A stretch of DNA of 64,000 nt from Narcine bancroftii. Lineage: Eukaryota. Within the stretch, counting starts at the first letter, position 1; the number at the start of each line of letters is the position of its first letter. Positions 1 through 64,000 of the stretch are shown here, piece after piece. The notes under the pieces are model-generated. The model saw only the letters and a list, made by a program, of their open reading frames with translations. It ran no database searches and was not told the DNA's origin. The position numbers and the translations under genes were made by a program. Location of the stretch: positions 83,886,001 through 83,950,000 of the forward strand of contig NC_091472.1 of assembly GCF_036971445.1 (NCBI RefSeq), written 5' to 3'.

Positions 1-351
1 TTCTGTGCTACGCCGTTTTATGTTCAGATTCCAGCATCTGCAGCCTCTCATGTGTTATTTCAACACTACTGGCATCCCCTCTGAAATAGGTCTTCCTTCT
101 TGTACTTTACTTCCATACTTCACACTAACCTTCCCTATGTCTCTGCATTTGATTTGGACTGATAAATCCCTCATTTTTCTCAGTTCTGAAGTTCGTTGAC
201 TGGAAACCTTAGCCTTAACCAAAGGGGACAGGTGAAACGGTCACTCAATCCCTCAGTTCAGCACGTTAGTGGCCCACTGCTGCGCTCATCTTGGGTCTTG
301 TGGCAGAGCAAGAGTTCAGGTGTCAGACAGAAGCAAGTAGGGTTCACTCAC

Positions 352-450
352 TGATAAATCTTTCTGAAAGTAGTTCTCCAGATAATCCTGCTGCACAAAC
401 CTCATCATGGAGTGCTTGCGGCACAAACTTTGAAGTGAATTGTTTGGATA
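352..450 (-). CDS. Candidate internal exon of an unidentified host gene (99 nt)
   Basis: Minus strand has acceptor ttctgtatAG, 99 nt, then donor GTGAGT, in non-repeat sequence. Open in phase 0 (YPNNSLQSLCRKHSMMRFVQQDYLENYFQKDLS) and in phase 1 (SKQFTSKFVPQALHDEVCAAGLSGELLSERFI). Protein not recognised. Confidence 0.4.
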
Positions 451-1099
451 CTATACAGAAATGATAGTGAATTTTCTCTAATTTTTAATCATTATAAATG
501 GAAACAAAGTAAACTTAATCGACTCAGCTGCAGTAAATAGATCCAGATAAATTGATGGCTTTGATGTGGCAGTGTAACTGAAAGTTCAACAGAAGGTTAC
601 TTGGTGTGAAATTTCAGTTGCTATAAAGTTAACCAAAGACAAATAAATGACAAAGATCCAATAATAACAAGCAAAGAGGATTAAATTTATTCCCTGCAAT
701 TCCAGATAAATATAAAGATCTGTGACTGACAGGATGACATTAAAATTACTCTTTTGCCCTCAGAGGGTAAAGCAATATGTTGATTTTTTTTTCCTGTCTC
801 ACCTACTATTGTTGATGAAATGCAAACAATTTCCTCAGTATTTAATAGCTGTTAAATCCAACTATTTACTGTTCAACCCTGGCAATTGATTCACAGAGAG
901 CTTCAAGTTTAAGAATGATCCTAAACCAACTCTCACACCTGCCTTTGAATATTCCACTCTTGTTCCATCAATCTGTATTAGGTTCTAATAATCCCATTTT
1001 CTGCAGAGCACAATGCAATCATTTGTTACCAATGCAAAATATTATTTGAAATATAAACTTACTCATCTTTATTACTCAAAAAACAAAGAGGATAGAGAG

Positions 1100-1675
1100 G
1101 AAGGCAAGCGGCACATGATAGAGAGGATGTTTTGTGGCATATTTGGCTCCATTGATGGGGCGCTGAGCGCATATGGCATACTTGCCTTCAATGGTTGGGG
1201 CATTAAGTATGAAAATCATGAGGTCACGTCGCAGCTATTTAACACTTTGGTCAGCCCACGTTTGGAGTATTGTGTGCGATTCTAGTTGTCCCATTACAGG
1301 GAGGATGTGGAGGCTTTGGAGAGGATGCAGAAGAGGTTAGCCAGGATGTTGCCTGGATTACATAATATTAACTATAAGGAAAGATTAGGCAAAGTAGATT
1401 GTTTTCTTTGGAGCATTAGAGAATAAGGGCAAGCTAATAGAAGGCTATGAAATCATGTGATGCTTAAAAGGGCAGATAATAAGAGCCTTTTTCTTTACTA
1501 GAAAGGTTAAATTGTTGTGGGTATAGCTTTAAGATGTGAGAGGGGAAAAGTTTATAGCTAAGGCAAGTTTTTTTTATACATAGAAGGTGGTAGAGCCTGC
1601 ATCGTACTACCTGGGATAAGTGGTAGAAGCAGATATACTATCCATATTTTTAGAAACATGTAGGCAGAGACATAT
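1100..1675 (+). mobile_element. CR1 LINE 3' ORF2 fragment, decayed
   Basis: Translation AYGILAF..GIKY..EV..QLFNTLVSPRLEYCVRF followed by ALERMQKRLARMLPGL, typical of the CR1 RT C-terminus. Confidence 0.85.
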
Positions 1676-1689
1676 ATATCCAGGGAATC

Positions 1690-2139
1690 AGCCACCATTA
1701 TGTCAACCATAAGGGTGGCAGAGAGGATCACTGAAGTGCCCTTCCCCCCCTGCATCGGTGTGATCTACTGGGATCGTCTGAAAATTATTGAGGACCCTCT
1801 CCACCCCACACACTACATCTTTTATCTGCTCCCATCAGGAAAGAGATACAGGACTATCAGAGCCAGAACCATGAGGATGAGGAACAAGTTCTTACCACAG
1901 GCAGTGAGAATGCTGAACAACCAAAGAAACTTCACATGAACCTCCTGAGACTCTCATATTCATGAAACAATATTTATTTATATATTTGTATATATATATG
2001 AATAATTGTCCTACATATGTATTGTTTGCCTGTATGTGCTGTGCTTGGTTGTGTGTCTGCGTGTTTTGCACCAAGGACCAGAGTACGCTGTTTCATTGGG
2101 TTGTACTTGAGCAATCAGATGGCAATAAACTTGACTTGA
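1690..2139 (+). mobile_element. Rex1/Babar-type LINE 3' end
   Basis: IIEDPLHPTH..FYLLPSGKRYRTIRARTMRMRNKFLPQAVRMLN, then a 3' UTR ending AATAAActtgacttgaa. Confidence 0.85.
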
Positions 2140-2140
2140 A

Positions 2141-2266
2141 TCCCATTCATTTTTGGAGGGTGTGAGGAAACCGGAGCACCCAGAGAAAACCCATGCAGTC
2201 ACAGCACTGGATTTGAACCCGGGTCGCTGGCACTACTAAGGAATTATGCAAACTGCTATGCTGCCC
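2141..2266 (-). mobile_element. tRNA-derived HE1/V-type SINE, partial
   Basis: Reverse complement of the V-domain (ggaaaccggagcacccagagaaaacccatgcagtcac) and of a B-box (ggatttgaaccc). Confidence 0.75.
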
Positions 2267-2859
2267 ATGAACACAATTAAAGCCAAAGGCATTATATTTA
2301 GCTAAGTCTTGCTTCAAGCTGTAGTTTAGAGAGTGGGATATGGTAGCTTTCCAAGGCAACTTGATTGTGGAGTAGGTGCTCTGCACAACCACATTTCTTC
2401 AGGGCAGGGAAAAGCAGGCAAGAACGGCAGACAACCCTGGCATCTGTATAAAGAATGATAGATTTGTGCACCTTGCAACCTTGCAACCCAACACGTGGAG
2501 TTTTCAGTTCTCACATGACATTTGGGTATCTTTTCATCTTGAGGCAGAATTATATTTTTAAACTACAGCTGTTTAACAGGCTCGCCCATGGAAGAATCAA
2601 CATTGGTAATTAACTAAAAATACAAGCTTGTCTGAGCGACCAATATTTTTCCTAATCATTGCATTTTTGATAAGCTTTGTTACAAGCTATTGTCTAATTG
2701 GTGCAAAGTACAAAATGCAATATACAGTATATGACAGATTATGATAGAAATTGTAAACCTAACTGAACTGATTACATGGAAGGGAAAACATGTTGCTTTC
2801 AGTTGCAAATGATTGGAAATATTTTATTTAATTGGTATTGTGATCATCAACTTCAGGGG

Positions 2860-3510
2860 AAAGGGCAGAGACCACACCCTGTCCACAATAATGACACTAA
2901 AGTCAGAAGAGTAGATACAGTCGTTTAATGTTCTTCGCAATAAACATCTTCAATGATCTGACCTGAGACAAACATGTTCATGCAGCAGTCAGAAAAACAC
3001 TGACACCTCTACTTTCTAAAAAGATGAAGGAAATTTCGCATGTCCAGCTTGTCCCTCAACAACTTGCAAATCACAGAGTGATATGGAGTTGCTTTGCAGA
3101 AGAATCCAATGCAGCTCATTATATCACGTCAACTTCTCTCCTCTCTATGCTTTCCATCTGTAACCCCTACTGCTTAGGAAAGGATGGCAACGTGCTGAAA
3201 GACCCATTGCACCCCAAATACACTCTCCTTTCTTTCTATCCTCTCATATGGGAAAAGGGCTTAAGAGTGTAAATATGTGCAACAAAGGACATAAAGACAA
3301 TTTCTTAGATGCAGCCATAAGCCTCTTGATGAACCCCACAACATACTGCCCTTGTTTGGAACTAACTGATCTTTTTCCCCCCATTGTACTCTATGCTCTG
3401 TAAATATTGCTCCATTTTATATGGCTGTATGAATGTTAGAACTGATCTTTTAGAATACTTGCAGAAGAATCATTGACCCTGTGTCAGGTATAATGTGATA
3501 TAGAAACAAA
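2860..3510 (+). mobile_element. Old Rex1/Babar-type LINE fragment
   Basis: Decayed ..LYFLKKMKEI.. and ..VLKDPLHPKYTLLS.. motifs, collinear with the other Rex1 copies in the window. Confidence 0.65.
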
Positions 3511-4754
3511 TGTAAAACATGAAATAAATGGAGATAGATTGCAAAATAAATTAAATGTTACTGCACCCAAGTAACAAAAAGCACTTTGACTGAATCATCG
3601 GATAATGTTGCACAACTGATATTACTTAAACCAAGTAATAAGTAGCTGTGAAAAGTAAATAGGTATATTGAAGCAAAGATGAAGTTATTGCAATTTTTTG
3701 CTTAATCTTTTATTTTGATGTTCTGGAAAATTCATGATCAAACAAATTCCTCACCACATTAAAACTGGAACAGGATCCATAAACAGATATAAATTTAAAA
3801 CAGATATTTTGGTCACAAGGAAGGAAGGATAGCTTATTTTTTTTTAATCATGTGTTTTGAAACAATATTTTTGAATATTCTGAAGTGCTTTAAGCATTTT
3901 GGCTGTTTTACAAAGATTTCAGTAATTTTAAATAATTAAGTCTTTTTGAATTTTAATTGTATTTTTAAGCCTTCTAAATTTAAACGATTACATCACTGTT
4001 GGTGCTGGAACCCGTAGAATAGGAAGTAGATGCTTTCACTATATGTTTATTCTTACATTTACAAATAAGGTCATGGCTACAAAATTTCTCCAATTTGCCA
4101 GTGATTCTAGGTAATGAGCCTCAATTGGCAAACTCTTATCAATGAACAAGCCATTTGATCCAAAGGATCGAATTCTTTGTCTCCCATTGAAGTCTGTATT
4201 CACCCCTTTCTGTGTTGGCTAGCGTCTCGTGCTCTTTTCTCCCCAGCTTTCCCTTCAATGCAGCCATGTTCATCAAAATGATGAACACCCATATTCCCAC
4301 TACTCAGTAAGCAAATTTTCTCCCAAATTCCCAATTCAATTTATTTGTGATCACCTGCTTTCATATTCCTCTAGAAATGAAAATGTTGTCTTTACATCTA
4401 CTCTATCAAACCTTTCCTAATCTACAGACCACAACTGGTCATCCACAGCATCAACATTGCTTTGTAAAAAAAAGCTGCAGCCTATTCAAGTGTTTCTCAT
4501 ATAACTACAAATCCTTTGAAAGCACGAATTGGATGAAGTAATGTCAAATTAAGTGAATTTTTTTCTCTCACTTCTGTCAAATTATGAGAGGCACAGGTGT
4601 GGTAGACAGTGAGAAATCCTCTTTCCAAGAGAAAAATGTCAAATACTTTAGGATATGCATTTAAAGTGGGGTGGGGGTGTTTAAAGGAGACATGCATGAA
4701 AAATAATAGTCTTCCTGGAACAGCCTGCCTGGCTTGACAGCACACGAGCAGCCA

Positions 4755-5065
4755 GAAAATTGGAGCAGGAGTAGACCCCAGGGCCCTCAAGCTCTCCTAC
4801 CATTCAATATGATGGTCGATCTACCCCAGGCCCCATCATATTTTCTGGAACAGATCCCTCAATTCTCCACTCTAAATATTTCCACTGGTCTTGCTTTTGC
4901 AACTCGCTGGGGTAGAAAATTCCTGAGATTCACTGCCCCTCTGTAAGAAAAAAAATCTACTCGTCGATTTTAAATGCCCAACTCTTATGTTGAAGCTCTA
5001 CCCCACTTGTGTAAACTATCCTGTCATGCCCCCTCAGGATTTCACATTTCTCACTAAGATCACCC
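4755..5065 (-). mobile_element. CR1 LINE 3' tail fragment
   Basis: Begins with the reverse-complemented CR1 tail (ggagcaggagtagacc..ggccctcaag..ccattcaatatgat). Confidence 0.65.
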
Positions 5066-6309
5066 CTAATGCTGTTATTCATCTGGGTGTGGAGGATAGT
5101 GAAGCAACTAAGAAATACCCATATCCTCCGAATCTTGAACCCTTCTGCTTCTCCTTCCCCTCAGAATGGAAAATGTCTGATCTCACATGACCTCTGTACA
5201 AGTGCAAGCAACAATTTGAGGATAGGGATTGGCAAAGAATAGCACATTCTTTGGAATTATAGAAATGTCTAACTTATTGAAGTTAAAAGTGAAAATGCAG
5301 CAGGAATTCCAAATCTAGACTCCACTCAAACATTCTTGGGTTGATGTACATGCCTCTATTAAGAAATGTGTGATTGAGAGAGGATACATAAACATTTTTT
5401 ATTTCTGGAAAGAGTTACAGACTTCAATACAAATTCCTTTGAAAGAAGAACAAACCCTATAAAAAGTCAAATTTACCTACCACATCTAAAATTAATGTTA
5501 TTTTTGAATGTCAGCTAAGCCACCAGTTCCCATCATTTCTGCATGTCAACCATTAGACCATCCCTTCATAGGAGAAACACAGGAACACCCTGATCTCCAG
5601 CTTAGACCTTCCATTTACTAGTGAGCTTTTCACAAAAATATGTGACACAGAAAGAAGGTACGTAATTTAACTTCCACTGGATTTTCATCAGTCACCACCA
5701 ACCCAAAATTCATAGCCTCATTATTTCTAACATTTCATCGACAGAGGATGTTGACTTTGAAAGGCAGTTAAAAATTTCTGCCTTCACCACACTTTTGGAG
5801 AAGATATCACAAATGCAAACTCTGGAGACCACACCTTTAAAGATTTGGGGCTGTTCTACTGATTTGCAGGGATTGCTAGCAATGACAAGTGCAACCAGCA
5901 TGCTGAGAAGCCCATCAATACAAGTTAGACTGCCAAAAAAGCCAGTGTGGACTCGCTGAGCCCTGTGTTTCACAACAGACCTATCAAATCCTCCAATTAT
6001 GTACCTCTATTATGACATTATATGCCTCACTTAAATCTCCATGAGAAGGTTAAAAAAAAAAACCCTCACTAAAAGTAGATTGACTCAAACGCAAAATTCA
6101 CTGCAAATGCCAATAATTTTTCAATAAAACCTGGAGGTCGCCAAACCAGCTTCCAATCAGAAGATTGAGGGAAATAATAAAAAAAATAAAGTCTGTTTTC
6201 TATGACTTCACAAAGGTGGAGGTAATTTTTACTTTCCTGACAACTATTGACAATTATATACACAGCAGTAAACACGTGTCAAGATGTAGTTCTGCAGTGA
6301 CAACATTCA

Positions 6310-7710
6310 ACCCAAGATGAATGTTCAACTTTTTCCTCTTTGCTGCTAACTTTCACCTCAGCCTCAAATTCACTTGGTCCATCTCTGGAAACACTTTCCT
6401 CTTTCTCAATCTCTGTCTCCTTCTCAGGAGGCAAACTTACATTTTCTATTTTTTTTAATATCAGATGTATAGAAAATATAGATTTTTTTTACAAACCTAC
6501 CAACTTACAGTTACCTCAACTGCATCTCATTGCACCTTGACTCCTGCAAGGATTCTATTCCTTCCTTTCTCTTCCTCCATCACATCAGCTCCCAGGATGA
6601 GGTCTTTCATTGCAGAACATCAGAGATGTCCTCCTTCTTCCAAAAAAATGTGGCTTCTCCTCTACTGCCAATCTCTCAGTGATTACACGCATCTCCACTA
6701 TTTCTGACACATCTGTCCTGGCCTCTTCAACCTTAAAGCACAACAAAGACAGGATTCTTCTTGTCCTTACCTATCACCTCTACATCATCGACATCCATCA
6801 TATACTCTGCAATTTCCTTCAGTACAAAATTATCCCACCACAAGTTATATAATTCCCTCTCCATTTTCTGCAGAGACAGCTTCCTCCAGGACTCCCTCAT
6901 CCACTCGTACCTTCTGACTAATTGGCCCTTCAATACCTTTGATCACAATAAATGATATACATGCACCAACCTCCCTCACCACATTTTGGGACCCCAATCA
7001 TTGCTTTCAAGTGAATCAACACTTGTGAATCTATAGGAGTCATCTACTGCATCTGGTGCTACTGTTGTGGTCTCTTCTACATCGGAGAGACTGGGCGCAG
7101 ACTGGGAGATTGTTTTATTGAACACCTTCGCTTTGTCTGCAGCAATGGCCAACCATTTTAATTCCACACTCCATTTCTACACCGACACATCTACTCTTGG
7201 CCTCATCCACTGCCAAATAGAGGTTATCTACAACTGGAGAACCAACACCTAATATTCCATCTGGGGATTCTCCAGCCAGATGGTATTAATAGTGACTTCT
7301 TCATTTTCTGTTAAAACCTTCCCCTCGAGTTTCTCTTTTCCCCCTATCCCTCCATTCTCCATTCCTCCAGCTCCCCACCCACTTCCATTCCCTCTCCATT
7401 CAGAGAGCTACATCTCTCACTTTCACTTCTCAGTTTTTTTTTGTCTTCCATCCTCTCACCCATATCCATCTCAGACCTCTTACCCGTTAACCTGTATTTC
7501 TTCCCCTGTCCCTTCCTCCATCCTCTCCTCCTCCCACATTTATATTCATACACCTGCCTACTTTTTCCTCATACCTTGCCGAAGGACTCAGGCCTGGAAA
7601 GTTGGTTACCCTTTTACTTCCTGTGGATGCTGCGTGAACTGCTAAGTTTCTCCAGCACTTTTGTGCATTGCACTACAATCACAGCGTCTGCAGACTTTCC
7701 TGTTTAACTT
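6310..7710 (+). mobile_element. Penelope-like element (RT C-terminus, GIY-YIG endonuclease and 3' repeat), decayed
   Basis: FAANFHLSLKFTWSIS, FYKPTN, NKDRILLVLTYH and GVIYCIWC..CGLFYIGETGRRLGDCFIEH (GIY-YIG). Then a pyrimidine-rich tract and the tail ..tttctccagcacttttgtg..ctgcagactttcctgtttaact. Confidence 0.9.
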
Positions 7711-8090
7711 GCTTTTGGTCAACATCTTTGACAAAATGGTGCATAAAGAGGCATTTCACAGGGAATGTTATCAGAAAATAACTTCAACTAGCTTTGTTAT
7801 CATTTAGGTATGTTATTAATATTCTGGACACACAATCTATTCAACTACACCAATCGGAATGAATAACATCACAGTTATAGCAATAAAATCGGTTTTTTCA
7901 CCCTTAAAAATGACAAATTTCCACAAAAAAAAATCATTTATCCTGCCTTCAGCCTCCAAGAATATAGTTAGTGGATTGAACAGTAAAGGAATGCCATAAC
8001 CTCAAGTGTGATGCTCACTATAAGAAAGTTCATCCACTGGACAGTATTTGCCAGTTATTGGTCATTCAAATAGTGTGCACTCCCAGAATC

Positions 8091-8249
8091 TGTGGTGATA
8101 GATTGTTAGTGACTACTAACCACTAGAGGGATTCGGAGATTAATGCTGCACCTCGGTTAGATGCAAAAAAAAAATGGATGCACCACGAGATCGCGAGATG
8201 TTAATATAAAAGAACTAAAGTTTATTTATTTCTTGAAAGAAAAATCACA
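8091..8249 (+). repeat. 5' LTR of the Gypsy element at 8091-13277
   Basis: TG...CA ends. Shares tgtggtgata, tagaggga, aaaatgg, aatataaaagaac and aaagaaa..atcaca with 13149-13277. Confidence 0.9.
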
Positions 8250-8258
8250 TGGTACCAG
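8250..8258 (+). promoter_or_regulatory. Primer-binding site, tRNA-Leu(UAA)-like
   Basis: TGGTACCAG immediately after the LTR is complementary to a tRNA 3' end ..CUGGUACCA, as recalled for vertebrate tRNA-Leu(UAA). Confidence 0.7.
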
Positions 8259-8266
8259 CATGAAAC

Positions 8267-11200
8267 ATGGAGAGTGTAAAGGATGCTGGCACTGTGAATT
8301 AGACTGGTAACGTTGACCATGAGTGGCAGTTGATCTGCAAACCATTGGACTTCAGAGCAAACCGAATACATGGAAGAGTATACAGCTACTTACCATGGTG
8401 GGGCCTCAAGCACTAGAAGATTTCAACACATTTGTTTTTGCCAAGGCAGATGATCGGGGCAAGTTCAACAAGGTTATCGAGATGTTTGATGAACAATGCT
8501 CACCAAAGAAAAATGAAATATTCCAGATGTAAGTGTTTCACATGCACACATAGCTGCAGGCAGAGCGCTTTGATACTTTCTTAATAGACTTGAAATTAAA
8601 AGCAAGAACATGCAATTTTGGATAACTGTAAGATTCAATGATCTGTGATCAAATTATGTTCAGGATTATTGATAAAAGAAGTGAGAGAGGTTGCTACAAG
8701 AGACAGGGCTTACCTTAGCTGGAGAGGTGAAGATATGCCACGCCAGTGAATTAGCTCTGCAGTAAGCGAAAAAGTTTGGTGAGAATGCAAAATGCACATA
8801 TAACAGAGAACGAGACATAGGAAACAACAAAAAGATGGAGAGACATTCAATTGTACACGACCTGGCACTCAACATGCACCAAAACAATGATAACAAGTGC
8901 AAAGGGCAGAATCACTATGCAAAGCAATATTTTTCCAAAGGGAAACAAAACAGAAGTGAAAGTGTGCACACTATAGAAGAAACTGCCTTTAGTGTTACAT
9001 TCTTCGAGGGTAAGGTAGCACAAGGTTTCAAACCAACAGACACTGAACAGCCAAATGTAAACGGAGTTGAGTAAGACAAGTGGACTGTGTCATTGCATGT
9101 AAATGGATCAAATATTCCTTTCAAGCTGGACTCGGCCAAAGTCCAATTTGATCTGTAAGGGCGGCATCGGGGAAATGAAGATAAAGCCATACATCCATCC
9201 AAATTCTGTTTATCTCAAGGTCTACAATGGACAGCGCATTGACATGAAAGGTACATGTAGACTAAAAGTGAAAGTTAAAGGTAAAGAGCACCTTTATCTT
9301 TTGTAGTAGCCCAATGTGGGCATTAATCACTGCTTGGAGACAAAGCATGTGAAAATGTAAGCCTAGTCAAGAGGGTGTATCGCATTACAGCACCAATGCA
9401 CTGAACAGCATAGAGGAAATACTGAATCAAATTCCAGACATCTTCAAGGGGTTTGGAGTTCTACCATTCACCTATAAGATGCAGTTAAAAGAGGATATAC
9501 AGCCAGTAGTGCATCCCCCAAAGCAGATTCCAGCACCACTAAAAGAAAAGCTCAAGCAGGAACTTGGCTGACTGGCATCACAAGGGGTCATAAAGAAAGT
9601 GTAGGAGATCACAGAATGGGTGAATTCAATGGTGTGTCAAAAAGAAGAATGGTGACCTACGCGTGTGTATGGACCCAAAAGATTGGAATGCCAATATAAA
9701 GAGGGAACATTATCAGATTCTAACCAGGGATGAAATTACAAGCGAGATGGCCAGAGAAACATTTTTCACTAAATTGGATGCATTCCAAGGATCCTGGCAA
9801 ATAAAATTGCATCAAGATAGCACAAAATACTGAACATTCAATAAACTGTTTGGCTGATACCCATTTAAGGATGTCTTTTGGATATTTTTTCAACTCCTGA
9901 AATGTTCCAAAGGACAATGGAGCTCATCATAGAAAGCAATAAATGGGATGCATGTGTATATGGATGACATGATCCAATGGGGATCTACACAGGAATAACA
10001 CAACGACAGGGTCATCAAAGTGTTACAATGCATCTAGAAGTGTGGATTAAAGCTAAATAGAGCAAAATATCAGTTTGGTGTGAAGGAAATCACCTTTCTG
10101 AGATATAAGCTGTTGATCGCAGGTATGGAGCCAGACAAGAACAAGGTTAAACCAATTTAGTGAAGCCCAGAACCACAGACAAAAAGGGAATATTGAGAGT
10201 TCTGGGAATTATCAATTTCATTGGTAAATTCATACCAAGCCTGTCTTCCGAAAGAATGTACCTGAGGAAGTTGTTACGTGTTAAATGTGAATTCACGGGG
10301 ACAGACATCCACGAGAAAGAATGGAGATGACTGAAGATCATTCTAACTACAGAATCAATGCTTTTGATGTTCCTTAACCTATCCAGAAGGACAAAAATAT
10401 CTACAAATGCTTCAAAAGTTGGAATAGGTGCCGTACTACTTTACACTGTACGAGAAGATTGGAAGCCAGTTGCATATGGATCAAGGACAATGGCCACATC
10501 TAAATGTCGATATGTGCAGATAGAGAAAGTGTCCCTAGGTCAGGTCTATGGATTCGAGAAATTCTACAGTTATGCGTATGGTCTACCAACATTTGTGGTA
10601 GAGTCAGACCACATATCATTAAGAGCAATAATCAAGAAAATTTTCAGTGAAATGTCGCCAAGAACCCAAAGACTGATGATGAAGCTACAATGTTATGACT
10701 TTGAATTGGTGTACACACCAGGGAAACTTATTGTGTTGGCTGATGCATTGTCCAGGGCAATGGCGCAGAGTGAACCACATAATGAGAGTTCCACAGAAAC
10801 ATATGTGAATTTCCATGTGAACCTGATCACTGAATCTCTTCCCATATCTGGCATGAAATCCAAGCAGATCCCAGCTGAAACAAAAAAGGACATAGTTCTA
10901 CAGAGGTCATCAAGAATCTGAATGAATGTCTTAGTGTTGAATGTCAGCAATATTACAATATCAGAGCAGAGCTGAGTGTTTTCAATAGGCTTCTACTCAG
11001 ACAGAGCAGGATTATCATTCCTCAATCACTACAACATAATATGCTGAAAAGGATGCATGAGGGGCATCTTGGAATGGAAAATGCAAGAGGAGGGGCAGCA
11101 CTGCTATTTATTGGGCAGAGATAAATGCTGTCATTGACAGGATGGTTTCAAGCTGTGAGACCTGTCTGAAACATTTTGCAAAGCAGCCAAAGGAACCCAT

Positions 11201-12690
11201 GATCATAAATGACTTACCAGTGGAACCATGGCAGAAAGTTAGGACTGATCTGTTCCACCTGGATGGAAAGAATTATCCTATTTGATAGCAATATAAGACC
11301 CACGGGCATGTAAGACCATCACTCCATTTCAGGAGGGAATATTAAGAATTTTTTTAAAGTTTTTATGGGTAAGCATTTAATATTATTGAAATATGTAGCT
11401 ATAGTATAGCTGAAGTAAAACTTGGACAAAACATGCAACTTGGACAAAAGGAAAAATCTTTTTAATAATAATGACACTGCTGCAATTTACAGGAGAAAAC
11501 AAAAGCAGCTTAGCTATAGCAGAAAACATTTTATAAAAACAAACTGCTGCCTTCAGTCCCTGAGCTGGCCCGCCACCCTGCTCCCCTTCTGCAGGTCTAG
11601 TGCAGGGACCAGCGATGGGCCAACAGGAGCAGGGTGGCAGGAACAATGTGGGGACTGGTGGTGGACTGTTGGGTGGGAGTGGGGCAACAGAACCAGTGCG
11701 GACACTGACAGCAGGCTGCCAGTAGAGTCTTCCTCCAGCCCCTCAACAATAGATGGTGGTGATTCTAGTGAGCCAGGCAATGACGATGATCCCTATTGGT
11801 GTTACTCACCGTTATTACCCTTATTTCAACTTTGTGTATGAGACCCGGGGGGATATTTTTGAGCCATTTTTGAGGGAAAAAGCGGGTCTTGTATGCCATC
11901 ACATATGGTACTTGCTGGACATTGACCACCTATCAAACTATCCTGAGATGGTGCTGCTTCCTAACATGTCTGGTGCTTGAAGGATCAAATATATAAAAGT
12001 GTCAAGACATGGAATCCCTCAAGTGATAATGGACCATGCGACAGTTGTAGAGAATTCCAGAACTTTGCAGAAGAGTATGATTCTCACATGTGACTTCAAG
12101 TCCTCTGCATCCCTATTTAAATGGTAAAGCAGAGAAAGAAGTTCACAGTTAAACAGCTCCTCAAGAAAGCACTAGTCAATGGCTCAGATCCTTATTTAGC
12201 TCTGTTGAGTTATGGAGCTTCACCACTTGAACATGGTACATCACCCGCTAAGCCCTGATGAGACATAGACTATGCACCGCTCTTCCCTATTCTGCAGACC
12301 TAAACAAGAACAGAGATGTCAAATGGAAACAAAAGTGTCTGCAAAGGAGACAAAAAGCAAATTATAACAAGGCAGCAAGAAGCTTAGGGTCACTGGCCCA
12401 ACATGACACAGTGAGACTCAGAAATTCCAACACCTGGGACAAGAAGGCCACAGTTCTGGAGGAAGTAAATCCAAGATCCTACACTGTCAGAACAGAACAT
12501 GGTCAAATACTGAGGAGGAATCAAAAGAGCCTGCTGAAAACATGTAACACTGCAAGAACCGGCAACTGAAGAAGATCTAGCTTGCACACCAGTGCTAGAG
12601 AGTAATGGCCCAGCAGAGGCAACACATGCAACTGTGTTGAGAAGATCTATGTGCATTATCAAAGCACCAGACAGGCTGAATCTCAGAAAG
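8267..12690 (+). pseudogene. Disrupted gag-pol of the Gypsy element
   Basis: MESVK..TGNVDHEW start; zinc-knuckle relic KCKGQNHYAKQ; protease IPFKLDS; RT YMDD at 9957-9968; RNase H ASKVGIGAVL..IEK..LQCYDFELVYTPGK..ADALSR; integrase PWQKVRTDLFHLDGKNY. Many stops and frameshifts. Confidence 0.92.
11276..11908. mobile_element. Tc1/mariner-pogo-type MITE inserted in the Gypsy integrase
   Basis: TA on both flanks; imperfect TIRs tcctatttgatagcaatataagaccc / gggtcttgtatgccatcacatatgg. Removing it restores GKNYLLDIDHLSNYPEM. Confidence 0.9.
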
Positions 12691-12777
12691 AAAAAAAGAA
12701 ATGCACACAAAAAGTTTGAGCTGCTGATATTTATGCTTATGTTGGTGTTTAACTTTAAATTGAAATGAATACTGCAT

Positions 12778-12980
12778 TAACCATATAACCGTTTACAGCA
12801 CAGAAACAGGCCATGTTGGCCCTTCAAGTCTGTACTAGTTCACTTGAACAACTCCACTAGCTCCTCCACAAACTCCTGAGGAAGTAGAGGCTTTCTTCAT
12901 GATGCCATTGGTGTGTTGGTTCCAGGAAAGGTCTTCCGAGATAGTGACTCCCAAGAACCTACATTTGCTCATCCTCTCAG
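12778..12980 (-). mobile_element. Short LINE insertion in the Gypsy 3' UTR (Rex1-like coding piece with a CR1-like tail)
   Basis: aaccatataaccgtttacagcacagaaacaggcc is a reverse CR1-type tail. It is followed by aactcctgaggaagtagagg..ccaggaaaggtcttccgagatagtgactccca, matching the Rex1 copy around 44030. Confidence 0.65.
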
Positions 12981-13136
12981 ACAATTAAAATTTGACTTTA
13001 ACAATGGTAACATATATAGGTAGTGATATTGATGCAAGATATTTTTCCCCTTCCCTCCCACCCCTGATGAGAGTGAAAAATGAACCAAAAATATTGTTTC
13101 TTTTGACACATGACATGTTTCTAGATTGAACATCTT

Positions 13137-13148
13137 AAGGAAAGGGGA
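13137..13148 (+). promoter_or_regulatory. Polypurine tract
   Basis: AAGGAAAGGGGA directly before the 3' LTR. Confidence 0.85.
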
Positions 13149-13277
13149 TGTGGTGATACTCCTGATCATTAGAGGGAGTCAGAGATGAATTCTGAATCTC
13201 AGTTTAGATTCCAATAAAAATGGCGACACCAATATAAAAGAACCCATGTTTCTTTATTACTTAAAAGAAACATCACA
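13149..13277 (+). repeat. 3' LTR of the Gypsy element at 8091-13277
   Basis: TGTGGTGATA...CATCACA followed by the TSD GAATC. Confidence 0.9.
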
Positions 13278-13782
13278 GAATCCATGCTGAAACATATTGA
13301 GTCACGGAAACAAGCAGTAAATCATACAAGCAATCTATCTCTCCCTGCTATCTGACACAAATGGGAAACAGCAGTTTAGAGGACAAAAGACACAGCATAA
13401 GGCAGAATTAAAGTTGGACATGTCCAAGTCTACCTGAGATGGTGGTTCTCAGCAGTTTACTTCGTTGTATGCGGTTAATAAATCTGATGTGGTTAAGATA
13501 ATCAGAAAGCCACCTCAAGAACTTTGACTCAATGATTAGACAACTGCTGGATACCCAGAAAAGAAGCCAATATTTCAAGGGCAACCTAAAATTATGAACC
13601 AGACATCAAGGAGGGAATAGTCTAAAAGACTGGGGTAAGTAAAACTGTTGAAGAATTTGGTCAGTAATTCCAGAATATAATTAGCTGAAGTTATAGTTGC
13701 AAGTCAATACTGCCATAGTTTGAGTACTATAGAGGCTCAAAGGTGCTTGTCATATCATTTCAACTGGTAAACTCTTCACTGT

Positions 13783-14194
13783 CACTGAGTTTAGAAGGAT
13801 GAGGGGGGGACATGATTGAGGTATACAAAATCATCAGGGGGATAGACAAGGTGAAGTCTGATTACTTGTTCCCAATGATGGGGGAGACGAGGACTAGAGG
13901 GCATAGTTTAAGAATACAGGGTAGGCCCTTTAGGACGGAGATGAGAAAGCATTTTTTTACCCAGAGAAGTGTGAATCTGTGGAATGCTCTGCCACAGAGG
14001 GTGGTAGAGGCGGATTCGCTGACTATGTTCAAAAGAGAGTTAGATAAGACTCTTGTGGGTAACAGAGTTAAGGGTTATGGGGATAAGGCTGGAAAGGGGT
14101 ACTGATAGTAATGATCAGCCATGATCTAAAATGGCGGTGCTGGCCCGACGGGCCAAATGGCCTACTCCAGCTCCTATTGTCTATTGTCTATTGT
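13783..14194 (+). mobile_element. Well-preserved CR1 3' end
   Basis: ORF 13812-14105 MIEVYKIIRGIDKV..TRGHSLRI..FFTQR.VNLWNALP; tail ending (CTATTGT)3. Confidence 0.92.
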
Positions 14195-15902
14195 AAAGAC
14201 AATAGTTAATGAATTCAAACAATTATTACTGCAGATTTAGTTGCTTTTATTTTTTTGGTTTAATTTAGTCTTGAAGTGTGAGCAACACAAATAAGTCAAT
14301 TTTATTGTTCATCCTTGATTGCCCTAGAGTCATTAATCATTAACAACAATCATGAAAAAAATAAATTATATAGGTTTTAACAGCAAACTGGTAGTTTTAC
14401 AACATGCCAGGATGAACACACAGACAATATCAGATGTCTGGAATGAACCCGGTCACTGGAACTGTGAGGCATTTGCTTAACTCATTGCACTTTTGCAATT
14501 TATCTAATCAACATATCAGCAAACAGTATATTTTAGATATTTGGAATTAAATAAAATGTGAATAATAATTCTGTGCATTGAAATGTCATGAAATTCACCA
14601 TCACAGGAAAAGGTACAATTGGTTAAATCATTTCAAAATTATTGGCTCAAAGCAAGTCCTTTTGTTCTCTGAAATTAAACACAATTTACCAGAAAGATTA
14701 ATCAGATTTAAATTTATTGCTACCATTTTCAAGACTATTAGAAAATATGACAAATGTCATATCATTTGCACACTACACAAGAAAAAAATACCTAGAATTG
14801 ACCAGAGGTAGAACACATCCATACAAGCAGTCTTCATGAGTGATCTTCAAATGAATTCAGGTAACAATTGAAATCACTATCACTTTTGACAGGCAGCATT
14901 TTATTAAGGTTCATCACAAAAAATCCTAATGCACTTGAACAAAGGAATATAGCAACATTTCAAACAGTAATGTTTACTTCAAGTAGTAAATTGCCACAGT
15001 AACAGAAATGATGGAGTACTGTAATGCCACAGTAGAATGCACAATAATATATGGTCAGTGATTATGGGAATGATCAGTCCTTCGTATAAAATTATAATGA
15101 TACTGTGTTTATTGTCATATATGCATATGTTCATATGCACCAAAATTCCTACCTTCTGCAGCAGAGCAAGTCCTCAATAAAAAAAAAATTGCAATTGAAC
15201 ACTAATAAATTCTTAGAACTGCATATTACATTTCACAGGATTATTCAGGAAAGAAAAGGACATACGGAAACAAATAAAATGCAAATTCTCTTCAACTATA
15301 AAAGTAGTATTCATTTTTTGTTTTAAATATATCCATTTTGCTTTTTCTTTAAATGACAAAAATAAAACCTTGGGACTGCATCTATTCAAGTGGTTGTGAA
15401 AGAGCTCCACATTTGCTCCATGAAAATCAAGGGACAGAGAGAATGAATGATTTTCAGCCAGCTCATTCTGGTTCTTTCATGGGGTTGACAGGTGAAGGGA
15501 GCTGATGTGTGTGCTGACCTGGAATCCACAAGGACTATAATTTCAAGCTATCAGAATTAATTTACTGGATAAAGCACTTCAGGTGGTCCAGCGGACAACA
15601 CAGAATAATCTACATCTTACATCTCAGCCACAGAGCCACTGCATGCAGGGATTTAACCTTCAAACCTCAAGATCACAATTACATACACTCCTGCAGTTCA
15701 CCATAATGCAGACACAAGGTATTATTAAAATATCAAAGTTGCTTGAAAATACTTTCACACTGCTTAAAGAGGGCAAAAATTAATATACTATATGTAATAT
15801 ACAAACAGGAAATGTCCAATACACTTCAATCGGCAGCAGCATTTTAATTCAGCAAGATTGTATATTGCAGCAATATATCAGTGCTATTTCCTTTCCTCTC
15901 AC

Positions 15903-16006
15903 CTTTCCCAAATTGTCCTTCATTGCTCGTTGATGGACCTGGTTCCATTTACTGAAATCTCTGTGCTGATTGAGGCTGGATATTTGTACCTTTTGAATTT
16001 TGTTTA
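15903..16006 (-). CDS. Candidate exon of an unidentified host gene (104 nt)
   Basis: Acceptor tttgtgcttatAG and donor AAG/GTGAGA. Phase-1 frame open: NKIQKVQISSLNQHRDFSKWNQVHQRAMKDNLGK, phase-compatible with 352-450. Confidence 0.33.
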
Positions 16007-16874
16007 CTATAAGCACAAATAGAGGCCTTGCTTATTCGAACCAGAGTTCTGAAATAATAAATTGTATTCATTGCAAAATCATGACACTGAAACTGAGCCA
16101 TGATCAGCAATGGAGGTAATATCATCGCAGAAAGACTGTCTCATGAGTGACGAAGCATCCATGGACTGGATTTATCCCCTCGATCTATGTATTCATCATG
16201 CTTTTGCCAATGGCATTCTAATATATTTCCACATTTTTTTTAATAGGGGAAAGAAATGTTGAGAATTTTTGCATTTTTACTTCTGTAATTAAAGAAAGCT
16301 ATTTCAATTGACCATGAACGTTGATTGTTCATCAAAGTCACCAGTGGGGAAACACATTTTATTTCCCCTCGGCATTTCTCCTCCTTTGTGTTAAGAAGTT
16401 AATTAACACTAACAGCAAAAAAGTTACCTATCTCAAGAATATCCAATCATAATGCCACATTAGCACAAATGACCCAGTTCCACAGTCAAGGTGATACTTT
16501 TGTTATGATGTAAGAATTGTAAAATAAAATTACATTGCTATTCTCATCTCTTCACTGGTGGGGAAGGGGGTGGTGGCATTGAGTAGGGTGGGGGTGGTGG
16601 CAGCGGAGGCACTGAGCAGGGAGCGGGGTAGTGACACCAGTACAACATGACAGCCACCGAAAATAGTTCTCGCAAGAATGCCTTGTCGCTGTTTATTTCA
16701 CTCATCCAGAGTCTGGCTAGAAAATTACTGCACTGGCTTCTTCATTAAACTTTGCAGGAGACTGAATAATAACAAGACTGAAGGGTTAGAACTGCCCCTT
16801 TTTCCCTCACCGCCCCCTGACCGCCACTTTTTCCTTCACCACCCCCTTGGCAGAACTCACTTTGGGAATCATTA

Positions 16875-17347
16875 GCTTATGGTATGCTGGCCTTCATTAG
16901 TCAGGAGATTGAGTTCAAGAGACATGAGGAAATGTTACAGCTCTATAAAATTCTGTTAGACTACTGTGTTCAGTTCTGCTTGACTCATTACAGGAAGGAT
17001 GTGGAAACATTGGAGAGAGTGCAGAGGAGATTTGCCTGGATTGGAGAACATGTCTTATGAGACAAGGTTAACAGAGCTAGGACTTTTCTCTTTGGTGTGA
17101 AGAAGGGGAGGTGACTTTATAGAGGTCCAAGATAATGAGAGGCATGGATAGGGGGAACAGCAGTCACCTTTTTCCCGGGGCAAGAGTAGCAAACACCACA
17201 GGACATCTATACAAGGTAGGGGAGGAAAGTTTAGGGGAGATATCAGGGGTAAGCTTTTTATACATAGAGAGTAATGGGTGCATGGAAGGCATTGCCAGGG
17301 GTGGTGGTGGAGGCTGGTACAATAGGAACATTTAAAAGACTCTCTTA
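16875..17347 (+). mobile_element. CR1 fragment, left part (continues at 22228)
   Basis: AYGMLAFISQEIEFK..YCVQFC..LERVQRRF. Stops at tttaaaagactctctta. Confidence 0.85.
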
Positions 17348-17406
17348 TCCCTTTTACACAGTGATCCCACTTAATTGGCATGTGTATGACCCATGTTTAA
17401 AGCCAG

Positions 17407-17609
17407 TGTAGTGAACTGGAATTCACTGTCTGTGTATTGTTCTGATGTCTGGCTCCTTCCTTGGCTCTATGCTCACCTACCCCAATATAAACCCTGATTT
17501 TCCCACCTTGATTCACTTGAGGACTATTGTATCTACCTGCCATTGATTGTAAGCTATTAAAAGCGTGTTTGTACTCCTCACTTGTCTGTCACACAACTGA
17601 TTGCACTCA
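17407..17609 (+). repeat. LTR family A, 5' LTR
   Basis: TGTAGTGAAC...GCACTCA with TATAAA at 17486 and ATTAAA at 17556. Homologous to the reverse complement of 23909-24105. Confidence 0.9.
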
Positions 17610-17635
17610 ATTTTAATAGCTTACTTTGAAATGGG

Positions 17636-19813
17636 ATGGAAGCCCTGTTGAAACCAGGCAGGATGCAGTAAGTGAGGGCACTGGGTGAAGATCTGCCAGA
17701 CTAAAGAAAACCCAAAGAGGGCAATCGTTTGTGCAACTACCAAATCATCACTCGACCCTTGCCTTAGTTCCATCTCTCTGTTCTGTTCGCCAGGAAGTGA
17801 TGCATTGCAGGAAGCCATGGCAGCCATCTTGCCACACCTCAAGGTCGATGCCACCTAGTCCTTCGTCAGATTAAGATGGAGGGTGGCCATCTCGCCACAC
17901 TTCATGGTCAACGCCATCTTGTCTGCCCGCGGGACAAGATAGGAGAATTGACATCAGCATGGGGAGCACTGGCATCGGTCATCCTGGATTAGGCAATACC
18001 TCACCAATTGAATAACTCGACAATGGAGGTTAGAGTAAACAATCATTTGACTGATTGCTAAGTAGACACTCACACCACACCGAGAGCTTTAGAAACTCTG
18101 CAACAGCTCTGTACACTTAAGTGTACCGGATGGACTATCATATTTTCTTAGCTTCACACTCACACTCTGCAATGATCCAGTTGTATTGTATGGTACATCT
18201 AACTGTAATAGGGGGAGGTGGAATTTTGTAAGTTCCAACTGTATTTACTGAAGGATTTGTGTGCACCTCTGTTGCTGGGCCTGGACTTCCTGCATCACTT
18301 TAAAAGTGTGACCCACTCCCTCCAATCACAGTGTGAAACGGAAGGTCCCAAAAGCCAGTCTCTCCATCCTAAATATGGATTCCTCCCCTCCCCCAGTTTC
18401 CAAACCTGACTCCCAATTACAAACCAATAGCTACAAAGAGCAGGCGATACAGTGTGGGGGATCCGGAATTTATCAGAGTCGAAACACAGCAGCTGCTCAA
18501 AGAAAACATCAATGAACCTGGCAACACCCCATGGAGAGCCCAGATGGTAGTTCTGAAAAGGGAAGAAAAATCCAGACTAGTGATTGACTATAGCCAAACA
18601 ATTAATTATTTCACACTCCTGGACGTGTACCCCCTTCCTCAAATTTCAGACATGGTAAACAAAATTGTGCAGTGTCGGGTCTATTCGACCATCAACTTGA
18701 AAGCTGCATACCATTAGTTACTGATCCATTCTAAGGACAACCCCTACATAACACTTGAGGCAGACAGATGGCTCTATCAGTTTGGGAGAGTCCCTTTTGG
18801 TATCATCAATGGGGTCTCAGACTTCTGGAGACAATACGGATTGAAGGTCACCTTCTCTTATCTTGACAAAGTCACCATTTGTCAACACTCTCTGGAAGAT
18901 CATGACGCCAACCTCCAGAGGTTTCTCCATACGGCTAAGGCCCTGAACCTCATGTACAATACCAGTAAGTGCATGTTCTGGACAAAACGTCTGGTGATCC
19001 TTGGCTATGTAGTGCAGAATGGCATCATTGGCCCTGACCCCAATCGAATGTGCCCCCAGTTAGAACTCCCGATCCCGAGGACTATGAAAGCCTTAAGGAG
19101 GTGCCTGGGCTACTTCTCCTACTACGCCCAATGAGTCTCTCACTATGCGGATAAAGTCTGCCCCTTCTTAAAGTCCACCTATTACCCATTGTTGGCCAAA
19201 GCCCAGGTGGCTTTTGACTATGTTCAGAGCTACGTCACAAAGGTCACCATGTATGTGGTGGACGAGAACGCACACTTCTAGGTGGAAAGCTATGCCTCTA
19301 ATGTGGCTCTAGCCGCTACCTTTAACCAGGTGGGCAGGCTGGTTGCCTTTTTCTACCACACCCTACAAGGCCATGAGCTTTGTAACCCATCTGTGGAGAA
19401 AGAGGCTCAAGCCATTGTCGAGGCCATCAGGCAATGGAAGCATTACCTGGCCAGCAGGAAATTTACACTGCTCACCAACCAGCGATCGGTGGTATTTATG
19501 TTTAGTAATGCAAAAGGGGGAAAAATAAAGAATGATAAGATTGCAAGGTGGTGGATCGAACTCTCCATTTATAATTACAACATAGCATACAGGCCAGGTA
19601 CTCTCAATGAACCTCCAGATGCCCTCTGCAAACACTAGCCTGTTGTGGTCACTGCATGTTGAGCTTTGCCACCCAGGCATCACCCGCATTGCTCGTTTCA
19701 TTAAGCATGCTACCTGCCCTACTTCATTGAGGACATTGGGAAATGATCAAGTCCTGTCAGGTCTGCGTGGAGTGCAAGCCACACTTCTACAGCCCGACAA
19801 AGAGCACCTGATC
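17636..19813 (+). pseudogene. Family-A gag (mostly deleted) and pol (PR, RT, RNase H, integrase zinc finger)
   Basis: MEALLKP start; GHWVKIC knuckle end; LCAPLLLGLDF; PWRAQ..RLVIDYSQTIN..LDVYPLP; SYLDKVTIC; EKEAQAIVEAIRQWKHYL; LCHPGITR..CVECKPHFY. Confidence 0.9.
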
Positions 19814-21843
19814 TGGCCCTATATGGCTTTTGAGGCTGATGGGGGGTTATAGCAGTTTAAAAGGGTACCTTTTGGAGTCAATAATGATGTGTCAGTGTTT
19901 CAGGGAGAGATGGATAAGATCGTTAGAACGTATGAGTTGCAGGACATGTTCTCTTAACTGGATAATGTCACTATCTGTAAAAAGACCCAGACTGAACATG
20001 ATAACAACTTTAAAAAATTTCTAGCAACAGCTAAAGAACTCAATCTTGCATTCAACGAGGGCAAATGTGTTTTCAACGAAACGGAACTACCCATTCTGGG
20101 CTACATTATTCACGAGGGCAAAATCTGCCCTGATCCAGAAAGAATGGCTCCCCTTAAGAAGTTGCCACCCCCAGAGTCAGCAAAAGCCCTTAAAAGGAGT
20201 ATGGGATTATTTTCCTATGACTGCAAATGGGTACGTGACTACGCTACAAAAGCATGCCCTTGGTTTGACACAAAATCTTTCCAACAGCCTTGAAAGCTTT
20301 CGAGAGAATTAAAGCTGATATTGCCAAGGCTGCACTCTCGTCCATTGATGAGAATGTCCCGTTCCAAGTGAAAACTGATGCCTCAGATTGCGCTTTAGCA
20401 GGAATCCTTAATCAAAAGGGCAGACACGTGGTATTCTTCTCCCACACGTTACGCAGACCTGAACTTAAACATCCAGCCAATGGAAAAGAAACCCAGGCCA
20501 TCATTGAAGCTGTTCGTTACTGGAGACGCTTTCTAGCTGGCAGGAAATTTACGTTGATCACTGATCAGACATCTGTAGCCTACATGTTTAGTACTAAATA
20601 CAAAAGTAAGATTAAAAACGATTAGGTGGCACACTGGCGAATAGAACTTTCAACTTACATTTATGAGATCCTGTACAGACCTGGCAAGTTAAATGATCCC
20701 TCTGACACATTGTCACGAGCTGCTGGCGGTGCTCAGCTTGAGGGACTAAAGGAGATCCATACCAGACTGTGCCACCCAGGGGTCACAAGATTCTTCCATT
20801 AAATAAGGGCTAACAGCCTCCCGTACTCCCTCGAAGAAGTCAGAAAACTGACTAAAGGCTGTCCTGTTTGCGCAGAATGCGCATTTGAAGGCTCCGGAGG
20901 CCACTCTCATCAACGCGACCCGACCTTTTGAGAGGATCAGCTTAGATTTTAAAGGCTGTTACCTTCTAACAACAAAAATGTAGTTTTCCATTCTGTAATC
21001 AATGATTTCCCTTCGTGATACCCTGCCCCGACGTCTCAATGGTGTCTGTTACTAAGGCACTTGACAGAATTTTCAATATTTTTGGTTTTCCCAGTTACAT
21101 TCAAACAGACAGAGGCTCAGCATTTATGAGTGCAGAGCTGTGCCAAACTCTGTTACGTAAGGGGATTGCCACCAGCTGTACCACGAGCTACAACCCCCAG
21201 GGCAGGGGCAGGTTGAAAGGGCTAATGCCACAGTCTGGAAAACTGTTAACCTCATGTTAAAGACACATAGTTACCCTGTTACTCGGTGGCAGGAGGTGCT
21301 GCCCAAGGCGTTACATTCTATTCGGTCTCTACTGTGTACTGCAACAAATCAAACACCTCATGAACGTGTTTACTTTTCCTAGGAAATCAGGGACTGTGAT
21401 GGACTGGCCCACCTGTCTATCTGAGCCTGGAACCGGATTATACTCAGACGTGTAAAACGGACCCTCTAGTCCAGCCAGTTCAGCACACTAACCCCAATTA
21501 TGCCCACATTAAATTCCCAGATGGTAGCACGGACACTGTACCCCTAAGAGATCTGGCCCCGCCTAGTTCATCCCTTCCGCACACCCCTACTCGGAGTGAT
21601 CCTGAGAGGGTGGATGCATCACCCCAGCCTGTGACCCCTAGTAAGCATTCAGATGGCCATGCTGAGGCCCTACTGCCTCATGCTGGTGATTCTGGAGCAG
21701 CTCCAGAAGTCCAGCCTTCTCACATTACAGACCAGGGAACTGTATCAACACCGTCAGTTCCCCAGGCTGCCATCCTTGCCCCTGTTCTGATAAGGAGGTC
21801 TACTCATATCCGTAAACAACTCGCGAGGCTTCAGTATTCATAA
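19814..21843 (+). pseudogene. Family-B pol (mid-RT through integrase)
   Basis: PYMAFEADGGL*QFKRVPFG; VKTDASDCALAGILNQ; KETQAIIEAVRYWRRFL; LCHPGVTR; IFGFPSYIQTDRGSAFMS..TTSYNPQG; ends IRRSTHIRKQLARLQYS*. Confidence 0.9.
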
Positions 21844-22008
21844 ATATTCTGATCGCCCTGCTAGTTACTAGCCTTGTTTTGGCTATCTCAGTGAATTCTC
21901 AATGCCATTTATTTTATTGTATTATGCTTGCAGTAGATTGCTGGCTTGCTTGAATTCTACTTTGCAGCTGTCCCTTTGATTTTAACCCTACTTCTGCTAG
22001 GGGGAGAC

Positions 22009-22227
22009 TGTGGTGAATCTATGCTGAGCTGTCAGTCTCGCACTATGCCTAACACTGCTTTACTGACATTAGATGTGTATTATCTCTACCACTTAAGACA
22101 CTCCCAGTGGGTTTAACTGTGTCTGCACCTATTGACTTTCATTATTGTACCATTAGTTTCTGCTAATAAAAGCCATGATTATTGCCTGACGACGCCGCCT
22201 TCGTCAACTTCATTAACTGGCACTTCA
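22009..22227 (+). repeat. LTR family B, 3' LTR (PPT AGGGGGAGA at 21999-22007)
   Basis: TGTGGTGAAT...GGCACTTCA with an AATAAA signal. Homologous to the reverse complement of 38810-39028. Confidence 0.9.
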
Positions 22228-22357
22228 GCCACATGGATGCAAGAACAATAGAGGATTGGGTGTGAGGTAGGGAAGGTTTAGTTTGTGTATGTTTGTAGGT
22301 CAGCAAACTATACTGGACTGAAGGGCCTATACTTTGCTGTAATTTTCTATGTATGTT
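22228..22357 (+). mobile_element. CR1 3' tail, continuation of 16875-17347
   Basis: gccacatggatgcaagaa..ggactgaagggcctatactttgctgtaattttctatgt resumes the CR1 sequence. Confidence 0.8.
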
Positions 22358-22426
22358 TGTTCAATTAGAATGGCACATTATTGAGTAATGAGAGACTGAT
22401 TTATAGTCTTAAAGTTATATACAGTA

Positions 22427-22678
22427 GGGTGGCACAGTTGGCGTAGCGGTTAGCGCAATACCTTTACAGTGCCAGCGATCGAGACCTGCGTTCAAATCCC
22501 ACGCTGTCTGTAATAAGTTTGTATGTTCTTCCTGTCTCTGCTTGGGTTTTCCTCAGGGGTTCCAGTTTCCTCCCACTGTTTGAAACGTACTGGGGGTGTA
22601 AGTTAATTGGGTGTAAATTGGGTGGCACAGACTCATGAGCCAAAATGGCCTGTTACCTTGCTGTATGTCTAAAAAAAA
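22427..22678 (+). mobile_element. Full-length tRNA-derived HE1/V-type SINE
   Basis: A-box TGGCGTAGCGG (22439), B-box GTTCAAATCC (22490), V-domain gggttttcctcaggggttccagtttcctcccac, CR1-like tail and an A-run. Confidence 0.9.
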
Positions 22679-23908
22679 GCAGCAATCGGACCATTAGCTT
22701 ATTGCATCCACTCTGACCATCAAATAGGCTTCTGGGTTAATCCCATTCGCTAACAGTTGGTTATTGCCTTCTATACCTTGGCAATTCAAGTATTCATCTA
22801 GGATCTGTTTCCATTACCTGCTTAGACAATGTACTCACCTCAACAAGCTTGACAAACATTTTAAAATTCAATTTTTAGAATTCAAGTAATGGTGTCAAGG
22901 CCACCATTTAAACTTCTCTTCTGTGGTTAGCACACGACTTAATCCAGTGTTGCTGTTCTTGCGAAGGTACTCCCATGATGATGTTGAATGTTGCAGGAGC
23001 TGCACTCATGTTGAGCAAGTAGTGAGCAGTCCGGTGTGCTCCTGGCTTGTGCCTTGTGGGCGGAGAAGCTTTGAGTGACAGGCAGTGTTTCAATCACCAT
23101 GTTATTTGCCATTCAACATCCCATTTATAATTATCTAGCTTTCATTGCATGCATTCATGAATTTGAGTAGATTTGGATAATCCTGACCAAACATCCTCAC
23201 CTTGACCTTATGAAGGAATTGTGGGAAATGATGGGTCTAGGACAATGCCTTGCTTAACCTCTGCAGTGATAATCATGGGGTGGAATAACTGAGCTCCAAC
23301 AACCATGGGCATTTTAACTTGCGCAAGATTGGAGTATATTCCCTCCTGTGCCTGTCAGCTTCAGTGTCAGACCCAATCAATGCTGCCTTGATATGAAGAG
23401 TAATCAGCCTCACGTTGCCTCTGGAATTCTGCTCATTGGTCATGGTCATGATTGGAAAGATAATATAATCAATTAATTTATTATGATAAAATTACTTTAC
23501 ATCAAAATATTCCTAGAAGCTAATTTTCAGTTAAATGTTCCTTTGAAATAACTTTAAAATGTTGGTAGATTACTGGTATCAAGGATAGGTGGAGGAAAAC
23601 GAATATATTTCAATTGGGTAAAATTGTGTCTGTTCTTGCCACGTGCAAATTATATTTCAAGACCTAAATGAAGGAAAACATAGATTTCAATTCCATCACC
23701 CTTAGTGAAGTAGTTATTTCAGTTACTCAAATATGTTGGCGTGCTGGGTCCTACTAATTGGAATGAAATGACATTATAAAGTTTCTGGCAAGCTAAAAGA
23801 GAGTGGGTGAAGGGGAGATACTGGATGAGCTTCACAGTTCTGTGGAACCTTCTCTAGCCTTGCAACAACCCAAGATTTCTCCATTCTTTGAAGATTGTCT
23901 TTCCATAT

Positions 23909-24105
23909 TGTAACACAACTGATTGCACTCAGAGTCTTGTGAGTAGTTCAAACACGGTTTTAATAGCTTACAATCGATGGCCGGTAGATACAATAGTCCT
24001 CAGATGAATCTGAGGTAAAGTCGGGAAAACCAGGATTTATATTGGGGTTAGGTGAGGGTGGAGCCATCTAAACAATAGACAGACAGTGAAGTCCAGTTCA
24101 CTGCA
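23909..24105 (-). mobile_element. Solo LTR, family A
   Basis: Reverse complement of 17407-17586; TG..CA ends; 5-bp TSD CATAT/CATAC. Appears to interrupt an old L2/SINE-type tail. Confidence 0.9.
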
Positions 24106-25806
24106 CATACATCCCCTTATTTTTTTGCTGTAACGTTAATAATCATGTCTGCAGCTACTAAGACTTTTAGTTCTGGAATTCATTCGCATGAGCTTCCTCC
24201 ACCTCTTCAAGATGTTCCATAAAATCTTTGATCATGATTTTTGCTCATCTGTCCTTGCAATTATTTTTCTAGGTTCAGATCATAACAAAAACAAGATGCC
24301 AAGAGTAAATTGACAGAGGCTTAACATAAAATAACTTGCCATCCTTGTTTTGAAATGGTAGAAAAATTCTACCATTCTCAAGACTTAGTGGATTCAGTTT
24401 GCAAAAAAAATGTATTTCCTGAATTGCTAAATCTTTTGGAATAAATTATTTAAATCTGCTTTGGTTTAAATTGTTTTCAATGCAACACTAATTTTAAAAT
24501 AGCACAGTTGAAATAAAATGGCAGTGTTATAATCTGGAATCACCACTGCAGAAGGACTCAATTAATAGCCCTCAGTTTATCCACAAAAATTACTGTGTTT
24601 GGTCATAATGGGAACCATTCATTGAAATGAAAGAACTGAAAATTACCATGCTTAACCATCACATTTCCTCATTGGCAACAAGTTAAATTCCACATCAAGT
24701 GCAAACATTTCACGTTTTAGAACAAGGGTGCAACTTTGAATGATGAATACATACAGTATTTACATTGCACTAAGACAATAAGTTCCAGCTTTATTTTTCC
24801 GTTTAAAGTAATTATTCTGTCCTGAAACAATTTTTTTAATTTAGACAAGTTCCCACCTCATATATGTTCTCTATTTACATCAGTTTCCTGCCTCTTATTG
24901 CATTCTTGGTTGAAAAGAAGTGGAAGGCTTACATTTATTATTAAGTGGAAGCATTCCATTCTAAAAGAAGGGCCCAGCCCAAAATATTGACTGGTTTTTG
25001 TTTTCTATGGATGCTTCAGAACTGCTGAGTTTGCAGCATTTTTGAATTCTGCATCATCACATTCTACTTGCATAACAGCCTCCCAATACCCAATGGCAAC
25101 CCACCTGCAGACCCTCCGTGCAGAGCACCTACAACTTCAAGAAGTTCATCTCATTCTTCAGGAATCAGGACTAGCTTTTTGCTGTTGTTACAAACGTAGC
25201 TTATTTTAAAGCAACCATTTAGTCCTTAATTTGGCTGGATATTTACAATTTAATATTTACAATGTTACAATTCAGTGAGACTATCTAGGTGCAATTCAAG
25301 CTGTTAATGGCCAGCCACATTGAAAAATAACCTTTTGACCATGGGGCTACTGCAGTCATGGAAGGGCGACCTGGTCAGATACCACAAGTTACACCTCATC
25401 AAAGTATCTGTGAATTGATTCTTTTGATGGTCATGAGAATCCATCAAGCTCAGCTCGTGGCATAAAGGAGAAATGGGAAAGGTTAAGGTTCCATTATAGT
25501 CACATAATACTACATTTAGAATGTAACATGCATGAAATTCTTTAACTTTGTCTACCCTAAGGAAGACAGAAAGTCCCCACTTTGTCCAGCGTCCCTCAGA
25601 GAAATAAGCTTGCAACCCCTTGTTTACAAGACCAACGCTCTAACAACTGAGCTGTCGGAGCCTCTAGGGAATAATTCTATCATCTGATACATTAAGGTTA
25701 TTATAATGCTCATTTTGAAAGAGAAAACAATGAAGAACCCTTGTGAGCACCCATAGCTCCTGGCAACTCTTCAGCTATTGTTAGCTGAATAACAGGAAAA
25801 AATGAG

Positions 25807-26137
25807 CATTACAAGATCAAACCAGCAAGGAAGGCATATCACACAGGGATAAAGATGGATAATTACTTTATTAACAAAAAATCACCTTCAAACTTTAATT
25901 CAAAATCCCCCCTTTTATAACAATGCCCAATGGTTACTATGTAAAACTAATAAATTCCCCAGCCTAAATACAACATATGTAATTAAAGTCTAAGTTATAT
26001 TTCTAACCATCCCACAGAAAAACTTAAGACACAAAACAAACAAAAAACACACAAAACTCACAAAACTTCAATCTCAACCGAAGCAAAGATCATAAACAAA
26101 ATTCAGTTTGTTTGGTAAACTGAAGCCAAAAGATCTT

Positions 26138-26206
<69 letters not shown>

Positions 26207-26533
26207 ACAAAATTAAAAGTTGTCTTGTGTTACTTGCAGGGAGAGGAACAACTGGCTTGGTCTGGATCCTTCTGGCTGCCTTTGGAATGTTCATCCTTTT
26301 TGAAATCCCAACATTCTAAACTGTCCTCCAGACCATGACTCATGCTCTCGGCCTTCTTCCACTCCACAGCACCCCCAGTGGTGGTTTATCGTCCAAGTCC
26401 AGAAATTTTTAGATCATTTTCTGCACATGCTCACTCCGTCTCCCACTCTCTCAGCAGTCTACCTTCACCTTGGCTCTCTAAGTCAAACTGTCACTTTTTA
26501 ACGTAAAACCACACAACACAGAACTCTGTAACA
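25807..26533 (-). mobile_element. Solo long LTR
   Basis: Minus strand starts TGTTACAGAG, has AATAAA near its 3' end and an internal microsatellite. Tentative 4-bp TSD TGAG/CGAG; left boundary uncertain. Confidence 0.6.
26141..26205. repeat. Perfect (GA)32 microsatellite
   Basis: Read directly from the sequence. Confidence 0.98.
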
Positions 26534-26569
26534 CGAGTCAGAATATAGGATGGAGATCAAGAATCTGGT

Positions 26570-27632
26570 TAGGTGCTTCCTGCATAACAGTGAAGGCAGC
26601 ACACTGACGCTTCTACTTTCTAAGAAATTTGAGGAGATTTAGAGAGCCAAGGACTAAAGTTCTGGAGGAACTCAACAAATCACATAGCATCCATGGAAAA
26701 TAATAGATAATTGATGTTTTGAGGTCAGAAAAATTCAACAGGAATGCTTTAAACCAGAAAAACTTGAAAAAGGGGGTCAGGGGAGGGGGAGTCACAAAGG
26801 CTTGCAGGTGATAGGTAGATATTGGTGGGAAGGGGAAAAAGAGAAAGGTTCTGATAGATGATGGGGAAGGAAGATAGAGGGAGGGCTAAGAAAGATGATC
26901 TCTGATAGGAGAAAGGAAGTACGTGGGGTGCTGGAAGGAGGAAGGTCTATGTCATGGGAAAGAGAAGGGAAGGATAGGAGTCGGAGGGATGAGAGAAAGG
27001 GGAGGGGATTCCCAGAAATTGGATAAGTTGACATTGATGTTGTTTGGTTGGATGGCATCAATTTAGAAATAGGAGATCAAGCATTTCATCAAATACTCTA
27101 TCAAGCTTTTACGGGGGCATTGTTGAAACTATACTGGCTGGTTGCTTTTCAGCCTTGCTTGGTAATTCACGAGGCCAGGAACTTAGAAGGCTCCAGAAAG
27201 TAACAAACATAGCTAGGTCCATTGCACAGCCAGGGTCTGACTTCCCATCCATTAAAGAGATGAGTTGCTGCGTTAAGAAGGTAGCAAACATTATAAAGGG
27301 CCCCATCACTCCTGATCACAACCTCTTCTCACTGAAATGTTCAGGTAGAAGGTATAGAAGACTAGGTTTAAGAACAGTTTCTTTCCAACAGCTACCAGAC
27401 TCTTGTTACACTAATCATAGACTGCTCTGACCACAAAAGGACACTCGCACAAAGGTAACACCATTTTTATTTCTCTTGCACAATATTTATCAACTTATCT
27501 TTTGTATTTATTACCTCTTTTTAATCTTTTGTATATTATTGCAGTTTTTTATGAAGTACCTACTTGCCTGCAGCAGGAATTTTGGTGCACATGTGCATTG
27601 TACAGTGTCCATGACAATAAACATAATTATTC
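26570..27632 (+). mobile_element. Rex1/Babar 3' fragment split by a Penelope piece
   Basis: ..LYFLRNLRRF | ISSNTLSSFYGGIVETILAGC..RRLQKV..HNLFSL..SGRRYR, with tail gacaataaac. Confidence 0.8.
26641..27075 (-). mobile_element. Penelope-like 3' fragment
   Basis: gttctggaggaactcaac..gcatccatgg followed by a purine-rich tract, as in the other Penelope copies. Confidence 0.7.
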
Positions 27633-28036
27633 CTCAACAAGTAAAGAACAGAGGATATAGTAGTCCACTCAACCCTCAAGCGCACCCTGCCAATCAATAT
27701 GATCATAGCTGATTTATGCTCACCTCAAATCCTCTCTGTGCCAGTTTCCTATAACCCTCAATTCATTGATCTTTCAAATATATTTCTTTATCTATCTTAA
27801 ATATTGAATGTTCTGACTTTTAATACTCTCAGAGACAAAAATTCTTGAGATGCAGTAACCCTCTGAAAGTTGTTTCTGTGCATCTCAGTTTTAAATAATT
27901 ATTTTGTTGCCATAACCCATTATTCATGTCTTTCCCACAAGTGGAGGCATCTCAGCATCCACCCTGTTAAACCCCCTTAGAAACTTATGCTTTAATAAGG
28001 TCATCCAGAACACAGACACACAATGTCCCCCCACTC

Positions 28037-28329
28037 CAGTGGTTTTCAAACTCCACTCCCCCACCAACTCACATTCCACCTTGAGCAATCCTTATGCCAC
28101 AAGTCCTCTGTGATTAGTAAGGGATTGCTTAAGGTGGTATGTGAGTGGGAAAAAAAAGGTTGAGAATCACTGCTCTAGACCCAATTGTTACTGAAATATT
28201 TTGCTCGAGGAAAAATTGTCATTGACTTTTCCTTTGGAGTTACGAAACTGAGAACACCGTTTAAAAACAGTGGCATAGGGATTGCTTAAGGTGGAATATC
28301 AGTTCAGGCGAGTAGTTTGAAAACCACTG
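28037..28329. mobile_element. hAT/Charlie-type MITE
   Basis: Perfect 16-bp TIR CAGTGGTTTTCAAACT / AGTTTGAAAACCACTG. No 8-bp TSD preserved. Confidence 0.85.
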
Positions 28330-28436
28330 GTCTAATCTTCATCATCTCTGGAATTACCTTCAATGCTACTTAATGATTTATTAAAGGTATAAAAAATGGG
28401 TGCAACAGCCCAGGTGTAGCTTCATTGGCACCCTGT

Positions 28437-28701
28437 TTTTTTCTTTGGCTTGGCTTCGCGGACGAAGATTTATGGAGGGGGTAAAAGTCCACGTCAGCTG
28501 CAGGCTCGATTGTGGCTGACAAGTCCGATGCGGGACAGGCAGACACGATTGCAGCGGTTGCAGGGGAAAATTGGTGGGTTGGGGTTGGGTGTTGGGTTTT
28601 TCCTCCTTTGCCTTTTGTCAGTGAGGTGGGCTCTGCGGTCTTCTTCAAAGGAGGTTGCTGCCCGCCAAACTGTGAGGCGCCAAGATGCACGGTGCAAACC
28701 G
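28437..28701 (-). mobile_element. Young RTE-clade LINE 3' end
   Basis: FEEDRRAHLTDKRQRRK..FPCNRCNRVCLSRIGLVSHNRACS* (RTE C-terminal zinc finger). 11-bp TSD TGGCACCCTGT at 28426-28436 and 28702-28712. Confidence 0.93.
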
Positions 28702-29619
28702 TGGCACCCTGTACAATTGTAACAAAACCTCCATTTTCTTCAATTCCATACCCTTTACAATCAAGGTCCACATGGGGTTTGTCGTTGGACCTGGCTACTA
28801 ACAGTTTTAATATTTGTACACCAGAACATTGAGATCCTTCTGAACCTCACTCATTTGCAGCATCCATCCATTTCAATCAAAAACTGCCTCCTAATTCCTC
28901 TTACCGAAGTGTATACATAACTTTTCACTTTCTCACATTAAATAACATTTACCAGATTTTACCAAAAAACTCCATCTATCTATACCTTGTTGTAGAATCA
29001 CAATGTTCTCATCACAACATGTCCACAGGTATTTGACCACTGAATAAGCAATCATTGTCTTTCTTTATTAACTAATATTTGGCCAGGATTTTGGCACTAT
29101 CAATAGTTTTAATTATCAGCCATTAGAGATAACTCATGATATTGTTCCCAAATTTTGTTCTCAACTGCAGTGGAAACATATTATTCATATCTATACTTCC
29201 AAACTGATTCACACCCTGAAGAACGAGAAGACAAACTCTTTGGCCCTCTCCCTTTGAGTAAGAAGCCATAGTCCTTGGATTTTCAGAAAAACCTCTCAAC
29301 TAAGATAAGAAATTATTTTGATTCTAATTACCACATTGTTCTGGTTGCACAATAAGTTAGGAGTACAAGCTTATTTTAATGAAAATTAAAGAGAGATAAC
29401 AATGTCAAAAGAGAAAGGATTGTAACTACCAGAAAGCTAAAATAAAAACAGAACCCCTGATGAAAGGTCATTAACCTGAACATTGAAATTGATTCTTTTC
29501 CACCAGGTCAGAAATTCACTCGAATGATAATGGGGCTAAAGGATTGAATTGTGAATTCAGATTACATTGAGTACAGAAGATTATGATTGGATCAGTGTTT
29601 AAGATGTTTAAAGAATTTA

Positions 29620-30412
29620 AATGTTGTATGGCCTCCACTGTTTCCATAAATAATGGGCCTATGTCATTTGTCATTTAGAGCTCACAAGTCAACAGAAAAA
29701 TAGATCAAATAAATATCAAGAATTCTATGGGACTCGTTTTAGCAGTAGCCAGGATATTCATAGCAGTTACTTGGAAATCTGATTCCCAACTCGGTTTAGC
29801 CTGCAGGAAGATAGAACTGAATAATTGTATTCCCCCTGGAGACGATCACCAATAACCTCAGAAACAGGTATGATGTATTTTTAAGAATATGGAATTCTTA
29901 CCTAAGGTACATCAGGGTAAATCTTTAACTATTTCCCCTTCCTGGCTTCCCCCCCCCTCCCCCCCAGGTGCTCACAGCACCATAGACCCTTGACAAGTCA
30001 GGTTATTTGTCCTGTGATGGGAGTGGGATATTTTCTAGGTGAAGCCATTCTTTTATTTTTCATATTCTTTCTCTTTTCTTACTTTTCTTCATTTTCTTCT
30101 TTCTTCTTGTTTCTTGCGGGGGGGGGGTAATGAGGGTTCCTCTTATTTTGTTCTTTCTACGGCCTTTTTCTCCCTTTGGTTCATCATAGTCATTGAATTT
30201 GCATTTTTGTAATATTATTGTAATTTTTCTTTCAATATAATAATTGAATCACGTGTTGATTCTTTTCTTTCTCTTACTTTCTTTAATATCGACCTGCAGA
30301 TCAATATTTGTAATATTTTGTCAATATGGATATTGATGTTTTACTTTTTGATTATTCTTCACTTTGACTGCATGTTGATTGAAAATTCTCAAAATAAAAC
30401 ATTTTAAAAAAA
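29620..30412 (+). mobile_element. L1-clade LINE 3' end
   Basis: LAVARIFIAVTWKSDS..ELNNCIP..FLRIWNSYL, then a T-rich UTR, AATAAA and an A-tail. Confidence 0.75.
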
Positions 30413-30781
30413 GAATTCTCCAGGATTAAGTGAATATTTTTTTCCAGAATATTTTTCACAACTGAAAACCATCCCAAAGTGTTTTAACAGTAATAACTAC
30501 ATTCTGAGGTGCTACCATTGATGTAGCACAGAAAAGCAGCCAGAAACATCCTTCATGAATGAAAGTCTGTGTAAAGGCAAATTTCTAGCAGGAAAAACAG
30601 AATATAATGGAGGAGTAGTGTTTTCAGTTAGAATTATTTTTGATGCTTTCCTTCTTAAAACAAAAGATAGTGGTTATCAGAGATGATTGTAAAGGTTAAA
30701 ACATTGTGTTTGTGATTTGTGTTGTCTTATGACCATCCCTTTAAAGATAAATTGTTTTTGTAGTGTTACCATAGTTACTAT

Positions 30782-31782
30782 TGTGACAGAGTATATAATT
30801 ATATATAGATATGTTTTGGGGAGATAAATTGGGAAAGGTTTGTTAGAGAAGGTCATATACAAACACTTTAAAACAGATCTTATTTGAAATACTGGAGCTC
30901 TGCTAATGCTAGACATATCGGGGGCTCAACAGCTTTTGCAAGAGTTTTGAAGAGTGCTCAAGAGACTTCACTAATGGATTTTTTTTAACCAAAGGGAACA
31001 GATGAAAGAGCATGCTGGAGCCGCTGCTGTCTGGAAGAGAGCTTGCTGTTGTCAGAGGATCATTTGGTTTTGCAAGCAGAGAGAGAAAAAAATAGACTTT
31101 CTCTCAGAGAGAGAGAGAGAGCGAGAGAGAGATCATTTGTACATTATTACAGCCAGCAGAAGTAGCTAGGACTGGAACAAGACAAGCTGTCAAGCCCTTG
31201 TGGAAGACAGTCTGGTCAAAACTCTTGTGGTTCACGCAAGAGGAGAGGACTGGGCTGTCTAATGTTTCATTTGGAATAAGGGAAACAGAAATGAACTCTG
31301 TTTCTGTTATCATCTGGAGAACCCTGAAGGGGCAAGTTTTGTCAGTAAGACACTGAGGTGACTGATGGAAGTACATCAGTTATGGGTGTCCTGGAACAAC
31401 AAATATTTCTCTCTGAGAACCAACAATAACCTTCCTGAGTGGTAACCATTTACCTTTCAAGCACCAAAGCCTGGTGAACTTTATAAATGTTAAATTCTGT
31501 GCACAGTATAAGAATTCCCTGCAACCAGTGAACTTGGAGGAATGAGAAGTGAGATTGGATTGTGAATCAAATAACTTTTCTGAACTTAAACACACATTAC
31601 ACACACGTACGTTTAGAATTAGAAGGGGGTAAAGTTAGGTTAGTTAAGTCAATAGCGATAAGTTAAAGTGTGATTCTGTTTTCATGTTTAAAGATAATTA
31701 AAAGCAACTTTTGTTTAAGTAACCATTTGTCTTGGTGAATATCTATTGCTGCTGGGTTTATGGGTCCTCTGGGCTCGTAACA
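30782..31782 (+). mobile_element. Solo long LTR (1001 bp)
   Basis: TGTGACA...GTAACA with a perfect 4-bp TSD CTAT (30778-30781 and 31783-31786). Internal (GA)n near 31107. Confidence 0.88.
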
Positions 31783-33879
31783 CTATTTACATCATATGTG
31801 GCAATATCCGTGCGGTCTGGGAGTTTTCTTCTCATTTTTAGAATAACCATGGAAGAAGTAAAATACTCCTTTTTTAAATTTGTCTTAATTCATTCTAATC
31901 ATCTTAATAATCATTTTAATTCGTATGATTGTTTGAAGTGGAATATTGTTATAATTTTACAGTATGCTTTATTAATTTATCATTATGAAAATCTTGATGC
32001 AAAGTTATGCTAAATGTTTAATTGTTATCAACAAATTAAAGTGACTTACAGCTGAAAATACAAAGCTTGGTTTATTGGTGTGATAAGACAGTCATTCGGA
32101 ATATCGGTGCTTACATTTCCTAGAAGATGACATCTTTTGAAATTGTGAAATATGAGAGATCAGAAAGTGTCATCTACAGTGATATCTTATCTGCATACTT
32201 AACCAAGTATAAACATGTGTACTCAATAACATTTACCACAGTTCAAACCATTACATGCAGAAATTTAATCTTATAATGGTTTTCAAAGGTGATATGTTGA
32301 GAACATTAAAAATAGGAGATGCAATAGACCATTATATTTTCACGCCTACTTTGCCTTTCGTTAATATTATGCTAATCTTCTACAAAGCACCATCCCCATG
32401 TCCACTTATTTCCAGATATTCGTCTGTAATTTTTTTGATTGTATTGGGATTTCAAATACTGCTTCAATATATTTTTGGGAGTTTCATTGCAACTATATTT
32501 CCACCACTGAATACCAATGACATCTTCAAGCCATGACATTCTCCAAAATTTTGAATTACTAATTCAACTTTTTCTTTTAAACACTATTCCAACACATCTG
32601 CTTAAATATAATGATGATACAGAAACTTCTAAAAAAAATCATAATATTGCCACTATTTTGTTATGCCTCTTGTTTCTGCAATTGGAGTTCTGAAATTTCA
32701 TATCCAAGGGACTCCCAGATAATGCTGGAGAACTGAAGTTGGAATACATGAATTGGAGGTAACTAGTTTGATTTTCCTCACTCTCACCAACCTCAAAAGT
32801 TTATTCTAAAGAAATTTCAAACATAAAGACAACCATCTCTCTTCCAAAGAGAAGGAAAATAGATTGAACAGTGGGTGGCATTTGTCACTTCGCCTGGTTA
32901 GGCCTGAAATTTTCAAAAACTTTTTCTGCCCAATAGATGATCTACAGATCCATTCAAAATTTATTTTGTAAGTTCTAATTTTGGGGATTTTAGCCTTGTT
33001 CAAAACTAAAACTAATTTGAGTTTAAAATGCTTTTGTTTTTCCCCAATGGCCCTCAGATTTAATCAAATTTTTGCATGAATCTGACCACAACCCTGTGTG
33101 GCATTTTGAGGAATCCAATTTCCAATAGATGTCTGAGATGCAAATGTGATACTGACATCCATGACCTTTTGAAATATCATCTCTGCTTCTCATTTGGTTG
33201 ACTAAAATAGGAACACAAGCATGTTACATTTTCAGTGGAATATTGATGCAAATTTAAGTAAAAAATACCAATGCCAAATATAATTTACCAAGTTACACTG
33301 ACAACTGTTGAAATGTGCATTCATTTTACTATGTAAAAATAGCTAGATTTATTGAGGTTACAGAAAATATTAGGTGTGATTAGATGCTCATAAATATTAT
33401 GCTTGTGCTGTCTTTAGAAATGCAGAAGAACTGAGTGGAATTGGGTCTGATAACAGCTTTCTATCAAATTAAGGATAAATATAATTTTCTGGGGCAGCAT
33501 CATATTGGATTCAATTCTATTTATTTTAGAAAGGGAGCGGGAGGAGATGTTACTTCCTGCAACAATATTTGCATTCGAAAACTTGCTCAACGGGAGGAAA
33601 TAGAAAAATGTCCTTATATTCCTATGTTAACTTCTCACCATTTTTGATAATTTTAAGGGAAACTGAGTTTACCAGTCCAGGAATTCCTGGCTGCCTAAAA
33701 GGCAATCCAGCAGGACAATTAAGTTCATGTTAGCCATATCACCCACTGCATATTTTCATTGTGTCTGACACATGTGTTTATAACTGAGAATAAGATGCCT
33801 AGTTCCAGATTAAGAATGGAGTCCGTTAGTGAGAAAGGATGGTAAACAATGAGCAGATACAGATGTAGTTTGAGGTTGA

Positions 33880-34290
33880 GTTACCAAGGGAGATCATTGG
33901 ATAGGATGAGGTGATGTTGCAAATCAATATCATCAATGGACAATTATGTCAAAGGCACAGGATGGCCATGAAAAAAAATCTTGTGGAGAGCTTGAGGGAC
34001 CATGGTTTCATGAGATTGAAAAACTGGGTGAGGGCATTGAAGTATCATGGCTTTGCTGCTTTGGGATGCAGCAGAGAGACCATGGAGATCAAGGTTAGAA
34101 GATCAAAGGGTTAAGGCTTAAGGCTTGTGCAATGATAAAAGGATTGGAATTAGGAGTCTGCAGTTTGTGGTTGAGTGGGGTCATTAGTGTTTGTGTGGAG
34201 ACTTGAAAAGTGAAGGGAATTATCTTATTTGGGTCACAATCTAGGATTGTATTCATAAAATGTGGTTACCTCTAGAGTTCTCATTGAAGG
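33880..34290 (-). mobile_element. Ancient L2-like LINE fragment
   Basis: Purine-rich decayed sequence resembling the reverse of an L2 endonuclease region. Weak support. Confidence 0.35.
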
Positions 34291-34810
34291 TCGAAGTTCC
34301 TTTGGCAATGTTCCAAAAATTAAGTAGCATGGGAAATAGCATTGCCCCTATGCACGAGTGATGAACTGATTACATTAGTCATATAAGGTGACTTAAATTT
34401 GTAAGTACCCTTTCAAGCTTCCAGAGTGACACAAAAAGAAATGACAATGCTTTTTCACATATTCAATTTGCAAAATGCTGATAATAAAATATCCAATTAA
34501 ATTTCTAAGCAACTATGTGGCATTTTGCCTTAAAATCCCTCTGTAAAATCAGCCCTCAATTTTCCTGCAATCTCTTCCAGTCTTATAACACTGACATTAC
34601 TGTATCCCTCAAATTCTAATCACCTGATATCCCTAAATACAATCAATGGCAGCAATATAATCAGTCCAAAATTCCAGAATACCTTCCCTAAATCTCCTTT
34701 CTTCCCTCTTTTAACTAATGATCATCCATCCAAATATTTCCCATGGGCACAGTGTCTTAAGTGGATTAAATCATTTTACCATGCTAAAATAACTATACAA
34801 ATGCAAATTA

Positions 34811-35125
34811 CAGATAGTCCCCGACTTCCGAACTATGTAACGTACGATCATCTGTATATAAGACCCAAAAGAAAATAACAGCTGCATGTGTTCTTGTGAG
34901 CGTGGGCGCGTGATGTAAGTGCGGTAAGCTCGCCAAAGAAAATAACAAGAGGAAAATCCCATCCACTGCTGATAGATCCCCTGCTGATCCTCGATTTGGA
35001 ATTGAAAATTTAGGTAATCAACCAATTTATGACATCCACACGCCATGCTAACATACTTACGACTTATTTTCGAGATACAACCAGTTGGTGAAAACGGAAC
35101 ACAGTCATAAGTTGGGGACTACCTG
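34811..35125. mobile_element. Tigger/pogo-type MITE
   Basis: TA flanks; TIRs CAGATAGTCCCCGACTT / AAGTTGGGGACTACCTG. Confidence 0.88.
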
Positions 35126-35309
35126 TATTATGCCTTTATTCTCACTCTCCAAATATTGTCTTGAATTCAAATCTGAATATGTTATTAACTGTTGAAATAT
35201 ACTGGGGGATTGTTTTGGAGCACTTTCAGGATTTAACTGTCTCCAGAAATTTCAAGCGAACCCTAATCCGGATTGTAAAAGAAATGAGGAATGCTTGAAA
35301 GCACTTTGC

Positions 35310-36535
35310 CTGTACTTGTTGGAATTTAGAAGAATGAGGAAAATGTTGAAAAGGGATGGACAGTGTAGATGTAGAAAGCTTGTTTCCCATGGTGTGAGAG
35401 TCAAGGACAAGGCACTACTTCAAGATCGAAGGGTGTTCACTTATATTTGAGATGTGGAGAAATTTCTTTAAACAGTGGGTGGTGAATTATTGCCTCAGGT
35501 GTAAGTGTATTTGAGACAGAGATTGATAGGTTCTTGATTAGCCAGAGCATCAAAAATTATGGGGAGAAGGCTGGGATACCCACCTGTTTCAAACAGGCTT
35601 CATTCATACTGGATCCCAAAGAGTGTGGAAACCTACCTAAATAACCACCAACCAGTGGCAATCACATCCACAGTGATGAAGTGTTTTGAGAGACTGATGG
35701 TGAAGCTCCTGTTTGAGTGGTGGCATAGATCTGGTCCAATTTGCCTAATGCAGCAAAAGGTCTACCGCATATGCCATCTCAGTGGCTCTGCACAAAACCC
35801 CAGAATTGGACAGCAAAAATGCACACATCAGGATGCACTTTATCGATTACAGTTTGCCATTCAATGCCATAATCCCTTCAAAATTGATCATCAAACAGCA
35901 AGAACTGAGCCTTAATACACCATTAATTTGATCTTGGATTTCCTCACTTCTAGACCTCAACCAGTGAGGTTTGATAAGAACATCTTCTGCACAATCTCTA
36001 TCAGTACCGGAGAAAAAAAAAGCTCTTGAGGTTTGGTATAACATCAAAAACCTTGACGATCTTCTACAGATATGTAAATGCAAAGTCTTCTGACTAGCTG
36101 CATCACAGTCTGGTATGAGGGTACCAATACCTCTGAGCAGAAACCCCTGCAAAAGGTAGTGGTACAGCCCAGTACATCACAGGCAAAACTCTCTCCACCA
36201 TCAAGAGAACTCGGAGAGAGTTGCAGCAATCATCATGAATCCACATCAGCTAGGACATGCTCTGTTCTCACTGCTGCCATCAGGAAAGAGGTGTAGGTGT
36301 CACAAAACATAGTTTTTTGGACTACCTATAAGCAGGAACTCTGCCTGGCCAGCAGGAAAAACAATCTCAACATTGTATATGATATAATGTGTGATCACTG
36401 ACAATAGATCTAGGACCTTTAAACTTTTGAGTGGGGCTGAAGCAGAGTGGGCGAATGGATCAGCTCAGGATTTAATGGAAGGGCAGACTCGATGGGCTGA
36501 ATAACCTATTTCTGCTCTTATGTCTTATGGTCTTA
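35310..36535 (+). mobile_element. CR1 3' end (35310-35574 and 36429-36535) interrupted by Rex1
   Basis: ggggagaaggctgg | gagtggggctga..gatgggctgaataacctatttctgctc reads as one contiguous CR1 tail. Confidence 0.8.
35575..36428 (+). mobile_element. Internally deleted Rex1/Babar LINE
   Basis: PTCFKQAS..LNNHQPVAITSTVMKCFERLMV..LTSCITVWYEG..LQKVV..LLPSGK. Confidence 0.85.
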
Positions 36536-37869
36536 AATGGAATCCATATAACAAACTAAACCTTGGACTTGACATTCTCATCAGGCAATTTTACTCAGAT
36601 GGCTTGTTAGAAATATGATTGATGGATGAAGAGGAAGGATTGTGCCAAGGAAACTAGTGCTTGTACTGCAGGAAACCAATCTTGAACCTATTTGAATTTG
36701 AAATATTTCACTTGCAAATGCTTGATTACAGAACTGCATGGCCAAGGAAGAAAATTCTTCACTTCCAGCAATGCTAACCATACATTTAAGATGTCAATAC
36801 ATGGAAAAATAAATATGACAGTCATAATTCAACCTTTATAACTGAGCAAACATTTACTCAGCTTACCAATTTTCATAAAATACTTTCTCTGCTCTAAGTA
36901 AAGATGTTCAGCACATTTTCTTAGGTATGGAGAGGAGCTACCATTAGATTTTTACAGAGTCGTTAGCTTTTTAACTCCTTAAAGTGTTTTTTTTTCCCCC
37001 AACACATTCTATTTCATGTAACCTGATACAGGAACTGGTGCAATTTGTCCAAAATTAGTGAACATCAGTCTGAAGGATTGAGGAATTTCAGGCACAAAAT
37101 ATAATTCACCAAGTTATCATGACAAAAAAGTATCATGAAGCATTTATAAATGTAAACATTACAAGGTTATAACATCGACACGACTAAGTTTATTGTGAAT
37201 TTTAGGAAAGGGAGGCAAGAGGACCACACATCTGTCTTTATTTGTGGGATGAAGAGGACCTTCAAGTTCCTTGGGGTCCACATACTGGAGGACCTCTCTT
37301 GGAGTCAACACTCAAAACAACTGTGAAGAAGGCACACTGATACTTCTACTTTCTAAGTCTGAGGAGATTTGGCATATTGTTAAATACTCTATCAAACTTT
37401 CACAGGAGTATTATGGGAAGAATACTGACTGGTTGCTTCATAGCCTGCAAAAAGTCACCAATATAACCAAGTCCATCACGGGCTCTGACTTTCCATCCAT
37501 TGAAAATATCTGTGAGGCACTGCCTCAAGAAAGCACCCAACATCATAAAGGATGCCCTTCACCCTGGTCATAGCTTCTTCTCATACCTTTGGGAAGAATT
37601 TCCAGAAGCCTGAAGTCCAGCATCTTTAGGTTCAAGTTTTAATCCAACAGCTATTCAGTCCTTGAACCTTCCCATACTAACCTAACCATAAACTACTTTG
37701 GGACCATGAAAAAGAACAATCTGCAGCACTGAAATTGCCATTTTCTTTCCTTGCACTAACTGTATATTTATCTACCAAGCCATGATATTTATTACCTCTC
37801 TGTACTGGGGTAATTTATTGTTTACTAATGTAGCTGGTGTATCTTATGTAACAAGTAAGAATTGCAGTG

Positions 37870-39164
37870 ATTGACTTTTAGGACCAGGGGTTACAATCCC
37901 TGATGTTTCAGAAATGGATAGATTGATCATCTCTCATAGAATTAGCATGGTCGGTTGCCTAATTACAATAATGGAGAATGACCACTATGGAATATTATCT
38001 GGTATCGGTCACATCTTCATTTGTATTCCCTGGTATCATTGGGTGTTTCAACCTTTAGAACACAAGCCACCCTCTGCCAAGGCAGGACCACCACAAGCTG
38101 AACAGACATGGATGTGTGTCCCATATCCATTTCTTCTAGTGATCATTTGGAGCCCAGATAGGATCCTTCCTTTTCAGCCAGATCCAGTCGCTACTCATTT
38201 CAGCTTAATCGTAAAGGGAGTTAATTACCTTTCTGAGGGCTTGCCCTGTGATTCCTACTTCCCTCAGAAGCTTGCATTTGACTACAAATCCTCCACAACC
38301 GATTTCAACTGGGTACATCCTCACTTTTCAGCCTCACTCTTCTGCTTCTATGGCAAGATTAGTATAACGTAGTGTCTTCTGTTCTTGCGCCTCCCGATGA
38401 TTGTCAACTCAATCATGAAGAAAAGCTGCTAAGAACTGGACCAGAGTATCAGATCTTATCTCAGATTGGTGCTGGTAATTTCAAATGGAAAGATGGCCGT
38501 GTTCAGTGGGCCTGTAGCTCGGAGTGAGGAGGAGTGGGTCCTGTGATTCATTCTCTCCTGGATGAAAGGTATTAGGCATGGGAAGGTGCCTGGCTCTGGG
38601 TGTTTGAGGGCAGGGCATTCAAAGTTATTCTCTTTTCTTCGAGTTTGATTGTTAGACATCTCAGCACTTGATTGTGTCACCAGGTCTATCAGTCTTGGGT
38701 GCGACTGACATTGCACCCAACCAAAATGTGCTTGAGGGTAGCAGGAACTGTGCAGAGGGGACATGCTGGATCCTCTCCCGACCACAGATTTAGGTTTGTG
38801 GGAGAGGGCTGAAGTGCCAGTTGACGAAGTAGACAAAGACGATGTAGTCAAAGAATAATCATGGCTTTTATTAGCAGAAACTCATGGTACAATAATGAAA
38901 GACAATAGGTGCAGACACAGTTATACCCAAGGGGAGTGTCCTTAACAGTCGAGATAATGCAGAGCCAATGTTAGAACAGTAAGGCTCTGCCAGAGGGGAG
39001 ACAGACAGCTTGACAGACATTCATCACAAGTGCAAGACATTATATGTAATTACATTACATTATAAGCTTTCCACAAGTTTTTCCCAGGTTAGTTTCCTCC
39101 TTTCACTGCTCTCCTATCTTGTCCATTGCCCTTGTTTTGGTTGAGATATGCCTTTGGCAAACCT
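37870..39164 (-). mobile_element. HERO-clade non-LTR retrotransposon (restriction-like endonuclease), 3' part
   Basis: Minus strand: AKGISQPKQGQWTR..RRKLTW; TYNVLPSPTNLNLWSGEDPACPLC..LKHILVGC..TW*HNQVLRCL; TNLR*DLILWSSS..IELT; YPVEIGCGGFV; SSDWIWLKRKD. Confidence 0.85.
38810..39028 (-). mobile_element. Solo LTR, family B, inserted in the HERO ORF
   Basis: Reverse complement of 22009-22227; TSD AGGGC/AGTGC. Removing it restores TYNVLPSPTNL. Confidence 0.92.
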
Positions 39165-39259
39165 GGTGCATATGTACATTGTACCTATGCATATAACAAT
39201 AAATTCATTATCATTAGATAACATAAAAGTATCAATTGTGAAATAGTGCTCAATTGTGA

Positions 39260-40345
39260 GAGTTCAAAAATAGCACCAAAATGGTATCAGGTGTATTGAA
39301 GATTGTTACAATCAACAGAGACGATTCATGTCTTTTAAGAAACTAAAAAATAAATATAATTTGACAAATAGAGCATTATTCTTCTATCTCCAATTACAAT
39401 CTTTTTTAAGGGTTAAGTTAGGATCATCATTGCCCCTACCAATGTGCACAGACATGGAGGTTCTAATTCGAAAGGAGAATTTATTTCTACTATGTATTTC
39501 CTCCTCCAATTCCACAGCCCAAAAATTGGGTTATATAGATCTTGGGAAAGATGGGAATCGGATTTGTGCACTGTAATTGATCAACAATGCTGGTCAAATT
39601 TATGCTTAGAGTATGACAGCTCTTGTTAATTCAAGAAATAGAACGATACATTTCAATTTTTTACATCAACTATATCTCGCACTTCAAAATTTACATCATA
39701 GTAAATCGGAAATCTCAAATATGCTTTGTAGGTGTGGCATAGATATTGGTACTTCTATACATTCTACCTGGTTATGATTGAAATTAAACCTTTTTGGATA
39801 AATTTGGGGGAAATATTAATGAAAATTATGGAGGTGGACTTCCCTCTTGATCTGTAATTGTTCCTTTTGGGGAATTTGGCTGTCATGAATGTTAACTTCC
39901 CCAAAAGTAAATCCAAATTTATTAAAATCGCTTTGGCAATGGCCAGGAAATGTCTAGCAGTAACATGGAAATCCAATTCCCTCTTACATATTGATCGTTG
40001 GAATCTGGAAATGCAAAATTGTACATCCCTGGAGAAAATTACTTATAATCTTATAATCTTAGGTATTAATTAATAGATATTTAGCAACTTAATTTGAATT
40101 ATTTAAATGCCTGGATAGTTTAGTCTATTTATTAAATATTTTATATTTAATTTTCATCCCTTATTAGTAATTTTATATTTTTTTCTATTCTTTCTTTTCC
40201 TTTCTCTTTAGGTACGGTATAGAAGGGTTCTTTCGAGGCTTAATGTGCATTTTAAGGATATAGTTTTTTTATTCATTTGCATATCTTCATATATACATTT
40301 ATTGAGCCCTCCTTTTGGTGTGTGTATCTATTATTTTCTTCCAAA
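39260..40345 (+). mobile_element. L1-clade ORF2 C-terminal fragment
   Basis: MSFKKLKNKYNL..FFYLQLQSFL; CRCG..GT..H..W..IKPFW; ALAMARKCLAVTWKS..W..SLEKITY. Confidence 0.85.
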
Positions 40346-40814
40346 TTAAATATAGAAAGTAATTGCGAGAGTTTGAAGAAGATTACGTGGTTAATTAAGC
40401 AAAAATGGCTTTTCCGATGAGTGCAGTTTTGAGTCAGGTAGTCACCCAATCAGTAATCTCTTGGCCTTTTGTTTTCACATTTGTATTTAACATCAAAATC
40501 AACCTCAGCGTCACATCTAGCACTTTATTCAGAAAGCAGCATTATAAACCCCGACATATAATGGTTCATATTTTATTTCCCTTATGAATCTGATTAATTA
40601 ATTCTTGCTGGTGTGTTAAGTACCTCTGGCATAGCCTTTTGAAGTTGACAGAGCAATTATGACTTTAAAAGCTGGATTTCTGACAATTTAAAATATTATA
40701 GAAAGAAAACATCACATCAGAGACAACTCCTTTTGAGGGGAATCAACTTTCAACACTGATGATCAAAAGGTTATCTTTAATTTTCTGATTATTTAAAAAA
40801 TGTGCTTTTCAGTA

Positions 40815-41914
40815 CCAGATTTGATGGCATACAAGACCCACTTTTTTTTTCCCAAAAAAATGGCTCAAAAATATCCCTCTGGTCTTGTATTAAAATTGAA
40901 GTATCCTGTAGGCTAATGTTTACGCAGACGCCATAGACTATTTGTACCTAGCCTAACTCCAAAATATTGTCAAATTACTTACTCAAATATCAACATTGTT
41001 ATTGCTATTCTCCTTCTTATCACTACAGGCACTTTAATTAAAAAAGGAATAATCATTAAAATTAAAACTGGATGTTCTAAGGCAAAGATCTTCATTAGCA
41101 CCCAACTCTTAAAAAGTTAAGCAGTAACCGTTTCTGAGCTCGCAAGTGTGATACTGTCTATTTATATCCCTACCTCATATATCTAATTCTTTTTTAGATT
41201 GAAACATGTTATAGTTTTAAAAGAAACTTGAAATTAGGGTGATAAAGGTGAGTAATGGCGTCAGTGATCATCGTCTCTGCTTGGCTCACTAGCATCACCG
41301 CCATCCATCGTGGTGGACCTAGAAACTCCTCGTCATGCTCAATGAGCCGTGGCCATTTTGTGTATTTGCTGTTTATCACAATGAATGCTTTCTGCTATTG
41401 CTAAGTTGATATTGTTTGCTTTTGTAATGTTTTATTACTGTATTCATGTATGGTTATGATATTTTTTTTACTGTAAATGACTTCTTGTCTGATTTCCTGC
41501 TTTATGTTCAATCGTACTGGTAACGTGCTTTGTGTAAAATGTTTTCTGTTATACCTACAGTGTTTTTGTTTTTCTTGCCATGTAAGATATTTTCACTGTA
41601 AATGACTTCTTCTTAACTGATATTTTCATCTCTTATTGGTAGCTTGTTTTATAAAATGTTTTCTGCTATAGCTAAGCTGTTTTTGCTTCCTCTTGTAAAT
41701 TACAGCAGTATCATTATTATTAAAAAGAGATTTTTCCTGTTGTCCGAGTGCAGGTTTTGTCCAAGTTTTTTTTCTGCTATACTGAAGCTACATATTTCAA
41801 TAATATTACATGCTTAGTCATAAATACACTAAAAAGAACAATATTCCCAACTAAAATGGGGGGTGGGTAGGGGTGTATTATATGCCCATGGGTCTTGTAT
41901 GAAATTAAATATCG
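40815..41914. mobile_element. Tc1/mariner-pogo-type non-autonomous element, same family as 11276-11908, opposite orientation
   Basis: TA flanks; TIRs ccagatttgatggcatacaagaccc / gggtcttgtatgaaattaaatatcg. About 41640-41914 is the reverse complement of about 11276-11545. Confidence 0.88.
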
Positions 41915-43386
41915 TATTTATGAGGATTATTCCAGCAAAGTGGAAAGAAAATGTAACTTATTTGATACAGTTTAATAAGTAAGCTTTCCTAATGGACAAA
42001 ATCATTTTAATTTCAAACAATTCCAAAAGCTTCAAAATGAAAAGCAGAAATAGGAGTAGAATCCATTTAGTCACTAGAACCTTAAAATGATGTGCTCCTT
42101 TTGATGTTTTCAGATCTTTTAATCGCATCATTGTCTGTCAATTCACATCAAGCAGCCTTATTCATCAGTCCTTTGGTTCAAAACACTCAAGATAGTATGT
42201 AGTTTGTAAATGGACTGAAAATGAAAGTCTTAAATTCAATGCTTATTTTTAAATTTCAGCTTCCTATTCAAAGATCAGGTTCATAAGCAACATTGTTTCC
42301 ACCAATTAGGCAGGACCTTGAATAAATATTTTTGAAAATTATTTTCAAAGATTGAATATGATGGAAGATACAAAATTTACTCTCTTCATTCATTGAAAAT
42401 ACAAATTAAATTAATACGGGTGGTTAGTTCAAACTCTCACCGCCTTCTTTATGAAATTATTTTCAAATTCAGGAGTTTTCTTCATATTTCTAGAGTGGAT
42501 TATTACAGCACATAAAGAAACTTTTGCAACACAATAGACTTCATCTTTGTGTAACAATGCTTTGGTTTCCCAAGGGAAAATGTGTATCTGAAAATTGAGC
42601 AAGCAACTAGCAGTCTGTTACGCAAAATAGTTTTAGTTAATCCTTGATGCAGAACTCAATATCCCTTTCATAGCATAGCCCCTCCAAATCTTTTTCCTCT
42701 TACCTTAAATTTGTGGTAGTTGGTGTTGAATTTTCTATTGGAGAAGATTCAATGCTGGCATTTTGAAATGGCATTGATTGTTATCGACACATTTTCAGAG
42801 GTCAGGTAAAGGAAAGCAAATTATTGTTTAATTCTTAGTGCATTTTTTAAAGTGTTATAAACATGACAGAATTCTGTACATCTACTTTTAATTTTAAAAA
42901 TTCTTGAGATTACAATCTGACAGCCAAAACAGGAAATAATAATTAGTGTGTACTCCAAAGAAAAGCAAAGATTCCTCCCTATGTTAAAATATGATGAGCA
43001 ATGAATAACAGATGTGACATATACTGGTAAGTAAAATGTAAAATATGTAAAGGAGACACATCTTTCAAGTAAGATGTTAATGGCAGAATACTGATCAGAA
43101 TATCTTACCACTTCTGTTAGAGATGAGTGGTAGCTTATAGACAGATATGTGTTTTTCATTTATTAATTTTTGGGGCTGACGAAGAAAAGCATTAATATTA
43201 CTTGCTACATAGAGGACAATGCCTGCTTGCGTGTAGGTCTCACTGCATGCAGGTGTGGACAACATCATTTGCAGCAAATTTGCAAATGGACCTGAATATT
43301 ATGGACAAGGATCCCCAATGTCTTCCTCTCAGTGATGAGAGGAAGACTGTCTGTGAATCAGTTTGAAAATGCTGAGGTGCAGGACA

Positions 43387-44610
43387 CAGTTCAAAGTTCA
43401 GATTTATTGTCAGCATGCATACATGACATCACATGTAACCCTGAGATTCTTCTTACTGCGGGCCAGGCAGAATTTCTATGTATCCATAACTATAAACCAT
43501 ACTCAAGAAAAAAGATACATATACAAGAGAACAAGAGACAGACATGTCAAGAAAGAAAGAAATGTAAATAAACTGTGCAATGCAGAAAAAATATTCAGTA
43601 ATAAATAATGTACAAAGTAAGAGACCTAATTGAATGTGTCGGTTAGGAATCCGACGGTGGAGAGATATCAATTATTCTAACCCTAGTGGTATGAGTTTTG
43701 TGGCATCTATACATCTTTACTGATGGCAGCAGCAAGAACAGAGCATGCCCTTGGTAGTGTGGATGATTGATGATTGCTGCTGCTGTCTGAAAGCAGTATT
43801 TCATGGAGTTTTTCTCAATGGTGGGGAAGTTTGCTTCTGATGTACTGAGCTGGGTTCACAACTTTTCCAGTGCATTTTGCTCCTGTGAGGCAGACGGTCA
43901 GCACATTTTACATTACACATCTGTGGAAGTTTACCAAGGTTTCTGATGACATAACAAATCCACACAACCTCCTAAGAAGAAGTGATGCTGATGTCCTTTC
44001 TTCACGATGGCTTGGGTACAATGGGTCCAGGAAAGGTCCTCCAAGATAGTGACTCCCAGGAATTTGAAAATGCTCACCTTCTCTTCTGATCCCCCAATGA
44101 TTACTGGATTGTACACCTCAGGTTTTCTCTTCCTAAAGTATTCAAAGAGCTTCTTGGTCTTGGTGACATTGAGTGAGAGGTTGTTGCTAGAACATCATCC
44201 AGCCAAGTTTTCAATCTATGGTTGTTGCTAGAACATCATCCAGCCAAGTTTTCAATCTGTATGCAAACTGATCATCCCTTTCTATGCAGCCCACTACTTT
44301 GGTATTGTCAGTAAATTTGTAAATGGCAAATTTGAAATGTTGTCATAGGTGTAAAGTGTATAGAGCTGGGGGCTAAGAAAGCAGTCCTGAGGTGTTCCAG
44401 GACTGATGGAGATTGTGGAAAAGATGTTCTTGCCAGCCTGCACTAATTGGGGTCTGGAGGTAAGGAAATCCAGGATCCAATAACACAGTGGGTACTAAGG
44501 CCCAGGTCTTGGAATTTGCTGATTAGTTTTAAGGTGACGATGGTGTTGAATGCCAAACTGTAGTCAGTAATCCTGATGAATGCATCTTTGCTCTCCAGGT
44601 GTTCCAGGGC
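43387..44610 (-). mobile_element. Rex1/Babar LINE 3' portion
   Basis: Tail ttcaaagttcagatttattgtc; FKFLGVTILEDLSWTH..VKKGHQ (ORF 43931-44116). Confidence 0.85.
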
Positions 44611-45204
44611 TCTTCCATTTTGTCCTGGAATTTGTAGTATTGCAACTACTTTCCTTTATGGCATTAAGGAGTCTATTTTTAGCAGTGCTTCTTCAGGCCA
44701 CATGGTCAAAAAACCCTTTGATATCAAAAACAATCACCATTAGCTCACTTGCTGAATTCAGCTATTTTGTCCATATTTGGACCAAAGCTCTGATGAGGTC
44801 TGGAGTCAAGTGGTCATGCCAAATCTTAAAACAATAAGAGAGCAGATTATTGGAGCCCAAGCTTCACTTTTTAGTGCTATTAATTACATCTGTAATCACA
44901 TTGTTAGTTGTGAAAAGTCAAATGAATGGACATGAATCAGGTAGAAAATGTTTGACTTGCCTTCTGGATGCAGGCTGTACAATTTTCCACTTTAGATGGG
45001 GATGCAACAAGCTCTGGAGAGCATGCCCTTAGGGCAACAGGTAAGATATTCTTCAGTGCCATAGCCTTTGTTGGTATACTGTACTTTCAGCCATTCATCC
45101 ATATTAAGGGCAATGAATTGAACTGGCTGGACAATGTCTTCTCCGGTGAATTTTGTAGTAAGCCAAATTGCTCATTTGCTCAGCGCGTGTGGCTGGTACA
45201 TGGA

Positions 45205-45605
45205 TAACGTTGCAGCTAGAGAGGATAGTCTCAGGCTACAGAAGGATATTGACCAGCTGGTAAAATGTGTGGAGCATTGGCAGATGAAATTTAATTCTGA
45301 TAAATGCAAAGTGAATGCATTTTGGAAAGTCATACATGATGAATGGTTGAAAGTATTGTAGAACAGAGGGTTACACAGATTAAAAGTGGTCTAAAAAAGT
45401 CATATGGGATACTAATTTTCATTATGTTGAGCACAGAATACAAAAGCAGGGATGTTATGGTACAACTTTATAAAATGTTCATGAGGCTACATCTTGAATA
45501 TAGTGTGCAGTTTTGGTAAATGGGATTAGTATGGATGTGGATTGATGTGTAATTGATGGACTGGATGAGCCAAAGGACGCTTTTTTTGTGCTGTAGGACT
45601 CTAAT
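45205..45605 (+). mobile_element. CR1 fragment
   Basis: EDSLRLQKDIDQLVKCVEHWQMKFNSDKCKV..LEYSVQFW plus a tail. Confidence 0.85.
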
Positions 45606-46749
45606 ATTGAATGTGGGAGTGAAAAGTTCATTTTTGCCTTAACCTCTTGCATGTTTTTTGAGACTCATTAACACCCAGCATTCATGACTCGAAGTGGAAT
45701 GACTACAGATCTTTTTTGGGGAAATAGAATATCAAAGGATTTAAAGTTAAACAAATACTTAATCCATCTTAAAGAAGATAATTTCATGTCTTCCAACTAT
45801 GTGAAATGATTAAACTCTCCTGTCCAGATCTAGCATCTGGCACCCAAGCGTTCCAATATGGCAGTAACTTGAAAATAATTAAAGGTTGCGAGTGAATGCA
45901 TCATACTGTCATTTTAACAATACCAACAACTCCAACTGCACCTGTGATTTCAAGGATATTAACATCAGCCATCTGCAGTGTAGGAAACCTACCAGGATGA
46001 ACATTTGGAATGCTCGCAGGTGACAACAGAATTTTACATTTATTTTCATTATATTAAAAAAATCTGGAATATTATATAAAGTCTTTTCAGTTCAGCCTCC
46101 ACACTTAAACTATCGAATGTGATCTTCAATGTGTGCTGATGAGGTTTGCATTATTTAGGATTCACCAGATAAGCTGAGTGCCATATTCAGTCAGAAATCC
46201 AGCAAGGACTGGAGAATGAACGAATAGTGCCCTGGTGCAAGCACAAGTTCGTGAAAGGTATCCAGTGAATAGTATCTTTTTGACACACCCCATTTGCTAT
46301 AACATGATACAGGAATGGCTTGCAAAGGTGTTGAATGCAAAGTTACATTAAAAGTTGGAACATTATCCCTTTCATGCTCAAAATAGAAAAAAAATGTGAA
46401 TATTTTGTCCCCAAAGGAAGATTCTTTGCATGTGTATTCCAGATCAGAGCATGACACAAAACAATCAATACAGAAATATATTGTCTCATATTAAGTTTTG
46501 ACTGCAGCTTTGCTGGCTTTGAAATTTTTAAGCCTGTACAAGAGTTCCAGTCAATCACATTTATTGCTTTGCCTGTGCAAATAGATTGGTCAAGTAAACA
46601 TGTTGGCATTTGTCACATTGGCTGAAATTGCTTGATCAAAGCCTAAAGCAATAAACTCTACCTGTGGCCCAGTAACAAGTGCAAGTTCAACATTCCTCTG
46701 CAAATGTTCAGAGTTAGTGTGTGTTTTGTTGCCTTTGTATTTGGTTACC

Positions 46750-46787
46750 CCCTCCATAAATCTTCGTCCGCGAAGCCAAGCCAAAGA
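46750..46787 (+). mobile_element. 38-bp ultra-truncated RTE insertion
   Basis: Identical to the reverse complement of 28442-28479. 11-bp TSD ATTTGGTTACC at 46739-46749 and 46788-46798. Confidence 0.93.
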
Positions 46788-46852
46788 ATTTGGTTACCAT
46801 CTAAATAACATGCCATCTCAGAACATGGACAGTCAATATTTTTTTTGAAATA

Positions 46853-47647
46853 CAGTACAACTCAAATTATCTGAAATCCTCATTTAACCAATTTTTTTGA
46901 ATCTGGAAGTTCGTCTCCAAAGAATTTTGGATAAATGAGGATATCCAAAGCAATCAGAAATCCTTAGTTATCCAAAATTTGTTCAGAGCAGAACTGACCT
47001 CACAGGTTGAAAAAAATTCACCCCTCATGAAATTAGAACGATAATTGTCCTCATTTCAGGTAACTCCCTTCCTTCTGTCTTACCATTTCTTCTTTACCTA
47101 CCCCATTGACTTTTATCTCGAACTCTCCCTCTCAAACAACATGCCACTGTTTTCTAGCTGCATGCTGTCGGAAGAATCCCTTTCCCGGCATCATCATGGA
47201 GTGGCCTCCCGAGCAGGAGTGAGGACTTTGGGATCCTGGGCAGGAACGCGACTTTGGTGATTGGTGGCAGCGGTTGGGGGGGGGGCGTGAGCAGGCGAAG
47301 ACTGAGTCTGTGTCAGGCTCCAATATCCAGAACCAGGACACAAAGCTGGAACTGTCCCTGCTGGAATGAGCCATGGGGAGACAGAAGCCCGCTGACTCGC
47401 CAGTGGGTTCCTCTAGCCTGTGAAATCTCCCCAGGGATCAGCGGCAGCAGTGGGGACTTGTTGGGGACCGGTGGCGGTGAGAATTACTTATTTTAATGCT
47501 TAGAAAGCCTTCCCTTGTTGTTTGTTTGGATTGATACAAGTGATTTGCTGTTACTACTGTTTTTTAAAAAGTGACCAGTTATCCGAAAAATTCAGTCATC
47601 CGAAATAGGTCCAGTCCTGACCATTTTGGATATTTGGAGTGGTAATT
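46853..47647. mobile_element. Tigger/pogo-type non-autonomous element with GC-rich core
   Basis: TA-CAGTACAACTCAAATTATCTGAAA ... TTTGGATATTTGGAGTGGTAATT; repeated ttatcc(g/a)aaa subterminal motifs. Confidence 0.7.
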
Positions 47648-48319
47648 TTATTTTAAGAAAATGTAGAAATTATACAAAAATCTTTTGGGGTTTCTTTAAC
47701 TCTTCCCAAACATCACATCCATTATTTAAACAGTGCTGCTCAGAACCCAACAAGTGAGTAAGGGTTCAAATTCTGGCTTTAGAAGCTGAGGGCACATTTA
47801 GTACAGAACAGGCAGGACAAAGAGACATGTCTTTTCATGCACTTTTGAAAGATAACAGCTTATTGGAAAACACCCTATGCTTTTTTTCTCTCTAGAAACC
47901 TTCAGACTAAGGGTGAGGGAGAGCTTCAAAAAATGTGGGAATTTGTTGGAATAACAAAACAAAAGGAACATGTTCCCAATTGACCTCGGGGGGGGGGGAC
48001 AATATGGAGACAAGGAAAGTATAAAAGTTAGTGGTAAGTCCAAAAGGGTAATCCAATATCTGACTGGGTTGTGAAACTTCTTATCACAAAGAGCAATTCA
48101 GGCAAATAGTATAGATGTCAACTGCATGTGAAATAGAAAGGAATAAAGGATCTGTTAAATAAGGCAAAGGGGGTGACATGCCACATTCTCTGTGTGGTCA
48201 TTCATTTTTAAACAAGTATGATTTATAAACCTAGAGTTCAGATTTGTGACAAGAACACATTCAGCATTGTCCTTGTCCTCGATCTAGCAAAGATGAAGGA
48301 AAACAGAAGGGGAAAATAG

Positions 48320-48730
48320 CCTTGCATTTACATAGCACCTTTCATATACCCCCAGACATGAAAAGTGCTTTCCAGCTCATGAAGTACTTCACAGAACATA
48401 TCTACTGTTATAAGGTAGAGAAAGGATCGGATAATCCGATAACTAGTTTCAGTTATGTAGGGGAGTTGTCCCACCAAGAGGGACCAGATATTGCTCCACC
48501 TTTTCTTGGAATTAAAATAGAATTGTGGTTCACCTGAATGTGTTTGTGATTCACTTTAAGAGCATTGACCATAGGATATGTAAATGAAGCATGAGCCACA
48601 AAGCAACATGGCAGAAACAAGTATTTTCTGTTTATATCTTATTTTTCCATCTTACCTGAAAGATGGCACCAGCAACTTTATGTGGCATTGGCTCACAAGT
48701 GCATACATCTGTTGACTGGAACTACCACCC
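48320..48730 (-). mobile_element. Ancient Deu-domain (SacSINE/AmnSINE-like) SINE
   Basis: cttgcatttacatagcacctttca..aagtgctttccagctcatgaagtactt tail and catcttacctgaaagatggcacc Deu-domain motif. Confidence 0.6.
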
Positions 48731-50281
48731 ATAACACTTGACCACAGTTTAAGGGGGAAAACTATGAGAGGTGCAATGACCTTAGAGTTGGACACAGCAC
48801 AGTACAGGCCTTTCCAAGCCCATGAGCCTGTGCCTGCCCCTCCCCCTACTGCCCCCCCTTCTCGGCACCAAATACACCAATTAACTTACAACCCCCGTAT
48901 TTCTGATAAATATTTATTCATGCTAAAACTAGATTTCACACTGAGAAGAGGAATTACATTGGCAAACATTGTCAGACATGCATCCTACTTTTCTAAGCAT
49001 TTATGAAAAAAAATTAAGTATTTTGCAAGGCAGTTTTGCATTTTGATCATTTTTAAAATTAAAAAAATAAATGCATTGCATTTATATTGTGATTCAAATT
49101 GAATGATAATTGCCAATTGTTTTTCTTTTGAGAATGGATGACATTGTAAAATGATTTGTTGAACAAGCATTCCGATGGAGCCATTAATCCTATAAAGTAG
49201 ATAAAGTACTCCACAAGTGGGCTATCAATCATAAATTAAAACTAGTTTGGGAATATTAGGGAAAATTATCAAATTGTTTTATCACAGATATAGACTTAAC
49301 AGAGTATCTTAAAAAATAACAATGAAGTAGAGAGGAGAGAATCCCAGAAAATTAACTCTAAATTTGTGATAAATAAGCCCTAACTTTACAATAACATAAA
49401 CTGCATAATTTCAATGAAGCACCGCTGCAATAAATGGGCAGTACGATATTGCAGGTGTCTCACATGTTGTGCTTAATCTGTGACCTCTGATCTGTAGAAA
49501 CTGCTTGTCCTTCCAGCTTTCTTCACAACACAAAGATGTACTGGCCACCTCAAATCCTGCCACATGCAGATGGCTGGTGGGAGAACTGGAAGATTATTTA
49601 TGGGCAGGTGAGAGAATAGGTTGCAGGGAAATGCGTGGTAATGGGATTGTTCTGAGAGTTGGCATGGCATGCACATCTTTGAAAGAAAAAAAAACCAAGT
49701 CAACACGCAAGTTAAATTTTATAAACATTTGAAAGGATATATTGAAAAACATGATGAGAATCAGGTTTTTATAAACTCCAAAACATAAACCAAACCAATT
49801 CTAACAACTGTTTGGGTATCAAAGACAAACAAGAAATAGCACTGTTGTTTACAAATAAATATTTAAAAGGTTTTAACAAACTGATTTGAGTGAAAGGAAC
49901 TAATACTGAGAGGGGGTAAAATGGGAAATGTGAGAAAAACTCAGCATGTTCACTGGCTTATGTAGTAAGTGAAATATAGTTTTACAAATTGGTTTGATGA
50001 CCTTTCAACAGAATATTCACTCCCCTGTGATTTCCAGAACTTAATCCATCAAATGAATTATCATTCTGGAGTTATAGGCAAATCTGCAGACATGGAGCCT
50101 AAATTGAATACTGGTAATTTGTGTTCTTCATTTTTCTTTCCACCAACTCACCACCCTTCACCTACTGAACACACATCTTTAGCTTAATAAATAACAAATA
50201 ATAACAATAATAAATTGTAAATAATAACATAATCATTATTTGATCTCCAAGGCATCTGATCTGAAAGGCATCCAAGACTAA

Positions 50282-51000
50282 AGGCCCTTTGATAAAGCAA
50301 AAAAATCTGAATTAAAGGCGTAGATTCTGCACCTTCACATCAAAAAATCTATCTTTATAAATGGTCCGTGAGTGGCTGCGAGGCGGCGACTCCAAACCCT
50401 CTCCAATGTAATGCGAGATAAAGGTAGTGCTGCATAAAGGTACATCCGCCACAAGAGGTTGGCTTGGGGTGAGCTGATGATGTCATGATGATGTTGTCAG
50501 CCCACGACCCATCTCACTTCTCTCTCTCCCACTCACTCACCCCTCTCCCTCCATGATCCCCTTGAGCTAGGGGCAGCAGACAGGGGTAGGCTGGCTGATG
50601 GTAGCCATCATGGGGCGGCCAGGGCAGACTGTGACAGCCCCATCGGCACTCTGGCCTGCAGCACTTCACTGGGCCACTTTGGCCTTCGGGGTCGCTCGTC
50701 GGTGCCCACAGCTCAATACGCGCAGAGCAAAGGCTGTAAAACCTACTCATAATTCCCCATGCAGCTAGAACCATTCTGGGAAATGCAGAGCAATTCCAGC
50801 TGCGTAGGGGATTATGGGTATGGAAGATGGCCATTACTCTGCCACGTATTTATGTGGAACGGCTGCAGTTGCGCTGCCTACAGCGGATCCAGACGATGCA
50901 CCAAGGCACTGCTCTGCATAAAAGCAGCGCTGAAGCAGCCTTTTAGGGCAGCTCTATAAAACAGGGAAGTTTTAATATTTTTATGTGTTTGAAGACAGCC
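50282..51000. mobile_element. GC/CpG-rich probable non-autonomous DNA transposon
   Basis: Abrupt GC- and CpG-rich block with an internal 27-bp inverted repeat. Termini not clearly resolved. Confidence 0.4.
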
Positions 51001-51674
51001 TCGAAACATAAAAACACTAAGATGCAACACCAAATATAAATTCTCACAAGGCCTCAAGCAGATTTCCATTTCTAATCCTAAATTGATTAGTATTTCCTGT
51101 TTCAAGTCAACAGAGTCCCATTTGCAGGTAATATTTTGATAGCATTGTTCTTCCTTCAAGACCACCAGACAGAAAGCCCTAAAAGGTTGAGACAATACAG
51201 TAAAATAGGGATTGCACATAACCAACAAAAAAGATTCAGAATAACTGTATATTCTGGGGCTCTTGTATTTTGCATTTAGGTCAATTTTACCCTTGAAACA
51301 AAGGTAAATGTAAAGCGCATGTTAATGCAGTGCGGGATGGGCGGGGAGGAGTTAAATGAATAGAAAACCAAGCAAGAACAATTGCTACAGTGGACCCTCC
51401 AGGCTATGCGACACCTCTGACATCAGCACATACAAAATAAAACCAAATAACTGCTATTTTGTAGTACCCTTTAACAAGGTAAACCACCTAGATATTTTGC
51501 AGGAGTGCTGAGAAACATTTTACGTTGAACCACATAAAAATATACTGAGGCACACAATGAAATGCTTGATCTGTGAAGTCAATTTTAGAGTATCTTAAAG
51601 GAGGAAAGGAAGGTTGAAAGACTAATGGTTTAGAAGGTATATTCCAGAATTTAGGATCCAGTCTGCTTGAGAGA

Positions 51675-51897
51675 GGTAGAGCAGGGTAACAGGCCCTTTT
51701 GGCCCATAAGCCCATGCCACCCAATCACACTAAATTAACCTACATTTTTTTTTAAAGGTGGGAGGAAATGGGAGCAACTGTAAGAAACTCATGCAAACAC
51801 AGGGAGAACGTACAAACTCCTTACAGAGCCAAATTCAAGCCCCAGTCGCTGGCACTTTCACAGCATTGTACTAACCGCAACGCTAACTGTGCCACCC
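51675..51897 (-). mobile_element. Full-length HE1/V-type SINE
   Basis: Reverse complement of the 22427-22678 family; ends ctaaccgcaacgctaactgtgccaccc. Confidence 0.88.
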
Positions 51898-52379
51898 TTT
51901 ATAACATTATAACATGAAAATTATAGAAGGAGAGTGGCTGCAACATTATGGAGAGATTTAAAAACACGGATAAAAATTTTAAAAATCAACACTGCCTCAT
52001 GGGAGATTGTCAAGGTTATTGACCATTGGTGTAATGGGTGAACAGGACATTGTTTTTCTGAGGTCATAGATGCCAGGCTCAGAAAAATATACAAATTCCT
52101 GGTAGCTATTCCCACAGCAAGGATTACTTTCTCTCCTGCTAACAGCCTGTCTCAATGTATTTAAAGCAGCTGAATTGAGTAAACAAGCTCTGAAAATGTT
52201 AACGATATTCGAACTACTGGATAGATTCCAGTAGTAACAGATAGAAAACTGAGAACTTATTATATGAATTAAATTTATGATTGCAATGTTATATAATTGC
52301 AATAATTTCCTCAAATCAGTGCTACTGGCTCCATTTACTTTTCTCACTTAACACCAAAGCTTGAACATTTCGTGGAGAA

Positions 52380-53310
52380 ATAAACTGCGGATGCTGGAAA
52401 TTTCAAGCAAAAGAGAAAATGGAGAAATCTCTCAACAGATCAAATAGCACTGATTAGGTGAAAACAGTCAATATTTTGTGTCAAGGAGTCTTCGTCAGAA
52501 CTGGAAAAGTGACAAAATACGTAGAAGATATGGAGACAAAAAAGAGAGAGGGTGGGGGGGGGGGGGTGGTGAGGAGGGAGCAACTGTTCCTCAAGCTTGC
52601 ACTAAGCAATGTTGGAACAATTAAGGTGGTCGAGAGGTCAGATTGAGAGGAGGACTGAGAATTAACCTGACAGGAGAATGAAAACTCAAACCTAATGTTT
52701 TATTTTGGAAAGCTGTCCAGCAAACTGCATTTGCTACATTGTAGGTACACAAGGCAAAGAAGGGCAAATGCTCCATCCCCCCATGGTTGCATGGGAAAGT
52801 GCTGTGAGAAAGGGAATACATGATGGAAATGGAAAAGTGGACTTTGAAGTTATGGAAGTGAGGTAAAAGATGAAGACCAAAGGAACCCTATATTTGTCTG
52901 AGATGAGAGGCAAGAGAGAAGAAATATGGGAAATAGAGGAGACCCAATTGAGAATTGTCAATGGTAGACATACGCCACCGTTCAGGAAAAAAGACATCTT
53001 GAAGGTACTGATGGGAACATTTTGTCATCAAAGCAGAGGTAATGGAGATAAGTCATTGGGTAAATGGAATGGAGTCTTTCTGGAAGAGCAGTTCAAGTAG
53101 CTGTGGGAGTCACTGCATTCATAATGAATATTTAAAGTTGATTTATCCTCTGAAACAATGATGAAGGTGTCAAAGGGAGAGTGGAAATTGGCAGCCAAAG
53201 GAGTGGCAATGTCAAATTCTGGATGAATACAGGAAATAGTCATCAATGTCCTTGAAAATAAGTTGAGGGAGGGAGCCTGGACCAGACTGAAATGAGAACT
53301 ATTACATGTA
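52380..53310 (-). mobile_element. Old Penelope-like fragment
   Basis: actgcggatgctggaaat tail, ttcgtcag box and LAANFHSPF (ORF 53028-53246). Confidence 0.6.
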
Positions 53311-54364
53311 TAAAAAATAATTTGAAATCAACAGGAAATTCAGTACCAACCTTGTAAACAATTAGTTTCACCTCTGCTCATAGCTGTTATCTAATAAATT
53401 GGATTTCTAAAAAGTATGTACAAAATAAATGGGTTTCTCCCATTTCAAAAGGGGTTTCAAGATGTTTCCTTCTTCAACATGACGATCGCTTAAGTTGAAG
53501 AAAAAATAAAATTGCTATTTTCCCATTAGTTTCTCCATCTCATGCCTGTTTACTGTTTATTCCAAGTTCCATAATTATTAGTAACAATAATTCTATATTG
53601 TATTTACTTGATGTAACTACTGAGTATTAAACCGTCCTCAATGTTCCAACATCTAAACTTGAAAATTCATTAATAAACTAGAGATAAAAAAATGTTAATT
53701 CTATACTTTCAGAATTGTTATTTTCAAACCAGCATGAATGCTTTAAATCCAATATTATTGAGCTAGCAAGGTTAGAACCATCAGTTGGAGGCATGAGATT
53801 GCATCTATAATAACAGGCTTCTTTCTGGATGCCACCTAATATTGGGCTGTCAGTTCAAAAACATTAATTACGTTTATGTATTTTTCCTTAAGCATGAAAG
53901 TAAAAAATAGTAAAAGATCCTGAGATTTTGTAGACAAAATATCATACACAATTCAGTGGTTAATATTAAGTGACAATAAAAGAGACAAATTTTTATCACT
54001 GGTGAATAATGCGTGCCACAATTAATTTAGGCAGCGTTAAAGTGACTGTCCAAAGTAATCCTAAAATGCATTATTCAACAAAATTGTTCATGTTCATCTT
54101 CACTTCAGCTGTAACACAATATATGGGGCATCTCCCTATCAACAGCAATATGATGGCATTTCAAACAAGGTAGGAAGCAAAGATGAAGAAGCACATTGTT
54201 GCCAAAACTAAAAGTAATCTAGAACACTTAAACAATAGCATGCTGCACTGGAATATGTGCATTCACAATGGCTGTGCTTGTTTGACCTTGCATGACTGTG
54301 TGAAACTAGTGATGCTGCTCAATTGTTTCCATTGCCATGCTAAAACTAAATTAGTTTACTAAAA

Positions 54365-54642
54365 AGTCAAACCAGAGGCCATAAATTTAAGGTGAGGGGG
54401 GCAAGATTTCAAAGGGACCCAAGGTGTACCTTTTCACACAGAGGGTAGTGAGTACATGGAAAGAACTGGTAGAGGTAGGTGCAGTGACAACATTTGGAAG
54501 GCATTTAGAGAGACTCATGAATAGGAAAGGATTAGAGGGATATGGGCTGAATGCTGGAAAATGGGACTGGCTTGAGTAGACAACTAATTCGGCATGGAGA
54601 AGTTTGAGCTTAAGGATCTGTTTCCATGCTGTAAAACTCTAC
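54365..54642 (+). mobile_element. CR1 3' end
   Basis: accagaggccataaatttaaggtgag..tttcacacagagggtagtg..ctgtttccatgctgtaaactct. Confidence 0.85.
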
Positions 54643-55492
54643 AACATCATAACTCATTGACAAAAATCACATCAAAAGTATTCCTAATGTTCAGGGTGCA
54701 AATGATTAACATCATTCAAATGAACAATTAAAAACTGATGCACAATTTTTAGTCGCAGGAGACAATGAAAATGATTAATTCTCCTTTATACCCAGTCACG
54801 ATCTCACTGGAACCCTTTTCTTTTCCAACGTACACGAACCCACATGGACCATGCTTCTTATTTGGCTGCAAGGTGAAATCTTGTGGTTATTACCTATGGA
54901 TGAATATAATATGAATGACCAACATGGATTTCAACTCCATTATTTTTTAACCCTCAAATTCCTGTTTGAAACTCCTCCTATTATGTATTTGTTAACATAC
55001 TTCAGCTCCTGTTTAAAATCAGCTCTACCCAACTTTCCTAAGCTGATAAACTCCTTCATCCGACTCAGATAACTGAATGCCTGTGATTCTGACCTCGCAA
55101 TTAACCTTGTATTTATTTGTTTCACCGTGGGTACCCGGCTTTCATCTTGCTATTAGCATTGGAATTACTTCTCAAAATATTTGTTTCTTTTTTTTTAATT
55201 TAAGATCTTTCTACCTTAACATTCATTTTGTGGAGATTAGTGTCAAATTTTGGGAATGAAATATGTAGACCACTGAGTAAATTCCTGTTAAATAGGTCAT
55301 ACCTCAAATCCACTGTCATGTTTCTGTTCCAAAAATCTATGTACACTGACTGTGCATTCATATCTGTGACATTCTGCATAAAGAAATGTTACCTCATCTC
55401 ATTCCTACATAGCTGATTTTCAGATTATACTCCTGGCCTTGCATTATTCACTGAGAGAATCAATTCTGTCATTCCCTTTCAGAAAGTTGCAT

Positions 55493-57075
55493 GGAGTTAA
55501 ACAGGAAAGTTTGCAGATGCTGTGATAGTAGTATAATATACAAAAGTGCTGGAGAAAACTCAGCAGGTCATGCAGCATCTATAGGAAGTAAAGGGTAACC
55601 AAAGTTTTGTGTCTGATCTCTTTGTCAAGGTATGAGCAAAAAGCAGGCAGTTGGCTGAATAAAAGGGTATGAGGAGAGGACTCGAGTACAGGGAAACAGG
55701 TAAAAGGTCATAGGTGAATTTTGGTGAGAAGGTAAGAGAAAAAAGCTGAGAACTAATGGGGAGAGGGTAGCTCTGTGAATGGAGAGGGAAAGCAAGGGGG
55801 TGGTTTGTGGGTGGCTTCAGTTTGGTAGTGCATGAGGCCATGGATAGATGTGCCAGGGTGGGAATAGTGTGTGGAATTAAAATGGTTGGCCACTGGGGGG
55901 AAGGTGGTTCCTGTTATTGTAGTGGATGGAGTGAATGTGCTCAATTAAATGATCTCCCAGTCTGTGTCCAATCTCCCCAATGTAGAGAAGGCTAGAATGG
56001 GAGTACAGGATGCAGTAGATGAACCCTGCAGATTTACATGTGGTGTCGCTTCACTTGGAACGACTGTTTGGATCCCCAAATGGTGGTGAGGAAAGAAAGG
56101 TGTGCACAAGTATTGCAGTTCTGGCAGTCAACTGAGGGGTTGATTTGTGGGAAGGATTAAGTGGATGACGGAGTCCTGGAGGGAGCAATCCCTGAATAAA
56201 GTGGAGAGGGTTTTTCTATTCAGGTTAGGTGAGATACAAACCAGAGGACATGGGTTAAGGGTGAAAGGCAAGAAGTTTAAGGGAAACATTGGGAGGAATT
56301 TCATCATACAGAGTGGTGGGAATGTGGAAAGTTGGGTAGGCCTGATTTTACAGAGGACAGGGTGTGAAGAGATGTAGTCAAGGAAATTAGGAGTTGGTAG
56401 GTTTGTTTGAAACATATGCAGAGTTTGTCTCCTGAGATGGTGAGAGATGCATCAAGGAAGAGGAGACTGTTGCTGGAGATGGTCCAAATGATTGAAGTTA
56501 GGATGAAAGTTAGCAGCAAAGTGGATAAAATTGACAAACTCATAATGAATGTAGGAGGCAGTCCCAATTTAATCCTCAATCTAACAAAGGAAGATTTGAG
56601 GTCCCTGGCTCATGTAGGCTTCTAGCATGGATTGCTAGCAAAAAGGCTCTCATAGATGGGACCCATGCAGGTTCCCATGGCTACCCCTTTGACTTGGAGA
56701 AAGTAGGTTGAGGATAAGGAGGTTTTTGAGGTTGTGAACATGTTCTGCTAGGTGGAGTAGAGTGGTGATGGAGGGGGGCTAGCTAAGTCTATTATTGAGA
56801 AAGAAACAAAGGGCTTTGAGACATTCAGTAAGGGTTTTGAATATATACAAAGACTGGATATCCATGGTGAAAAAGAGATAGTTGAAGACTGGAAGTGATA
56901 GTGGGCATGCAAGTTATCCTAGATGGAGGTGGGGAGGAGCTGGACCAGGGGGGACAAAATGGAGTTGAGGTAAGATGATACCAGTTTAGTGAGGCAGGAG
57001 CAGGCAGAAACAATGTATCTACCAGGACAAATGGATTTGAGGATATTGGGTAGGAAGTAGAACCAGGCAATGGGG
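55493..57075 (-). mobile_element. Penelope-like element (RT plus GIY-YIG region) with a CR1 piece at about 56195-56330 (+)
   Basis: 55493-55650 is the reverse complement of about 7550-7710; PVANHFNS..H; minus-strand QVKGVAMGTCMGP RT motif at about 56655-56700. Confidence 0.88.
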
Positions 57076-57439
57076 GAACAGGAACAGAAACCCACCAAGA
57101 AACATCACACCTTTGCTGTTCTCATCATTTCTGGTCATCCTCCCACTGCCTCTAAAAAAAATCTTATTGTTCCCCAACCCCACATTCTGGGGTGTGAGTG
57201 AAGACTCCAGAAACCCACGCAATCACAGAGAAAGCATGCAAATGTGTCATGGTCAGCACACAAGATCAGAATTGAACCCAGGTCCTTGGATCAACTCCTA
57301 CACCACATCTGCTTTCAAGGCTTTAACTTGTGTTTTCTAATTCCTGTTTTCAGGTTACATTGGTTAATGCCTTCCTTGGTCATGCTGACTTCATGCCCAA
57401 ATACTTAATTATGAAATGTCTACTCAAAGGCCAAAGATG

Positions 57440-58030
57440 CAAGTGAGGTCCCCCTTTAGCCGACAATGCTTCAGGGAGAAAAATTCCAGTCTATCCAGAT
57501 TTTTTTAAAAATATAATTCAAGTCTACCAGTTCTCGTGAATATTATCTGCACCCTTTTCCAGCTTACTGGTACCCTATAAAGCTGGCTAAATAGAACTGC
57601 ACTGAATACTCCAAGAGTAGTCTGATTAATGTCTTGTACAGATGTAAAATGATGTCCCTGCTCCTTTTCTCAATGGCCTGACCAATGAAGACAAGGTTGC
57701 CAAACATCTTCTTCACAATCCTATCTCCCTGAGATGCCATTTTACATGTATTTATATGGCTCTCTGTTGTACTACACTGTCCAGCATCCAACTATTCACC
57801 ATTCAAGTCCTGCCACTATTTAACCTACCAAAGTGCAACTCCTTGGATTTTTCAGTTCAATTGAATTTGCCATTTTTTCACCACTTTCCCTGTTCACCTA
57901 GACCTTGTTAAAACCATAACCCTTTTTTACTGTTCACTATCCTAGTGTAATCTGCAAACTTAACCTTGCCAACAACATTGGCATCCAACTCAATATTGTC
58001 GATGACAAACATTCTACTACACTGACATCA
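57440..58030 (-). mobile_element. CR1 fragment
   Basis: DRIVKKMFGNLVFIGQAIEKRSRDIILHLYKTLIRLLLEYSVQF (ORF 57564-57791). Confidence 0.85.
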
Positions 58031-58069
58031 TCTGAGGCACAGAACCAGTTTGCCTGTGCTCTTCCATGT

Positions 58070-59050
58070 CTTCATTCCCTTTCATTGTTTTCAAACTCTC
58101 CTCTGAAATTACTATGCATATTTGTTTCCTTGTCTGTAGCACACGCATTCATTTCATCTTTCAGTATTTGATATTTTCTGTTTCTATTTTTTTCCAGTGC
58201 AAAATGTCCCAATTTATTGCAATTATAATAGTTTGTATTAAGTACAGCCAAACTCAAGGTGCATTATTTCCCTGGCACTTACAGAAGGGTCTTTTGCCTG
58301 CTGCAATCATTTGATCCATCGATTTCACATCTCCCATGTCTATTTGGCTTGCTGGTTTTCTTCCTTTCTACTAAACCAGGTTCCATTGATGAATATATAC
58401 TCAATATTACTGGAAATGTCCCTGTAATACTGCACAGTGAGTGTTCTTGGATTGACCTGTATGTCTTGAATGGACGAAAACACTCTCGCATTATCCAGTA
58501 CCATTTCTATTGCAACAGGAAACAATGTGCCTTTTCAAGTGTTATCTCTGGACTATGAAACAGTTTGACTTGCATTCGCTCATCAGCTAAATTCGCACAC
58601 TGATGCATTCTGTCAAAGAACTTTTCCAAAATTGCAATGTCTTGCAAGGTTGGTGAAATTCACAGCATAATCACATATTGCCTGTTTTGGCATCTTATTT
58701 GCAGCTTTTAAATATTTCAAATGGTGCTGGGTGGAAATGGGATTTTAATTTTCTGACCACTTTGTTAAATGGGCATGTACTGCATTCAATGGTGCCAAGT
58801 TAGCTGGAGTTGTGTTCCTGCCTGCTCAACTTCACTTCCACTGATTAAATTGTTTTCTTTAGTGCGTAGATCACCGCATATACCCCTTTGGAACATGACT
58901 ACAACTTGTTTGCTTTGTTGAAAATACCCAATCATTCAAGATTAATGATGAACATTTTATGTTCTGTCTTTTTTTTTTATATTTCTTGATCAGTTTCTGC
59001 TACCAATATGCTTTTGCTTCAGGTTTGAAGGAATCATCCTACCATTTAGT
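58070..59050 (-). pseudogene. Ancient Gypsy gag relic
   Basis: Minus strand AICDYAVNFTNLARHCNFG..LADERMQVKLFHSPEITLEKA..VAIEM and zinc-knuckle relic YNCNKLGHFA. Frameshifted. Confidence 0.7.
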
Positions 59051-59519
59051 CACCTTTTACCAGACTCACAGAAAACATCCCATTCCTATTAGCTCCATCA
59101 TCTTTGGGTTTTTCTTGTTATTCTTTTGTGGAGTGCACTATAAACTCATGTGGGCTTTGATGGTCCAGAGAATGAGATTTCATTATGCCAGTCAATTCTA
59201 AATTGAACTGATGCATGGTATAAACAATACTAATTTAACTTCATGGCACAGCTTAAGGTAATTGGCAACCTCACTAACCTAAAGTAATGGTTATGCACAA
59301 CAGCTGATGCACATGAGAATAATATATACAAAACACAATAAATGCAAAATGTTGTTATTGTGATCAACGCATACACAAATCAAAGCTGAACTCTCAGGCA
59401 TGCAGAGCATAACACAACATCTTGCTTGGACATACAGCACCCAACATCTTAAAAAGATACCAATTGATTTGAAAGAAATGCTCTTATATTTATTTGGAAG
59501 GAGGTATAGATTGAATACC

Positions 59520-59996
59520 GGAACTAATCAGAGTAATACATTTCAAAAAAAGCGTTGTTTACTTGAGACTAACCTTAGCTTTGGCTAGAAAATGTTTGGC
59601 AATTACTTGGAAAAATGAGACTAACTTGAGTATTCAGAGATGGTATTTGGAATTGAGATCTTGTATTCCACTGGAAAAATAACATAAAATTCACATAATA
59701 ATTATTCCTTTTTTGTTAAAATTTAGAGCCTGTATTTGGATTATATAGGGTTGGATTATTAATTATTATTACACATTAGTGGTGTTGTTCCAAACCATGA
59801 CAACTAATTGATGAGTTTAATGTTATGTGATCTCCTCTTTCTTTATTTCCTTTTTTTCTTTTTTTGGGGTAATTTCGAGGTGGGTTACAGGGTTGTAGGG
59901 GTTATTATTAACATAAAAATATCATGTATGCATTTTTTTTCTTAAGCTGTATTAATTCATTGTTTTATCGTGATTAGTAAATATTTTTTTTAAAAA
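59520..59996 (+). mobile_element. L1-clade 3' end
   Basis: LALARKCLAITWKNE..QRWYLELRSCIPLEK followed by a T-rich UTR. Confidence 0.8.
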
Positions 59997-60129
59997 GCAA
60001 TAATTTTCTCGTGGGACAACTAATGACGGTTCAGTATACAAAAGTCCTGGAGAAACTCAGCAGGTCACAGAGCATCCAGAGAAAGAAAAAAGGCAGTTAA
60101 TGCTTTGAGTCTGAGCCCTTCTTCATGAG

Positions 60130-60300
60130 TTAGTGGTGGTTTACTGAGTAGCACCTCCTTCGGAATAATGCCAATTCTCAAAGTGTGCTCCAGAGATCTG
60201 AACTCAAAATATTAGACTGACACTTGAATGGAGGACTAATTGAGGACAACATCATCAGTGATGGCCTTTGGATAGCTCAGTCTATGGTCTCACTTTGAAG
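60130..60300 (+). mobile_element. Deu-domain SINE 5' fragment
   Basis: ctccagagatctgaactcaaaatattagactgacact resembles the SacSINE/AmnSINE core. Confidence 0.5.
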
Positions 60301-60689
60301 GGCCCGGTTATGGAGTGTATCTACTCTGTGGATTCTTAACACCCTATGAATTGTATCTGCAGAATTTACAGGCAAATACACAAGATTTCAAGGATGTCTC
60401 ACATAATATGTCTCTAAAATTTCCTGCATGGTTACTGTCCCAAGAAAACTATTCCTTAAAGAAGTAACATCCACGAAGCATCAATTACTGTTCAAAATTA
60501 ATGTCACAAAAATGAAAAGTAAATAGTGCTTAGAGTTTAGAGTTAACTCTAAAAGATCTTAATTGACAGTAAAGTGGTTTGGGAGGTCTCAAGGTCAGAA
60601 ATGCGACAAGAATACAGAGGTTTCTTTTATTTCTTAGTCAAGAAGTAGGATTTAAAAATTGAATTTACACGAAGAAAGAGAGAACAATA

Positions 60690-61320
60690 TTAAGATGGGG
60701 AAAGATGATTAAGTCAGTCATGTTCAGGGTGCCAGAAACGAAATGAAAAGATAGGCTTGTAAGGCTGGAGGAGCTTACGGATGCACAAAGAAGCCAGCAA
60801 TGAAAGACTTTGTAAACAAGGATGAGAAGTTTAAAACTGAGGCATTGCTTAACCAAGAGCCAATTTAAATCAACAAGTACTGGGTTAGTTGGTGAACAGA
60901 TGGTGCAACAGAGATTTGGATATCCTCAAGTTTACTGACAGTAAACCATTTAAGGACAGCCAGCAGTGCATTGGCGAGTAGAGGCAACAAAGACTTGGTT
61001 AAGGGTGTCAGCGGGTGGGCTGTTGGAAGTAGCTGAAGTGCCATCCTCCATGAGGAAGCAGATCAAATGGAAAGAAGCATCACTCAGGGTCTGTCTTCAG
61101 CAACAACTTGGCTCAGCTTCAATCTAGAGTCAAGAAATGTGATGGAAATTATGGTCAGGGAAGACTTTGCAGATTCCTAGCAAAATGACATTTGATCTTC
61201 CAGTTTTTAATGATGGATGATTTTTGCTCATCTACATTGTATGTCAGGCAACCAATTTGACAAACCAGTCGCTGGATTAATTAGAAGAGATGGCAATAGT
61301 CAGTGTTAGTGCCTATGGTG
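60690..61320 (-). mobile_element. Ancient L2-like 3' fragment
   Basis: ORF 60665-60856 LSFKLLILVYKVFH resembles the L2 RT C-terminus. Confidence 0.55.
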
Positions 61321-61432
61321 TTCACACAGGGTACGAGCTCTATGGAAAGATTGGACAAACAGGTTGTTTTCTCTGCCGACTCTGAGAATGAGGGACGATC
61401 TGATAAAAGTTGATGATGTCATGAGAGGCATA

Positions 61433-62925
61433 CAGAATCAGAATTTTTTTGTCCTGAAAAAGTCATGAAATTTGCTGTTGACAGCAGCGTCATAGAGCAA
61501 ACATTCATATTATAACCATCTTACATCACTATAAAAAATACAAATAACAATAATAGTGGACGAAAGGTAAGGCCGTGACTTTGGTTCATTGATTATTCAG
61601 GAATCTGATGGCAGTGGGGAAGAACCTGTCCTTGTGCCGCCGCGTGCTCATCTTTGCCCGGATGATAGCAGGGAGGAGAGGTCATGGCCTGGGTGGTGGG
61701 GGTCTTTGAGGATAGAGGCTGCTTTTTTAAAAACACCACTCATGGAGTGGACTGAAGTCTGGTGCCTATGATGTAGCAGGCTGAGTTAACAACCCTCTGG
61801 AGTTTATTCTTGTCCTGAGAGTTGGAGCCTCCACACCAGGGAGTGATGCAACCAGCCAGAATGCTCTCCACAGTACACCTGTAGAAGTTTACAAGAGTCT
61901 TTGGTGACATACTGAAATCTCCTCAAACACCTCACAAAGTACAGCCGCTGACGAGCCTTCTTTGTGATTCAACATGGAGGCTACAGGACAGATTCTTGGA
62001 GATGTTGACACCCAGGAATTTGAAGTTCTCGACCCTCTCCACTACTGAAATTTCGATGAGGACTGGGTCGTGTTCCTCTGATTTTCCCCTGAAGTCCACA
62101 ATCAATTCCTTGGTTTTGCTGACGTTGAGCACAAGGTTGTTGTCGTTGCACCAGTCAACGAGCTGATCTATCTCCCTCCTGTATGCTTCCTCATTGCCAT
62201 TTGTGATTCTGTCAACAACTGTGGTGTCATTGGAAAACTTGTAGATGGAATTGGAATTGTGCCTGGTCACACAATCATTGGTGTAAAACGAGTAGAGCAG
62301 TGGGCTAAGCATGGATCTTTGGGGTGCCCCTGTGTTGATGATCAGTGAGGAAGTGATATTGTTTCCAATTCGTAATGACTGTGGTCTTCCAATGAGTAAG
62401 TCAAGGAACCAGTTGCAGAGAGGGGTACAGAGGCCCAATGTTTGTAGCTTCTTGATCAGCACTGAGGGAATAATGATAATGAAGGCCAAGCTGTAGTCTA
62501 TGAAGAGCAGCCGTATGCATGAATTGCTGTTTTCAAGGTGATCCAGAGCGGAGTGGAGAGCCAGCGATGTTGTATCTGCTGTGGAGCGATTGTGACGATA
62601 GGCGAATCTCAATGGGTCCACATCTTTACTTAGGTATGTGTTAATTCTGTTCATGACCAGCCTCTCAAAGCATTTCATCACAGCAGAAGTTAGTGCTACT
62701 GGGCGGTAGTCATTGAGGCATCCCAAGCTACTCTTCTTGGGTACCAGGATGATGGATGCCCTTTTGGAGCAGATGAGAACCTCTGACTGCCACAATGAGA
62801 GGTTGAAATGTCCATGAACACTCTGGCTAGATGGTTGGCATAGATTTTCAATACCCTGACAGGTACGCCGTCAGGGCCTGAAGACTTGTGAGGGTTCACC
62901 CTCTTGAATGATGTTCTGGCGTCGC
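61433..62925 (-). mobile_element. Rex1/Babar LINE with a 287-aa open RT segment (61932-62795), catalytically dead
   Basis: PHKSSGPDGVP; LNDYRPVALTSAVMKCFERLV; FAYRHNRSTAD; RLLFIDYS; GAPQ..LSPLLYS; catalytic FADD reads FSND; tail cagaatcagaat. Confidence 0.93.
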
Positions 62926-63769
62926 CTTTTCAGGGATTCTAGCAGGCATTGTTTGACAGACAATAAAGTAAGGGTAGATTTATGGCAGATTCCAGAGCGA
63001 ACAATGTAGGATTGGGAAGTTAACATCTGCAGGGACCACAGTTAATTTGCCAAGAATGGAACCAGGGAAATACATTTTCACCCAGTATGTTTCAATGGAA
63101 ACAAAACTATGGAGAAAGATTATGTAGTCAATTATGACAAAAGTTGGTAGAATGTTGAGAAGGATGAGTTCTTTTTCAGGCCAATACAACATGTTGAATT
63201 AAGTCATTCTTTTTTAAAATTTAAAATAAAGTGCAAAATTAAAATGGATAGTGGCTGGGAAAAAGAGAAGAAAATGTTCAGAACTGGCAGATTCATCATG
63301 CAATCTAATAGTGCTGTACGTTAATTACCAATTAGTACAAACCTCCTTATTTATTAGCACGTCATTACAATTTTCCAGAACACTACATTATGTAGGCAGC
63401 AGATAATGAAGAACATGCTTTGCAGTGGAAGTTGTACATCACACATGGCACAAAATTAGGTTTCAAGCAACTAAACTCCAAATATAGTTACCACATTTTA
63501 GTCAGGGTTAGGTTGAATGGAGTACTGCAAAGATCGTTCAAGAACAATTACTTTTGTTTGGTAGACAAGGTGACACAACAGACACAACTCTAATACAAAA
63601 TAGCCAGCTCATATGGGGTTCTTTAGTGACCATTCTTTCTCTGTCATATCATGAAAGACCAGGACATGCACATCTACAATCATGGGTGGATAAATATCAA
63701 CCAGGTCACCAAAATAACAACCCTGCTTGCTAACAAATTACCATGCAAGCTTTTACATCCACGCAAGAG

Positions 63770-63915
63770 CAGATGGGCTTTTAATTTAACATCTCATCTG
63801 AAGAATGGCATATCTGACACTCTCCCATAACTACCTGGGAGCTTTAGGCCCAGTTTTGTGCTTAAATCACTGATGGACTACTTGAGCCTACAACCCTAAG
63901 GAGCAGCCACTGAAT
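63770..63915 (-). mobile_element. Deu-domain SINE fragment
   Basis: tttaacatctcatctgaagaatggca..ttttgtgcttaaatcact..cttgagcctacaacc matches the reverse SacSINE/AmnSINE core. Confidence 0.6.
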
Positions 63916-64000
63916 TCCTCCATATTGAAACTTGGTGCTACTTTGGTGAAAGCATTAATTCAGTTAAGGATCAACCAGCAATTCCTATGGCGCTGCTCGA

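Follow-up and report, generated by a model that had tools for sequence, protein, structure and literature searches.

A candidate self-priming site complementary to the LTR in a clade of animal Ty3/Gypsy retrotransposons, and inverted-LTR insertions in the Narcine bancroftii genome

How could a Gypsy element begin reverse transcription when the place expected to hold a tRNA-binding site holds a complement of its own LTR? The question is raised by an element in the window analysed here, a 64,000-nt stretch of Narcine bancroftii DNA (GCF_036971445.1, contig NC_091472.1, positions 83,886,001 to 83,950,000, forward strand). No TGG is present where the tRNA site is expected after its 5′ LTR. Instead, a single base separates the LTR end from 14 nt (the site), after which comes the gag ATG; the site is the exact reverse complement of an LTR segment (the arm) in which the hexamer ATTAAA occupies 17556-17561. 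These features, from which the original prediction proposed self-priming with a partner arm internal to the RNA, were all confirmed (Table 1). The inverted 14-mer repeat is weak on its own (BLAST E 0.38 within the window); its position and its family-wide conservation are not due to chance.

Table 1. Features of the window element and of related solo LTRs (positions in the window)
Feature	Position	Strand	Remark
5′ LTR, family A	17407-17609	+	Starts with TG; alignable to 29 further copies in the genome and to the solo LTR 23909-24105
TATA box (TATAAA)	17486-17491	+	In undeleted copies of the family, 72 nt 5′ of the 11-nt arm
Predicted transcription start	17509-17510	+	From copy alignment; family copies have their initiator at -43, and an aberrant family A insertion ends at -40
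LTR arm, predicted 3′ end of primer	17549-17562	+	11-nt core 17552-17562
Private 23-bp inversion of LTR end	17587-17609	.	In 0/29 other aligned copies; direct repeat of 23909-23931
One-base spacer between LTR end and site	17610	+	One base also in the other lineages compared
Candidate primer-binding site, complement of arm, no TGG	17611-17624	+	14/14 pairing with arm
gag start	17636-17668	+	ATG at 17636; broken after 11 codons
Broken RT and RNase H, family A	18373-19635	+	
Broken RT, RNase H and integrase, family B	19958-21843	+	No chromodomain
Polypurine tract	21999-22007	+	
3′ LTR, family B	22009-22227	+	Arm of family B LTR at 22157-22171
Solo family A LTR, normal end	23909-24105	-	Target duplication 4/5
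Solo family B LTR	38810-39028	-	Target duplication 4/5

The element in the window is decayed and chimeric: the 5′ LTR, gag and RT/RNase H belong to family A, and the RT, RNase H, integrase and 3′ LTR that follow belong to family B. The sequences flanking it, 17402-17406 and 22228-22232, match at 4/5 positions; the chimera may have been inserted as a single unit bearing two different LTRs, the alternative being a chance match of the flanks (about 1.6%). Elements of the same clade were also found nested or adjacent elsewhere, with a family B LTR within a family A leader (L048), A beside C (L106, the same place as L027) and D beside A (L101).

The arrangement might have arisen from a fold-back duplication at this one locus. 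The sequence ..GCACTCA, originally read as the end of the 5′ LTR, turned out to belong to the private inversion listed in Table 1, and the presence of this inversion right beside the site is what speaks for a one-off event. The original prediction had named uniqueness of 17587-17624 to this locus as one case that would count against self-priming, and this holds only for the inversion, while the site itself is found throughout the family and the clade, as described below. A one-off duplication as the origin of the site is thus ruled out, and we give it practically no credit.

Within the Narcine genome, family A copies selected by gag alone form at least 12 of 13 pairs in 24/29 cases and at least 11 in 26/29, compared with 2/300 and 25/300, respectively, for random control boxes. 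The family A duplex is usually 13 bp long, the 14-bp duplex being a minority form. Family B had been predicted to carry the complement of its own arm. Among 31 family B LTRs examined, the internal junction is clear in six, each of which carries this complement; one further junction, the seventh, is decayed and the others are 3′ or solo LTRs. The same arrangement, in different letters, is present in families A2 and C. At least 9 of 11 pairs are formed in 28/30 copies of the D group, for which the script misplaced some registers, and all 11 in 29/30 copies of the young family E. As a control we used another Gypsy family of this genome (L223-L237), young and tRNA-primed, with long open frames and LTRs 93-99% identical, which we take to be Mag-like; of its 14 copies in which an LTR pair was detected, 13 have TGG. 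In family E, site positions 14-17 are variable in 9/30 near-identical young copies (L253-L282), and this variation at the far end of the site could reflect primer copying or else slippage in a run of bases.

DNA of relatives was drawn from 77 metagenome and MAG loci. From the junction set we left out L127, whose junction is divided between contig ends, the decayed L133, L123(-) and L170(-), where the gag matches were spurious, and L188 and L190, which have no upstream DNA; L086 was omitted as a duplicate, and C and L119 as near duplicates. In the 27 rows with a scorable junction, at least 10 of 11 pairs are formed in 27/27 and TGG occurs in 0/27, which excludes the tRNA site in other full-length copies that would have spoken against self-priming. 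The TGG within the gag ATG was considered as a tRNA site and rejected, since it stands 14-82 nt away from the end of the LTR and is dictated by the protein code. The geometry is constant across lineages, with the LTR end, one base and then the duplex, and pairing spans 11-19 nt in the clade.

The covariation between arm and site called for by the original prediction was found. At the variable positions 4-11, 197 of 200 pairs are formed in 25 lineages, compared with 117.5 ± 6.6 for permuted partners, and at positions 12-14, 60 of 75 compared with 36 ± 3.4; in both cases the real count was reached by 0/10,000 permutations. At positions 15-17 the count falls to 29/75 against 23 permuted (366/10,000 reach it), and no covariation was detected beyond position 17 by the permutation test on the 25 lineages. 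Permutation is a fair test here because the register was picked as the best within a search box; the rows are partly related, so that 25 lineages are not 25 independent events. In predicted folds, bases +12 to +15 have a mean pairing probability of 0.72, compared with 0.40 when loops are shuffled, and it is higher in 20/25. A second helix begins at +12 in most of these folds, and the 12 nt 3′ of the site are unpaired in nearly all nested folds.

The elements concerned are Ty3/Gypsy LTR retrotransposons of a compact, non-chromoviral, animal clade. They are about 4.2-4.8 kb long with one ORF and show TG..CA LTR ends, a polypurine tract and 5-bp target duplications. The Pfam order PR-RT-RH-IN was recovered in 4/4 intact relatives, with Ty3 Pol as the best solved match. 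A chromodomain (PF00385) was detected in 0/120 of the homologues listed and in 0/4 intact relatives scanned at E 0.1. A chromodomain search of this genome gave 16 matches. In a quick tree, drawn without L098 and L191, the 36 rows were joined with an SH-aLRT of 100 against five outgroup rows from two other Gypsy types of this genome. Intact relatives of ~1200 aa are common, and the clade proteins are labelled from nematodes (Trichuris, Trichinella), soft coral (Xenia), sharks and rays. A protein listed by NCBI under Narcine bancroftii is encoded in this genome, with a 100% match over 116 aa. No relatives were found in viral contigs, and a gag-only protein search returned none. Animal-type Gypsy elements also occur within bacterial MAG contigs of GTDB (L184-L192), likely as host contamination.

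Cigr-1 is similar in size to the elements of this clade. The clade may be the Cigr-1 clade or one of the MolGy clades; these are non-chromoviral animal Gypsy clades with a wide host range (PMC6238403). The accessible text of that paper makes no mention of a PBS or of self-priming, and motif searches in five of its supplementary files gave no match.

A conserved duplex at this place could be purely regulatory, masking the poly(A) signal of the 5′ LTR or the start codon, with some host RNA acting as primer. The canonical hexamer lies inside the arm in 16/25 lineages, and most of the other nine carry one-base variants, as such a role would suggest; two arms have nothing similar. However, the duplex is kept where the arm contains no hexamer (L139 and L178) and where a separate hexamer lies downstream of the arm (L117 and L118). 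Its start always lies one base beyond the end of the LTR, a TGG site is absent, and a host primer would need to change in every lineage. We thus regard a purely regulatory duplex as very unlikely. The arrangement is thus real and found across the clade, and over all variants of the mechanism it very likely serves self-priming.

To our knowledge, self-priming has been shown only for the fission-yeast element Tf1, and the first nucleotides of the RNA are assumed to be required. In available accounts, the Tf1 primer consists of the first 11 bases of its own RNA, cut between bases 11 and 12 (PMC7175516), and the same mode is predicted for Tj1 (PMC4600332, PMC5341516). Members of the Tf1/sushi group are described as chromoviruses that take their primer from the 5′ end of the RNA and form a structure of three duplexes (bioRxiv 10.1101/2022.12.06.519325). 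Like the present clade, Tf1, Tf2, Tj1 and the Tf1/sushi group have no tRNA site and pair a post-LTR site with roughly 11 nt of the LTR (PMC7175516, PMC4600332, bioRxiv 10.1101/2022.12.06.519325, PMC11042837), and in Tf1/sushi, as in the clade, a helix adjoins the predicted cut. In contrast, the clade has no chromodomain and its arm often holds a poly(A) hexamer; a helix begins at +12 in most folds, but a duplex 3′ of the site, as in the three-duplex ‘pretzel’, is not seen in nested folds. Self-primers have also been predicted from site-LTR complementarity in the plant lineages Tcn1 (Gypsy, chromoviral) and TAR (Copia) (PMC6317226, PMC2864245), for which the available text of PMC6317226 gives neither primer length nor footprints. 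The arrangement studied here is not described in the accessible parts of PMC3601003, PMC6238403, PMC12440569 and PMC13524379. In a literature search that covered subscription papers thinly, neither self-priming in a non-chromoviral clade of animal Gypsy elements nor inverted-LTR insertions of the kind described below turned up. Repbase entries reportedly name some sea-urchin and fish Gypsy families as self-primed; should these include the present clade, the claim at clade level would not be new. The novelty of the data likely lies in two points read from the sequences, the inverted-LTR insertions of a young family in the same genome and the apparently internal arm of the fish families.

The position of the arm in the RNA depends on where transcription starts. 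In Narcine-genome rows a TATA box is followed 27-31 nt later by an initiator in 6/6, the initiator lying at -20 to -44 from the arm. For family A, a TATA box and initiator spaced by 26-33 nt arise in 1.1% of shuffles, and shuffles of three unrelated LTRs give such a pair in 0.5-2.4%. The initiator motif of family A is removed from the window copy by a 6-nt deletion. The TATA box is kept in 20/30 copies of the D group. Family E has an initiator-like motif with its A at -41, and 33 nt before it, in place of a TATA box, the variant CTTAAA alone. Among the 21 non-Narcine rows, 19 have no TATA within 110 nt and two have one, including L139, whose TATA box at -24 to -28 is suitably spaced for a start at the arm. 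The first arm base stands in a Y-N-A-G-Y context in 14/19 lineages and itself looks like an initiator. By eye, a possible antisense splice-donor-like motif can be made out upstream of the arm in several unrelated LTRs, namely in the family A U3 and in L123, L130, L145 and L182.

A second source of information is a set of aberrant insertions in which the primer site is extended as an inverted LTR, a product to be expected now and then if a long primer is copied by the plus strand. A genome-wide pattern search detected 266 of them for family E, compared with 0 for the reversed-pattern control. We mapped 90 and viewed 9 further loci; these footprints come from one genome and mostly from one family. 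An assembly artefact was rejected in view of the distinct flanks, the target duplications and the diverged old copies in family A. Class I (23/90), typically 433 bp, is composed of a full LTR, the spacer and an inverted U3-R-arm, with a perfect 5-bp target duplication in 17/23. In class II (49/90) the inverted copy reaches the U3 end or nearly so and the forward LTR is partial, beginning at +1 to +21 in 34 insertions (median +11), beside the predicted cut, and in none at the predicted start. Not all of these insertions are independent; such starts agree with a template cut after the arm but do not prove it. Class III (18 copies, 16 events) has an inverted copy that ends early. Where the far end was visible, perfect target duplications were present in 5/5 class II and 3/3 class III insertions, with two more left unscored.

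The 16 independent class III stops are distributed as seven at -39 to -47, seven at -11 to -34 and two in the next 125 nt. The cluster at -39 to -47, whose window was set after the first 30 loci had been seen, has a P of 1.0e-5, or 1.6e-3 over all windows, and the scarcity of stops in the 125 nt beyond it a P of 2e-7. It coincides with the initiator motif of family E. A targeted genome-wide pattern for this window gave 10 matches, of which nine were true stops and three were new events, whereas a control window 12 nt further gave four matches and no stops. Untemplated bases are present at several class III stops. Among five inverted-LTR insertions of family A, three reach the U3 end, one stops at -40 and one at -13.

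Since both the TATA-initiator pairs and these run-off ends place the start upstream, the arm appears to be internal to the RNA in the fish families, as originally proposed, and the RNA would begin about 41-44 nt upstream of it. The classic Tf1 geometry, in which transcription begins at the arm and the primer is the first 11-14 nt of the RNA, would explain the initiator-like context noted above, the TATA box of L139 and the A at the first position of the 11-nt core in 16/19 lineages, preceded by a T-rich run. In Narcine-genome families, however, the TATA-initiator pairs lie 20-44 nt further upstream, the run-off ends cluster at -39 to -47 and pairing reaches 2-3 nt 5′ of this A. An arm at the RNA 5′ end was therefore dropped for these families and the Tf1 geometry as a general account seems improbable, though it may apply in invertebrate lineages. 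The fish arm, 20-44 nt inside the predicted RNA, thus differs from the Tf1 primer, formed by the first 11 nt. In its mode of action the element resembles Tf1, yet we do not place it in the Tf1/sushi group, since two defining features appear to be missing, the primer at the RNA 5′ end (on indirect evidence, in the fish families) and the chromodomain.

For the fish families we consider it probable that the site is a self-priming site and that the primer is a leader fragment of ~55 nt (~30 nt in family B), produced by a predicted internal cut just 3′ of the arm. The RNA, starting at the position suggested by motifs and run-off ends, would pair its arm with the site, the observed pairing and covariation being accompanied by a predicted fold that usually stacks the duplex on a second helix starting at the next base. 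A cut 3′ of the arm, probably made by the RNase H of RT as in Tf1, would free the primer. RT would then extend it through the spacer base and U5 and jump to the repeat at the 3′ end, landing between the cut and the poly(A) site. Plus-strand synthesis would copy the primer, so that the site would be renewed from the arm; in Tf1 the plus strand is likewise reported to copy the primer, and the cDNA to keep this copy and gain untemplated bases (PMC11042837). The aberrant insertions may result from over-copying and fold-back of the plus strand, fold-back being the presumed source of class I. A primer made by splicing was rejected, as pairing continues unbroken through the AG.

Where the arm holds the hexamer, the duplex is predicted to hide this signal in the 5′ LTR only. 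Such masking is plausible because the site adjoins the 5′ LTR alone; with the hexamer inside the arm in only 16/25 lineages, it would be at most a frequent side benefit.

Normal second-strand transfer should be hindered by a long primer, and the model leaves the usual end of copying near 14 nt unexplained. A short primer cut from the leader at both ends would ease strand transfer and fit covariation ending at about 14 nt, and the conserved AG could mark the second cut. Run-off ends could arise from a plus strand on a second, uncut RNA, and stops at -41 to -47 would therefore be compatible with a primer cut twice. On the other hand, there is no direct sign of a 5′ cut, and the seven stops spread over -11 to -34 are as expected for jumps off a continuous RNA primer. 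We consider the short primer unlikely and retain the ~55-nt leader fragment. On a stronger form of this reading we are evenly divided: the clade would represent a second, independent tRNA-free priming in an animal-wide Gypsy clade, by a capped leader of ~55 nt cut right after the poly(A) hexamer, with one duplex both priming and silencing the 5′ poly(A) signal; as by-products, integrase would insert inverted-LTR mini-elements with two U3 ends, which would keep in the genome a trace of both start site and primer junction.

An internal cut and a long primer would, if true, widen self-priming to an apparently unrelated clade. They would also bear on the question, posed in PMC3601003, of whether hairpin priming preceded tRNA priming. 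Lacking a tRNA site, such elements may escape silencing by tRNA fragments. The aberrant insertions offer a sequence-only readout of start sites and priming junctions, and with a young family present in the Narcine genome, the model is open to testing through sequencing of RNA and cDNA.

Two further features were seen among the inverted-LTR insertions. In L350, L355, L378, L380 and L381 a hairpinned U5 loop stands ahead of the inverted LTR, a recurrent product type. Four others (L319, L339, L370 and L417) share a single aberrant junction, in which the inverted R is joined to internal position about 674; an aberrant product has therefore apparently been re-amplified as a non-autonomous lineage.
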